Source: Octopus bimaculoides
Taxonomy: Eukaryota
Reading direction: 5' to 3'
NCBI RefSeq assembly: GCF_001194135.2
Contig: NC_068981.1
Coordinates: forward strand, 145,859,963 to 145,923,903
DNA length: 63,941 nucleotides
This document shows positions 1 to 63,941 of this stretch, one piece after another. The position numbers were made by a program, and so were the translations under genes. The notes beneath the pieces were generated by a model that worked only from the letters and a program-made list of their open reading frames with translations, had not been told where the DNA came from and made no database searches. Each line of letters starts with the position of its first letter. Within the stretch, counting starts at the first letter, position 1.

Positions 1-348
1 CGAACTCTAAAATTGTTACACACATAGATACGCACAGCGTAATTTATTATATAAACAATATATGCGTATAAATTACGATTAAACCGGATGAAATATGTCA
101 CAGGGAATAACATTTTTATGACCGCCCAGCAGTAACTCTATTCAGCTGAATAGACGTCAGTGATTGGTTGAAATTGCAGAAATATGACAACTTTAACATG
201 GAATAACTTGCGATGTACGTTTTTTTGTTAAGAAGACTAAGAGTAAAAGATGTTTTATATGACACATTCTACCAGTGTCCCAAGTTTCAAAGTGTTTCGT
301 TAGTGTTTCGTTACGAAAATACTGGTGCCCCCGTTTTGAAATAGATCC
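1..348 (+). mobile_element. Right half of a non-autonomous TIR element (Merlin-like MITE family, subfamily I)
   Basis: Ends in ctggtgcccccgttttgaaatagatcc (reverse-complement TIR) at 348; nearly identical to 12985-13340 and 13810-13923; left end outside the window. Confidence 0.8.
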
Positions 349-949
349 GTAAAATTTAATAAACTGCTCGAAACTAACATTCCATTTCGTGTTTACTGTT
401 GGTATTACCATTATTCAAGGCTATTTGAATATTGTAAAACCATAAGAAACTCTTCCAACAAAGAAAAAGAAAAAAATAATGCGCGTAATAGCTATGCAAG
501 GGAAGCTANNNNNNNNNNNNNNNNNNNNNNNNNNNNNNNNNNNNNNNNNNNNNNNNNNNNNNNNNNNNNNNNNNNNNNNNNNNNNNNNNNNNNNNNNNNN
601 NNNNNNNNCATCAGAAATATAGAAAAAGTCCAAAGAAGGGAAGACGGAAAAAGAAAATTGCCAACGATACATACGCGGTCACATATTGAAATGACCGGAA
701 GAGAATAGGTGAAGAAAAAGTTCTTTCAAAGACGAGAGTGCAAGAGAAGGAAGTATTTATGGGTATGTGCATGCGTGCAGGTCTCGTGTACGTGCATGTG
801 TGTGTAGCTGTGACTGTTTATGTATGTGTGCTTGGACTTAGTATCGTTTAAGGTCATAGGAAGAACTTATAGTAAGAATTTTGGTGGGAGTGGCTGTCTG
901 TTGTGTGTCTACCTACACATGTGCGAAGGAGAATGGTCAGTAGAAAGGT

Positions 950-2493
950 ACTGGTAGTTTGAAGTATGTGTGTGTGCGTGTATGTATATGTAGTGTGTGT
1001 GTGTGTGTGTATGTATGTATGTGTATACGTGTGAGGTGTCTGTGGTGTAATTGTACGTTACTCTGTGGGTGTGCGTGCGTGTGCGTGCTTGTATGTGCGT
1101 GTATGTGTGTACATGTATCTATAATTGTGTGCGTGTATGTATGAGTGTGTGCTGTGTGTGTATGAGCGGTATGTGTGGGNNNNNNNNNNGTGCGTGTATG
1201 TATGAGTGTGTGCTGTGTGTGTATGAGCGGTATGTGTGGGTTCATTTGCGTGTGCGTGTATGTGTGTGTATATATGTGTGTGTATATATGTGTGTGAGTG
1301 TACGTGCGTGTGTACATGTGTGTATATGTGAGTGTGCATTTTGTGTGTGTGCATGTGTGTGTGGGTGTGTATGTGTATGTGCGTGTCGTTGTGCGTGCGT
1401 GTGTATGTGTGCGCGTGTGTATGTGTTTGCGTGTGTGCGTGTGTGCGTATGCCGGTATGTATACATGTATGTGTGGGGTTGTGAGTGTCAGGTATGTGTG
1501 CATTCGTGTGCGTGCATATGTGTGCGCATCTGTATGTGTGCGTGTGTGTGTATGTGCGTCTATATGTGTATGTGTATGTGTGTGCGTGCATGTGTGTATA
1601 TATTCGATATGTGTGCATTCGTGTGCGTGTGTGCGTGCGTATGTGTGCGTATGTGTGTGCGTGCGTGTGTGTGTGTGTGCGTCTATATGTGTATGTGTGT
1701 GTGTGCGTGTATGTATATATTGTGTGTGTATGTATATGTATGTGTGTGGATGCGGGTGTGTATACGTGTATGTGTGGGGTTGTGAGTGTTAGGTATGTAT
1801 GCATTCGTGTGCATGCGTANNNNNNNNNNNNNNNNNNNNNNNNNNNNNNNNNNNNNNNNNNNNNNNNNNNNNNNNNNNNNNNNNNNNNNNNNNNNNNNNN
1901 NNNNNNNNNNNNNNNNNNNNNNNNNNNNNNNNNNNNNNNNNNNNNNNNNNNNNNNNNNNNNNNNNNNNNNNNNNNNNNNNNNNNNNNNNNNNNNNNNNNN
2001 NNNNNNNNNNNNNNNNNNNNNNNNNNNNNNNNNNNNNNNNNNNNNNNNNNNNNNNNNNNNNNNNNNNNNNNNNNNNNNNNNNNNNNNNNNNNNNNNNNNN
2101 NNNNNNNNNNNNNNNNNNNNNNNNNNNNNNNNNNNNNNNNNNNNNNNNNNNNNNNNNNNNNNNNNNNNNNNNNNNNNNNNNNNNNNNNNNNNNNNNNNNN
2201 NNNNNNNNNNNNNNNNNNNNNNNNNNNNNNNNNNNNNNNNNNNNNNNNNNNNNNNNNNATTGTGTGTTGGAGGTATATGTGCGTACATGTATGTGTATGT
2301 ACGTGTGTATATGTGCGTATGTGCGTGTGTATATGTGCGTGTGTGTGTATGTGCTTGTGTGCATGTGTGTATGTGCGTGCGTGTGTATATGTGTGTGAAC
2401 GTGGAGACATGTGTCGGGATATGTGTGCGTTTTGTTGCGTGTTTGCGCGTGTGCTTGAGTTTGTATGCGTATGTGGTTGTCTGTAGGTGTGTA

Positions 2494-2541
<48 letters not shown>

Positions 2542-2610
2542 GGTATGTGTGTCTGTGTGTGCGTGGGGTTGTGTGGGTTAAGTATCTGTGCATTCCTGTG
2601 CGTGTGTATC
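950..2610. repeat. Compound (TG/TA/CG) cryptic microsatellite tract with assembly gaps
   Basis: Alternating purine-pyrimidine sequence; source of many spurious H/T/C/V/Y-rich ORFs. Confidence 0.95.
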
Positions 2611-2734
2611 ACACTTAGATCAAGTTAATGGTTGCTACATCGCCAGCATCTTCATAGGATCTTCAGAGAACCTACCCATAGCCGCAATGAACTTTGCAAA
2701 AATCTCTGATCTCAATCTATCTTCCAATAAGTAA

Positions 2735-3317
2735 TAATGATTTCAAATTTTGGCACAAGGCCATTAGTTTTTAGGGGAATGAGATTAGAGGATTACATAT
2801 CTGCCCAATGCTCAACCGGTGCTTACATTCTAGACCTGAAAGGCTGAAAGGTAAAATCGACCTCGACGGAATTTGAACTCAGGACGTAAAGGATGGGAAG
2901 AAATGTTGCTATGTATTTTGTCCAGCATGCACATGATTCAGCGAGCTCACCGCGGTAAAGATTCTGTTAGCTCCTGTCTGATTAGTAATAACGGTTTCAA
3001 ATTTTGGCACAAGGCCTGCAATTCCAGAGGAGGTCTATGTTGGTTACTAGCACTACGAGAATTATAGCAATTATTCACGAGTCTTAACTTAGTGCTCAAT
3101 TGGTACATATTTTATAGGCACAAGGCCTGAAACTTGAGGGGAGGAGCCTAGTCGATTATATCACTCCAGTGCGTAACTGGTATTTATTTTATTGACCCCT
3201 AAAGAATCAAAGGCAATGTCGACCTCGGCGGAATTTGAACTCAGAACGTAAAGACGGACGAAATTCCGCTAAGTATTTTGCCCGGCATGCTAAAGATTCT
3301 GCCAGTTTACCGCCTTC
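2735..3317 (-). mobile_element. Cluster of tRNA-derived SINE family A copies (Meta-domain-like core)
   Basis: Reverse complements of ...gagttcaaattccgccgaggtcgac.ttgcctttcatcc... and tails ttgtgcc...aatttgaaa; same family as 19880, 24000, 26110. Confidence 0.75.
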
Positions 3318-4304
3318 CTCTGATTAGCAATAATGAATGTAAAAACTATTGATAATAAATGGATGGTTATGTATGATAATGAATCCGAAGAAACATATAT
3401 AGAAATATAACATACTATGACTCACAACTCAGAGTCAAAAAATATCCTTCAGATGACACTTTCAACGTAACAGCTAGCTCTGCAAAACTCCCGTAACACA
3501 TTCTTAAACTCATTCTTTATGTATTTATAATCCAATGAAAAAACCCAATACACGCTCTATCAAAATATATACCCAATACCGTAATATTTGAATAACCGTT
3601 AAATCCTACAGCGGGGGAAAAGAAAACGCCGTCGAGCTCTTACCCTTTCTCTCCGTTTATACTTCAACTTTCGGAGAAAAAATAAAAATGGTTCAATGCC
3701 TTTCTGTATCTACCTCAATTCTTATAAATAATTTGATATTCAACATCACCCTGAAAAGAATCAGCTTAGATCGAAATAGGTATGAGATTCAAATTTTATG
3801 ATTTTATTATCTACAGAGTTAATGCAAAATGCATTAAAAACGAATCTGCGGTTAAACTGAAATTATTGTTTCAAAGAAACTAAATATGAAATGGAATTTC
3901 TGCACCCACTCCTTCATAAAGTAAAAGAGTCGGTCCAATGGCGGTTGATTTAATTTTCATTTTCATTTTCATGTTCGATCGTATGTGATTCCCGCTTTAA
4001 TCATGTGTGCATAACTGGAATATTCCTGTAGCGACGGCTTTATAAGAAGCCGATTTTGTCTCGATTAAGCCGAAGACAATTCGGTCGTCCCTCGCTTCAG
4101 TCGTAGACAATTCTCCTCTCAAGCTGTTCTCATAGCTCCATACTCAAGCCAACGCGATTTTCCTGATAGCTATTTTCACTGCTATATATTTGATGCTGTC
4201 AAATTTATTAAGATTTAAAGTTTCATTGGAAATAGAAATTATACCACTCAATGATTTGTTCAGTATATATAAAAAAATGCATATAAATTATAATTTTTAC
4301 TTAC

Positions 4305-4503
4305 ATTCTTCTATTTGGTCCCCAATCAATACTATTAAACTGGTGCAGTAAAAATATAGACTAACAAAGATAACTACAGATGACAACGTACGATATTTCT
4401 CTCCGTAGAAATCAAACACAATATCTTGAAGACTTGATCTTTGGGTTTTATCGGTGGTATATGCCACAATTAACATTGAAATTAACGAAAGACCACCAAG
4501 AAT
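4305..4503 (-). CDS. SLC38A7: SLC38A7-like sodium-coupled neutral amino acid transporter, coding exon 3
   Basis: Acceptor catttcag, donor gtaagt; encodes ILGGLSLISMLIVAYTTDKTQRSSLQDIVFDFYG...CTSLIVLIGDQIEE, matching SNAT7 TM2-TM3 (TCIAFLIIIGDQ); phase 0 in, phase 1 out. Confidence 0.85.
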
Positions 4504-5044
4504 CTGAAATGAAATGATAAAAGAAAAATAGGAATTTATAAACATAGAGATGTGATATTCTTTTGTTTCAACATTCATCATCCTTAAACTTTAAGTTCGT
4601 TATCTTAATAGTACAGTCTCTTTAACCATGTAATCTCATACTGTGTTGTCATATCTGCATTCTATTCAGTGCAATGTGACAAATTGATATCACAATAAGA
4701 TAATATCTAAGTATTTGTTTGGGTCAAATATCTATAGACATTGCAGTTATTTAGCAGAGAAACATTTTAAAGTTTGCTATATATATTTAGATACAGTAAA
4801 AATGATTTAAAAAATAACTGCCTCAAACTACAACGGATAGGCTCTACGTGGTCACGCGTCCTTATTAGAAAAGTAGCTTAGTCTTCACTTAATCATATTC
4901 TACCAAATTAAATAAGGAGATAATGTTTTGGATACTGTAGCCCTACATATTTCTAAAAGACGAGGAGATCGCGACTGAAATGTTACTGGTGCCTTTTTAG
5001 CAAACCGTCTGCCTGGACATTTATACTTCAGCGTGAAGTCTATC

Positions 5045-5175
5045 ACGTTAACTCTAACGGTAAGCCGTAACTGTAACCCAAAACTCTAACTATAACTTAA
5101 AAACCCTGACCCTGATCCCTAACCCTAATCCAAGACCCTAACACAACCCAAAACCCTAGCCCATTCCTAACTCAG
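5045..5175 (+). repeat. Degenerate (TAACCC)n telomere-like tract
   Basis: ccctgaccctgatccctaaccctaatcc...ccctaac; probably the core of an old repeat. Confidence 0.6.
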
Positions 5176-5831
5176 ATCAGGTCATTTGACAATCTAGATT
5201 AAAAATACTGCGGTAGATCGCACGCAAAAGTAGCAATATGGCATTAATCTAATCCTAGATTTGTTCGAGCTGGGCTGAAATGGGAGTAAGCAATAACTGC
5301 ATAAAGACACGCCAATGAGTATGACCCTACGCAGTCGGTCACCTTTCTCAAACCACACCAACACTCTTTAACAGAAAAGCTTCGGTGTAAAATAGTCCTA
5401 TCTTTAAAACAGAATGTTTGTCGATTGATGAGGATAACATTGAAATTTAACTTAGTTCATAAATATGCATTAACCAGTATGATTGTGATCTCTTAAAGAT
5501 TTCAAGATTAGAAAGTAGGTAATTGTTATATCCTTTCTTAAGTGTATTAATGCCAAAGGATGAGATATAAATTGAACTGGCGATCAAATATTTTGATTGT
5601 CGGTTCAGTTGCATCTCTGCACCACAAATGCATGAATAAAATACGCAAACAGCTCACTGATATGATATACAGGGTGGGTGTCTCATAATAATGGAGCACA
5701 TTTTGAACGCAAGTAAATAGAACTGCAACAAGCACAGATATTAAGGAAAGTGTATAATAGCAGATCATTTCCCCCCCCCCCCATTATTATGACCTTGTAT
5801 TTATACACGAAGAAACGGAAAATATACTTAC

Positions 5832-5953
5832 GCAATGAATGCTGATAGCTATCGCTAAATTGTCTACATTTTGATATGCTTCAGGAAGATTTATTATACC
5901 AATACCTACTGTTGCATTGAGTAAAAGGAAACCAGCAGTAACGTTCGTAGATT
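5832..5953 (-). CDS. SLC38A7: SLC38A7-like transporter, coding exon 2 (TM1)
   Basis: Acceptor tttgttgcag, donor gtaagt; encodes (E)STNVTAGFLLLNATVGIGIINLPEAYQNVDNLAIAISIHC, the SLC38 TM1 motif (SNAT7 NACLGAGLLNFP); phases fit both neighbouring exons. Confidence 0.85.
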
Positions 5954-6311
5954 CTGCAACAAATACACAATACAGTAAATGCTGAGAAAAAGGCAATTAC
6001 TTTTATTGATCATATCATGTGGAAAGGCATAAAGCAATTCTGAAATCAGTGTTTATATATATAGCAGACATATTTCGTCTTTCGAATGGAAATTTCTCCT
6101 ACAACAAGTAAATATGGTTTATATTCCATAGGATAGAAGAATAATTGTGGTTATGGAGTTAATTCGAACTACATGCGATCGACCACTGTGTCATACCTTG
6201 CGCGACTGTGGTCTACCATAGATTATATCCAACAAATACCGTATGTAAAATTAGGTAGGCGGAAACTGCGTCGAAGCGAATTACGTATGTATGTATGTAT
6301 GTATGTATGTA

Positions 6312-8570
6312 TTTTCTCTTTCTCTTTTTAAATAGAATAAATTTTCACTGGTCCCTTACTTTGTAACAAGGGAGTGAAGGAAAGCAGCATATTTTACACA
6401 CCATCCTTTAAATATTAGGAGGGTCTTGCAGATTTTTATAGTCCCAGATATCATGATCATTTGTAGTGTATGATATAAGGAGTTGTGTTCACTCACCAAA
6501 ATCCTAAGTTTAGCCATTTTTTGCTCCAGACCGGTCGTTCCAATAATAATAGGTATCAACCTGAAACTGTATTTTGAGTATTGGATTTGCAAACTCATTA
6601 TCAATGGTAATGACATCTGGGTCTAGAGGCCAACTGATTTCCAGAACAAAACAAATGTTTTCCTTGTGGTCTCACACAACAATATATGACTTGTGTTTTA
6701 ACTTGGTTGTTATTTTAATTTTTAAGTTTCATCAATATTCCTGTTTTGACCCATCGGTCACAATATGCTCAATTTCATCTATAGGTGATTTCTGCTTTGC
6801 TATCCTGTTACAGACTGTTCTGGCCACTACATCATGCCTTTTGAGAAGATAATATCTGATAACACATTCTCCTGTAGTTGGCAATAACATGATTGATGTC
6901 TTCAGCCTTTATCTTTCACATTTGTTGTCAGTCATTTGTTATCTCTCAACGATTTTTGTCTTTAAATGCTGTAGGTTCTTGGTGGGAATCTCATGTTGTT
7001 ATACTACATGGAAGTAGCCTTCGAAGTGTGATGTCATAAACTTGTCAGTACTCCATGCTAAGCTTTTGACATGATAACTCCTTTCTATGGTTGTGTTTTT
7101 CAAGCCAAGTACTCATGTGCTATCTTCATAGTGAATCGGTCCCTTTTTTTATTCTGTTCTTATAAATAGACTTTACCTACGCGCCTTGGGAGAGATATGT
7201 ATCAGTTGTTATTCCATATCTCAAGTTCATTATCTAGTTCAACATTATGGGTTTCGCGGTCACAAACTTGGGAAAGATAGTTACTGGCCTCGTTCTTCTG
7301 TTGGAGTTGTTATTTCAGTGTCAAAATACGTGCTTCATATGACATTAATACAGATTTGAGACACGGCCACCATCCTTGCGTAGGAAGCATAACCTGTCTC
7401 CATTTTCCTTAATGTTCAAGTTTCCTGTAACACTGAGCAGTTTACGAGTTCGAACATCTATCTCATTGAGTGCTTCTACTGACCAGTTCAGAAGACCAGA
7501 CGTAGGCGTGGGAACAGGCATTGCAGAGGTGTTGTGGGCAATATGCTTTTTGTCAGCTGAGTATTCTAGGTCCTCTCCTTATTTATGGGTCCATTATGTC
7601 TGACATTCTCATCTTGACCAAGATACATATAATTGTCACATGACTACAAAGGTTGTATTGTCAAGCCGTTCATTTTTAGGTTTTCAGAAGAGGGCACAAC
7701 TTTTCCACGTCTTATTGTCAAATATACACATTTGAACTCACAAATTTCTTGCCAATGTCGGTAGAAAATTGTGCTGTGCAGTCCAGTTGGTTTTTTTTTT
7801 TTTTTTTTTGAGTAGTTGGTATTTGTCCAGTATAACTTCAGGTTGTCAATAAAGACAATACGGGAAATACTTCTGGATCCACTTCTAAGGTAACTATGCT
7901 TTGTGAACAGGTATGATAGACAGCTTAACGAGAGGACGAAGGGAAACACCAACAGACTATCACCCTGACAGATTCCTTTTTGGTAGCGAATGCTATCCAA
8001 CTCGATTTGCTCCTTATCACTCTTAAGGGTCAAAGTGGTTGTAGCACTTTGGCTAACTGTAAAACTCTTAAGGGTCACTAGTGGTTGTAGCACTTTGGCT
8101 GACTGTAAAACCCAAATAATCCACCCATGTGGTGTACTATCAAAAACCTTCTGGTAATCCAGTCATATTATAGTTAATTCCTTGCGATTTTTATTGTTTT
8201 TCCCTGGATCATTTTGTTGCTTAATTGCTGCTGTATACACCCATACACCTCTTATCCTCTAGCATGCTCAGGCCTTACAATGATGTTAAGGCTATTGGGC
8301 GGTAATGTTTAGCAAAGATAGTGTGGCTATTTTGGGAGGATGAGGAGAGTAGTTGCAATTGATAACCAATGGATCAGTTCTTGTGTCCTTGATCCTTTCT
8401 CCTTACGACTGTACGAGATCTCGCAGATAAAACGTGAAATTCTTCAACCAGGAACCCATTATGAGATCTGGGTCTGGAGATTTTCTGTTTGACATTTTTG
8501 TAAAACTGCTTCCAGTATTTCACCGTCTATTTTATATTGTTTTTACTTGTCATGCTGGCAGTAGTCCTGC
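6312..8570 (-). mobile_element. Degenerate R4/Dong-like (RLE) non-LTR retrotransposon
   Basis: RT remnants KGICQGDSL and IVFIDNLKLY (7644-8093); C-terminal IIPIIIGTTG...LQMIMISGTIKICK (6356-6616); many stops. 9540-10200 may be its 5' continuation (weak). Confidence 0.75.
8022..8110. repeat. About 45-bp tandem duplication
   Basis: ttaagggtca...gtggttgtagcactttggct.actgtaaaac occurs twice head to tail. Confidence 0.85.
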
Positions 8571-10253
8571 TGCAGTTCTTTTAACCATATACTCGCTTGT
8601 TGAATTACCGTAATTCCTCGAGTATAGTCCATCCTTGAGTATAATACGCAGGGGATTTTTAGGAGGCTGTACCTCTGAAAAACCTAAACCTTGTGTATAA
8701 TACGATCACTTCTCTAACTTGAGTCTAGGAGGTCTATATAACGTCCTTAGTTTGTAAACATATATACGGTAACGTCCTTTATTATTATTGTATATATAAC
8801 ATAATGCAAACGTGTAGCTTTTTGTGCCCTTTGTTTGCAGAAAATAAAGAAATAACAGTAATAACGTCAGTGAAAAATAAATATTAAGTAANNNNNNNNN
8901 NNNNNNNNNNNNNNNNNNNNNNNNNNNNNNNNNNNNNNNNNNNNNNNNNNNNNNNNNNNNNNNNNNNNNNNNNNNNNNNNNNNNNNNNNNNNNNNNNNNN
9001 NNNNNNNNNNNNNNNNNNNNNNNNNNNNNNNNNNNNNNNNNNNNNNNNNNNNNNNNNNNNNNNNNNNNNNNNNNNNNNNNNNNNNNNNNNNNNNNNNNNN
9101 NNNNNNNNNNNNNNNNNNNNNNNNNNNNNNNNNNNNNNNNNNNNNNNNNNNNNNNNNNNNNNNNNNNNNNNNNNNNNNNNNNNNNNNNNNNNNNNNNNNN
9201 NNNNNNNNNNNNNNNNNNNNNNNNNNNNNNNNNNNNNNNNNNNNNNNNNNNNNNNNNNNNNNNNNNNNNNNNNNNNNNNNNNNNNNNNNNNNNNNNNNNN
9301 NNNNNNNNNNNNNNNNNNNNNNNNNNNNNNNNNNNNNNNNNNNNNNNNNNNNNNNNNNNNNNNNNNNNNNNNNNNNNNNNNNNNNNNNNNNNNNNNNNNN
9401 NNNNNNNNNNNNNNNNNNNNNNNNNNNNNNNNNNNNNNNNNNNNNNNNNNNNNNNNNNNNNNNNNNNNNNNNNNNNNNNNNNNNNNNNNNNNNNNNNNNN
9501 NNNNNNNNNNNNNNNNNNNNNNNNNNTTTTTCAGCTGAAACCATGAGTTTCAGCTGGTGCAGTTTGGAGTTTAGGTTTTCGAATCCTGTATCACTAAATC
9601 ACCCCTCTAGTTTTTTTTTTTTTTTTCTGAGCTCTTTCTGATGCCGTATCAAGTTGTTCTCTGTATTACATTTTATAACTAAAACAATCTGTGAGATACG
9701 TTTTCGCAGAAATAAAATTTTATTCTTTAAGTACATACCGATGCTCCTTCAGGCTTTCCACTTCAATCTCGATCGCGTGGTCTCAGCTCTTTGCTATACG
9801 TTAGTAACATAATAGCTGAGATATATGTCAAAGCATTAATAGTTTTGTAGGTTGTCTTCATATATAACTGGACAGTGTGACCTTCGGATATTTGTTTACT
9901 ATTTCGTTTACTGCCTCTAATTCTAATTTACTTGGTTCTTTACTTATACCTGGTGTTGTATGGCCTGTCATTTAAATTAAGGTCATGGACCTGTTGAAAT
10001 ATATCATTTAAGATCACTCATGAAGCGTCTATAAGTTTTCGGTGTTCTTCTGTTTGTACAGTATAGGTATAGATTTCAGCTATTATTGTTGGTGCATGCA
10101 TAGACATGGCGCCTTCATTATCAGACGTACAGGCATAAACGACTGTTTAAAAATGCCGTTCTGAACGTTTCCTTCCATAGTTATGCGACTCATCCAGCCT
10201 AAATGAATATCTGTCATAAATGAGAGGAACTTCTTTTTTGTACCAACTGAATT

Positions 10254-10416
10254 GAAAAGATTTTTTCTTACTAAAGATTTTCGTTTCATCTAATGATCCA
10301 TCAGATTATTTAGAAAAGAAGATGAATTTTCCAATATATATTTGGGAAAACCTTTGGGTATTTTAAGATTCGGTATAAAATGAAATATATGGTGAAAAAG
10401 AGGATTTATAAATTTA
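10254..10416. repeat. Left copy of a 163-bp direct duplication flanking the TIR element
   Basis: Matches 11233-11427 with about 7 substitutions and one ~11-nt indel. Confidence 0.85.
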
Positions 10417-11232
10417 GGATCTTTCTGAATTGACGGGCACCACTTGTTTTCTTAACGAAACACTTTCAAACTTGGGATACTGGTAGAATGTATCATATAA
10501 AACATCTTTTTCTCTTAGCCTTCTAAACAAAAATTTATATATTGCAAGTTATTTCATGTTAAAGTTGTCGTATTTCTGTAATTTCAACCAATCACTGACG
10601 TCTATTCGGCTGAATACAGTTACTGCTGTTTTTGTAAACAATAATTTTTGCCGGTGTCAAGATTGTTATTCTCTGTTAATCCCTATTAAGGGTTATTCCT
10701 AGTAAAAGTTATAACCCTAGTTATTCCTTAGTAAGGATTTAGGGTTTTAGGGTTAGGGTTCGGGTCTTAGAGTTAGGGTTAGGGTTTTAGGGTTACGGTT
10801 ACGGTTATGAGTTAGGTTATGGCAAAAATAATCATAACGTTAACCTAAACCCTAAAACTAACCCTAACTCTAAAATCATAAAGCTAAAACCAGTACAAAC
10901 GCACGAACGATGTCATAAATAACAGTACAACCGATAGCTGTTGTTGACAAACAACGGCACTAATTTTATTCAAGGGAAAAGATCCCATGACACTGTTAGA
11001 ATATGTTGTTTACATTCCACGGCAGTAATTGTTTTCACCTCAATAGACGTCAGTGATTGGTTGAAATTACCGAAATACGGCAATTTTTTACATGAAAAAA
11101 TTCGAATACAACATTTTTTATCTGTTCTATAACACAAAATATACAAGTATTCGAAGTTTGAAAGTGTTTCGGTACCAAAAACACTACATAAAACATAAAT
11201 GAAAAGTGGTGCCCGTCAATTCAGAATGATCC
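10417..11232 (-). mobile_element. Complete non-autonomous TIR element (Merlin-like MITE, subfamily II)
   Basis: 29-bp TIRs ggatctttctgaattgacgggcaccactt / aagtggtgcccgtcaattcagaatgatcc (1 mismatch), longer imperfect inverted arms, internal ttaggg/taaccc tracts; no ORF. Confidence 0.85.
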
Positions 11233-11427
11233 GAAAAGACTTTTTCTTACTAAAGATTTTCNNNNNNNNNNNNNNNNNNNAGACTTTTTCTTACTAAAGA
11301 TTTTCGTTTCATTAGATTATTTAGAAAAGAAGAGGAATTTACCAATATATATTTGGGAAAACGTGTGGGTAATTTAAGATTCGGTATAAAATGAAATATA
11401 TGGTGAAAAAGAGGATTTATAAATTTA
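11233..11427. repeat. Right copy of the 163-bp flanking duplication (interrupted by a small N gap)
   Basis: gaaaagac...ggatttataaattta repeats 10254-10416. Confidence 0.8.
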
Positions 11428-11489
11428 CTTTGCAGATGTTAAAAGAACAACACAAATATAAAAACGAAAAAACTGGGAACTACCATATT

Positions 11490-11710
11490 TTATGTTCAAT
11501 AAAGAGACAGAAAGAGAAGAAGAGAAAGCGAGGTGGAGAATAAGAATGAGGAGGAGGAGTAAAAGAAGAAAAGATGAAGTGGAAGGAGGAAGACGAGGAG
11601 AGGAAGGACGAGAAGAGGAAGACGAGGAAAAGAAGTGAGGACGAGAAGGGGGTAATGTAAGAAAAGGAAGACGACGACAACAACAACAATGACGACGACG
11701 ACGATGACGA
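11490..11710. repeat. Purine-rich low-complexity tract with (GAC/AAC)n
   Basis: gaggaggaa/gacgac/aacaac runs. Confidence 0.8.
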
Positions 11711-11802
11711 CTTAGAAAAGATATTCTGTGATCTGTTCATATGTTTGATGGGATAGTTCTGTATCACAAATGTTATTACAAACATTAATTAAGATAGTTT
11801 AC

Positions 11803-11998
11803 CTGCATCATTTTTTGCTTCTCTTGTGTTAATGGAGACACTGTTACTGGAACTGGAATCATCATTTGTTGTACTGATGGAACTATTATTACAAGCATTC
11901 AAATCCTTATCTACTGAACGGTAAAAGTTACTCTGCTCATTGAAACCAGAATTGCGCACCTTTTCACTATTATGTAAAATGTGCGACTTTTCCGACAT
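11803..11998 (-). CDS. SLC38A7: SLC38A7-like transporter, first coding exon (N-terminal cytosolic tail)
   Basis: ATG at 11998; MSEKSHILHNSEK...REAKNDA+G, donor gcag/gtaaac; phase 1 completes GAA with exon 2; EKSHIL is a [DE]xxx[LI]L motif; candidate acceptor ttttctacag at 12141. Confidence 0.65.
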
Positions 11999-12548
11999 AA
12001 TTATGTTGTTTCCAATATGATAAGTTTTTTTTTTTGCCAATAGTTAGTGTATATAGACAAATGCTCCTAGATACACTCAAATTTTGTATGATTTAAGAGA
12101 AGTATGCAACGTGTATAAAAGTTACAAAGTAAATGACATACTGTAGAAAACTGAGAATTACAATCCTATATATAGACATTTAGAAAATTTATTTTCCATT
12201 GTTAGTCAAAATGCATTAAGTACCTTAGCATTAAAAAATTAATATCATAAATTAAAATCATTTCAATGCTTTTACAACTTGTGAATCATTTGTTTAACAA
12301 ATAAATGTTCTACATTATAAGATATCGATTATCTCTCCGTTGTTTACCTGGTTCATATTATTTAACTGCAGTTTTTTATGAATATAGATCAAGTTCCACT
12401 AAATTAAAACTCATGCAAATAATTGGCATTAAATGTCGTCAGTAATCTTGTGCTGTGTTACAGAATGCCGCTTAATGTATCCAGCGTTATTGTATTCATT
12501 TTGATCTTCATGTGTCACTTTTTTCGTTATAACAGTGTTCTCAGTTTA

Positions 12549-13923
12549 GGATCTATTTCAAAACGGGAGCACCAGTTTTCATTTATGTTTTATGTAGTGT
12601 TTTTGGTACCGAAAGACTTTCAAACTTCGTATACTTATCTATTTTGTGTTATAGAACAGAAAAAAAATTTTGTATTCGAATTTATTTCATGTAAAAAATT
12701 GTCTTATTTCGATAATTTCTACTAATCACTGACGTCTATTCAGTTGAAAACAGTTAGCGCTGTAACGGTGTATATCGTATTAATCCCCCAACCCTANNNN
12801 NNNNNNTTTCATGTAAAAAATTGTCTTATTTCGATAATTTCTACTAATCACTGACGTCTATTCAGTTGAAAACAGTTAGCGCTGTAACGGTGTATATCGT
12901 ATTAATCCCCCAACCCTAACCCTAACCCTAACTAGACTGTTAACCCTAACCTTAACCCTAAAACTAACCCTAACTCTAGAATCCGAACTCTAAAATTGTT
13001 ACACACGTAGATACGCACAGCGTAATTTATTATATAAACAATATATGCGTATAAATTGCGATTAAACCGGATGAAATATGTCACAAGGAATAACATTTGG
13101 ATCTATTTCAAAACGGTGGCACCAGTATTTTCTTAACGAAACACTAACGAAACACTTTGAAACTTGGGACACTGGTAGAATGTGTCATATAAAACATCTT
13201 TTACTCTTAGTCTTCTTAACAAAAAAAACGTACATCGCAAGTTATTCCATGTTAAAGTTGTCGTATTTCTGTAATTTCAACCAATCACTGACGTCTATTC
13301 AGCTGAATAGAGTTACTGCTGGGCGGTCATAAAAATGTTAGGATCTATTTCAAAACGGGGGCACCAGTTATCATTTATGTTTTATGTAGTGTTTTTGGTA
13401 CCGAAACACTTTCAAACTTCGTATACTTATCTATTTTGTGTTATAGAACAGAAAAAAAATTTTGTATTCGAATTTATTTCATGTAAAAAATTGTCTTNNN
13501 NNNNNNNNNNNNNNNNNNNNNNNNNNNNNNNNNNNNNNNNNNNNNNNNNNNNNNNNNNNNNNNNNNNNNNNNNNNNNNNNNNNNNNNNNNNNNNNNNNNN
13601 NNNNNNNNNNNNNNNNNNNNNNNNNNNNNNNNNNNNNNNNNNNNNNNNNNNNNNNNNNNNNNNNNNNNNNNNNNNNNNNNNNNNNNNNNNNNNNNNNNNN
13701 NNNNNNNNNNNNNNNNNNNNNNNNNNNNNNNNNNNNNNNNNNNNNNNNNNNNNNNNNNNNNNNNNNNNNNNNNNNNNNNNNNNNNNNNNNNNNNNNNNNN
13801 NNNNNNNNAGACTAAGAGTAAAAGATGTTTTATATGGCACATTCTACCAGTGTCCCAAGTTTCAAAGTGTTTCGTTAGTGTTTCGTTAAGAAAATACTGG
13901 TGCCCCCGTTTTTAAATAGATCC
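12549..13923 (+). mobile_element. Composite Merlin-like MITE (partial copy + inverted arm + second copy) with 8-bp TSD
   Basis: TSD tcagttta at 12541-12548 and 13924-13931; GGATC TIR starts at 12549, 13099 and 13341; terminal gatcc at 13923; internal taaccc tract 12910-12975. Confidence 0.85.
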
Positions 13924-15480
13924 TCAGTTTATCTGTACTTGTAACGTATGCAATACATCAACCAATCTCTGAACCGATCATTATCGCCCTGCTGTCACAA
14001 ACGTAATGCCTTTCAATTAAAATTGGGCAATCTTTAAATAACACCTGTCACATATTAGGGAAACTGGAAGCTATACAATTAACTTATTTGTAATTTTGCA
14101 TGTAATAAACATTCCCTATTAATATTTATAAAGGTAGTTCAATGATGTTTTACTGAGTATTACATATCCATAAAAGGCACTAAAGAGACATCATAAAGAT
14201 AGATTATTCTTAATTAGAAGTCCGAAATGTGACAAGTTACTTCTTTGTAAATTGCAAGTTACAAAAAAAAAAAAATGGAAAAAATGATAACCCAAAATGA
14301 AAGTGTCAATAAACGCTTGATGATATAAATAAATTTGGGTTATATTTTGTATAAGAAATAAAAAAAAAAGAAGTAAAATAGCGAGACGAGTTTCAAGGAA
14401 TGAAATCCCTAGATTAAAACCACCTCTTAAGAGAGATGACAACAACCGTGAGAGGATGAGAATTAGCAGAAAGAGGAGTCACTCAATTATGTTAAGAGGA
14501 GACACAAGAGAAGAATGTTCAGCAGAATAACAACTATGGAAGTATTTACGAAACAGAGAGAGAGAGAAAAAGGAAGTAATGCTTCTGCAATGTGAGTTTT
14601 CCAATGGGAAAGTATCGGATTGAGGTTTAAATAATTTAATTAAACGACACTTGCATTTACTTGTTGTATACACCAAAAAATTCACTACATGTTATTACCA
14701 ACTTACTTCGAGTTGGCGAAGAAGAAAATAACAGGGGAAATACTGTGTCGATATGATGAGGTAGAACCGGGCATGTTTTGTGTCTGTGTGTGCGTTGATC
14801 ATTCAGTGGTGTCTGATTATGTTCTGCGACTGCCACTGTGTTGGGTCGTTCATGCTGAATATGTGGTTCTCTGTTGGGTGCTTAACTGGCGCAAGGCTGT
14901 CTCTTGACAGTTCGCCTGGTGATGGCTTTCTGCCTCTATCGTATGTCTGACTGTATTTATAATGGTCATGACAGAAGGACAGACATACCACAGGAGTAAT
15001 CTTTACCTATGTAGGTCGCCTCCTGTCCACTTGAACCTTAAATGACACGGCTCCGGTCGTAGGTCGAAGAGAAAACCATCCATCACTTTTTGATAGGACA
15101 AAGAAATTTCTTTCGTGCCAGTTTGGCCAGTTGTGGATCAGACGAGCGAGAATCCTTAGATTCGGTTTCGAACCTCAGCTCGGAAAAAGGAAGTGTTAGT
15201 TTTTACAGAAACAACCTTTATAGTGGCTGATTTCGCCGTCGGTGTAATATAATCAGTGAGATGAAAAGAGTTTACATGGGGATCACTAAACTACTTTAAT
15301 TCGTTTCTTTATCTATTGTCATCAGATTTCTTATTTTTGCATATATACGTAACACGAGACTGGTTTCAAACAAGAAGCATTTATTTGCAAACTAAAGGCA
15401 ATAATTCTTTTACCCATATGACAATGATACATATATAATTACTACTGTATATTTAGTCTATTCAAATTTATTGTAGTTCT

Positions 15481-15879
15481 TTAAAGTGAATTGCCTTGAG
15501 ATACCAGTGCGTTCGTGTGATCTACAAGAATTTGTACGCACCCATGGTATTGAGCGTGAGACAATTTTTGACCAAAAATGGCATTACTCCGCTTACCCGA
15601 TCTTGCTTCCAGCAACTTTTTTGTTCCCACGAACAAAAAAATGTCCTTAAAAGAAAACGTTTTGCAGATGTGGAAGAGGTGAAGGAAAAATGACGGAAGC
15701 ATTAAAGCGCATCACTTCGCAAAATTTCCAGGATTGGTTCAAACAGTGGAAAACGCGTCTGGACAGATGCATTGCTCCAAATGGAGAATACTTTCAAGGC
15801 GATAAAAGTGTAAATATGTAAAACTGAGTGAATAAAATAATAATGTAAAATTCCGGTTTCTTTTGGGTGCCACCTCGTA
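15481..15879 (+). mobile_element. Mariner transposon 3' fragment with right TIR
   Basis: Frameshifted RFADVEEVKEK/TEALKRITSQNFQDWFKQWKTRLDRCIAPNGEYFQGD; TIR aaaattccggtttcttttgggtgccacctcg followed by TA. Confidence 0.85.
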
Positions 15880-16259
15880 GTTCAAGTTCCACTAAGAAAG
15901 TTAAAACTCATGAAAATAGTTGACATTAAATGCCGTTTGCAATATTGTTCTGTGTTGCAAAATGCCGCTTATGTAACCAGTGTTATTGTGTTGGATAACC
16001 TTTTTTTATTTATTTGGCAGCTGTATTGGATACTTCCTGTATTATTTTGACCATAACATGTCAATTTTCTCGTTATTACAATGCTCTCAGCTCATCTACA
16101 CTAGTAAAAATAATCAATACATCAACCAATCTTTGAATCGAGTCTCATCCCTTGCCCCAAATGTGTAGCCTTTCGATTAAAATTGAACATTTAATATTTA
16201 TGAGATCTTTTACATGAAACCTAACATATATTCAGTATGCTGGAAAATCTATCTAATAC

Positions 16260-17830
16260 TAAAATCTGTGATTGCTTGCTTGCGTGCTTGTCTGTAATTT
16301 AACACAGCCAAATCGGCGCATAATGGGAAAATACTCTGAAAAAACCCCTGAAATGTGAATACAAACAGAATAAAACAAATTTTGCGTAAATCAGATTACG
16401 AATTCCCGAGATACTCGTTTTTTTTTTTTTTTTCGTTTCCACAACTTTAAGCAGTGAACCCGGCGCATAAAAGGGAAATACTTTGAAAGTAAAGTGCCTC
16501 TGAAATGGGAATACCAACGGAACACGACAAATTTCGCGTAAGTCGTACCACAGGTTTCCGAGATACGCAGTGTTTTGTGTGGTAAGTTTATAAATAGCCA
16601 AACCGGCGCAAAACGGATGGAGTGAGGGTTTAATTCGGACCCCACGATCCCCGCCTCGCCGCTGATGCCTGGGATAGTCCTGTGTCGCATTCATGAGGGT
16701 ACATTCATACGCAACATTCGTGCAACATTCTTACATCGATTTTCGAACATTTTCACTGTCAGGCATTTTCTCTCTAGCCCTATTTTCCTTTTAAGGTGAA
16801 AGGTGAAGTAATTCACCAATGTAGAGCCAGAGATGAAGATGTCTGACTTTAAACCTTTCAATCTCGTCTTCCAAATCACTTCTCTTGCAATTGCTACTAC
16901 GACGAGAAAACTAATCTTACCTTCTTTCAATAGGAAATCCGGTGTGTCAATTTTTACTATAGACTCAGTCGATAGCCGTACTCTTCGTGTACTTGACAAC
17001 AGTTGTTCCGCACAAAGCCACACGTCTGACACCTCCGAACACTGAGCAATAGCATGCAGGACGGTTTCCCNNNNNNNNNNNNNNNNNNNNNNNNNNNNNN
17101 NNNNNNNNNNNNNNNNNNNNNNNNNNNNNNNNNNNNNNNNNNNNNNNNNNNNNNNNNNNNNNNNNNNNNNNNNNNNNNNNNNNNNNNNNNNNNNNNNNNN
17201 NNNNNNNNNNNNNNNNNNNNNNNNNNNNNNNNNNNNNNNNNNNNNNNNNNNNNNNNNNNNNNNNNNNNNNNNNNNNNNNNNNNNNNNNNNNNNNNNNNNN
17301 NNNNNNNNNNNNNNNNNNNNNNNNNNNNNNNNNNNNNNNNNNNNNNNNNNNNNNNNNNNNNNNNNNNNNNNNNNNNNNNNNNNNNNNNNNNNNNNNNNNN
17401 NNNNNNNNNNNNNNNNNNNNNNNNNNNNNNNNNNNNNNNNNNNNNNNNNNNNNNNNNNNNNNNNNNNNNNNNNNNNNNNNNNNNNNNNNNNNNNNNNNNN
17501 NNNNNNNNNNNNNNNNNNNNNNNNNNNNNNNNNNNNNNNNNNNNNNNNNNNAAGCGGTTTCGAGCCCCCTCCACAAGAAGTGGAACAGCTGTCTTTCCAG
17601 CTTGATTAACCACGAATCAGGGCAAGGAACGACGGTTAAGCGGTAGGTGATGACCGATGCGATGAACATATTGGCCACCTCCACCCTTCCTTTTAGGGAT
17701 AGCCACCGCCAAGACCAGGTCTTGACTATGTGGGTTACCCTGCTCGATACCTCGGCCCAGTTCTTCTCCATTTAGAGGTCCAGACCAAACCAAACTCCTA
17801 GCAACTTAATCGGACCCTGCTTCAACGAAA
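16260..17830 (-). mobile_element. Tx1/L1-clade LINE: ORF2 C-terminal remnant plus 3' UTR
   Basis: KLLGVWFG...MEKNWAEVSSRV...WSWRWLSLKGRVEVANMFIASVITYRL...LFHFLWRG and AIAREVIWKTR, typical of the Tx1 post-RT region; gap 17071-17550. Confidence 0.8.
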
Positions 17831-17849
17831 CAATAAACAGTTCTTCAAC

Positions 17850-19620
17850 AACAAACAACAGCAAAAACAATCGCAACTCACCGTAACAATTCAACAAATT
17901 ACACAAGAAGCACAGTAAACACATTCTTATAACAAGAGACTTGCACTAAGAACAAGGAAAATTTTTAATCACCCATAAGGGGCCGATATAGAGGGAACAA
18001 CACAAAAACATGTGGGGGCACATAACACGAAAAATATAAAATTAAAAATATGGTAACAAGAATGATATATGAAAATGAAACCTGGAAATGAGCTGCTTGC
18101 CCCACCTCAAGCAGCAACACTTACTTCCTTCTGAATCCTGAGTCCTTCAAAACGTCCAATCCGAATTTTTCTCTCAGTTCTTCATATCCTACTTTTACCG
18201 GTATCCTTTTCAAGTTCACATAAGTTTTCCAATACTTATAACCTTTTTTTCATATTTTACAATCACTTCCTTCTGGCTCTGAGACACCAGCACACACACA
18301 TGTGCCAACCCACAACATTAGTATATCCCTCCACATTCACAAATCTTGCTGTCTTCCACCTTGTTGCCTCATTTATTAGTTCCTCGTCTACATCCTCTGT
18401 TAACACACATACATAGCTATTTTCACGGGAGGGGGGAGTTTTTGTGTATCTTGTGATGTCTGTTTTTCTCTCTTTTTTTTACATTGTGAAGGAAAGGAAT
18501 ACGTGGGTTTGGTGTCTGTGGGGAGAGGGTGGGTCTGAGAGGTTATGGGTGTGGTGGGAATGACTTGGGGTTCCACATCACACTGTCCTTTCTTCTTCTT
18601 TTTCCTTCTTCCCTCTGCCACTGTCCATAATTCTTCCTTTTTCCTTTCTTCCATCTGTACCTCCTCTTGCTTCTTCTCCGACTCTTTATCCACTTTTTCC
18701 AGACTATGATTCTGCAGAGGGTAGTGTGCTCTAATGTGACCCTTTTGACCACATTTAAAGCAGCGAGGGATTCTGCTCTCCACCCACACTCTCAAGATTA
18801 TGTCTCCTACAGTCACCGTCTCCGCCAAATCTTCCAAGGATTCTACTTCAGCTTGAACAATAAGTTCTGATGTTTTTCCTTTCCACATCACCTCCTCCGT
18901 TTCCGTGGTTTGGAGGACGGCCACTTTCTCCTCACTTCCAAGGAGGATAGATGCTGCAACCCAAGTCACATCTATGTCTGGCGGGATTCCCTCTACCCTG
19001 ATCTTGGATGTCCTCCTTCCAAGCTACATGGGTAGAAGGACTACTTTATTCGACTTCACTGTGTTTACAGCCAGCCTCCTTGTTACTTCCTCCGTCTTAA
19101 ACTGGACTACCACCGTCCCATATTTGCTTCCTCTTGCTAAAAACACCATATCCTTAGATACCGCGCACAACGCCTTCTCAATTGTTTCGGCTTCTACTTG
19201 ATCTACCTTTTTCTGTTCCACTGAATAAACTTTGCACACAATGGTACTCTTCATCATGTCTTCCATACCTTTCTGGAGGCGACAACTTTACGTCACCACT
19301 TTATGCGCCATTTTTTGATGTTCTTCCATTTTAGACAATTCTATTTCATTCCTTTTTAAATCTGTTACCTCAACGAAGTTCTTTGTTTGTTTCCAAAACA
19401 TCTGTCCATTCTGTTTACTGCTGCTGAAGTGGACAATTCCAACCCGCTAATGTCCGAATAGAGCATTTTTTTCATTAGCCATTGCTATCTCTCTTGAAAC
19501 AGAGAGAAAACACAACCGGTAAACCGCTGCAAAGCAGCACAAAAATCAACACTTCAATACAACTCAATACACGTTCAAAAAATACGACTTGCACTAAGAA
19601 TAAAGAAAAATGTAAAATTA
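17850..19620 (-). mobile_element. Tx1-like ORF1 (gag-like, zinc knuckle) element, disabled
   Basis: One frame 19328-18400 with in-frame stops (PM*LGRRTSKIRVEGIPP) and CFKCGQKGHIRAH knuckle; further frameshifted coding to ~18110; no endonuclease or RT follows. Confidence 0.7.
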
Positions 19621-19877
19621 CGACCTGCTTTTATAGCAAGCAGTTTATCCCGTGCCCCTTCGACTTTTAGTTCATGCAAGTGAAAAAAACCGCATTATAT
19701 ATGCGTTGACCCAATTATTTTTAATGAGCTAAAAATTACGGAAGCTTATAAATAAATTTATAAGCTCATAAATGAATTTATTAACTCATAAATAGAATTA
19801 TAAGCTTATAAATAAGAATTATATCTTTTATTCGATTTCAGCATTCTATATTCATTCTATATTCATTCTATGTTGTA

Positions 19878-20090
19878 AGGAGGGTAAGCTGACAGGATGG
19901 TTAGCACACCGGGCAAAATACTTAGCGGCATTTCGTCCGTGCTTACGTTCTGAGTTCAAGTTCCGCTGAGGTTGACTTTGTCTTTCATCCTTTCGAGGTG
20001 GATAAAATAATTACCAATTGAGCACTAGAGTCGAATTAATCGACTTAGCCCCTACCCCCCACATTGCCGGAATGTGAAATCAATATTAAT
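19878..20090 (+). mobile_element. SINE family A copy
   Basis: ...cttacgttctgagttcaagttccgctgaggttgactttgtctttcatcctttcgaggtggataaaat... Confidence 0.75.
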
Positions 20091-20384
20091 CGATATTAGC
20101 ATTCATATAAGTCGAGAATATCATGAATATTATATATTCATAAATGAGGCGACACCTGAAGGAATATTGATATAATGGTATTCATGTTCGTGAATGGATA
20201 CGACATTAGATAATAGGACAATAGGCTAACAATTTGAATTTGGAAGGATTTACAACGTGGCATTTTAATTATTTTATATCGATCTTTCTCTGGCAGTCAT
20301 CAGGTGTCTTGTTTCTCTGTCTCTCCCCTTCACCTCTCTCTATGTATATATACATACATACGTAAACACATACATACATAATAT

Positions 20385-20560
20385 ATATAAGGCGAAGGTA
20401 GATAGATGAACAACAAGCAGGTGTATAAGTCTGACGCTCGGGAAAGTGAGAAAGTCTAACGTTTCGAGCCTACACTCTTCAACAGAAAGGAATAAAAGAA
20501 AATGAACAGAGAGAAAATAAAAATAAAAACTTGTGGATTTAGCTATCAGTCATGGCGGCT
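20385..20560 (-). mobile_element. Short Penelope-like pLTR-type repeat with hammerhead-like core
   Basis: Minus strand cctttctgttgaagagtgtaggctcgaaacgttagact. Confidence 0.4.
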
Positions 20561-20699
20561 AATANNNNNNNNNNNNNNNNNNNNNNNNNNTATATATATA
20601 TATATATATATATATATGGGTAGCATGGCATCATCAGTAACAATAATGACGATATTGGATCTGACACCAACCATGAAATTGGCAAAACCAGAGACTGTG

Positions 20700-21175
20700 C
20701 ACTATCTAGTCCCCCAACACTGTCCGTCACAGACACGTGTGCGACTCTATAATAGCATAGATTCTGCAACCATTCATTATGCCTGTAAAACATGGAACAG
20801 CACCGTGAAAATCAACAGAAACCTAACTGTATTCCACCAAAGAAGCTTGAGAAGATTTCTGAGAACATATCGGCTAGACCACATAATAAATGAAGACATT
20901 CTAAAGAGAGACAACATAAGGCCACCTCGCAAAATTACCAAAGAACAAAGATTAAAACTAGCAGGTCACGTGCCCTGTCAGCCAGAACGACACTGTTCTA
21001 AAACAGCTTTCAAATGGACACCACCAGAAGACACCCCAAAAAACAACGGAAATTATATGGTGCAGAGCATTCATAACCAACATGAGAGAGGACAATATCA
21101 CATCGTCAAATTTAGAGAAAACTGCAGCCAAAAGAAACCAATGGTATCAGCTTTATACTGAATGTATTCGAAAGC
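20700..21175 (+). mobile_element. RTE-type LINE 3' ORF fragment
   Basis: TRVRLYNSI...YACKTW...FHQRSLRRFL...RLKLAGHV...AFKWTPP. Confidence 0.8.
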
Positions 21176-21194
21176 ACGGGAGGGAACTGATACT

Positions 21195-21226
<32 letters not shown>

Positions 21227-21619
21227 NNNNNNNNNNNNNNNNNNNNNNNNNNNNNNNNNNNNNNNNNNNNNNNNNNNNNNNNNNNNNNNNNNNNNNNNNN
21301 NNNNNNNNNNNNNNNNNNNNNNNNNNNNNNNNNNNNNNNNNNNNNNNNNNNNNNNNNNNNNNNNNNNNNNNNNNNNNNNNNNNNNNNNNNNNNNNNNNNN
21401 NNNNNNNNNNNNNNNNNNNNNNNNNNNNNNNNNNNNNNNNNNNNNNNNNNNNNNNNNNNNNNNNNNNNNNNNNNNNNNNNNNNNNNNNNNNNNNNNNNNN
21501 NNNNNNNNNNNNNNNNNNNNNNNNNNNNNNNNNNNNNNNNNNNNNNNNNNNNNNNNNNNNNNNNNNNNNNNNNNNNNNNNNNNNNNNNNNNNNNNNNNNN
21601 NNNNNNNNNNNNNNNNNNN

Positions 21620-21657
<38 letters not shown>

Positions 21658-21689
21658 ATATATGAGTATATGTATATTTACGTATATGT

Positions 21690-22000
21690 ATGTACATACC
21701 TACATCTACATGTATATAGATGCATATCTGGGTACAGGACGTTGCAAAAAAACGTGGACAAAATGATAAACAGAGTACAGAAAACACACAGGCCACATAG
21801 AGAACATTTCCTTCATCAGCTGCCACCATTCTAAAACTAAGCGTTTCGAAGAGTTAGGGCAGGACGCATGGTTAGAATGGCTCTTCCCACGGACCACAAA
21901 TTAAATTTGTACCGTGGAAGAATGTAGTAGCGGACAGAGAAGAAGACAGGAAGACGAAACAGTGAAAATAAACTGCGGGAAGGATTCATCTGAGATGGCC
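21690..22000 (-). mobile_element. Non-autonomous repeat, Penelope-like tail family
   Basis: Shares aacgtcctgtaccc.gatatgcat...gtatgtacata and cttcgaaacg...cagctgatgaagg with 50457-50680. Confidence 0.5.
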
Positions 22001-22112
22001 ATCAGCTCCGTCGTTACAGCCCTCTTGATAGTCACCACGCTTTCAAAACGGATCCCTTTGATGACACCCCCCTCCCTTGAGCTTGGGGAAAAGATCAGAT
22101 GAATAGGGAGGT

Positions 22113-22560
22113 TATTCCAGTACAGCGTTGTTCTTCTCGGTCAGGAACTGTGTTGTGAGCAGGTGCATTGTTGAGGTGAAACAATCACGATTTGTCCTGC
22201 CACAATTCTCGTCGCTTCTCGCGTGCTGAGCGAAGCAAACGCCACAAGATCTCTTTGTAGACTTGCTGACTGAGCGCTCGAAGTTGACCTCAATCCTACT
22301 TGTTGAAGGCCTCCCGATCCTGGAGTCATCTTCCACCTCCTCGCGCCCTCATTGAAGCTCTTGTGCCACTCAAAAAACACGTGTACTCGACACGGTGTTA
22401 TCTCTATACGCTTGCTGAAACATTTCAAGTGCTTGCGGCGGAGTTTTCCCCAACCGGACCAAAAATTTCAGGTTTATTTGTTGCTCGGTGTTTATCGTTC
22501 ATTCCTCAGTGCTCATAGCTGGACCAATTGAAGAAGAGGAGGTGTAAACAAAAGCATATG
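22113..22560 (-). mobile_element. Mariner transposase N-terminal fragment
   Basis: CRVHVFFEWHKSFNEG and EDDSRIGRPSTS, the HTH and linker motifs of mariner transposases; frameshifted. Confidence 0.8.
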
Positions 22561-22879
22561 AAAAAATATGCAATGATTGCAAAAAGCTAAGATTGCAAGT
22601 ATATACTCCCAAGATATCATGTTAGATGATACCATAATCCGCTTGTCTCTCATCTGCTCATAGCTCGCACAGCACACCCAGTCCCGTTACCTTTCAGACA
22701 GATCTCGTATATTTGTAAAGAACTATATTTGTGCGGAAATTTACGCCTCTTCTTTGTTTATTTTCTTACGATTACAAAAGTATTGAAAAAAAAACTACTA
22801 GAAAGTAACAAATGCGATTCAGAATATTAGTATGTACAAAACAGGCGTAGAGCAAGACTTACTCAGTTTGATATAGTAG

Positions 22880-23430
22880 ATTTTTACCTGGTTATGTCGA
22901 GGAAGTTTCTGTATAAAGCACAGGATTTCGTTACGACCTTTACTGGGATTAAAGATACTGACATATGCAATATCATGCATACCAGACGAACCCTACTCTT
23001 CTTCAAGGGGCCAGGCAAGGCCAAGCGCATTGATCCAAAGGGATCCTTCGATTTAGCGATGGGTACATCTGACAGCGCTTGTTGGGTTTTTCGTCCTAAA
23101 GTTACTTAAGAAATTCCTTTCTACTAGCTTTGGCCTCTACAAAGACGATGCTTTGATAGACTTAGAAAGGACCTCATAAACATCACGAATCCTCTTGGCC
23201 TCAAGATCACAGCAGAAACCAGCCAGAAGAGAGAAGATTTGTTTAATGTGAATTTAGACTTGAGATCTGGTGCCTATAGGCTCTTTAGGAAGCCGAAAGA
23301 GAGGCTGACATAGATTAATACAGCTTCCTGTATTAATACAGGCCTTTACTCCTCTACGAAAAAATGCTATTGGAAAATGTTGTGGTTTGCATTCCCCTTC
23401 TCCTTAAGCGTAAAAATTTGTGCGGATAAG
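22880..23430 (+). mobile_element. Penelope-like element RT fragment
   Basis: IMHTRRTLLF...SFDLAMGTSD, GLYKDD (23132), LNVNLDLRSGAYRLFRKP; several disablements. Confidence 0.65.
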
Positions 23431-23998
23431 ATATAAGCATTCAATATTGAATACTCTTACGGATATTAGATTCTTGACCACAGTAGCAGAATGACGTCAT
23501 TTTGACTATTAATATACAGCTAATATTCACGCGAAGGTTGGGATGATATAGAGATTAGATTACTAAGCAATAACCTAATATTCTCAGATGAAAAGTGTTA
23601 TAATTGATATCTATACTACATAATTATGATTTTTCTCCGATCATGGAATGTTTTATTCCTAGACGTATACATGAAACTAGACTGGATACGAATTAGAAAC
23701 ATTTACTTCAAAATTAAGATCAAGAGCATTTAAACCACTATGATAACGGTGAACATGCAATTCATGTCATATTTTTAGCTTATTTGAATTTGTTGCTTTC
23801 ACTTCTCTAGAGTAAACAGGTTCAAAATCTGGAGTGTTGTCGTATTGTCTACAAGAACTTGGATGTGCTCTTGGTGTTGCAAAAATACATAGGTGTCGTC
23901 CACATATCTAAAACATGTGATGTGTTTTGGTGTTTATTGTTCTGTAGCTAAATCATCAAAGTATTTAATCTAAATGTAAGCCATTATTAATAACAGCG

Positions 23999-24200
23999 AC
24001 GGCGGCGAGCTAGCTAAATCATTTGCACACGGGATAAAATGCATTGCAGCATTCCGTCTGTCTTTACGTTCTGAGTTCAAATTTTGCCGGGATCAACTTT
24101 GCCTTTCACCCTTTCGGGATCGATATAAGTACCAGTTCATCACTGGGGTCGATGTAATCGACTAGCACCTTTCCTTCCAAAGTTCAGGCTTAGTAGAAGC
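23999..24200 (+). mobile_element. SINE family A copy
   Basis: Starts ggcggcgagcta..., core gcctttcaccctttcgggatcgat. Confidence 0.75.
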
Positions 24201-25039
24201 AAATATCAGTAACAATGACCTAATGGGCATCCCGTTTACATTTGGCCAAGTTAATTTTCTGTCTGCAAGTTCTTAGACACATTGATGATATATGCAAGGG
24301 GTAATACCAATTTGTATTTGTGTGTCTTTGTGGAGACGATCGTTTCTTATCCGTTCTAAAAAATGACCATGCTTTGTCAGATGGAACATTGTCAACAGGA
24401 GAGTGTAAATACAAGAAATAAAATTCTAAAATTTTAGAAATTAAGATCACGATGCGTTTATATATATAAATTATATTAAGAAATAATTTTTGTGTGACAC
24501 TTTGATATGACTGATCATTTCTCTCGCCATTGTTTTTGACTTCATTCTTTGTCCATTTTTGTTGCTTACAGCCTCCCTATTTAATTTTTGAAATTTTATT
24601 TCTTCTCATTCAAACTATTTAAAAAATATTTTTCATTTCTTCCAACATGCTTATCAATACATACCCATACTCGTTTCCTTCTTATAGTTCGTTTTTCATT
24701 GCTTTCAACAAACTTATCAACACCTACTTGATAGCTACACTGATCCATGCCTTGTCTGTGCGTGTACGCATTCAACTAACTTTACCTTCCATTGCTTTCA
24801 ACAATCATACCAACATCTACCTGCGCCATTCTTTCGATATCACTTCTCAACTCCTTTCATTTCCTTTTTCTATTCTTACATCCAAAGTAATACGATCATT
24901 ACCTTTTAACAACGCAGAACATTGCTACCTCCGTCGAATTCTACAGTTTTACTGTTTAGCGTAATTTTCTAATCTACCATCGCATTTGTTGGAGTTAATA
25001 TCTTCAAACGTATACAGTGTATTGCATTGCTCTTATTCA

Positions 25040-26110
25040 AAATGACTAGAAAGAGGCCATCACGTGGAAATGAAGGCAAACATGCGGAAAGAAATCATAT
25101 AGACATTACATTGGACGTTAAACTTGATGCTTTACAAATATTTGATGCGGGTGTTAAACCCAGTTATATTGCAAAAGCATTAGCGTTTTTAGTGAGACCA
25201 ATATGTGACAATAAAGACACTCTTAATGCAAGAGCTACGCTGTTAACTGTCTGGACTTCATTCTTTTCACAGATCTCATGGGATGTCTGATATGGAAGGT
25301 TTCTGAGTAAGTGAATCAACGACCTACATACGACTGGAAGTAATGTGCCGATAAACAAAATGATCATTCAAGTTAAAAGTTTGCAAAAGATTTACAGAAA
25401 GAGGACGCAACTTTTCTGGCTAATAAAATCTAATTTGAAATATTTGAGAGGCCCCTTAGTGTGCACATTAAAATGACTGTTGAGACTGTAACTGATTATC
25501 CTAAGGAGCTGAAGAAAATTATTGTTCAAGAAAGCCACACATCTAAACAGGTGCAAAAAGTTGATGAAACCAAATTTTACTAAAAGTACATTCCCGCAAG
25601 GTCTTTTTTTATGTTAAGAAAATCAGCAGTTTTCTTTAAAACTTCCAAATATCGTCTGCCGCTTCTTGGTGGAGGTGGGGTGGGGGATAAACTGCTGCTG
25701 GTAATATGAAATTAATGTCTCTGCATGTGTAACAAGGTTGTAGTAAGTTTAATCTATTTGGCATTCAAATAATATATAGCGTTCAAATAAGAAGCTTGGA
25801 TGGCTACGAACTTTCTCCAAGACTAGTTTACAGACTTGTTCATCCTGTTGTACAATGGTACAGTACAAAGTGTAAGATTTTCAACAAGAAACTGCTCTTT
25901 CTGACAATTCAGTAAACCACTCGGTGAACTTCAATGATCCTTCTGATTATGTGAAAGTGGAATACAGCCATAAGAACTCAGCTCCTTTGGTCCAGTCAAT
26001 GGATCAAGATGTGATAGCTAATACAAGACGTATTATTTGAGAGCCTTGAAAAGACTCACAAAAGCAATTGATGGGGGTAATAAACCTAGAAGAGACTAGT
26101 GGAAAGTGCT
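25040..26110 (+). mobile_element. Degenerate Tigger/pogo DNA transposon
   Basis: DITLDVKLDALQIFDAG (CENP-B-like N terminus) and QVQKVDETKF (QVFNxDET motif); many stops. Confidence 0.65.
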
Positions 26111-26335
26111 CAACGGCGTGCTGGCATCATCGTTAGAGTTTTAGAAAAAAATCCCTGTGATATTTTCCCCGATTCTTTACGTTCTAAGTTCAAACCCAGC
26201 CCCAGTCAACTTTGCCCTTCATCCTTTCGAGGTTGATCAAATAAACTGCGGCACAAGTACTGGGACCGACGTAATCTTCTAACCTGTCTTTCCTCAAAAT
26301 TGCTGATTATGTGGCAAAATTAGAAACAATTATTC
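26110..26335 (+). mobile_element. SINE family A copy
   Basis: tacgttctaagttcaaaccc...ttgcccttcatcctttcgaggttgat...gtggcaaaattagaaac. Confidence 0.7.
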
Positions 26336-27124
26336 ATTATTTAAGGCCGATCTTCAGATTAAACTTAGGCTGAATCTCTCAGTTTTGTTTGTTCGTTGAA
26401 AATATTTTCTTTGTAATTTTCCTAGCCTAGTTTCATAGGCTGAGATATTTAGGTCAAGAAGATAACTATATTGCCGTTTTACGAGTTGTTCAGGGTTAAT
26501 TGTTATCAAAATATCCCACACAAACCTGTCGTAAACTTCTACAATTGCTTCAAAAGAGCAAATTGAAGTTGGGGTTTCTGAGATAAGCTAACGCTTTGAA
26601 TTAATATCGAGTTTCAGAGAAGTTGATAGGTTTAATAGGTGATTTTTATTATAAATCATAAACCTACCAAGTAAGCATCCATCTGTTTAAATGCAGTGAC
26701 TTGCGTATACGAAAATCTATCGAAAAAGGTGGCACGAATAATTCAGGATGTTGTTTAAAATAATATCCAACATTATTCATAGGCTAGGGTCTATTAATAC
26801 TGAAAAATAACAAAGCATGTTAAACATTTTGCAAATAATTCTCGATGAAAATAAGAGAAGTAAAATATTGTGAGATCTAAAACCACTGAATATCTTAGCT
26901 GGCACATATATCCCTAGATCAGAACAAGGGGTTACTGATTATACTAAGGTAGATGTCGGCAACAGTGAGCCACTGAAGTGTTCTCTGAAAGCATCTCTCA
27001 AAAAATTTCGAATACAGTGTAATTGTTAAATAGTTGATGACCCTTAAATACTCTTTTGTGCAACGATTCGTTAAAATTTACATGAATCAGAATTTCCAAA
27101 TGATAGAAATGGTAGTGGTTGCCC

Positions 27125-27400
27125 TATACATACATACATATACATACATATACATACATGCATATACATACATGCATATACATACATACATATACATACA
27201 TATACATACATATACATACATACATATACATACATACATATACATACATATACATACATATACATACATATACATACATACATACATATACATACATACA
27301 TACATATACATACATACATACATATACGTACATACATACATACATACATATGCATACACATACATACATACGCACACTCACACACACACATATATATATA
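27125..27400. repeat. (ATAC/ATACAT)n compound microsatellite
   Basis: Directly visible. Confidence 0.95.
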
Positions 27401-28479
27401 AACAATAAATTAAATAGAGAGATTCAATTGACAATCCAATAATTTATTTATATTATAACATAATATGCTATGGATATAATATAAGGTAACAAAGAAATCA
27501 TGAAAAAAATCAAAGGAGCCAACAACTTATTTAGACTTATATACATTATTTGAAGTAAATAAAAATGTTTTCTTAGCATTTCGCCCGGCGTGCTAACGTT
27601 TCTGCCAGCTCGCCGCCTTAAAGAGACAAATATAGGTAACTACAATGACGAAAAAGGCATAACTATACATGACATGGAAGAATACTAATGTCCTTGTCAA
27701 GACATCAATAAGATGCGTGCACAACAAACCTGGTATAATGATCTAGGACAGAGAAAAGAAACTATGCACAGTAACTCAAAATCAGTTTGCCCAGCAGATA
27801 TCAAAATAAGGTTTAAAATAAGTGAAAAAGAAAACACTGTGCTGAACTGACGAGAAATCTGAAATTATTCCATTCAGATTATATTTTTAGATTCCTACCA
27901 ATAATTTTGGAGCATATGGTAGTGCGACTGACTGCTTCAGTACTAATCTTGAGAAACTGCGATTCAGAAAACTAGAAACAACACGCTTAATCAGATGCTT
28001 ACCGCAACAAACTGTCAAAATATGCGACCCATGTATGCATATGAATATGCATACATGCGTACGTGTATGCTTACATACATACATGTCTATCTGCCCATCT
28101 GCCCATCTGCCTGCATACCTACCTACCTACCTATCCACGCCTGGATAGATATTATCCCTTAGTGGGTTGGATTCTCAGCCCCTAACTCTCTCAGATTATA
28201 TATATATATAATCCCCGTTGCTTATATCTGTATCATCTCCCCCCNNNNNNNNNNNNNNNNNNNNNNNNNNNNNNNNNNNNNNNNNNNNNNNNNNNNNNNN
28301 NNNNNNNNNNNNNNNNNNNNNNNNNNNNNNNNNNNNNNNNNNNNAGGCTTGGAGAAGGAAGTGTTAATTTTTACATATATATGCATGCTAATACATGACC
28401 CATATTAGACTCCTCACTCGTATCATTATCGAGAGTTTAACCAGGTTCTATCCATAGCACTTACTTAGCGTTACCCGTT

Positions 28480-28688
28480 ATATGTGTGTGAGTGTGTGTG
28501 TGTGTGTGTTGCAGCTGCCACCCGAAAGTGAGAATAACTAATTAGATTTGCGAATCCACATCCATACTCANNNNNNNNNNTGTGTGTGTTGCAGCTGCCA
28601 CCCGAAAGTGAGAATAACTAATTAGATTTGCGAATCCACATCCATACTCATTTTTTAGTAACTGCAATGTGTAACTGTGTGTGTGTGT

Positions 28689-28722
<34 letters not shown>

Positions 28723-28842
28723 TGTGTGTGTATGTGTGGGGGGTATTAAAGCTGCCGTCCGAAAGTGAGAATAACTAATTAGATACCTAAATCAATTTGC
28801 GAATCCACATCCTTACTCATTTTTGAGTAACTGCAATGTGTA

Positions 28843-28885
<43 letters not shown>

Positions 28886-28900
28886 GTGCGTGCGTGTGCG
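28480..28900. repeat. Tandem units (gctgcc..ccgaaagtgagaataactaattagat...) interleaved with (TG)n
   Basis: Copies at 28512, 28592 and 28751; the first two are identical across a 10-N gap (likely assembly overlap), the third is diverged. Confidence 0.8.
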
Positions 28901-29484
28901 TAATGACTATAGAATGTAATCTCCGATTTTTTAAACCTTCAAAGAATGTGAAAAGTGAATGTTTTTGAAAGGCGGTCGGGGAGAGGGACGAAAATATTCA
29001 AACTTAGAAATCATTTTTTCCCCCTGATTTTGAAGACTCATGGTCTACCTTAGAAACAGTAACCTGAAGAAATTTTCAGAAAGAAAAAGAAATGAATTGG
29101 CGAATTTTACAAAGTTTCCACTTTATTCGCCTTCGCTAGGAAACAGCTAACTTTAAAGAATAACGATAAATTTCTTTTTTTTTACTTTGAAATTGTGAGT
29201 GGAATGGAATACTTGCGTCCTTGAACAAGACACTTCCTAAAATAAATACCTAATAAGTTTTTATAAGAGGAGAAGGGCTATTATATAACTTTTGCGTATT
29301 CCATATAAAGTTAAGGAAAGACTTCCGCTCACCCCTACCCCATTTTCTCCCAAATTTATTCTTTTACTTGTTTCAGTCATTTGACTGCGGCCATGCTGGA
29401 GCACCGCCTTTAGTCGAGAAAACTCCCGTTTTCGGATATGGAGGTTCCGGAAAATTACCAAAAATCGGCATTGTTAAATTTTCC

Positions 29485-29845
29485 GGATCTTTATGGTTTA
29501 ACGGCCAACATTTTTTTATGTAGTGTTTTTGGTACCGAAACACTTTCAAACTTCGAATACTTGTATATTTTGTGTTATAGAACAGATAAAAAATTTTGTA
29601 TTCGAAGTTATTTCATGTAAAAAATTGTCGTATTTCGGTAATTTCAACCAATCACTGACGTCTATTGAGGTGAAAACATTTACGCCGTGGAATGTAAACA
29701 ACGGTGTCAGGGGATCTTTTCCCTTGAATAAAATTAGTGCCGTTGTTTGTCAACAAAAACTATCCGTTGTTAACAACAACTCTCAGCAGTATATATTTCG
29801 TTTGTCACTGTTATTTATGACATCGTTCGTGCGTTTGTACTGGTT
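29485..29845 (+). mobile_element. Merlin-like MITE subfamily II, left part (remainder in gap)
   Basis: Starts ggatctttatggtttaacggccaaca; matches the reverse complement of 10890-11200. Confidence 0.75.
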
Positions 29846-31088
29846 NNNNNNNNNNNNNNNNNNNNNNNNNNNNNNNNNNNNNNNNNNNNNNNNNNNNNNN
29901 NNNNNNNNNNNNNNNNNNNNNNNNNNNNNNNNNNNNNNNNNNNNNNNNNNNNNNNNNNNNNNNNNNNNNNNNNNNNNNNNNNNNNNNNNNNNNNNNNNNN
30001 NNNNNNNNNNNNNNNNNNNNNNNNNNNNNNNNNNNNNNNNNNNNNNNNNNNNNNNNNNNNNNNNNNNNNNNNNNNNNNNNNNNNNNNNNNNNNNNNNNNN
30101 NNNNNNNNNNNNNNNNNNNNNNNNNNNNNNNNNNNNNNNNNNNNNNNNNNNNNNNNNNNNNNNNNNNNNNNNNNNNNNNNNNNNNNNNNNNNNNNNNNNN
30201 NNNNNNNNNNNNNNNNNNNNNNNNNNNNNNNNNNNNNNNNNNNNNNNNNNNNNNNNNNNNNNNNNNNNNNNNNNNNNNNNNNNNNNNNNNNNNNNNNNNN
30301 NNNNNNNNNNNNNNNNNNNNNNNNNNNNNNNNNNNNNNNNNNNNNNNNNNNNNNNNNNNNNNNNNNNNNNNNNNNNNNNNNNNNNNNNNNNNNNNNNNNN
30401 NNNNNNNNNNNNNNNNNNNNNNNNNNNNNNNNNNNNNNNNNNNNNNNNNNNNNNNNNNNNNNNNNNNNNNNNNNNNNNNNNNNNNNNNNNNNNNNNNNNN
30501 NNNNNNNNNNNNNNNNNNNNNNNNNNNNNNNNNNNNNNNNNNNNNNNNNNNNNNNNNNNNNNNNNNNNNNNNNNNNNNNNNNNNNNNNNNNNNNNNNNNN
30601 NNNNNNNNNNNNNNNNNNNNNNNNNNNNNNNNNNNNNNNNNNNNNNNNNNNNNNNNNNNNNNNNNNNNNNNNNNNNNNNNNGGGGCGGAAGTCTTGCCAA
30701 CTTGTTCATTGGCTGCTACTGAGCACACTATCAAGGTGACCAGTAACTCTCTGTAGAATATATCACTAAATGAAAGGTTCATTATAAAAATATAATATAA
30801 TTGATAAGAGTAGTCTCGAAGCAGTGCAAGTCTTAATTTCGTTTCTACATGATTTTATTGTAAGAATTAAAACCAATTTATTTAGTGATAATTTGTTTGT
30901 AAACAAAAGAAAATATAAACAACACTTCTATCCCGCAGCAAGATTTTTACGTCCTTGATACTCGTGTGTATATTTACGCGCGGTATTGACACTGCTCTTG
31001 CGTTATCTTAGAGAAGTCGGTGATTGCCAGAGATCCTCGTAGATAACTTACGATTAAAAACGTGTATAATTTTTCATTATCTTCAACG

Positions 31089-31226
31089 ATGGTTTTAAAC
31101 GTGAAGTCTGTTTTAGTCACTGGTAGTAGTCGTGGAATAGGTCTTGAATTCGTGAAGCAACTTTTAAGGTTACCCACGCCCCCTCGCTATGTATTTGCAA
31201 CTTGTCGTAATCCAGAAAAAGCCGAG
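31089..31226 (+). CDS. C-factor/CsgA-like short-chain dehydrogenase, exon 1
   Basis: MVLNVKSVLVTGSSRGIGLEFVKQLL...ATCRNPEKAE; TGxxxGxG Rossmann motif; donor gag/gtaaat. Confidence 0.93.
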
Positions 31227-31801
31227 GTAAATAGACCTGTTTGTTTTTTTCTTTTCGAAAATAATAACTTATATGGTACGTTTTCGTACATGTGCATTTT
31301 GCATGTCTAACGATAATATATTGCTCTATACATTATCAAATAAATATGTAATGTAAATAAAACTGATATGTATCATTATTTCTCTTCTAGATAGCAGTTT
31401 TTCTCAAGAAATTTTATTAGCACCAGCGAAACCAATTTGTTTATATTAATCAGTGTGTGTTGGGTGCGCTCGTGTGTTCGCGACACTTTGGACATGTCCT
31501 CTACCGTTATCACAGTTAGATCCGATTCTTGTACGTTAATTTAGGTAACGAAATCAGGGATTCTGTTCGATAGATTGTCTGTAATGCCAAGAGCAGTTAA
31601 ACTTTTTCTTGATGAAATTTCCTTTTTAATTTTTTAATTTCATCAACATAACCATTATTAACACATTCGAAATGTGCTTCAGCAAAATTTCATTTAAAAA
31701 AGTGTTGTTAAGGAGATAACAATTTCGAGGAAGGAAGGCACCAAATTGTAGTTATTATGACAAACAAGTTTAACTGGTCGAAACACTGAAAAACTGTGTG
31801 C

Positions 31802-31846
<45 letters not shown>

Positions 31847-32058
31847 CATACGAGTGTGGGTATTTATATCAGATATTTTCGATTTGGCACACCAGATCCA
31901 ATTTTTATGAACATTTCTTTCATACATGTATACAGATAGTCTGTTACTCTCTCGCATGTATACAATATAAAAATAGCCACAGTTCGACCTCCCAAAGACC
32001 TAAGATCAAATATTGATTTACAGAAACTGTAGAAGCCCATCATTGAATCTACTCTGGG

Positions 32059-32542
32059 CAATGTCCTATTTTAACGTTGTAAATTATTTGCACCATTAAA
32101 ATTAAAAATAAAATTTTAAAAATACATAAAATATAGGTTACATATAAAAAAAGAAATTGGCGGAGGTAAAGAATACGCACACCACCCGTTTTCGGCGGAA
32201 CCCTAATCCCAAACACCGGGTGTGCGTATCCTTTATCTTCGCTTAAAAAAATTAACTAAATTTGCAGTGTAATAAAAAAGTTATTAACTTTTAAATTTCT
32301 ATGTAGAGAATGGTACACAAGTTTTAAAAAAATGAAAATTTAAACAAATTAAAAATAGTATTTTAATTATCCCACGATTATATGATATATTTCAAAGATT
32401 ATATCAAAAAAATGTTATCAAAAATATTTACAACGGATATTGTTCCTTAACACTTACAATAAAGTTTTCAAATACATTGTCATGATGATTATTTTGCCAA
32501 ATAATGGCACAAATAATTTTCAACGTTAAAATCGGAAATTAT
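32059..32542. mobile_element. Fold-back MITE in SDR intron 1
   Basis: Outer inverted repeat aatgtcctattttaacgttgtaaattatttgcaccatta / taatggcacaaataatttttcaacgttaaaatcggaaatt plus inner inverted repeat 32165-32240. Confidence 0.6.
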
Positions 32543-33338
32543 TTCGACTTAGTTCTTTGGTAATACATTTAATTCAGTTGGTATCACATTCCGACCCTTG
32601 GCCCACTCATGTGGTATTGTGTCTCTGGTTTTTTGTACCACCATTACCGTAGCCTCTACTCTTCGAACCAGGCTTGTCTCTATCACCTCTACTCAGGCAT
32701 TCCTAGCTCACTTTTCATCTTCAGGTCTGGTGCCAACCCCTCCACCTAGTACTTCATTCCCAGAAAATCGGCAACTTTTGAATTTTCTTCCAACGCTTTT
32801 TGTTTTCTTTTTGCCTGTAGCTGTCACCATGCAACCGTTTTAGAACAACGTTAACAGTAGTGAATCTTTTGAATTCCTGTGATTGTGAGGGACACTGCCA
32901 TTCTCCCAGACCAGAACGAAAAAAATATAATTACAGCTACGGTATCATTGATTGCAGTTCTGCTTGAACGGAGCTAAACATGCTAAATGTATTAGCGAGT
33001 ACTTGACACTAGCTATGTAGGTTCTACTTAATATTTTGTATAAATTAGCAGAAGGCTGTGCCCATGACTATTGCTTACCTCCTACTCCTTAGATCAATGT
33101 GATCGATGAGACTTGCATTCAGCTTTTAACATTTGCATATCCGAAGGGAAAATAAAGTTTGTTGCTGGAGGAGGGATGTCCCAGAGAGTTGTAGCTCCAG
33201 TAAGAGATGCTTGTGTAGTAGCATGAAACAAAGAATTTTCTAAATTTCTACCACCACCCTAGTCTATTATGTTAACTAATTGTTAATGATATATATCATC
33301 AGCAATAGTAATGCTGTTATTTTGTTTTCTCATTCTAG

Positions 33339-33390
33339 GATTTGCAGTCATTGAAAAAGGATAATTCAAACCTACGTATTGTTCCTTTAG
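33339..33390 (+). CDS. C-factor-like SDR, exon 2
   Basis: Acceptor cattctag, DLQSLKKDNSNLRIVPL+G, donor gtagga; phase 0 in, phase 1 out. Confidence 0.88.
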
Positions 33391-33559
33391 GTAGGATTAT
33401 TTTTTTCCTTACTATTAATTCCATCAAAATTGCAACTTATCTTTTGTTGATGAGATATCACATTGCTAATGAAAATATCAAAGTTTGTGTACTGTTATTG
33501 TTACTCTGCTGTATTCATGGCCATTGAATTGTTATTAACCCAATCCACATCATCGTTCA

Positions 33560-33840
33560 TCGTTTAACGTCTGCTTTCCATGCTAGCATGGGTTGGACGA
33601 TTGACTGAGGACTGGCGAACCAGATGGTTACACCAGGCTCCAATCTGATTTGGCAGAGTTTCCACAGCTGGATGCCCTTCCTAATGCCAACCACTCCGAG
33701 AGTGTAGTGGGTGCTTTTACATGCCACCGGCACAAGGCCAATCAGAAATGGTGTATTTTACGTGCCACCTGCACAAGGGCCAGTCCAGCAGTACTGGCAA
33801 CGAACTCACTCGAATGTCTTTTCACATGCCATCCGGCACA
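33560..33840 (-). mobile_element. SINE family C (RTE-type (GAT)n tail)
   Basis: Reverse complement of ...ttaggaagggcatccagctgt...aacccatgctagcatggaaagc.gacgttaaacgatga. Confidence 0.8.
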
Positions 33841-34824
33841 AGTGGTAACCTAATTATAAAAAGCAAATAGCCAAATCTGGTTCAAATTATACACTACTGT
33901 CTTAAAAAAAAAAAAAAAAAAGTAAATCTAGTCCTAGATTCACTTTCTGAAAAGAAATGAAAGTTGGAATGTTGTTGGAAAACCTTTTGATGATAGGTCC
34001 CAGTCTGTTTTAATAGTATTATAGGCTCCCAAGCAACGTTATGTATTAGGCCCTATAGTTCTACTTTTTGAAAGAAAGCTATAGTACATTAGCTCCTAGA
34101 ATCATGGGGTACCCATGCCTTAAGTTGGTACTGGATGGGTATGCTTGATCAGAGCAAACTTATTGCTTACAACAACAACACAATATAGAATCTTTTTTAA
34201 TCCTTCATCATCTGGCATAAAGCTGACTCCTGCTCTAATGTAGTCCTCTTCACCTGGTGGGAAAATATAATAATGGATGTTTCTGAAAGGACCCTAAGGA
34301 TGGGGTTCATGCGAACTCTACCCTTACAACCCCACTAAGGATACTGGGCAGTGAAAATGGATAGATGGATGAACATGTCATGATTGCATGACCCTATCCT
34401 TTTAGTGAGTGAAGCCAGTTGGCTATGCCTATACTTATGCACTGCAATCAAAAACTACAGCCATGACACATTCACTTTGTAGATATGTCTGTTTCCTGTA
34501 ATCTTCCCACAAAATAGGATACAAAATAGTCTAATGTGTTAGAGATTGAAATATAAAGTTAACAAATGCAAGTTCAGCATGAAATAGCAACCAAATAACC
34601 CTCAAATACCATATTAAATGAAGAATATGTTGGAGAATTTAGTTCCTGTTATATGGAATATTGGTCATAACTTTCCAATCATATACTTGCTCAGTCAGAA
34701 CTAACTTAGAGCTAAGCTGCAGCCTCAGTTACCCAATATCATTTTATGTCATTCCTCAAACTATTGGAAAAGCAGCCAAATCTTTGTCGAGTCACCATGC
34801 AAATTTTCATGAATAAAGAACTTA

Positions 34825-35000
34825 AAAAGCACCCATTACACTCTTGGAGTGGTTGGTGTTAGGAAGGGCATCCTGCCGTAGAAACTATGCTAAATCAGAT
34901 TGAAACATGGTGTAGCCCTACAACTTACCAGTCTAAGTCAAACCATCTAACCCATGCCAACATGGAAAAGAGACACTAAATGATGATGATGATGATGGAG
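34825..35000 (+). mobile_element. SINE family C copy
   Basis: aaaagcacccattacactcttggagtggttgg...tgatgatgatgat. Confidence 0.75.
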
Positions 35001-35237
35001 TCTTACATGCCTCATAAAAGACACAATGGTCACAGCTAGAATGTCTTTGATCATAGATATCTGCTCAGAACTAAGCAGCACCCATATATCCAATTCCATC
35101 AGATAAAACTCTCTACTTGACAAGATGTAATTGAAAATCTTTGAAATAACTCTGTAAGACACTTTAAGAGATTGTCTCATTGAAGTTTAGAAGAATCATT
35201 ACAGAAAATATTTTAATTTTTTTTGTTTTTATTTCAG

Positions 35238-35425
35238 ATATCTGTGATGAAACTTCTATAATAAAAGCTAAAGAAGCAGTTGAAAATGAAGTAGAAGACA
35301 ATGGGTTAAACTTATTGATTAACAATGCTGGTTTGAAATTGAGTATTACTTTTGAAAAACTCAACTTTGATTCTATGATGGAAGCCTTCAAAACCAATGC
35401 TGTTGCTCCAAGTGTTTTGACTAGG
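35238..35425 (+). CDS. C-factor-like SDR, exon 3
   Basis: Acceptor tttcag; (D)ICDETSI...GLNLLINNAG...FKTNAVAPSVLTR; donor gtaagt. Confidence 0.93.
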
Positions 35426-35464
35426 GTAAGTTGTTTTTTTTGTTCCCTTCTTTTATTTTTGTTT

Positions 35465-35852
35465 GCTTCTGTCTTTAAACTGTGGCCATGCTGTGGCACC
35501 ACCTTGAAGAAATTTTGGTCGAATGAGTCAACCCCAGTACTTATTTTTCTTTTGTTTTTTAAGCCTGGTACTTATTTTATCGATCTCTTTTGCCAAACCG
35601 TTAAGTTACAGGGATGTAAACACCCCAACACCAGTTGTTAAGCAGTAGTGGGGCACAAACAACAGACACAACCCCCCCCCCCCTCCACACACACACACAA
35701 CGAGCTTCTTTCAGTTTCTATCTTCCAAATCCACTCACAAACTTTTGGTTGGCCAGAGGCTATAGTAGAAGATACTCACACAAGGTACCACACGGTGGGA
35801 CTGAACCCGAAACAGTGTGGTTGAAAAGCAAGCTTCTTACCAGACAGCCATG
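35465..35852 (-). mobile_element. tRNA-derived SINE family B
   Basis: Reverse complement of the family best seen at 62550-62927. Confidence 0.75.
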
Positions 35853-35879
35853 CCTGTACCTATTTTTTTTTGAGGTGGG

Positions 35880-36260
35880 TCTTTACATTTTGAGTTCAAA
35901 TTCCGCCAAGTTTAACTTTGCCTTTCATCCTTTCGGGGTCAATAAAATAAGTACCAATTGAACACTGGAGGTTGATGTAAACAACTTATCCCCTTCTTCA
36001 AACTTGCTGGCTTTGTGCCAAAATTTAAAATTGATATTTTTGAGGTGGGTAAGGTGGCGAGCCAAGTAAAAAGGTGGCAAGCCAAATAAAATCGTTGGTA
36101 AGCCAAGTAAAATGCTTAACCAAAGTTGACTTTGCCTTTCATCCTTTTGAGGTCAGTAAAATAAGTACCAGTTGAGCACTGGAATTGATATAATCAATTT
36201 ATATCAACACCTATCCCCACAATTGCTGTCCTTGTGCCAAAATTTGAGACCAATATTTTT
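35880..36260 (+). mobile_element. Two partial SINE family A copies
   Basis: gcctttcatcctttcggggtcaataaaataagtacc and gcctttcatccttttgaggtcagtaaaataagtacc. Confidence 0.7.
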
Positions 36261-36704
36261 GAGGAGGGTATGAGCTGTTTTGGTACAACCATTTTGATGC
36301 TGCCTATTTGGCATCACTGATTTGATGCTGACTTTATTTATCTTCAGACATTTTGAAGTTTTTCTTGTTTCTTTTCCCCTCTGCCTCTGTTTATTTATTT
36401 GAGCATCTGATTATGTTTGTATGCATGTGCAGTTTCTCTCTCTCTCTCTCTCTCTCTCTACCTGCATGTGTATATCTTTGCATACAAGCATTTCAGTCAT
36501 ACTTTTCTCAGTCATTAGACTATGGCCATACTGGGGCACTGCCTCGAAGAGTCTTTAGTTGAATGAATTGACCTTAGTACTTTCTCTTTTAAGCCTGGTA
36601 CTTCTTCTCTTTTGCTGAACTGCTAAGTTATGGGGATATAAACAAACCAACACCAGTTGTGTGGTGGTGATAAGGGACAAACATAGGCACAAAGACCACA
36701 AATC

Positions 36705-36975
36705 TTACTGGTAGATGGCCCTGCTTGATATGTAGAAAAGGCGTAAGTAGAAACTCCATAAGATGTAGTAAGCTATGGACATAAAAGATGCAGCAATATC
36801 AGGGGAAGGTTAACATGGAAAATAGCTTTTGTGTGTGGAAGATGCACAGGTGCAATAAACACTGAAAATGTACAGAAAATAGACTCCAACAACTGCCAGG
36901 TGGGTAAGCTAGAGGTAGTAGATAGCTTCCATTATCTAGGTGACCAAGTTAGTAGTGGAGGTGGATGCTCTGAGA
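36705..36975 (+). mobile_element. RTE LINE fragment (Cys-rich region)
   Basis: Diverged copy of 39160-39420. Confidence 0.7.
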
Positions 36976-37334
36976 GATTATGGTGAAAGATTATGGTTAA
37001 AAAAAAATTATAATGACTTTCTCTATTTGAATAAAAAGATTCACGTGAATGTTTATAAGAAAGTCATTTAAAGTTTTCTTTGTTTATCCATTCATTTATT
37101 TAATATCCATTTCTCAGTGCTTGTGTAAGTTTAACCAAGACTTATTTCAGGCAGTGTTTTATTGCCAGCACATACATGCTTTTCAAGTCAGGGAATCTTT
37201 TATTCCACTTCGATAGCACAGAGCAATGGTTTGTCATATCAACAAGGAATGCAAAACCAAAGAATGACAAAATATGCACACATATGCTTGTGTGTGCATG
37301 CTTACATACACATGGCAATCTTTCATACACTTTC

Positions 37335-37690
37335 CCTTAACCAATTGGACTCGAACATCATTGGTTGGCCTGGGCTTATAGTAGAAAATGCCTGAGTTGC
37401 TGCATAGTGGGACTGAACCCCAAACCTTGGTGGTTGCAAAGCAGTCTTCTTGTTAACACAGCTATATCTGTATCTATTTATTCAACAGATTTCAGTCTCA
37501 CTTTTTACATGGTTACAGATGTGGCTGAGTGGTTAAGAGGCTTGATTCCAAACCATCAAGTCTTGGGTTCAAGTCTCACTGTGTTGCACCTTGGGAAAGT
37601 TCCTTCTATTATCACCTTGAGTCGACCAAAGCCTTGTGCATGGATTTGGTAAGGAAAAACTGGAAGAAGCCTAATGTGTGTGTGTGTATA
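37335..37690. mobile_element. Head-to-head pair of SINE family B 5' ends
   Basis: Minus copy 37335-37465, plus copy 37518-37690. Confidence 0.65.
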
Positions 37691-38196
37691 TGTGCATGCA
37701 TTTGTGTGTGTGTGTGTGTACAGATATGTCTGTATGTATATATGTGTGTGTGTGTGTGTGTACAGATATGTCTGTATGTATATATGTGTGTGTGTGTGTG
37801 TGTTTGTATGTGCTCTTGTCTAGATAACATGTGATAATTGTAAATGAGTCCTATTGTCAAGAAACAACATGCAAGGTTTCCAGTTTTCCCTGAAAAACAT
37901 GTCTGGCCATGGAAAATATTACCTTGCTTGTGAAAAGGTGAGAGTTGGCAATGGGATGGGCATCTAGCTGTCGAAACCTGCCTCAATGTATTCCATCTGA
38001 TACATGCAAGCATGAACATTTAGATGTTAAATGATGATGATGATTTTGGTCTTATTTTCTATCAACAGCAGATCAACATAAACATACGTTCATTTGATGT
38101 TGTTCTCTCTGTTTCCTGATCTATATTGTTTTTAAATCTCTCAGTAAATAAAATGTACAAATTTTTCATTTTTGAAATTTTTTTTTATATCTTCAG

Positions 38197-38352
38197 ATAT
38201 TTTTCCCTTTACTGAAGGTAGCAGCTGCAAAGGAGAACCCTTCTTCAAATTTGTCTTGTAATCGTGCTGCAGTTGTGAATATCAGTAGCATATTAGGGTC
38301 TGTTACTGCTACTCGAAATAGCACATTTTTCTATGAATATTCTTCTTCAAAG
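38197..38352 (+). CDS. C-factor-like SDR, exon 4 (catalytic Ser and YxxxK)
   Basis: Acceptor cttcag; IFFPLLKVAA...AAVVNISSILGS...YEYSSSK; donor gtaagt. Confidence 0.93.
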
Positions 38353-39079
38353 GTAAGTATTAAAATTTCTTGCATTCTTCAACTGTCATCTATTCTTCCT
38401 TCTGTGAGAATATAAGAAAAAGCTGCATTTTTAATTTATGCCGGGATATAAAAAAACAATGTGGATGATAATACAAATTAAAGAAAAAACAACAAAACTG
38501 AAGATCAAATAAATGACCCTAAATTTTAGTTCAGTCAAATCACATAAGGGATAAGTTGTTAAAGCATCAAATAAAATGCCTTGTGGTATTTGTTCTGACA
38601 TTTGGTACACTGAGTTCAAATCCCACCAAGATTAGCTTTGCCTTTCATCCTTTTGAGGGAAAATAAAAAAAAAAGTACCAATCTAGAGAATTGGATTGAT
38701 GGAACTGTAAGAATGTTGTATGGGATGCCTCATATTTTTTCTTGTCATATTTCTTCTTGCCTTATATTTTTTTCTCACTCCCTTGTCATGGCTTACTTAG
38801 GTGTAGACTTAATCCGTGTTACCTAGTTTAATACCCATAACTGATACTTGGGTGACTTTAGTAGAATCCACTATGTTGCAAGCATTTGGGTCATTTCTCT
38901 GGTTTTACAGTACCTTTCTCCCTACTTCTCACCTGTCATTGAGTATTTGCTTGTTTAGCCCCTGCATCAATTCTGACTGAGCCTGTAGAGATGTTTGTCA
39001 TACCTTATTTCTTATTTGCTTTGCTTGAGCAAAAAAAAACAAAACAACAACAGGGTGTGAAACCAAGGTCTAGAATCGA

Positions 39080-39900
39080 AGTACCTTAGGGTTAACCTAG
39101 CAAAAAATAAAGTCTTAGTAAGTAGGAAGGCTGTCAAATCACAATCCCCTTCAGGTAGATGGCCCTGCTCGATCTGTAGAAAAAGCGTGGATAGAAACTC
39201 CATACGATATACTCGGTGTAAGCTATGGACACATAAAAGGTGCAGCAATATCAAAGGAAGGTTAACCAGGAAAATAGTATTTGTGTGTGGCAGATGCACA
39301 GGAGCAATAAATACTGAAGATGTACAGAAAACAGATTCCATCACATGCCAGGTGGAGAAACTAGAAGTAGTTAATAGCTTCTGCTACCTAGGTGACCAAG
39401 TCTGTAGTGGGGGTGGTTACTCTGAGCAAAGTTCAGGGAGCTCCTATCTCTTCTGGCAACTAACGGCTTCTCACTCAGGATGAAAGGTAGACTATATGAT
39501 GCATGTATGTGAAATGCCATGCTATGCAGCAGTGAAACATGGGCCATGACTGCTGAGAAAATGCGTAGGCTTGAAAGAAATGAAGCTAATATGATCTGCT
39601 GGATGTGTAATGTCAGTGTGCATACAAAGCAGAGTGTAAGTGCCCTGAGAGAAAAGTTGGGCATAAGAAGCATCAAATGTGGTGTGCAAGACAGATGACT
39701 GTACCGGTATGGTCATGTGTTACATATGGATGAGGATAGCTGTGTGAGGAAGTGCCACTCCCTAACTGTGGAAGAGGTAGACCCAGGAAGACATGGGATG
39801 AGGTGGTGAAGCATGACTTTCGAACATTGGGCATCACAGAGGCAATGACAGGAGACCGAAACCTTTGGAGATATGCTGTGATTGAGAAGACCCAGCAACT
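39080..39900 (+). mobile_element. RTE-clade LINE 3' fragment
   Basis: RCKLWTHKRCSNIKG...CGRCTG...LEVVNSFCYLGDQ, then degenerate post-RT region. Confidence 0.8.
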
Positions 39901-39929
39901 AAAGTGAAATGGCAGCCACGCATGTCTGG

Positions 39930-40420
39930 CCCAGTTAAAAGTACCCCTGATGTGTTGGACGATATGATATGCTTGGGAAGACCTGTTGAGTCAAGTAAAA
40001 CCAATATCGTAGCTGTGGCCTGACTCGCTCCTGTGCCAGTGGCACGTAAAAAGCACCATCTGAACGTGGCTGATGCCAGTACTCCCTGACTGGCTCTTGT
40101 GCTGGTGGCACTTAAAAAGCACCATCCAAATGTGGCTGATGCCAGTATCCCCTGACTGGCCCCGGTGCCGGTGGCATGTAAAAAGCACTATCTGAATGTG
40201 ATTGATGGCAGGCCCACCCGACTGGCTCCTGTGCCTGTGGCACGTAAAAAACACCCACTACACTCTTAGAGTGGTTGGCTTTAGGAAGGGCATCCAGCTA
40301 TAGAAACATTGCCAGATCAGATTGGAGCCTGGTGCAGCTGCTGGCTCTCCAGACCTCAGTCAAACCAGCCAATCCATGCCAGCATAGAAAACGGATGTTA
40401 AACAATGATGACGGCAGTGG
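39930..40420 (+). mobile_element. SINE family C with four 66-bp head repeats
   Basis: ggcacgtaaaaagcacc-like motif at 40041, 40107, 40173, 40239. Confidence 0.8.
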
Positions 40421-41040
40421 CGGCAATGATGACAAATGGAACTTCTGTCTCCTTGAACACCATGAATAACTTTTCTTTGCAGATACTTTGTGATATGCTT
40501 ATAATGAAATCCTTTTAGGCTGAATTCCAAACAATAGCCTTTTGTAAATAAAGTGGTAGGATGTGTAACTCATTGACCATCATGCATTCTTCCTGATAAC
40601 CACTTCCCACTTGATTTTCTACTCCACCTACAAAACTTTATTCAAATTTAATATTAACCACATATATCTTACTCCTATGTCCAGACTTTGGAATGCATAA
40701 AATGGCTAGGAGCATTATACTTCCTTTACAGTCTATTTAATAAAAAAGTAAGCCAGTGAAGGAGCCTTTACAAAGCTGCTTGATCTGTTTGGAATAATAT
40801 TTAAATCTCCCTCAAATTAGATCTACCATCTTGAACAGATAAGGATACGTTACAGATTGCCAAAAAGAAAGGATGGTCATAGCTGATCATAAGTCTACTC
40901 AGTCAGGGCTGACCTGGGGTTAAATGGCATCAACAACCTTGTAAAAAATATAATAAAGTATCAAAAAATTATGTTTAAAATAAACGAAACAAAAGAATAG
41001 ACATTGTTTTCAAAACATCATTTTTATTTATTTATTTCAG

Positions 41041-41262
41041 GCTGCTTTAAATATGATTACCAAGGATTTTGGGATTCACTTAAAACCTCACAATGTGCTT
41101 GCTGTGGCTCTTCACCCAGGATGGGTACAAACTGATATGGGAGGTAAAAATGCTAATTTGACTCCAGAATCAAGCGTGAAACAATCACTGAATACTCTGT
41201 CAACGTTAAATGAAAGCAATGCTGGTTTTCTTATTGACTACCAAGGATCTGTCATTCCTTAG
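41041..41262 (+). CDS. C-factor-like SDR, exon 5 (terminal)
   Basis: Acceptor tttatttcag; AALNMITKDFG...VALHPGWVQTDMGG...GFLIDYQGSVIP then TAG TAA; spliced product 251 aa. Confidence 0.93.
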   Translation, partial: AALNMITKDFGIHLKPHNVLAVALHPGWVQTDMGGKNANLTPESSVKQSLNTLSTLNESNAGFLIDYQGSVIP

Positions 41263-41271
41263 TAAGGTTTG

Positions 41272-41277
41272 AATAAA
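41272..41277 (+). terminator. Candidate polyadenylation signal (second AATAAA at 41445-41450)
   Basis: AATAAA shortly after the SDR stop; hexamer is common in AT-rich DNA. Confidence 0.4.
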
Positions 41278-41704
41278 ATTGTACAGAATAGGAGAGGGCA
41301 ATAATTTTCATTAAAGGGTTAGATTGGCATGTTTGGAAAATCTAATCTTATGTAGCCGAATTTTATAAAATAGTTTTGGTTTTGGCAGGTATTATCAATT
41401 TCAACTTTTTTATAATCATGTAATTGTTAATAGTAATTCTGATTAATAAACTTTAGAAAATATTTTCTCACATTCGACGTGACATATATGTTGGACCAAA
41501 CAGACACTATGTTAGAATGTTTTTTGGGTCCAGATTATGTAAAATTGTAGCTATGGATTCAACCAATTTTTTAATATGTTTTTATAAAATTTAATAATTT
41601 TCTCTCATTCTAATATGACAATGATGTGTTCAATATGAATTAGAATTCTAATAAAATGTGTTACATGTAACAGATGCAGAATTAGATTAAAATAGCAATT
41701 TGTT

Positions 41705-41970
41705 TATCTTTTACTTGTTTCAATCATTAGACTGTGGCCATGCTGGCACACAGCCTTGAGGAATTTTTAGTTGAATGTATCAACCCCAGTACTTACTTTT
41801 TATAAGCCTGGTACTTTTTCTATCAGTCTTTTGCCGAACCACTAAGTTACAGAGACATAAACACACCAGCACTGGTTGTCAAGTGGTAGTGGGGGGACTG
41901 GACATGAAACGCAGTGGGACTGAACATGAAACCATATGACTGAGAAGCAAGCTTCTTACCATACAGCCAT
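41705..41970 (-). mobile_element. SINE family B copy
   Basis: ttttacttgttt...gtggccatgctgg...aagcttcttacca.acagcca. Confidence 0.7.
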
Positions 41971-42349
41971 GCTAAAAAGCCAGCTTATTGCAGTATTCTC
42001 CAGGGGATAATATCTCTTACGAACGTGCTGTGTTTAAAAACACAAAATACACCAATATATTTTGTGTTTTTAAACACAGCACAAGCATAAGAGATATTGT
42101 TTCCAGATGAATACCATGACATTACGTTTTTCACAAGTGTCTTTTCCTTTGCAAGTTTGTATTAAGTCCATTTAAATACAGCAAACATAAAATTTGATAT
42201 CCAATTTTTATCATATAGCTGCAGTAAGTCAGGTGATTTTTCTTTCATTTCTAAAAATAGTTTAATGTCATTTTTCAAATTCCGTCCAATGTTGAAAACT
42301 TATCTTAAATTTAACCTGTGTCATTTGTGTGGTGTAGAGCTGAGATCAT

Positions 42350-42772
42350 TTATGTATTCTGCTTCTGACCCTTAGACTGGTTCCCGTGCTGGTAGCACGT
42401 AAAAAGCACCATCCGAACGTGGTTGATGCCAGGTCCACTCGACTGGCTCCCATGCCAGTAGGACGTAAAAAGCACCAACCCATCGTGGCTGATGCCAGTA
42501 CCCCCTCACTGACACTTGTGCTGGAGGCACGTAAAAAGCACCATCCAAATGTGGTTGATGCCAGGCCCTCATGCCGGTGGCATGTAAAAAGCACCCACTA
42601 CATTCTCGGAGGGGTTGGCATTAGGAAGGGCATCCAGCTGTAGAAACATTGTCAGATCAAATTGGAGTCTGGTGCAGCAGCTGGCTCACCAGACTTCAGT
42701 CAAACCGTCCAACCCATGCTAGCATGGAAAATGGACGTTAAACGAAGATGATGATGATGATGATGATGATGA
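42350..42772 (+). mobile_element. SINE family C with 66-bp head repeats and (GAT)n tail
   Basis: Units at 42394, 42460, 42526, 42579; tail gatgatgatgatgatgatgat. Confidence 0.8.
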
Positions 42773-42779
42773 CTAAAGA

Positions 42780-43860
42780 GGCTAATTCTTGCATGGAAGC
42801 ATCTATTGCAAAGTTTACAAGGGATCTGTGGTGTAGGTTTTGGTAGTTGCAGATTCTATTTTCTTTCTTGTCATTTCTTTTCTTCTTTCCTCTGTCGTTC
42901 ATCTTCAAAATGATCCATCACAGTGGAGATGGAATGATGCCTGCCAGGTCTGTCCTGAGCTTCAGTGTCCCAGGCTTTGGGATTGATTCCAGTCAGTTTT
43001 AGGCTTTGCTTTAGATAGTCCTTGTATTGCTGGCGAACATCTTGCATCTGCCACCAACATGCAGGTCTGGACTAAGAACTTCTAGTTTCACCAAACCTGC
43101 TCTCACCATTCTTACCCCATCACTATTGGGATTATGTAGAGGAAAAAATAAATAAAAAAAGGGAAAGGAAGTGTTGAATCGAAAAGAAACTAGCCAAGGG
43201 TGTGAGTTTGTTTAGGATGGAGATCTTGGCAAGGAGGTCTCCACGCACTATCGCCCAAAATCCATCTGCCGTGGCACTACCTAGAGTGACATGTGAGGCA
43301 CAGATGATTGGTTGCAATGGAATGCTGCTAGCTCCAATGTCATTAAAGTTGTGTCTTTCTAACCAGTCCATCTGATATTGCCCCATTCTGCTAGGATCAG
43401 TTGTTGAGTTTAGAGATGTAGCTTCCTCTGCTTGATCCACCATTGCGGTCTTTGTTTGGTGTGGTGAGGGACAAGGACAGTGTTTCTGTACCCTTGTTTG
43501 AACAGATCTTGTTTCTAGTTCTGATGGGTGCCCTCACACCCTCCTCCAAGACCCAGTAAGCTGAACAGAGAGGGGAGTCAGTTTAGCCGCAGACAACCTG
43601 ACTATGACTGAGAGAAGTGGGAGTACATGCTTACCCGTTGTCTCCAAGAAGAGACATCAGCACCAAGGACAGTGCTCCTGTGTCCTTGTATGAACAGATC
43701 TTGTTTTTAGTTCTGATGGGTGCCCTCACACCCTCCTCCAAGATCCAGTAAGCTGAACCGAGAGGGGAGCCAGTTTAATTGCCAACGACCCAACCATGAC
43801 TGAAAGGAGTGGGAGTACATGGTTACTTGTTGTCGCCTAGAAGAGACCTCAACACCAAGC
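42780..43860 (-). mobile_element. Degenerate RTE-like LINE with 192-bp tandem duplication
   Basis: Weak RTE C-terminal similarity at 42800-43100; duplicated units 43472-43663 and 43664-43855. Confidence 0.45.
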
Positions 43861-45099
43861 AGCCTAGATTACCATTGACCTGTTCCACTCAGATGGTCCA
43901 TCATTGTTGTTCCTTAGCCCCAGGTCAGTTGGTCAAAGACATTCTAGCTGTGACCATCTTGCCTTTTCATACATCAAGGACTGCATTATACTTCGATTTG
44001 AAAGATTGTAATTTGTAGTATGAGAAAGTTTTGGTTGCTATTTCTGGCAGGTTGAATGATCACATGAAGATTCCCTTGTAGTTGAACATCTGGGTATGAT
44101 TCATAGAGCTTATGCTCCAGATACACCATTCCTTCACCTGTTTCTAAACCAACTCTTTTTTTACTCAGCTGGAGATTAGTTACAAAGTGTTTACAAATGT
44201 TTTCATTGCTATTTTCAATATTGAGCATCTTTTTTTTCTCTTTGGTGAAAGGTTTTAATGAAACATCAAAATTCTTGCTTCAAAATGTCATTTAAACTTA
44301 TCTAAATTTGTAAACTTTTTAAAGTATTTTTTTAATCTACAAACTACCTTGAGTTATTTTTAATTATTAGTTGTTCTTTAACAATAAAACACTGAAAAGA
44401 ACATTTTTTAGAAGGAGAATATCCTTTATGATGAACTATTGAATGTCTCACTGTGCTGTAGGTCTTCTTCTTTCTTTGACACATCATCTAAACTTATTAA
44501 AATTTATAAGCTTTACAAAATATTTTTTACCAACTCACTACCTCGGAGCTTTTCTTTTATTTGTTGGTTGTTCCTTAATAAAACAATGAAAAAAATTGGT
44601 TTGTTTTTAATTATTCAGATGCAGGAGAACACTTTTTATTATAACAATTTATGTTAGAATGGCTATGCAAAGACATGGTATGTCTCTTGAAGAACAACTC
44701 TATGGATGACAACCAGTTATTCAACTGATTGCTTGTGTGTCATGTGTCTGCTCAATCAGAATGTGCAAAGAGCACAGTTGGTTGTCATAGCATGACCAAT
44801 CTTCGCTATCCTTGCCATTGCATGTTCATTCATCCCCATTTTCCTAAATATATCTACAACATCCTGAAACATGGGACAACAACAATCATGACATGTCACA
44901 AAAATAAAACAACATTAAGCAAGGAAACAACAAAGAGAAACCTGTCATATACAACTGTGAAACAGTTGTACATGACATTAACCAGACAACAAACTGTTAA
45001 TTGCTCTCCAATATTTTTAACAACAATAACAACGATACTAGCAACAACCTCAGCACATCATGTTTCATTAACCATTTTAAGTAACATATGTTGGTGTCA

Positions 45100-45452
45100 C
45101 ACCACTGGCACAGGTGCCAGTAGCATGTAAAAAGCATCTTTCGAGTGTTGGGCCTCATGGAGGCAATGACTAAGACCTTTGGCAGCATGCTGTGTTTGAG
45201 TAGAAAACCCATCAAGCCAAGTGAAATCAAAGCTGTGGCAGACACTGGTGTCACATAACTGGTACACATGCCCATGGCATGTAAAAACACCCATTACACT
45301 CTCAGAATGGTTAGCAGCAGGAAGGGCATCTGGCCGTAGAAACCATGCCAAGTCAGACTGGAGTCTGGTGCAGCCCCTCAGCTTGCCAGCCCTGGTCAAA
45401 CTATCCAACCCATGCCAGCATGGACAACAAACATTAAATGATGATGATGATA
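45100..45452 (+). mobile_element. SINE family C copy
   Basis: ggaagggcatctggcc...aacccatgccagcatgg...gatgatgatgat. Confidence 0.75.
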
Positions 45453-45559
45453 ATGAGCAAATGAATTTACCAAATGATTTAGCTAAAAAAAAAAAAAAGA
45501 AAAAAATGACATGAATTAGTCCAATTAGCCCACCATTTACTTCACAAATGTTTTGTCGT

Positions 45560-45658
45560 CAGTACTTCACTTTCCCATATCACCTCTTTCAACATAACTA
45601 ATATATATATACAAACTTTGCCATTTTAATCCCGAGCAACGCCAAGTATCTCTGCTAG
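45560..45658 (+). mobile_element. Helitron-like 3' end
   Basis: cccgagcaacgccaagtatctctgCTAG followed by T: degenerate subterminal hairpin plus CTAG. Confidence 0.55.
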
Positions 45659-47122
45659 TTAACTATAAAATATTAATAACTACTATATATCACTCTCTGT
45701 ATTAACTATGAATTAGTAGCACCTAGTATATAGACTTTTCCTATCAACAATGCAAGGGAAATAGATGTTGGCTTCATAATACGTTTTAAAAATTTTAACG
45801 CAGAAAATCTGGAGTTAGCTCCCTTACAATCTACACTATTTTATGGATAAAATTAGTGCAAACGGGAGAGAACTAACAATAATTGTTTCAAATTTTAGCA
45901 AAAGGCCAATATTAGGTAATCGAACTCATTACTTGACTGGTACTTTATCTCGGCGGGAGAATAAATGTTGCTAAGTATTTCGTCGCATGAGTTAACCAGT
46001 CTGCAAGCTTCAATAAACAATTTAATCAGAAGAACCATTGAAGGAGCCTCCGCGTGACCGTTCTATCTACAGGAAATAACAGCTAAAACTTCGTCAAATC
46101 ACACGATACCGTCTCACGGATAATGAAGTAAGTAACAGATGTGAAGTTGGTCCTAAATCGTCCCTTATCCCTAAGAAGTGTTATATACCACATTGTGAAC
46201 CTATTCCTGATTCAAGCAGTGAGGCTACTTGTGTATGAGGCTTCTGTGTGGAAAATAAATGTAACGGTGGTTCGGTGTGTTATTTCTGTGAGATTATCCA
46301 ACTTGCTAGAAATAGCTGTGAAGTCTCAGTAAAATCATATCTTATTTTAATAAGAACACATTGAATATATATTTTCATATCTTATCTTATTCATATCATA
46401 TCTTATTTTAATAAGAACACATTGAATATATATATATATATATATATATTGAATAATGTAGTCGTATATTTTTTACTTGCTGAATTTGGAAGAAAGGGTA
46501 AAGCCTATAACTGTTGCAAACCCTCCAAGACTGATGAGATTGATGTTGTTAATGTTCTGTTTTAACTGCTGCAGTAGGAAAGACATAAGGGAAGGTGATT
46601 CCAGAGGTTCTACGTTCTGGTGATGAAGGATTGAGTATAGTGGTTGCTGTGGGGAGAGGGAGCTGAATGCATGAAGGGGACCAAGAGGTGGAGAGATGAA
46701 TGGGTTGGAGATGGTTGCGTGGTGGAGCTGTAAGTTGGGCCAGCTCCAAGGAGCAGAGGGGATAATGGTGATGGAAGAAAAAGAGAGAGAAGGCAGCATG
46801 TCTGCAGGTTAGAGGCTGGAGTGTGTCTGTGATGGAGTGCCATTCAGCTGAGTGACTCTTCTCTTGTATGTAATCCAGGATGCCAGTGTGCATTACAACA
46901 ACACCATCCTAGATGTAAGTGTAGAACTCTATTGTGGGCCTCACTTGAGCTTTGTAAAATGTCAGCAGTTTTTGGGAGCTGAAATATGTTCTATCTCTAA
47001 AGAGTAAAACTATTCTTTTGGATGCAGTCCTAGTAATGTCAAGGATGTATCTTTAACAGGAAAGATCCTTGGTGTTAGTGAGACAGCATTTGGAGCAGCC
47101 ATAAGGATTTTAACTGTGAAGG

Positions 47123-47415
47123 TGTGTGGCTTAGTGGTTAGGGTATTCAGCTCAAAATTGCAATATCTTGAGATCAATTCCCAGTGATGTGTTGCGTCCT
47201 TGAGCAAGACATTTTATTCCATGTTGCTCCAGTCCATTCATCTGGCAAGAATGAGTAGTACCTGTATTTCAAAGGGCCAGCCTTGTCACACTCTGTGTCA
47301 TGCTGAATCTCCCTGAGAATTACTTTAAGGGTTCATGTGTCTATGGTGTGCTCAGCCACATGGATGTTAATTTCACAAGCAGGCTATTCCATTGGTTGGA
47401 ACAACTTGAACCCTC
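47123..47415 (+). mobile_element. tRNA-derived SINE family D
   Basis: gtggcttagtggttagg head, ccttgagcaagaca core; related copy at 49500-49795. Confidence 0.7.
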
Positions 47416-47774
47416 AAAGATTATATATGAAATCATGGAAAAGTGGATGTTAAAATGATTGTGATGATGATAATGATGATAAAATGATGAGGATGATGAT
47501 ATATGCCTGTATACATATTGTCATCAACATCATTTTAATGTCTACTTTTCCTGCTTGCATGGAACAGATGCAATTCCTTGAGGCAGATTTTCTGTCACCA
47601 GATGGCCTGCTTGTCATCAGTGCTCACTTGTTTCCAAGCAGGGTCATATTTCCCCATAATCACATACGATTTCAGGGGAGACTGGAAACAAATGACATTG
47701 CTTGTATGATATGGCAAACTAGCACACAATGTCAAGACTAGGTGACACAAACACATTCACACATATATATTATA

Positions 47775-48010
47775 CTAGTAGAGATACCTGGCATTGCTCG
47801 AGATTAAAGTGGCATAGTTTGTGTATATATATTACAGTTATGTTGAGACAGGTGATACGGGAGAGTGAAGCATTGACAACAAAACATTTGTAGAGTAGAT
47901 GATGGGCTAATTTGGCTAAGCGACATGTCATACATCCGTTTGGAGAAATTCAAGCCCTAACCTGTCGTAGAAAATTGGGGTTCTGGTGTAAGTGAATTTT
48001 GAATGCACCA
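47775..48010 (-). mobile_element. Helitron-like 3' end (inverted relative to 45658)
   Basis: Reverse complement reads ...ctcgagcaatgccaggtatctctaCTAGt. Confidence 0.55.
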
Positions 48011-48987
48011 AAAAGCTGTCAGTGGATATACTCTTCCTTGCGGCAGTTGGCACTGCATCTGACATGACCCATCACATGACAGTTGAATGAATGTAGGTGT
48101 AATGGGGATATTGTACATAAATGGGTATATTGGCCAAATGGGCTACCTGTGGGAAACGGCAATGGGGAAGTGAATAGTTGGAATGTTGTAGAAGGCGAAG
48201 GGCTGACATTGGATTGCTGGTGTGGTTGTAGAATAAGAAACATAAACTGAGCCACACGCACACTCACAGACACATATACATTCATATGCAAAATGCGATG
48301 ACACTCATATACATATAGTAAGACAGACTCGCGCAGACATACATAGCTTTTCACCTCCTTGTTTTTTCAGTCGTCACATATGTATATGTGTAGGTGTGTG
48401 TTTTAATCCAAATGAAAATAAAAATTATCTCACATACAGTCACATACATATAGTAATAGAGATACATGCAGATATACATTTACACATATCAGTCGTCACA
48501 TATGTATATGTATGCGTGTGTTTAATAATGTATATAACATGGAAACACACACACACTCACAGACACATACTCACTCATATACCCACACACACACACTCAC
48601 AGGCACACACACACATTTACAAAATATGACATTGTCTTTGTCATCGTAGCGATATGAAATTTCTTTTACTATCTCATACCATCGAATGCGGAAAAACACA
48701 CAAAGACACATACACACTCATATAAAATGTCCTGTACTATAGTTGACTATAGAAAGATTATCAATATTAAATGTTATATTGTTTTAATTGAAATAAAAAA
48801 AAAGTTACATGTTGACACTCACTGGGTGTAAAACTATATAATAAGAAAGACACAATCTGGATCTTGACTGAAGAGAGAAAACTCCGAATGACATGTCCGT
48901 GTTTTCTTTGTATCGTCTATCTGTATGTTTTGTCCCTTTCTTGTATCACCTAACTGTCTGGATGTTTTGCATTCTTGTCCCATTCTG

Positions 48988-49018
<31 letters not shown>

Positions 49019-49499
49019 NNNNNNNNNNNNNNNNNNNNNNNNNNNNNNNNNNNNNNNNNNNNNNNNNNNNNNNNNNNNNNNNNNNNNNNNNNNNNNNNNN
49101 NNNNNNNNNNNNNNNNNNNNNNNNNNNNNNNNNNNNNNNNNNNNNNNNNNNNNNNNNNNNNNNNNNNNNNNNNNNNNNNNNNNNNNNNNNNNNNNNNNNN
49201 NNNNNNNNNNNNNNNNNNNNNNNNNNNNNNNNNNNNNNNNNNNNNNNNNNNNNNNNNNNNNNNNNNNNNNNNNNNNNNNNNNNNNNNNNNNNNNNNNNNN
49301 NNNNNNNNNNNNNNNNNNNNNNNNNNNNNNNNNNNNNNNNNCACTTTGTTGTTTTTTTGTTATTGTTTTTTTGAACTATATATATATATATATATATACA
49401 AGGCTGGTTTTAAGCCAGTTAGGTGTACTACACAAAAGATGAAATATTAATCTTCAGCTTTTGTAGAAGACCCCACTGACAATTCTCTAACTGGGCCCC

Positions 49500-49795
49500 A
49501 TGGGTATTTGGCTCACAGTCATAAGGTTGTGAGTTCAATTACAGGTGGCGCATTTTGTCTTTGAGCAAGACACTTTATTTCACATTCCTCCAGTTCACTC
49601 AGTGGGCAAAAATGAGTAGCACCTGTATTTCAAAGGGCCAGCCTTGTCACATTCTGTGTGAAACTGAATCTCCCTGAGATCTACGTTAAGGATACATGTG
49701 TCTGGAGTGCTCAGCCACTTGCATGTTAATTTTACAAGCAGACAGTTCTGTTGATTAGACCAACTGGAATCCTCATCATTGTAACCAACTAAATG
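49500..49795 (+). mobile_element. SINE family D copy
   Basis: Shares cacctgtatttcaaagggccagccttgtcaca...gaatctccctgaga with 47123-47415. Confidence 0.7.
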
Positions 49796-49809
49796 CCATA
49801 TATATATAT

Positions 49810-50125
49810 ATCATCATCGTTTATCGTCCACTTTCCATGCTAGCATGGGTTGGACGATTTGACTGAGGACTGGTGAACCAGATGGCTACACCAGGTTCCA
49901 ATCTGATTTGGCAGAGTTTCTACACCTGGATGCCCTTCCTAACGCCAACCACTCCGAGAGTGTAGTGGGTGCTTTTATGTGCCACTGGCACGAAGGCCAG
50001 TCAGGCGGTACTGGCAACAGCCACGCTCAAAATGGTGTATTTTACGTGCCACCTGCACAGGAGCCAGTCCAGCGGCACTGGCAACGATCTCGCTCGAATG
50101 TCTTACACATTCCACCGGCACATAT
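49810..50125 (-). mobile_element. SINE family C copy
   Basis: Very similar to 33560-33840. Confidence 0.8.
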
Positions 50126-50456
50126 ATATNNNNNNNNNNNNNNNNNNNNNNNNNNNNNNNNNNNNNNNNNNNNNNNNNNNNNNNNNNNNNNNNNNNNNNN
50201 NNNNNNNNNNNNNNNNNNNNNNNNNNNNNNNNNNNNNNNNNNNNNNNNNNNNNNNNNNNNNNNNNNNNNNNNNNNNNNNNNNNNNNNNNNNNNNNNNNNN
50301 NNNNNNNNNNNNNNNNNNNNNNNNNNNNNNNNNNNNNNNNNNNNNNNNNNNNNNNNNNNNNNNNNNNNNNNNNNNNNNNNNNNNNNNNNNNNNNNNNNNN
50401 NNNNNNNNNNNNNNNNNNNNNNNNNNNNNNNNNNNNNNNNNNNNNNNNNNNNNNNN

Positions 50457-50571
50457 GAAAGCCCCTTGGAATATCCCTTCATCAGCTGTCTCTATTCTAT
50501 CTAGACGTTTCGAAGACAAACGTCTAGATAGAATAGAGACAGCTGATGAAGGGATATTCCAAGGGGCTTTC
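50457..50571. repeat. Perfect 54-bp inverted repeat with 7-nt loop
   Basis: Arms 50457-50510 and 50518-50571 are exact reverse complements. Confidence 0.9.
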
Positions 50572-50719
50572 CGTTTTCCTATGTGTTCGTTCCGTTGTCT
50601 GTAGTTTATTGTTCTAACGTCCTGTACCCTGATATGCATGTATATACACATGTAGATGTAAGTATGTACATATATGTGTGTATACATGTATATATATTCT
50701 TTGTATATATATATATATA

Positions 50720-50998
50720 TATGACTAATGCCTTTGGCAATGTGCCGTGCTCAAGTAGTAGACCTATCAAGCCAAGTGAAATCGTAGTCGTGGCAGATAC
50801 TGGTGTTACACAAGTGGCACTCATGCCAGTGACAATAAAAGCACCCATTACTCTCTTGCAGTGGTTGGCATTAGGAAGGGCATCCAGCTGTAGTAACCAT
50901 GCCAAACCAGACTGGAATCTGGTGTAGCCCCTCAGCTTGTCAGCTCTGGTCAAATCATCCAACCCATGCTAGCATGGACGGCAGAAAATGATGATGAT

Positions 50999-51000
<2 letters not shown>
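50720..51000 (+). mobile_element. SINE family C copy followed by (TA)n
   Basis: ttaggaagggcatccagctgta...aacccatgctagcatgg...gatgatgat. Confidence 0.75.
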
Positions 51001-51073
<73 letters not shown>

Positions 51074-51479
51074 TCTTGAGAGAGAGGGAGCGAATGAGAG
51101 CGCAGATTATTGAGTGATTGATTGTACTGATAGTATTAGACTTTATTACCCCTGAGCCAATTAAAGGCATGATATTCATATTCCTCACGAAATCTCGTCT
51201 TACTTTTTTTCCTTCCAATTTTCAGAGAATGGATTTCACACTTGTCTTGAATTATAATTAAATAAGAAAGTAATATTTTCGTATCAAAACCATTATGAAT
51301 AAAGAGTCAAATTAAGCGGGAAAGATTTCCAGGGAATGTAATTACGTATGAACTTATTGATTTTAGAGCTCTAAGTTCTAAATATCCATTACAAACACCA
51401 AAAAACTGTTAAGCTTGTTGATGATAACGATGATGATTAGCACAATGACGACGACAACGACGCAGAGACATCGATATAT

Positions 51480-51645
51480 CACATGATAGATTTTAAAAGT
51501 CCTATCATCATCACCATCATTGTAATCATCACCATCGACATCATTATCATCATCCTCCTCATCACCATCATCGACATCATTATCTTCATCCTCCTCATCA
51601 TCACCATCACGACCACCACCTTTACCATCATCGTCGTCGTAGTCA
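51480..51645. repeat. Imperfect (CAT)n trinucleotide tract
   Basis: Directly visible. Confidence 0.9.
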
Positions 51646-54600
51646 TGGCCATTTCTTTGCACTGGTACAAGTCGAAAATACGCACACACACACATATATA
51701 TAAACAAACAAATGCACATTTACGGTGCCTTGCCCTATAAATACGAATCTATTTGGCAACAACTTTTTTCTCTTTTTAATTTCTAGCGTACCGGTCAACT
51801 ATCGATTTGTACGACGCGCGGCTATAGATGAAAATGAACTGTTTGAATGGTAAAGCTGTTAAGAACCAGCTCTGCTCGTTACGCCGCTACTGTCCATGGC
51901 GGCATGTATCAGTGTCACTTGGCTAGTAGCGGCTTTCAGCTTTTAACATATTTATCATTTTATCTTAAAATTCTTCGCCTCACACATTATACGGCTATTT
52001 TCTTTACATTTATTAATAAACACCGATCTGGATATATATCCACTCTTTAAGTTTTCTATTTCTTTCAAGCAGTGACTATATTATATCACATGAATAGATT
52101 CATTGTATTAGTTGACACGTAAGTGTATGCATCGATGTATTTAGACAGCTGTACACATATTTAAAAGAAATAAACATACACGCATACAAATATATCTATT
52201 CATTAATACGATAAATATATTTTGAAACTCTTCGTAAGTAACCGTAAACAAATTAATACGACAAAACCACAACTGAAAGTGTGGTGCAGGATCATAAGAA
52301 CAAGAAAAGGAACGGACCGAGTAGAAAACCATTTGAAACGACTAGGTGAGACCTTTTTCTTTTTCGGTTTTCCTGATTTTTCTGTGAGCATGAAATCAAC
52401 TGTTTTCTATAATATCCATGCTGGTATAATTCACCATACGCATGCTGACTTAATTTCAGCTGGTCTGTTTTTTCTCATTTGTAACATTCTGTTGTACCAG
52501 TTTTTTAAAAATAAACTTTAAGGACAACCTTTCAGTAATATTTAGGCTAATCCTTAAGACGATATTCAACCAGTTAAGTAGTAAGTTCTTTCAATACAGT
52601 TCTCTGCATTTTCCTAGAAAACTCTTCAATCATAATCGATTTGTTAGAACTTAATTTTTATGTCTTCAGTTTTATAAACGCAATATTTTCCTATTAAAGT
52701 TAGTGCATCTTATTTTTAAAACCCTGGATCGTCTGGCATTTGTTAAGGGAACATATCCAGCCACCAGCAAATTTTAAAAAAATTTCATCAACGTTTCTCT
52801 TTGATAATCTTGGTCTTTGATATTGCTTTCCAAGTACACAACTTGTCGCGTTATCTTTATGCTGCGAATTTTGGAGGTTAGCTGTCTATTAGGTAATTAA
52901 ACTTAAATATAATGACTTTAACAGTATTAGGTTATAACATGTTCCGTTCAAAAGTATCATTTCTTTTAACTGATTCCTATACAGTCTTTAGAAGGCAAGG
53001 AAGATTATTATTGTTACGTACTGAAAATTTGTCATTTCAATTTATCTGCTTAAGTTAATTTACATGTGACTACATGCGTGTGAGTAGGTATTTCGTCATT
53101 TTCTTTTCCACTTGAAACTAGTTAAAAGCGAAAAGATAAAAGAAAGGAAAAAAAATACAACAACAAAAAGGCCACACGTTTTTGTTTTCTTTCTTTTATC
53201 CCATGACTGAAATCTAAAAGAAGAGAAGCGAAAAGGTGGTGTGACTTTTCTGTGAGTGTGCACATGCATAACACGGCATTTATCAGGTGGTTTTATCTCA
53301 ATTCATTCCCTTGTTACGTGTCATCACCTTAGTTATTCTTACAACAGACCTCTCACAATTTAGGTTTTGTTTTTAGATATGGTATAATATTTTCAATAAT
53401 TACTCTATTATAAAGTCTTCAATTGTGAATATACTTGCCTATCTATAACAGTTTCTATGGAGCAGCAAGCAACATGCCTACTTAGCATATGTTTTAAACG
53501 TGATCATAATGTGGATCTAGTTTTGTATTTCATTAATTTTTACCTATCCTTAAATTTCTTCTCGAATAATTACAATATTTTTTGTTATCAGCCCCTTTCA
53601 AAGATTAATCTTTTCTTTAGTTAGCTGGCGATCCCTTTTATCTTAAATTATACCCCTCCATAAAACTTTGGAATTTGATTGATTAGAAATTTTTCATAGG
53701 TGTGGCAGATCTCAGTGTTAAGGTCATATCACTAATTGTTTCCATGTTTCTGAGAACTACATCCTTGTTTTATTATCATTATCACCCTGACGAACAAATT
53801 CTCTAAAAAAAAAAAAATATCCAACTAAAGTGTTGCAATTAATTTTTATTTACTCCAAGTAACAGCTGTTTTTCTTGACCAACTTTTCAACATGTTTAGA
53901 TTTCTAGTTATTTCTATCCTCGTCTTTTCTTAACAGTTTCTTAGATTTAATTCGTCAATGCTTGATTCAGTCAGTTTAAACAGTCAACACGTCAATTCTA
54001 TCAATCAGTACTCTCATTTAATTTCTTGCATTCTCTCTTTTTTTTTTATACTACTTTTCCTGTTTAACTTTTGCTTGTATTAGAAGGTAATTTATTAGGT
54101 TGTTTATTTCCCATTCTTTTAATTCCTAATTTGTCACTTGTTTAGATATATCAGTTGGTAATGCTTGTCGGATAAAAAACTCGCGCAGATATTAAAGAAA
54201 TATCCAACAGAATCATCTGAAGATAAACCAGTCTTATGACTGAGACTTCAAAGATGACTTATTTCAAGTTACTTGACTTTGTTAAAATGAACTGAATACA
54301 GCAGCTTAGTATGAGATTGGAATATATTTTTATAAGTTTTTTTAATTTTTATAGCCCTCTTTAAATTCTGTTATAGTTGTACTAGAAATTCAGCACCAAC
54401 ATTTTGTATCTTTTAAACTGCCTTATCAATTATACTGAAGTCATTTGTTTTCTTTCACCTATGACTTTTCAAAATATTCAAGTTTATTATCAGTAAATTA
54501 ATCCTGTTCAGCTGAGTAACTCTCAGTCTTTGAGAAGTTTACAGTTGGTTATGTACTTTTATATGTTGCACATAGAGGAAATAATAATTATTAGTGATTT

Positions 54601-55579
54601 AATGAAAAACATAATAGAATGTATTCTTAGGATGTTTAATCTACATTATGTTCATTTTGTTGGTTTGTGGAATTGATTACTTCATTTGATAATCATCATA
54701 CTGTTGTATTTCAATGAATGTAATTTTAATTGACATTTACTATTAAATTGAACAGTTTGTTTTTCTACACACATCATCATCATTATTATTTTATCCATGT
54801 CTCCTTTGTATTCTGCAATTGGTTGGATAGGGATGTTATGGTCTGAATCAGTTGTTATTTGGAGTTATTGCCCTCTTAGATGAATCAAAGACCATATTTC
54901 AAATCTTCCATTTGGGGTACAATTATTTATTTATTTTTGGTTATCTGCTCTTCCTGTCACCAACCACCTCACAGAGTGCACCAGGTGCATTTTATTGTGG
55001 CACCAGCATCAGAGAGGTTGTCATAACCATGACAAGGCTGAATGGTTCTCATGACTCTATATTGTCTCCAATTGTTCAGCATCCACTCTACGGAGTGTAC
55101 TGGGTGCATTTTATCATGATACCAGTGCTAGGTTGCCTAGTATTCCTCAAAAGTCTCCTCTACTCATCATTTAAAGCAACATGACTAAGGGGTAAATCGA
55201 AGAAAGTGTGATGTCAAAAAGAAGAACCAGAGTGAGAATGCAGGGGAGGGAGAGTGATTGGAGCAAGAGGGTAATAGATGAGGTTGAAAAGAGACACATT
55301 GATGACACAGTTCCATGTTTGCTGATAAATGATTAGTAAAATCCTGGGCAAAGATGAGAATGATGGATGTCAGTAATATGTTACTTGGCAGGGAAAGGCA
55401 ATGATGGCTAGCTGTACAAAAGGGTAATGGTGTATCAGATAATCAGATCTAATGCCATCCCTTGTCAGAAGATGAATGATAGATTAAAAGGTGCTAAAAA
55501 GGAGGAGACAAGCATTATCAGCATAATAGGCAAAAGACCCAAATGTAGACCTGTTATACATTTCAAAGTCCATCACTAT

Positions 55580-56560
55580 CACGATTTTTAAAGTTTGTTT
55601 CTTGCACAGGTGGACAAGTTTTCTCCAGTACCATGTGTTGACTATTGTTGTGGTCCTTGTCACTTCCTATGTGAAGTTCGGTATCTTGAGATCAGCCTTC
55701 ACCACTTCATCCTGTCTTTTCTTAGATCATTCTTTTCCACAGATTCACTCATCACTTCGTTAACTGTCATTCTGTATCTGCATCATTTGCTCATCCCAGC
55801 ATAATCTTCTCTTTCATCTGATTTCTTTTAGATCCAGTTTTTTCCTTGGCTCATTTATGTTGTTTCATTCATATGCACCAACATTGCACATTCAATGGAA
55901 CATGCTCATTTCATGTCTTTCTATCCTTCACAAATCTTCTGCATTCAAAGCCTAACCCTCACTACTGTGTAGCATTGTACTTTGGACACAAGCGTTATAC
56001 AATCTGCCCTTTCACTCTAAGAGACAAAAATCCTTTGTTATCAGCAAAGACATAATTCCCTGAACTTTACCACTTTGTTTTCTTAGACTGGCTACTATGC
56101 TTTTGGAGCACCCACCTTAACTTTTAATTAGGTCACATAGATAACAAAAGCTATCAACTACTTCTTGGGAGCCTTCATATATTTGAAAATCTATTTCACA
56201 TGTACTATTAGTGCTTCTGTGCATCTACTGTATATATAATCTACCTTTTCTATTAGGCTTCCTCTAATACTCCAACATATCTTGTGAGTATGCCATATGG
56301 AATTTCTGACTACTCTTTCGTTACCATCTGGATTCCTGTCTTCTTTCCTACTTAAAATTTTACTGTTTGCTAAGTTTGGTTTGAGGTCACTCATTTTTAG
56401 GTTTTTACTTCCATGTTTGGGATTTCTTTCCCACATTTACTACAGATTCATGGTTTAACACTACTAGAACTAGGTCATCAGCATACAGGAGTTTCTATAA
56501 GGGTTCTCAATGCTTGATTAATTATATGAGATATCTACATATGATTTATATGTATATTGT
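55580..56560 (-). mobile_element. Degenerate RTE LINE 3' region
   Basis: Minus strand resembles the RLRWFGHV...VEG...RKTW...V..DL region; many stops. Confidence 0.55.
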
Positions 56561-58469
56561 TGGTTTCAGAGGGCATCTGAAGGCTAAGGCCACTGCCACT
56601 TTCTCTGGACTTAGCCAGAAAATATCACCATTCTAAGTTTTACATTTATTTTTCAAATACACCACTTTTCCAAATCTCAAAGTTGCTTCTTTCAACCAGT
56701 GTTCTCAATTCAACCCTGACTGTTTCTCTTCAGGTCTTCCTTGGTCAGTCCCTGGTATTCGGTCTGCTGTCTCTGCTGCACATGTGTATGTGCTTCAGAT
56801 AAATTTTTCTATGGTTTAGTCAATATTGGAAGGGCAACTCCCATGATCTTTTCCCAGGGCCTTTGATATTGGAGGAGCTGGAAAGGGAAAAAGGATCTAT
56901 GACTCATAAGTTTCTGCAGGGCATCACGATATGCAGTTACCCTCTGGCTGGGGACCTGGAAAAAAAGCCAAAAGCAGAGTGGACTCTATTAAGGAACTCA
57001 AGAACCAGATAGTGGTGTTAAACCAGACATCAAATACAATCCACCAATAGGCTTTCACATAAGTTCCAGTTACCCAGATTCACTTATAAGCCTTAGGTTA
57101 ATTCAAGGCCATAGTAGAAGATGCTTGTCCAACTTGTTCTTCATTAAGGTTGAAATTAGAAACACATGGTTGTGAAGTGAACTTAACTATTTGTCCATAC
57201 TTGCGTTCGTAATGTTTGTGTGTGTGAATGTGTTATCAACTGCTAACATAAGCATACACTTATATGATTTATGTGTAAGTAGAGGCCTTTTATAGACAAA
57301 CAATAACCATTCTATGAAATATATTTCTCTTCCTTACTGTGCATTGTTATTTTATGACAACAGTGCTACTACATTATATGAATTGTGATAAAGTTTGTCA
57401 GAAACAATAATATAGCTTTAATATTGTAATATAATGATAATATAAGCATCAATTTTTTAAGCCTATTCTTTTTTCCATCTAAAATTTTTCGATGGAAAAT
57501 AACAATAGTGTCACTCATGAAACCCACACTATGTATCTATTGCGTGCCAAGCAACCGTGTTAGTGGTGAAAATGCTGAGCACTTGTTTCTCTCTTCTAAA
57601 AGTAGGTACTATGGATGATGATTATTTTTTTACATTTTTTTTTCAGTTTTAGCTGTACTATTTTGTTTTTGTCTAGGAGGGCAGTTACTTCAGATAAGAA
57701 CTAACTCAGATTGTGACGTCCCATGCAACCCATGCCGACATGGAAAAGCAGACGTAAAATGACAATAGGTAATTCATCAGTCACCTAGCACTAGCACATC
57801 CTCTGTGTATGCAACATAGCAAGGTATTTTGCTCTGTTTAAATACTTGCAATGAAAAATAAACCCAGGAATCAAATTTTGATGTAAATGGTATTAGGTAT
57901 TATAAACACCAATTTGATACAAAATGGCTACAGCTTTATTGATGTAACACAGACCATATATCCAATGAGAAAAGAAAAATAGCTGGCTCTCTGTTGTGTA
58001 ATGGGTAATGAGGTTTCTTGGCAAGATCTCTTCTCCTTCAGATTGGTGCTTATAATCTTTAATAACCAATGTAAAACCTCAGAAGATTTATCTCTATAAA
58101 ATTAAGAGGACATGTATCAATTTTAATTCAGAATAGTTGCTTACCTCTGCTGCCTGCTTTCACCACTTTTTAGGGTGACTATTCACTCTCTCCTTTCCTT
58201 CTCTTATGCATTGATATAAATGTTCTTTTACACTGTAAAGTTCTTCAGACTGTCCCAGTTTCCTAGACAGGTTGCCTTGATTATACTTAAGCTTTTGATA
58301 CCTACCTGCCCATGGCTACCCTTGGTTCTGTCATGTAAACTTCCTGTTTTAAAGTGACTTACATTAAATCCTTCCATCAAAATTTCATGTTAATTTATGT
58401 TCTAGATTCCAACTTAATAATGGTAAAGTTATTTTATTAAAAATTTCATAATTTTGGCCGTTACCAGTA

Positions 58470-58678
58470 CCTCCTGACTGGCCTTCGTGCTGGTGGCACG
58501 TAAAAGCACCCACTACACTCTCGGAGTGGTTGGCGTTAGGAAGGGCATCCAGCTGTAGAAACTCTGCCAAATCAGATTGGAGCCTGGTTTAGCCATCTGG
58601 TTCACCAGTCCTCAGTCAAATCGTCCAACCCATGCTAGCATGGAAAGCAGACGTTAAACGATGATGATGATGATGAAA
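58470..58678 (+). mobile_element. SINE family C, young copy
   Basis: Close match to the reverse complement of 33560-33730; ends gacgttaaacgatgatgatgatgatga. Confidence 0.8.
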
Positions 58679-59449
58679 GACTGTGTTTTCCAACAGAAAT
58701 AGGATTAAAGAAGTCAAGTGGAAGCAGAGTTCCTAAAACGTGTTCGGAGGTGTAAAGGGGGAGATAACTGAAATAAACAGAACTAGTGTTAATATACCTT
58801 GTGTTCTGGTTGTAGCATGACATCCGAGCTATCCACAAGTTAAAAGGAATTATGAAATAGAAATAAAAATGAGATTGGGTTATAAGAGAGAAGTCAAATT
58901 GTGATAGATTACAGGCAAGCAAAACAGATGAGAAAATATGGACTCTACTAGCATTGATGGAGAAATAAATAAGAGACTGCAGAAAGGCAGATGGTATTCT
59001 TAGTATTGTAATAAAAGAGAAAATGAATGTGGACAGGATTCATCAGCAGAAGGACAAACAACAGTTGATCAAAAATCACCACAGATTATCTACCAATGAC
59101 TATAAAAAGTAAAATGAAGAAGAGATTGTGGAAGAAATGGCAAGATGAGATCAAGAAATACTCACTGGCAACTGACAACATAAAGCATGAGAGTAAAGAA
59201 AAAGTGGGGTGGGATTGGCAACGGTTTGTGAAGGGTTCCATCCAGCAGTGGATTGCCAGTAGCTGACTATAACAATCTTTTAATATCTTGTTCTCTATAA
59301 TAATAGCCAACATAAATGTTGGTTTGTTGGTTGATTTTCTCCAGTCCTGCTTTACATTGTATGGAGAGACAAGGGTATTGGAGAGAAACAATCATAGAGA
59401 CATAGGAGGAGGAGGAAGAGAAGGAGTAAGTGACAGTAGTTATGGGAGG

Positions 59450-59730
59450 ACATGGCTGTGTGGTAAGAAGTTGCTTCCCAACCACATGGTGCCAGGTTCA
59501 GTCCTGCTGCATGACACCTTCTGCTATAACCTTGAGCCAACCAAAGCCTTCTGAGTGGATTTAATAGATGGAAACTGAAAGAAGACCGTTGTATATAAAT
59601 ATATATGTATATATACATATCTATCTATATATGTGTGTTTGTCTTTGGTCTACCCATCACAACTTGGCAACTGGTATTGGTGTGTTTATGTTCCTGTAAC
59701 TTAATGACTCAGCAAAATGAGAACTAGGTT
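59450..59730 (+). mobile_element. SINE family B copy
   Basis: ggctgtgtggtaagaagttgcttcccaaccacatgg head. Confidence 0.7.
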
Positions 59731-61296
59731 TATGGGTAATATTCTAGTCTACAATAATCTAGCTGTTTAAATAATTATTGAAATACTAAGTTGTACCAAA
59801 AATAAAATGAAATGGCTAAAGTATTTTAGTATAATCTAATAGGTAGGTGGGCTCCGAAAGGGGTCTCAGGGAGTAGTATCCCTGCCTTTCTGAGCTAGAC
59901 TTCCACCATGTTTCTTAAAAATCATGGTAGAGGCTTTGGTCTCAGGACCACTCATGTCTAGAAACTGAGGTTGGGGGTAAGCAAGATCATGCTCCCCGTA
60001 GAAAATCCAGCTCTAAAAAATCCTCATGATAGCTAAGGAGAATGGGCACCAGCCAGACCAAAGGCTGGAGTGGGCTGCACCTGCCTACCTCGGTTGCTAT
60101 GGCATTGAGGTAGATCCAGCCACTCCCGTTAACGAGGACAAAACCTGGATTTAAAACATTGGATGATGATGATGATAAAATATCGTTATTTCTACTGATA
60201 AAACTTATGCTTAATACTGTTATGTTACAAGTCAAGCTACAATTTGTATTTCACTCTGTAATTAGATGACATAGCGATAAGGCATCATTCTTGAACATTT
60301 GTTTGTTTAACCCAGGTGAGCCCTGATCAATAGCACTCCAGCTGTGGCCATCCCATCTTGTTTCAGGTACATCTTTCAGTGTGTACTTCCTTTATTTTTT
60401 TTAGCAAGTTACGTAACTACATAGGCCTTCTGAACACTTAATGTGTTCTGCTAACCCAGAGAAATATCTACATTATCTCATACAGTCATGTTAAACACAG
60501 ATTGTATCTGCATTTGTTTGTCAGTTGTATATGTATGGCTGTGTGGTCATGATGTTCACTTTGCAACAATGTAGTCGTGGGTTCAATCCCATTGTGCAGC
60601 ACTTAGGACAAGGGTCTCTCCTACAGCCTGCAGAATTTGGTAGATGAAAATGCTGTTGCCCTGCTTAACACCACAGTCAGGCACTTGATGCTTTTGCCAG
60701 CCTCTACTCTGTTGTAAGCATTCTAGCTGGGTCTCTGATCAGAGGCTAACTTCTGTTTTTGCCCCTGATTTAACCCTAAAAAAGCAAACCACATATGAAC
60801 AGTAGAAAGGTTCAATACATAACACTACAAATAAATCTACATTTAGTAAATACACATGCTGGTTTTCACACTGTTACTTAAGTTCTTTTTGTTAGACATT
60901 CCAGTTGTCATATACTGTAACCATTTGAACAGTAGCAGAACTGAGGCAGATGGTTGTTCGGACCATGACTGTTTCATTGGTCATCAAAAGGAAACTATTT
61001 TTTTATTCAATAAAAATTGGTTTTATCTGTTACTTTAACTGCACTAACATACACACATTTGTAAATTGTAGTTATAATTTAATAAGTTTCAATTTCAAAT
61101 AAAAGCTATAAATTCTACTTCTATTGAGTACGTTTTTCTCTGGTTTGTAAGTACAAATGTTTACTTCTAAATATTTGATTTTTTTTCTTAATGGTTTCTA
61201 TCATTAAGCTGTTGACCATGTTGGGGCAGCATTTTTATGGGTTTTAGTCATTTATATAAACCCTATTTTATTTATCAATTTCTATTTATTGAATGA

Positions 61297-61605
61297 GTAG
61301 TGGGTGCTTTTACGTGCCACCGGCACGAGGGCCAGTCAGGCAGTTCTGGCAATGACCACGCTCAAAAGGTAGCATGTAAAAATAACTTTTGAGTGTGGTC
61401 ATTGCCAGAACCGCCTGACTGGCCCTTGTGCCAGTGGCACGTAAAAGCACCCACTACACTCTCAGAGTGGTTGGTGTTAGGAAGGGCATCCAGCTGTAGA
61501 AACTTTCCAGATCAGATTGAGCCTGGTGCAGCCTCTGGCTTACCAATCCTAAGTCAAACCGTCCAACCCATGGAAAGCAGACTTTATACTATGATGATGA
61601 TGAAT
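61297..61605 (+). mobile_element. SINE family C with inverted 5' segment
   Basis: 72-bp arms 61297-61368 and 61386-61457, then normal body and (GAT)n tail. Confidence 0.8.
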
Positions 61606-62549
61606 GACTAAGTTCTCTTGAATTAAATCATTTAAAAAATTTAATGTATTTGATGGATTGAATTACCACAAAGTATTTATATCCACACACACCTATCTAT
61701 ATTTGTAATGGCTTTCTGTTCAGTTTTCATCTGCCAAATATCACTCACAACTTGAGGTTATGGTAGAAGACCCTTCCCCATGGTGCCTCGCAGTGAAGTC
61801 AGTCCATGAACTATGTTTGTGATGCTGGCTTTTCAGTGTTGCCTTTATACCCAGTAAATAAATATAGCTACATATTCAATGTGGCCTATTGCTTTGTGAA
61901 TATAGCTTCCTATACGACGCCTTAGTCAAGATTAAGATTAGGTAATGTGATATAGTGAGTGTTGTCTGCAACATTCTCCATTTACTATGTCCTATATTTT
62001 AAATATTTTAGTAATTTTTTTTGTAGTCCTTCATATATAATCTTGTGTAGTAGTACTAAGATCCTCTCTAGTTCTTAATTTAGACCTTGATTTATCTTTG
62101 ATCTGTAACAGTTTTGTATTAAACATTTGTTTTGGCCTCTGTCTTTTGCAGTTTTAATATATTCTTTCTTTATCATCATTTGAGACCCCTTATGCAGTTA
62201 CTTAACCTGTTAGGAATGGCAGCCAAATATTCCTCTATTTAGGATGTCAGGATGTAATTCCTCACATCACAGTCTAAATCTTAAACAAAAAAAAAAAAAA
62301 CTCCAAAAAGCAAATGATGTAATGGATATCTTTGGCATACAGTTATATGGGTGGTCATAATTGGAGCATCTTTGATCATAGGTTACCTTCGTTAAGGCTT
62401 ATCCTGGTGCTAAGCAATATCATTAACAGTCACTCTGGTTGTATCTATCTCTTTCTTATGATTGAAGGATTGTTGTTTTCTTTTTGTCCTCATCACGTTT
62501 TCTAATTAATTTATAAAATGTACTATTTTCTATTGTTAAAAATTTTTAT

Positions 62550-62927
62550 GAGTGGCTGTGTTGTAAGAAGCTTGCTTCCCAACCACATGGTTCCGGGTTC
62601 AGTCCCACTGCGTGTCACCTTGGGCAAGTGTCTTCTACAATAGTCTTGGGCTGTCCAAAGCCTTATGAGTGGATTTGATCGATGGAAACTGAAAGAAGCC
62701 TGTCGTATATATATGCATTTGTGTGTCTGTTTGTTGCCCAACCATTGCTTAACAACTAATGTTGGTGTGTTTACATCCCCGTAACTTAGTGGTTCAACAA
62801 AAGAGACCGATAAAATAAGTTCTAGGATTACAAAGAATAAGTCCTGGGCTTGATTTGTTCGACTAAAGGTGGTGCTCCAGCATGGTTGCAGTCAAATGAC
62901 TGAAACAAGTAAAAAAATAAAAGAATT
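62550..62927 (+). mobile_element. Full-length tRNA-derived SINE family B
   Basis: Head gtggctgtgttgtaagaagc...gggttcagtcc (A/B-box-like), core caccttgggcaagtgtctt, tail gactgaaacaagtaaaaaaataaaagaat. Confidence 0.8.
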
Positions 62928-63607
62928 ATTTTGTAATAATTATCTCCATTGATGGACTCACATTTTCTCTCACTGACTTTATGAGAGGGACCATCGTCAT
63001 ATCAAGTCCACTTTCCATGCTGGCATGGGTGGATGACTTGAGACAAAGTCATTTCTTGTAGGATCACATCTTGCTCAGACATCACAGTTTTGGTGTGGTT
63101 TTATGGATAGATGCCCTTCCAAACATGAACCACCTTTTCAGAGTGCAAAGTAAAAAAAAAAGTAAAGTTTCCTTTGCAAGTCGTATAGACACATAAGGGC
63201 TAGTTTCCCAGTTTATATATTCCCTGGATGGGATGCCAGTCCATTGCAGGATTATTCATTTATGCCAGCTGAGTGAACGGAGGCAATGTGAAATGAAGTG
63301 TTTTGCTTAAAAATATAACACTTCGCCTGGTCCAAGAATCAAAACCACAATCTTGTGATCATGAGTCCAACACCCTAACCACAAAAACGCATGCCTCCGC
63401 TTTCAGAGTGTACTGGGTATATTTTTTCATGGCTTTTGTATGGGAGAGTTTGTCATACTCTCAAAACTTAGGAATTGTCAACCTTGTGTTGTCGCAACTT
63501 TGTTTGCCTACCATTTACAGTGTATACAGATATATAGAAGTATAGAAATATAGAAAAGTAGATCTTAAATCAATGATGATGAATATGTGTATATATGAAT
63601 GTATGTG

Positions 63608-63941
63608 CATGGAGATTTCTGCGGGACAACCTGTTGAAAGCCACCGACCAGATTTGTGGGTGGTGTAAGGTCCCCTCCCGACCCAGAGTAACGTGGTGGT
63701 GGAACAAGGAGGTAGACAGGGCTATTAGACAAAAGAAACAGGCTTGGAAGGACTGGAAGAACGGTGGTAGCAGGGAATTGTACCAATGTGCCAGAAGGGA
63801 GGCTAGGCGACAGGTTTATTTAGCCAGAGGGGAAGCAGATAAGGAAAGATTTGCCAATGTTCTGCGCCGTGAGGACCAAAGACTCGAGGTATTTTGTGTT
63901 GCAAGACAGTGTAGGAGAGAGAATAGTGATGTTGTAGGAGA
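63608..63941 (+). mobile_element. 5'-truncated RTE LINE, open frame running off the window
   Basis: WRFLRDNLLKATDQICG...RVTWWWNKEVDRAIRQKKQAWKDWK...YQCARREARRQV..., 110 codons without a stop; APE-RT linker of RTE ORFs. Confidence 0.8.

What the first reader, a model, noticed from the sequence alone, without database searches (positions are those of the whole stretch)
12541..13931. Self-inserted transposon: inverted arm bounded by a duplicated 8-bp internal target
Seen: relative to the intact copy at 1-348 (taacattt at 108-115 followed by the arm), the arm here is inverted (13099-13340). It is preceded by taacattt (13091-13098) joined to a GGATC TIR, and ends in the reverse complement aaatgtta (13333-13340) joined to a second GGATC TIR (13341). 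The original TSD tcagttta still brackets the whole composite. Inference: one event explains all of it, with the right end of one sister copy and the left end of the other inserted into an 8-bp target inside the element itself (hybrid-element or reversed-ends transposition, as known for P and Ac/Ds). With the duplication at 10254-11427, that makes two such events within 4 kb, suggesting a family that actively restructures its neighbourhood.
Basis: partly seen in the sequence, partly recalled or inferred. Interest (0 to 1): 0.75.

Follow-up and report, generated by a model that had tools for sequence, protein, structure and literature searches.

The report
Transposon copy nested inside its twin

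Summary
Every letter-level claim checks out. The 8-bp duplication tcagttta is at 12541-48 and 13924-31. There are four GGATC termini. 13099-13340 is the reverse complement of 108-348 (97.9%). taacattt and aaatgtta abut termini at 13098/13099 and 13340/13341. The element is about 662 bp, with a 28-bp terminal inverted repeat (TIR) starting GG and an 8-bp target duplication, which fits Merlin rather than hAT or P.

An ordinary insertion of a second copy, inverted, at taacattt gives L t R' t' L' t R. The two differ only in the orientation of a 436-bp segment between 242-bp inverted arms, and their k-mer content is identical up to k=243. That segment is mostly the 311-N gap.

Both junctions lie on one 691-bp contig made only of repeat, whose first and last 21 nt are identical, so it is a cyclic graph walk. 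The 10-N gap is an unmerged 112-bp overlap.

The family fills about 5% of the window, so nested insertions are expected. I favour an ordinary "double-Ds-like" nested insertion (about 0.55) over hybrid-end self-insertion (about 0.2). The copies differ by about 2%, so the event is not recent.

The parts
12541..12548 (+). Left copy of the outer 8-bp target-site duplication, tcagttta
   Evidence: Read directly. It is identical to 13924-13931.
12549..12576 (+). 28-bp terminal inverted repeat (left terminus) of the outer/host copy, starting 5'-GGATC
   Evidence: TIR positions 1-28 against 635-662, 92.9%.
12549..13090 (+). Left part (L) of the host element up to the internal target. The true length is 420 bp once the duplicated 122 columns are removed.
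12797..12806 (.). Spurious 10-N gap. The flanks 12685-12796 and 12807-12918 are the same 112 bp, an unmerged contig overlap.
12908..12978 (+). Degenerate (CCCTAA)n telomere-like array in the centre of the element
12807..13497 (+). The single contig that carries both diagnostic junctions. It is family sequence only. Its first and last 21 nt are identical, so it is a cyclic walk of period 670 = (L t)(R' t').
13091..13098 (+). Internal 8-bp target taacattt (t), abutting a GGATC terminus at 13099
   Evidence: It corresponds to 108-115 of the reference copy.
13099..13332 (-). Right arm (R) in inverted orientation. Its TIR is at 13099-13126 and carries a private T at 13117.
   Evidence: 97.9% to 116-348 reverse complement.
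13333..13340 (-). aaatgtta, the reverse complement of the target (t'), abutting a GGATC terminus at 13341
13341..13497 (+). First 157 bp of a second left arm (3 differences from 12549-12705). Its orientation relative to the flanks is the undecided point.
13498..13808 (.). Real assembly gap (311 N). About 389 bp of element interior is expected under either model.
   Evidence: with arithmetic.
13809..13923 (+). Last 115 bp of the right arm in forward orientation, with the right terminus ...AAATAGATCC
13924..13931 (+). Right copy of the outer 8-bp target-site duplication, tcagttta
1..348 (+). Reference copy of the same family, cut by the window start. It shows the canonical order L-end, taacattt, R, terminus.

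Best explanation
This is an ordinary nested insertion. One copy of a roughly 662-bp non-autonomous TIR transposon sat at this locus. The element has a 28-bp TIR starting 5'-GG and an 8-bp TSD, so it is Merlin-like. The host copy's TSD is tcagttta. A second copy of the same family then inserted into it in the opposite orientation at the internal 8-mer taacattt and duplicated that 8-mer.

The true order would then be L t [R' t' L'] t R. This is the layout of the maize 'double Ds'. It puts two 242-bp right arms in inverted orientation around a 436-bp stretch. A short-read assembler cannot orient that stretch, and the scaffold shows one of three equally valid graph walks. That walk happens to mimic a hybrid-end self-insertion.

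Shown: the two junctions, the two TSDs, the element anatomy, the exact equivalence of the two structures, and the contig artefacts.

Inferred: that the true orientation is the nested one.
For: They interconvert exactly by flipping the 436-bp inter-arm segment.
- the contig holding both junctions (12807-13497) is repeat-only. It is the only one of 16 contigs whose first 21 nt equal its last 21 nt, so it is a cycle of period 670.
- this assembly leaves unmerged overlaps at all of its 10-N and 19-N gaps, so repeats here are not cleanly resolved.
- there are four loci of the family in 64 kb (about 4.8% of the read bases). Hitting another copy by normal transposition is therefore expected to be common.
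- all differences among copies are private. The two halves of the composite differ by 3/157 and 3/115, which is no closer than each is to the unrelated copy at 1-348. This fits two independent copies.
- PMC3260210: nested Ds and double Ds are a known class.
Against: - The assembly as written shows the other isomer. If the assembler used read pairs or long reads across the 242-bp arm, that orientation could be correct.
- The scaffold length between the flanks (1375 - 122 columns, with 311 N against 389 bp expected) fits two copies under either model, so it does not favour this one.
- The preference for this model rests on prior frequency and on the assembly's weakness, not on a direct observation of L'.
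Confidence: 0.55

Rival explanations
1. One reading: alternative transposition using hybrid ends. After replication, transposase pairs the right end of one sister copy with the left end of the other. It inserts them into taacattt inside the first copy. This inverts the t-R fragment and gives L t R' t' L t R with an inverted pair of the 8-bp target. The other chromatid is left with an empty site. The mirror product, L t R t' L' t R, is a third valid reading of the same data.
For: - The assembled order is exactly this product.
- Termini are joined precisely to an 8-bp duplicated target, which indicates a transposase rather than template switching.
- The outer TSD is intact.
- The mechanism is documented for Ac (sister-chromatid transposition) and for P (hybrid element insertion), and both prefer nearby targets.
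Against: - Nothing in the sequence is specific to it, because every k-mer up to 243 is shared with a plain nested insertion.
- The deciding segment is mostly gap and lies on a cyclic, repeat-only contig.
- The sister-derived halves should have been identical at the event but differ by 1.9-2.6%. They share no derived variant.
- The TIR and TSD hallmarks point to Merlin, for which I know of no report of such events (own knowledge, not searched); the P and Ac analogies are across superfamilies.
- The expected rate is lower than that of normal insertion into an abundant family.
Confidence: 0.2
2. Nested inverted insertion as in the best explanation, followed by a real inversion of the 436-bp stretch through homologous recombination between the two 242-bp inverted right arms. 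In this case the assembled order is true but has a two-step, ordinary origin.
For: - One search shows that the flip converts one structure into the other exactly.
- The arms are about 97-98% identical. They are long enough for occasional intrachromosomal recombination over the time implied by about 2% divergence.
Against: It needs two events. Recombination between 242-bp repeats is rare. There is no direct evidence, and the product is indistinguishable from that of hybrid-end insertion.
Confidence: 0.07
3. The 691-bp contig does not belong here. The locus holds a single ordinary copy. A repeat-only contig assembled from a nested pair elsewhere, or from collapsed reads of many copies, was dropped into the scaffold through its 112-bp overlap with the left arm.
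For: - The contig has no unique sequence, and its only tie to the locus is an overlap inside the repeat.
- In a single copy, the distance from the end of the left contig (element position 248) to the start of the right contig would be 298 bp. That is close to the 311 N written.
Against: - The 311 N lie between the middle and right contigs, not between left and right.
- The scaffold span (691 - 112 + 311 = 890 bp) is nearer the 968 bp expected for two copies.
- The 112/112 exact overlap fits the local copy.
- The junctions would still need one of the other explanations at their true locus.
Confidence: 0.12

Closest known systems
Maize 'double Ds' and nested Ds elements (one Ds inserted in inverted orientation into an identical Ds)
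   Same: It is a same-family, inverted, nested insertion. Both guest termini abut an 8-bp duplication of host-internal sequence, and the host TSD is intact. It creates long inverted repeats of transposon ends. PMC3260210 notes that nested Ds elements exist and acquire chromosome-breaking properties.
   Different: The superfamily differs: the termini here are 5'-GG with a 28-bp TIR, not the Ac/Ds 11-bp CAGGGATGAAA type. The element is a 662-bp MITE-like sequence in an animal-type genome. The assembled orientation of the inner left part is the opposite of double Ds, and that could not be verified.
Sister-chromatid transposition of Ac, hybrid element insertion of P, and the composite insertions they make
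   Same: If the assembled order is true, the product is what these reactions give when the target lies inside the donor element. There is an inverted fragment bounded by an inverted pair of the 8-bp target, and transposon inverted duplications like those in the 'Ac killer' alleles (bioRxiv 10.1101/2020.01.07.897926; PMC3429523).
   Different: The published cases were proven genetically, with reciprocal products and footprints. Here no reciprocal product is visible. The structure has an ordinary isomer that the data cannot exclude, and the element does not carry hAT or P termini.
Merlin superfamily non-autonomous elements (MITEs)
   Same: The TIR is 28 bp (Merlin range 24-462), the terminal dinucleotide is 5'-GG, and the TSD is 8 bp. 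These are the hallmarks quoted in PMC8101967.
   Different: There is no transposase (DDE_Tnp_IS1595) in the element or found in the window, so the assignment rests on termini only. The internal (CCCTAA)n array is not a described Merlin feature as far as I know.
Autointegration (suicidal self-insertion) of excised cut-and-paste transposons such as Sleeping Beauty, piggyBac, mariner and Tn10
   Same: Transposon ends attack a target inside the element itself, giving inversion-type products with TSDs (PMC3952818).
   Different: Autointegration of a fully excised element yields extrachromosomal inversion or deletion circles. It does not yield a chromosomal composite that is still bracketed by the original TSD.

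Membership tests
Hybrid-end (sister-chromatid / hybrid element) self-insertion product | Two transposon termini are joined precisely to the two sides of one 8-bp target, which is thereby duplicated. | tested here: met
   taacattt|GGATC is at 13098/13099 and aaatgtta|GGATC at 13340/13341. A plain nested insertion predicts the same thing.
Hybrid-end (sister-chromatid / hybrid element) self-insertion product | The order is L t R' t' L t R: after the inverted arm comes a forward left arm on the same molecule, at this locus. | tested here: inconclusive
   The order is written so in the scaffold. However, it rests on a repeat-only cyclic contig plus a 311-N gap, and the alternative has an identical k-mer spectrum up to k=243.
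Hybrid-end (sister-chromatid / hybrid element) self-insertion product | The duplicated halves derive from one element, so they should be more alike than independent copies or share derived variants. | tested here: not met
   L1 against L2 differs at 3/157 and the two right arms at 3/115. This is the same as against the unrelated copy at 1-348. All differences are private. The test is weak, because an old event would erase the signal.
Hybrid-end (sister-chromatid / hybrid element) self-insertion product | A reciprocal product or excision footprint exists on the other chromatid. | not testable with these tools
   It segregated away at the time of the event.
Nested same-family insertion, inverted ('double-Ds-like') | Both guest termini abut a direct 8-bp duplication of host-internal sequence, and the host TSD is intact. 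| tested here: met
   Both junctions are present. On one strand they read t|TIR and TIR'|t. The outer tcagttta pair is intact.
Nested same-family insertion, inverted ('double-Ds-like') | The guest is collinear: the inverted right arm is followed by the inverted left part. | tested here: inconclusive
   The scaffold shows the opposite orientation for the 157 read bases of the inner left arm. That orientation is not resolvable from sequences shorter than 244 bp.
Nested same-family insertion, inverted ('double-Ds-like') | The total length equals two elements plus 8 bp. | tested here: inconclusive
   The expected length is 1332 bp. The scaffold gives 1375 - 122 = 1253 bp with 311 N where 389 bp are needed. 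This is consistent but depends on the gap estimate.
Merlin superfamily | The TIR is 24-462 bp with a conserved terminal 5'-GG. | tested here: met
   The TIR is 28 bp, GGATCTATTTCAAAACGGGGGCACCAGT. The criterion is from PMC8101967.
Merlin superfamily | The TSD is 8 or 9 bp. | tested here: met
   tcagttta (outer) and taacattt (inner) are both exact 8-mers.
Merlin superfamily | The cognate transposase is of the DDE_Tnp_IS1595 type. | not testable with these tools
   The element has no long ORF. No autonomous copy was identified. The window was not scanned frame by frame.
   The 8-bp TSD is met, but the termini read GGATC, with G at position 2 and C at position 5.
   The termini read GGATCTATTTC.

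The most novel reading that the evidence does not exclude
The assembled order is correct. It would then record a natural hybrid-end (sister-copy) transposition in which a Merlin-like MITE inserted its own two ends into an 8-bp site inside itself. That would be an alternative-transposition product so far demonstrated experimentally only for hAT and P elements. It would leave a 242-bp inverted duplication of the transposon end that could seed hairpin small RNAs against the family.
Probability: 0.2. Interest if true: 0.5.

Novelty: new member of a known kind. Interest (0 to 1): 0.22.

Why it matters
Mainly as a caution. For any transposon family, a same-family inverted nested insertion and a hybrid-end self-insertion are inversion isomers with identical short-read content. 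An "inverted pair of target duplications next to two termini" in a draft assembly is therefore not evidence of alternative transposition.

If long reads did confirm the assembled order, it would be a rare natural footprint of sister-copy transposition outside hAT and P.

Under either model the locus carries a 242-bp inverted repeat of transposon ends. Structures of this kind act as silencing triggers in maize (Mu killer and Ac killer).

Tried and rejected
- **Other assemblies by exact ORF:** I looked up the 84-aa ORF across junction 13098/13099 and a 189-aa ORF at 18400-18969. Neither is on record.
- **Family copies elsewhere:** I scanned the metagenome contigs with the TIR pattern and with a 31-mer arm core and got 0 hits. 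Protein-word searches with the junction ORF and with an SDR-like ORF returned nothing. The organism and genome-wide copy number therefore stay unknown.
- **Rfam on the whole window:** no match.
- **SNP phasing of the two halves**: all variants are private, so this does not discriminate.
- **Rejected, nested insertion in direct orientation plus an assembler switch inside the 28-bp TIR:** its k-mer content already differs at k=21. The private T at 13117 also ties the junction at 13098/13099 to the right-arm body.
- **Rejected, replication template switching or hairpin repair:** the breakpoints fall exactly at element termini with an 8-bp duplicated target, which is a transposase signature.
- **Rejected, autointegration of an excised copy:** it gives circles, not a chromosomal composite.
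- **Rejected, shifting the boundary to a 6-bp TSD with an AGGATC terminus:** the junction at 13098/13099 has T, not A, before GGATC.
Full report
**Observation**

The window is a gap-rich, 37% GC draft scaffold with 15 N-runs.
- tcagttta lies at 12541-12548 and 13924-13931.
- The 18-mer GGATCTATTTCAAAACGG occurs five times in 64 kb against 0.04 expected. The sites are 12549(+), 13099(+), 13341(+), 13906-13923(-) and 331-348(-).
- 13099-13340 is the reverse complement of 108-348 over 242 bp at 97.9%. 12984-13098 matches 1-115 at 97.4%.
- taacattt (13091-98) and its complement aaatgtta (13333-40) each abut a GGATC terminus.

**Gaps, tested first**

The 10-N run at 12797-12806 is not a gap. The 112 bases before it and the 112 bases after it are identical. 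All three 10-N runs and the 19-N run in the window show the same kind of exact unmerged overlap, of 51, 112, 70 and 25 bp. So 122 columns of the finding are artefact, and the left part of the element is 420 bp plus the 8-bp target.

The 311-N run at 13498-13808 is a real hole. It is entered at element position 157 and left at right-arm position 119. A canonical interior would be 389 bp.

**Anatomy of the element**

Merging the pieces gives a 662-bp element with these features:
- a 28-bp TIR starting 5'-GG;
- an 84-bp subterminal inverted repeat (131-214 against 440-522, 82%);
- a degenerate (CCCTAA)n centre;
- no ORF of note.

The copy at 1-348 shows the canonical order of left-part end, taacattt, right arm. 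A diverged relative at 10418-11232 carries one left-type and one right-type arm and a terminus at each end. The family occupies four loci in the window, about 4.8% of the read bases.

The terminal 5'-GG, the 28-bp TIR and the 8-bp TSD are the hallmarks given for Merlin elements in PMC8101967. The termini do not fit hAT or P consensus ends; those criteria come from my own knowledge. No transposase was available to test.

**The central point**

Write the element as L t R. The scaffold reads L t R' t' L [gap] R between the outer TSDs. It joins the right end of one sister copy and the left end of the other into t, and I derived the same product.

However, an ordinary insertion of a second copy in inverted orientation at t gives L t [R' t' L'] t R. 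Because the reverse complement of (t' L' t) is (t' L t), the two structures differ only in the orientation of the 436-bp stretch between the two 242-bp inverted right arms.

I built both in silico from the assembled pieces:
- Their canonical k-mer spectra are identical for every k tested up to 243. They differ at k=250, the next value tested.
- Flipping the inter-arm segment converts one into the other exactly.
- A nested insertion in direct orientation differs already at k=21, so it is excluded.

A third walk of the same graph, L t R t' L' t R, is equally valid. It follows that both diagnostic junctions exist under all of these models. Only molecules or read pairs spanning a whole arm can.

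**How much the scaffold's choice is worth**

Both junctions and the 157 read bases of the second left arm lie on one 691-bp contig, 12807-13497.
- It contains nothing but family sequence.
- It is tied to the locus only by the 112-bp overlap inside the repeat.
- It is the only one of 16 contigs in the window whose first 21 nt equal its last 21 nt. It is therefore a cycle of period 670 = (L t)(R' t'), cut open at an arbitrary point.

The rest of the deciding segment is the 311-N gap. I therefore give the written orientation little weight.

The private T at 13117 and the private variants at 13360 and 13370 make each junction itself credible. Again, that is true under every model.

**Other discriminators**

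The differences among copies are all private: L1 against L2 is 3/157, and the two right arms differ at 3/115. Each copy is as far from the other as from the unrelated copy at 1-348. This is what two independent copies would show. An old sister-copy event would look the same. Either way the event is not recent.

No external data could be brought in:
- Exact-ORF look-ups found nothing.
- Metagenome scans found nothing.
- Protein-word searches found nothing.
- Rfam found nothing.

**Weighing the models**

Normal transposition into another copy should be common for a family that fills several percent of the local sequence. Half of such hits are inverted. Hybrid-end events are a minority reaction even in Ac and P, and they would also have to hit the 662-bp donor itself.

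Combining that prior with an assembler that probably chose among three equivalent walks, I estimate:
- about 0.55 for a plain nested, double-Ds-like insertion that is mis-oriented in the scaffold;
- about 0.2 for hybrid-end self-insertion;
- about 0.07 for nesting followed by a real flip through recombination between the arms;
- about 0.12 for the middle contig not belonging at this locus at all.

The scaffold span of 890 bp between the left and right contigs is nearer the 968 bp of two copies than the 298 bp of one. That argues mildly against the last option.

The structure at 10254-11427 is not a second event of the same kind.
- It is a different subfamily element, with TIR GGATCTTTCTGAATTGACGGGCACCAC and arms about 91% identical to this family's.
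- It is flanked by a direct duplication of about 152-164 bp, bounded exactly at the termini.
- The two copies of that duplication differ by 6 substitutions and a 12-bp indel.
- A simple sister-chromatid insertion into the re-joined donor chromatid predicts a doubled 8-bp TSD at the far end of the right copy, and that is absent.

I leave it unexplained. "A family that actively restructures its neighbourhood" is not supported.

**Comparison with known systems**

The favoured structure is the layout of maize double Ds and nested Ds (PMC3260210). The assembled structure is the product expected from sister-chromatid transposition or hybrid element insertion (PMC3429523, bioRxiv 10.1101/2020.01.07.897926). 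Autointegration of an excised element gives circles instead (PMC3952818).

Under any model the locus carries a 242-bp inverted repeat of transposon ends. That is the kind of structure that triggers silencing in the Mu killer and Ac killer cases.

**Verdict**

This is a real pair of same-family transposon copies, probably an ordinary nested insertion. The exotic reading is not excluded, but nothing specific supports it.

Noticed in passing
window 10254-11427: A diverged relative of the element lies at 10418-11232 in inverted orientation. It is flanked by a direct duplication of about 152-164 bp whose boundaries coincide exactly with the two termini. The two copies differ by 6 substitutions and a 12-bp indel. 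There is no 8-bp TSD, and there is no doubled TSD as a simple sister-chromatid event would leave. The origin is unexplained. Possibilities are widely staggered end insertion, alternative transposition, or an assembly artefact.
   Followed up: partly
window 1180-1189, 11262-11280, 12797-12806, 28571-28580: Every 10-N and 19-N run is flanked by an exact unmerged overlap (51, 25, 112 and 70 bp). These 'gaps' are contig overlaps that the assembler did not merge. Each one adds a false tandem duplication to the scaffold.
   Followed up: yes
window 12908-12978; 10739-10816 and 10835-10889; 5040-5170: Degenerate telomere-type hexamer arrays sit inside the transposon family. This element has (CCCTAA)n in its centre. 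The relative has TTAGGG-like and CCCTAA-like arrays head to head. Another degenerate CCCTAA-like stretch lies near 5040-5170, outside any recognised copy.
   Followed up: partly
window 29476-29845: A third relative of the family, with terminus GGATCTTTATGGTTTAACGG and a left-type arm 92-96% identical to this family's, runs into the 836-N gap. Its other end and its TSD are unread.
   Followed up: no
window 10296-10311 against 11324-11328: The 12-bp indel between the two flanking-duplication copies lies in a stretch reading CTAATGATCCATCAGA in the left copy. That stretch contains GATCC, the family's terminal pentamer. It could be an old excision footprint or coincidence.
   Followed up: no
window 937-2630: A long degenerate (CA/TG)n-rich microsatellite tract spans two gaps. 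It produces long spurious ORFs of the THTHTH or CVCVCV type in all frames.
   Followed up: no
window 7644-8093, 16299-17771, 18400-18969, 20502-21161: ORFs with what look, by eye, like reverse-transcriptase or LINE-like motifs, and an ORF with a CCHC zinc-knuckle-like motif. I read them as retroelement debris. They were not scanned against any profile library. The 189-aa ORF is not on record in the gene-position collection.
   Followed up: partly
window 35180-35641: An ORF with a short-chain-dehydrogenase-like stretch (LLINNAGL...) may be an exon. A 63-aa query from it found no protein sharing words in the 5.8-billion-protein collection.
   Followed up: partly

What the first reader, a model, noticed from the sequence alone, without database searches (positions are those of the whole stretch)
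41257..41270. SDR ends CCT TAG TAA where the family has Pro-Trp-stop: editing-dependent Trp or a palindrome-driven nonsense change
Seen: ...DYQGSVIP is followed by TAG (41260-41262) and immediately TAA. Established: C-factor/CsgA/sniffer SDRs typically end in D/N-x-x-G-x-x-x-P/A-W, and TAG is one transition from TGG. A-to-I editing turns UAG into UIG (read as Trp), UAG is the preferred ADAR context, and coleoids recode extensively. Inference: editing of A41261 would restore the full C terminus with the next codon as the true stop. Alternative also visible: TGG>TAG perfects the quasi-palindrome ccttAgtaagg, a template-switch signature, and that local hairpin puts the A at the loop, which is a poor ADAR site unless a distant complementary sequence exists.
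Basis: partly seen in the sequence, partly recalled or inferred. Interest (0 to 1): 0.7.

Follow-up and report, generated by a model that had tools for sequence, protein, structure and literature searches.

The report
Octopus reductase gene lost its last tryptophan
An octopus short-chain reductase gene ends one residue early because the codon for its usually conserved final tryptophan became a stop codon; this is most likely an ordinary, tolerated truncation and not a site repaired by RNA editing.

Summary
Window 41257-41265 reads CCT TAG TAA, at the end of an intact five-exon SDR gene identical to Octopus bimaculoides XP_014791131.1. The family ends in Trp in 113 of 120 full-length homologues, and in Pro-Trp in 98. 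TAG sits on the Trp codon and TAA on the family's stop.

TAG is not an assembly error. O. vulgaris and O. sinensis carry the same CCT TAG TAA. The Argonauta hians orthologue has CCT GAG TAA, ending in Pro-Glu, so Trp is not needed in this orthologue group.

The gene is under purifying selection (dN/dS 0.20-0.36). In the small clade around it the last residue is stop, Glu, Met or Trp. All four lineages have also lost a 96%-conserved Arg next to the catalytic Tyr.

Nothing supports RNA editing:
- A41261 is predicted unpaired in every fold.
- No complementary partner stands out from controls.
- The flanks are no more conserved than intron.
- Published octopus editomes list only 2-4 edited TAG stops per species.

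The 11-nt palindrome is chance level, with 76 like it in the window. Editing could not be tested directly because no RNA reads were available. Verdict: ordinary one-residue truncation, low interest.

The parts
31089..31226 (+). Exon 1 of the SDR gene (Met1-Glu46). It holds the NADP-binding motif TGSSRGIG, residues 11-18.
   Evidence: tblastn mapping and splice-site check. The assembled 251-aa product is an exact match to XP_014791131.1 of O. bimaculoides.
33339..33390 (+). Exon 2, 52 nt, encoding DLQSLKKDNSNLRIVPL plus the first base of Asp64.
   Evidence: tblastn with the O. vulgaris orthologue P0121 gives 100% identity, and the exon has ag/gt borders.
35238..35425 (+). Exon 3, containing the NNAG motif (residues 92-95).
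38197..38352 (+). Exon 4, with the NISSILGS segment (residues 154-161, where the catalytic Ser of sniffer-type SDRs is expected), catalytic Tyr174 and Lys178. Codon 38341-38343 (Ser175) replaces an Arg that is 96% conserved in the family.
41041..41259 (+). Coding part of exon 5, AALNMITK...DYQGSVIP, including the HPGWVQTDMGG motif.
41260..41262 (+). TAG, the functional stop codon. It lies in the alignment column of the family's terminal Trp (TGG). A41261 is the proposed editing target.
   Evidence: The codon is identical in O. vulgaris (L001 17083-17085) and O. sinensis (L002 17059-17061). Argonauta hians has GAG here (L003 19268-19270).
41263..41265 (+). TAA, a relic of the ancestral stop codon. 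It is still the working stop in Argonauta.
41257..41267 (.). CCTTAGTAAGG, a palindrome with 5-nt arms around one central base. It is judged to be a chance feature.
   Evidence: 76 palindromes of this form occur in the window. The sequence is absent in Argonauta, which has CCTGAGTAAAT.
41650..41691 (+). Two poly(A) signals, AATAAA at 41650 and ATTAAA at 41686, conserved in all three Octopus species. They mark the likely end of the 3' UTR, about 400 nt after the stop (inferred).
   Evidence: Identity to O. vulgaris drops from about 92% to 77% beyond +400.

Best explanation
The feature is a plain one-residue C-terminal truncation. In an ancestor of the genus Octopus, a G-to-A transition turned the last sense codon, TGG (Trp), into TAG. 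By parsimony this happened before the split from Argonauta. Translation now ends at TAG after Pro251, and the original stop TAA remains directly behind it as an unused tandem stop. The change was tolerated and fixed because the terminal Trp was no longer under strong constraint in this cephalopod branch of the sniffer/C-factor SDR family. That branch had already lost the otherwise nearly invariant Arg next to the catalytic Tyr. The gene itself remains a functional enzyme gene. Shown: the codons, their fixation in three species, the Glu codon in Argonauta, purifying selection, and variable last residues in the clade. Inferred: the direction and timing of the mutation, and the link between losing the Arg and relaxed constraint on the Trp.
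For: - CCT TAG TAA is present in the window and identical in independent assemblies of O. vulgaris and O. sinensis.
- The Argonauta hians orthologue (69% identity, same five exons) has CCT GAG TAA, giving ...VIPE.
- With TGG as the outgroup state, an ancestral TAG needs 2 substitutions, against 3 for any other history.
- All five exons are intact with GT-AG borders, and the product matches the RefSeq protein exactly.
- dN/dS is 0.36 against O. vulgaris (dS 0.068) and 0.20 against Argonauta (dS 0.77).
- The protein is a clear adh_short member (Pfam E 1e-29). Its nearest solved structures are 3wxb (E 2e-62) and sniffer 1sny (E 1e-57).
- 77 alignment columns are at least 80% conserved in the family. 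The octopus orthologues differ at only 7, and the two most conserved of those are Arg175 (96% R) and the terminal Trp (96% W).
- In a neighbour-joining tree, the Octopus/Argonauta orthologues, the Argonauta paralogue P0123 and the transcript family P0244 form one clade (bootstrap 78%). Their last residues are stop, Glu, Trp and Met (CCT ATG TAG). All four lack the Arg.
- Outside this clade, every non-aromatic C-terminus in the set traces to an annotated alternative isoform.
Against: - No RNA data were available, so editing or readthrough at the TAG is not excluded.
- The TAA behind the TAG has been retained. I estimate a probability of about 0.3 for this under neutrality if TAG predates the Argonauta split, so it is uninformative.
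- Only four cephalopod genomes and one unidentified transcript family could be compared, so the timing is weakly resolved.
- The Arg-Trp coupling rests on a few lineages, and no structure was inspected.
Confidence: 0.87

Rival explanations
1. Restorative A-to-I editing. ADAR deaminates A41261, UAG becomes UIG and is read as Trp, translation stops at the next codon TAA, and part or most of the protein carries the ancestral Pro-Trp end.
For: - The A sits in the favoured U-A-G triplet.
- The ancestral base was G, so the site would fall in the 'restorative' class, which is enriched among coleoid recoding sites (PMC8382921).
- Stop-to-Trp editing events do exist in octopus editomes.
- An in-frame TAA follows immediately.
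Against: - A41261 is unpaired in every predicted fold of mature or precursor RNA. P(paired) is 0.01-0.16, and the A lies in a 3-nt loop closed by 4 bp.
- The surrounding 114-nt hairpin is no more stable than shuffled sequence (z = -0.87).
- None of the 25 longest of 71 inverted repeats found within 38000-44500 covers the site.
- The best long-range duplex (-25.3 kcal/mol) equals the mean of 33 control segments (-25.2, sd 5.4).
- Flank identity to O. vulgaris is 96% in the exon and 92% in the 3' flank, against 92.6% in the intron, so there is no extra constraint.
- Argonauta has Glu and P0244 has Met at this position, so selection does not demand Trp here.
- Published tables list only 2 (O. bimaculoides) and 4 (O. 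vulgaris) edited TAG stops, against 133 and 140 TAG stops counted in a companion table whose codon set may not be identical. That is roughly 1.5-3%.
- A squid proteomics and RNA survey ranks stop-to-Trp recoding as non-existent.
- Trp-extended versions of the O. bimaculoides and O. vulgaris proteins are absent from a 15-billion-protein collection that includes transcript assemblies. That collection holds no transcript-derived copy of this gene at all, so this point is weak.
Confidence: 0.04
2. The TGG-to-TAG change arose by template switching within the quasi-palindrome CCTT(G/A)GTAAGG, not by ordinary point mutation.
For: The change lengthens the arms from 4 to 5 nt. Palindrome matches rise from 8 of 11 for TGG to 10 of 11 for TAG.
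Against: - 76 palindromes of the 5+1+5 form and 307 of the 4+3+4 form occur in this 64-kb window.
- One of the two possible single-base nonsense changes of TGG gives this result by chance.
- A single transition is the commonest type of mutation and carries no template-switch signature, since no cluster of changes is seen.
- Argonauta lacks the right arm (TAAAT), so the ancestral presence of the palindrome is unknown.
Confidence: 0.05
3. Independent losses. The common ancestor of Octopus and Argonauta still had TGG. Octopus then acquired TAG, and Argonauta separately changed TGG to GAG in two steps.
For: Terminal residues vary freely in this clade (stop, Glu, Met, Trp), so repeated changes are plausible. 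This history also removes the need to explain long retention of an unused TAA.
Against: It needs 3 substitutions instead of 2, and TAG is the natural intermediate between TGG and GAG (codons).
Confidence: 0.3
4. The gene is decaying, and the premature stop is a first sign of pseudogenisation.
For: Two of the family's most conserved residues are lost, Arg175 and the terminal Trp.
Against: - dN/dS is 0.20-0.36 over a synonymous divergence of up to 0.77.
- There are no other stops or frameshifts.
- All splice sites are canonical in four genomes.
- The NADP motif, NNAG, Tyr and Lys are all kept.
Confidence: 0.03

Closest known systems
Drosophila sniffer (PDB 1sny), chicken carbonyl reductase-like protein (PDB 3wxb) and the 'C-factor-like / C-signal-like' animal SDRs
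   Same: The fold family is the same (E 1e-57 to 2e-62). So are the length, the TGxxxGxG, NNAG and Y-x-x-x-K motifs, the HPGWVxTDMGG motif and the D-Y-x-G-x-x-x-P tail.
   Different: The octopus protein lacks the terminal Trp (96% conserved) and the Arg after the catalytic Tyr (96% conserved). It has Ser instead of Asn in the glycine-rich motif.
Stop-loss (UAG to UGG, stop to Trp) A-to-I recoding sites. Examples are the handful listed in coleoid editomes (Shoshan et al. 2021, PMC8382921), the hepatitis delta virus amber/W site, and premature-stop-correcting editing in fungi (the last two from my own knowledge and the titles).
   Same: The codon is UAG, the ancestral state was UGG, and a further in-frame stop would bound the extension.
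   Different: No RNA/DNA difference has been shown, no duplex is predicted around the A, and the extension would be a single residue that relatives do without.
Harm-permitting (restorative) editing model of Jiang and Zhang 2019, as discussed in PMC8382921
   Same: A G-to-A substitution at a conserved site in a coleoid is the situation the model addresses.
   Different: The model needs the A to be edited. Here the simpler reading is that the substitution was not harmful, because the Trp is replaced by Glu or Met in relatives.

Membership tests
Classical SDR, sniffer / C-factor-like subfamily | Pfam adh_short match above the gathering score | tested here: met
   PF00106 scores 103.5 bits against a cut-off of 26.6, E 1.3e-29.
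Classical SDR, sniffer / C-factor-like subfamily | Cofactor motif TGxxxGxG, the NNAG motif, and the catalytic Tyr-x-x-x-Lys | tested here: met
   TGSSRGIG at residues 11-18, NNAG at 92-95, and Tyr174/Lys178 (YSSSK). The NISSILGS segment at 154-161 aligns to the sniffer Ser region.
Classical SDR, sniffer / C-factor-like subfamily | Subfamily motif HPGWVxTDMGG and the tail D/N-Y-x-G-x-x-x-P | tested here: met
   HPGWVQTDMGG at residues 203-213 and DYQGSVIP at 244-251. The alignments to 3wxb and 1sny run to the end.
Classical SDR, sniffer / C-factor-like subfamily | C-terminal Trp as the last residue | tested here: not met
   The protein ends at Pro251. 113 of 120 homologues end in W.
Classical SDR, sniffer / C-factor-like subfamily | Arg directly after the catalytic Tyr (Y-R-x-S-K) | tested here: not met
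   Ser175 in Octopus, Cys in the Argonauta orthologue, and Arg in 96% of the family.
ADAR stop-loss recoding site | Target A in a favourable triplet (5' U, 3' G) | tested here: met
   UAG at 41260-41262. The triplet preference itself is background knowledge.
ADAR stop-loss recoding site | Target A embedded in a double-stranded RNA region | tested here: not met
   In silico only. P(paired) is 0.01-0.16 in seven contexts, the local fold has z = -0.87, no inverted repeat lies over the site, and the best distant duplex equals the control mean.
ADAR stop-loss recoding site | A in genomic DNA but G in a fraction of RNA reads | not testable with these tools
   No read data were available. No transcript-derived copy of this gene exists in the protein collection.
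ADAR stop-loss recoding site | Raised sequence conservation around the site, as reported for coleoid editing sites | tested here: inconclusive
   Identity to O. vulgaris is 96% in exon 5, 92% in the 3' flank and 92.6% in the intron. There is no excess, but divergence is low (dS 0.068), so the test has little power.
Quasi-palindrome template-switch mutation | The new base is the complement of the opposite arm, and the palindrome is longer than chance would give | tested here: inconclusive
   The A does pair with T41263 in the palindrome, but 76 equal palindromes occur in the window. The ancestral flank is unknown, since Argonauta differs.

The most novel reading that the evidence does not exclude
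A41261 is edited to inosine at a substantial, perhaps tissue-dependent, level in Octopus. The enzyme would then exist in two forms, with and without the ancestral terminal Trp, and the retained TAA would be the true stop of the edited form. This would be a stop-loss editing site conserved across the genus that switches a nearly invariant family residue on and off.
Probability: 0.04. Interest if true: 0.5.

Novelty: already known. Interest (0 to 1): 0.15.

Why it matters
As it stands it matters little. It is a fixed nonsense substitution that trims one residue from a metabolic enzyme, and RefSeq already annotates the protein with exactly this end.

Two small points may interest specialists in this enzyme family. 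First, the terminal Trp, conserved from cnidarians to birds, is dispensable in one cephalopod branch. Second, its loss goes with loss of the Arg next to the catalytic Tyr, which hints that the two residues work together.

If editing were shown, the site would be a clean example of restorative stop-loss recoding. That would bear on the debate between harm-permitting and adaptive editing in coleoids.

Tried and rejected
- **Paralogues in the window.** I looked for a second copy of the exon or gene and found none.
- **Transcript-derived protein copies.** I searched for versions ending in ...VIPW. Neither Trp-extended sequence is in the collection, and the collection holds no transcript-derived copy of this gene at all, so this says little.
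- **Metagenome scan.** A degenerate pattern for the last 11 codons gave no match in metagenome contigs. No collection of eukaryotic genomes was available, so other octopods and squids could not be checked.
- **Pecten maximus P0192.** It also ends in ...IIP and looked like an independent loss. It is only isoform X2 of a gene whose isoform X1 ends in PW.
- **Published editing-site lists.** The relevant supplementary tables (S4 and S5 of PMC8382921) are not held, and the 2017 Cell paper on cephalopod editing is not held.
- **Role of the terminal Trp.** Literature searches on its structural role in sniffer found nothing usable.
- **Long hairpin at 41993-42114 as an editing inducer.** I rejected this. 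It lies about 300 nt beyond the conserved poly(A) signals, and the target A is not in a duplex anyway.
- **Pseudogene reading.** Rejected on dN/dS and intact splice sites.
- **Alternative splicing past the TAG.** The sequence AG|TAAGG has no GT donor.

Full report
**What is there**

The codons close the fifth exon of a plus-strand gene. Its exons are 31089-31226, 33339-33390, 35238-35425, 38197-38352 and 41041-41262, all with canonical ag/gt borders.

The 251-residue product is identical to XP_014791131.1, 'C-factor-like', of Octopus bimaculoides, which identifies the source of the window. It is a clear short-chain dehydrogenase/reductase (Pfam adh_short, E 1e-29). Its nearest solved relatives are chicken 3wxb (E 2e-62) and Drosophila sniffer 1sny (E 1e-57). 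The cofactor motif TGSSRGIG, the NNAG motif, Tyr174/Lys178 and HPGWVQTDMGG are all present.

**Is the family claim true?**

Yes. Of 120 short homologues of the last exon, 103 end in Trp and 73 in Pro-Trp. Of the 120 best full-length homologues, from cnidarians to birds, 113 end in Trp and 98 in Pro-Trp. The octopus protein aligns without a gap up to its last Pro, so TAG falls in the Trp column and TAA on the family's stop. The inference that TAG descends from TGG by one transition is therefore well founded.

**Is it an error or a polymorphism?**

No. Independent assemblies of O. vulgaris (L001) and O. sinensis (L002) carry the same CCT TAG TAA GG.

**The informative relative**

The Argonauta hians orthologue P0122 has 69% identity and the same five exons. 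It reads CCT GAG TAA, so it ends in Pro-Glu and stops at the same TAA. An Argonauta paralogue, P0123, keeps Pro-Trp.

Taking TGG as the outgroup state, an ancestral TAG followed by a T-to-G change in Argonauta needs two substitutions. Any other history needs three. This is parsimony on very few taxa, and I give the alternative of independent changes about 0.3. On either history, this orthologue group does not require the terminal Trp.

**Is the gene alive?**

Yes. dN/dS is 0.36 against O. vulgaris (dS 0.068) and 0.20 against Argonauta (dS 0.77). There is no other disruption in any of the four genomes.

**Why was the loss tolerated?**

77 alignment columns are at least 80% conserved in the family. 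The octopus orthologues depart at only 7. The two most conserved of those are:
- the terminal Trp (96% conserved);
- the Arg directly after the catalytic Tyr (96% conserved), which is Ser in Octopus and Cys in the Argonauta orthologue.

A neighbour-joining tree groups four lineages into one clade with 78% bootstrap support. They are the Octopus/Argonauta orthologues, the Argonauta paralogue, and a transcript family known only from Logan assemblies (P0244, loci L005-L010). I infer that this is a cephalopod clade, but the organism behind P0244 is not known.

In this clade the last residue is stop, Glu, Trp and Met (CCT ATG TAG), and all four lack the Arg. Outside the clade, the only non-aromatic ends in the sample trace to annotated alternative isoforms.

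I infer that loss of the Arg came first and relaxed the constraint on the Trp. This rests on few independent lineages, and I could not inspect a structure.

**Test of the editing idea**

Points in its favour:
- The triplet is UAG.
- The ancestral base was G, which places the site in the 'restorative' class that is enriched in coleoids (PMC8382921).
- Stop-to-Trp editing is known in these animals.

Points against:
- A41261 is predicted unpaired in every context tried. These were mature mRNA with 100-450 nt of 3' UTR and precursor RNA with 100-700 nt on each side. P(paired) is 0.01-0.16, and the A sits in a 3-nt loop closed by the 4-bp stem CCUU/AAGG.
- The wider 114-nt hairpin is no more stable than shuffled sequence (z = -0.87).
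- None of the 25 longest of 71 inverted repeats found in 38000-44500 covers the site.
- The best duplex with any 60-nt stretch between 38353 and 43500 is -25.3 kcal/mol. Thirty-three control segments of the same exon and UTR give a mean of -25.2 with sd 5.4.
- Identity to O. vulgaris is 95.9% in exon 5, 92% in the first 100 nt after the stop and 92.6% in the intron. The extra conservation reported around coleoid editing sites is not seen, although the test is weak at this divergence.
- Shoshan et al. list only 2 edited TAG stops in O. bimaculoides and 4 in O. vulgaris. A companion table counts 133 and 140 TAG stops. The two tables may not use exactly the same set of codons, so the rate of 1.5-3% is approximate.
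- A 2025 preprint on squid ranks stop-to-Trp recoding as non-existent in both RNA and protein data.

Together with the Glu and Met found in relatives, I put substantial editing at about 4%. It was not tested directly. No read data were available, and the protein collections hold no transcript-derived copy of this gene.

**Test of the palindrome idea**

CCTTAGTAAGG has 5-nt arms around one base. The window contains 76 such palindromes, and 307 of the 4+3+4 form that the TGG version would have had. One of the two possible nonsense changes of TGG produces this palindrome by chance. Argonauta lacks the right-hand arm. A single transition needs no special mechanism, and nothing distinguishes a template switch here.

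**Verdict**

The editing interpretation is unsupported but not formally excluded. The palindrome is chance level. The feature is an ordinary, long-fixed, one-residue truncation of a functional enzyme, already reflected in the public annotation. The one mildly interesting by-product is the joint loss of the Arg and the terminal Trp in this branch of the family.

Noticed in passing
window 41993-42114: A near-perfect hairpin with 57-nt arms and an 8-nt loop. MFE is -63.3 kcal/mol and z = -14.3. It is a single copy in the window and 97.8% identical in O. vulgaris, against about 77% for its surroundings. Rfam gives only sub-threshold microRNA-precursor matches. It lies about 300 nt beyond the conserved poly(A) signals of the SDR gene. 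It could be a microRNA-like gene or a foldback element.
   Followed up: partly
window 40019-40255 and 42375-42568: Two arrays of a 66-nt tandem repeat (3.6 and 2.9 copies, 77-80% matches) flank the last exon in the same orientation. Further partial copies lie near 33.7, 50.0, 58.5 and 61.4 kb, some inverted. The repeat is also present at the same intron position in O. vulgaris.
   Followed up: partly
window 38341-38343 (Ser175): The Arg after the catalytic Tyr, 96% conserved in the family, is Ser in Octopus. It is Cys, Gly and Asp in the three related lineages. In the sample, non-aromatic C-termini occur only in proteins that lack this Arg, apart from annotated isoforms.
   Followed up: partly
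L005-L010 (Logan transcript contigs encoding P0244): A related SDR seen in 71 blocks of the Logan transcript collection ends in CCT ATG TAG, with Met in place of the terminal Trp. Cluster members differ by a Ser/Ala change and by start site. The organism is unknown.
   Followed up: partly
window 41272-41277: An AATAAA lies 7 nt after the TAA in O. bimaculoides, but it reads AATAGA in O. vulgaris and O. sinensis. The signals at 41650 and 41686 are conserved in all three.
   Followed up: partly
L004 (Pecten maximus), proteins P0192 and P0243: Two annotated isoforms of one scallop gene differ by only one residue in total length: X1 ends ...IIPW and X2 ends ...IIP. The splice or annotation difference behind this was not resolved.
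   Followed up: partly
window 39187-39907, + strand, in intron 4: Three adjacent open reading frame pieces, with sequences such as ...SSETWAMTAEKMRRLERNE... and ...GRGRPRKTWDEVVKHD.... From memory they look like remnants of a retrotransposon protein. Pfam gave no significant match.
   Followed up: partly
window, 15 runs of N (for example 29846-30681 and 8892-9526): There are 4020 N in 15 gaps, so this is a draft assembly. None of the gaps falls inside the SDR gene (31089-41265).
   Followed up: no
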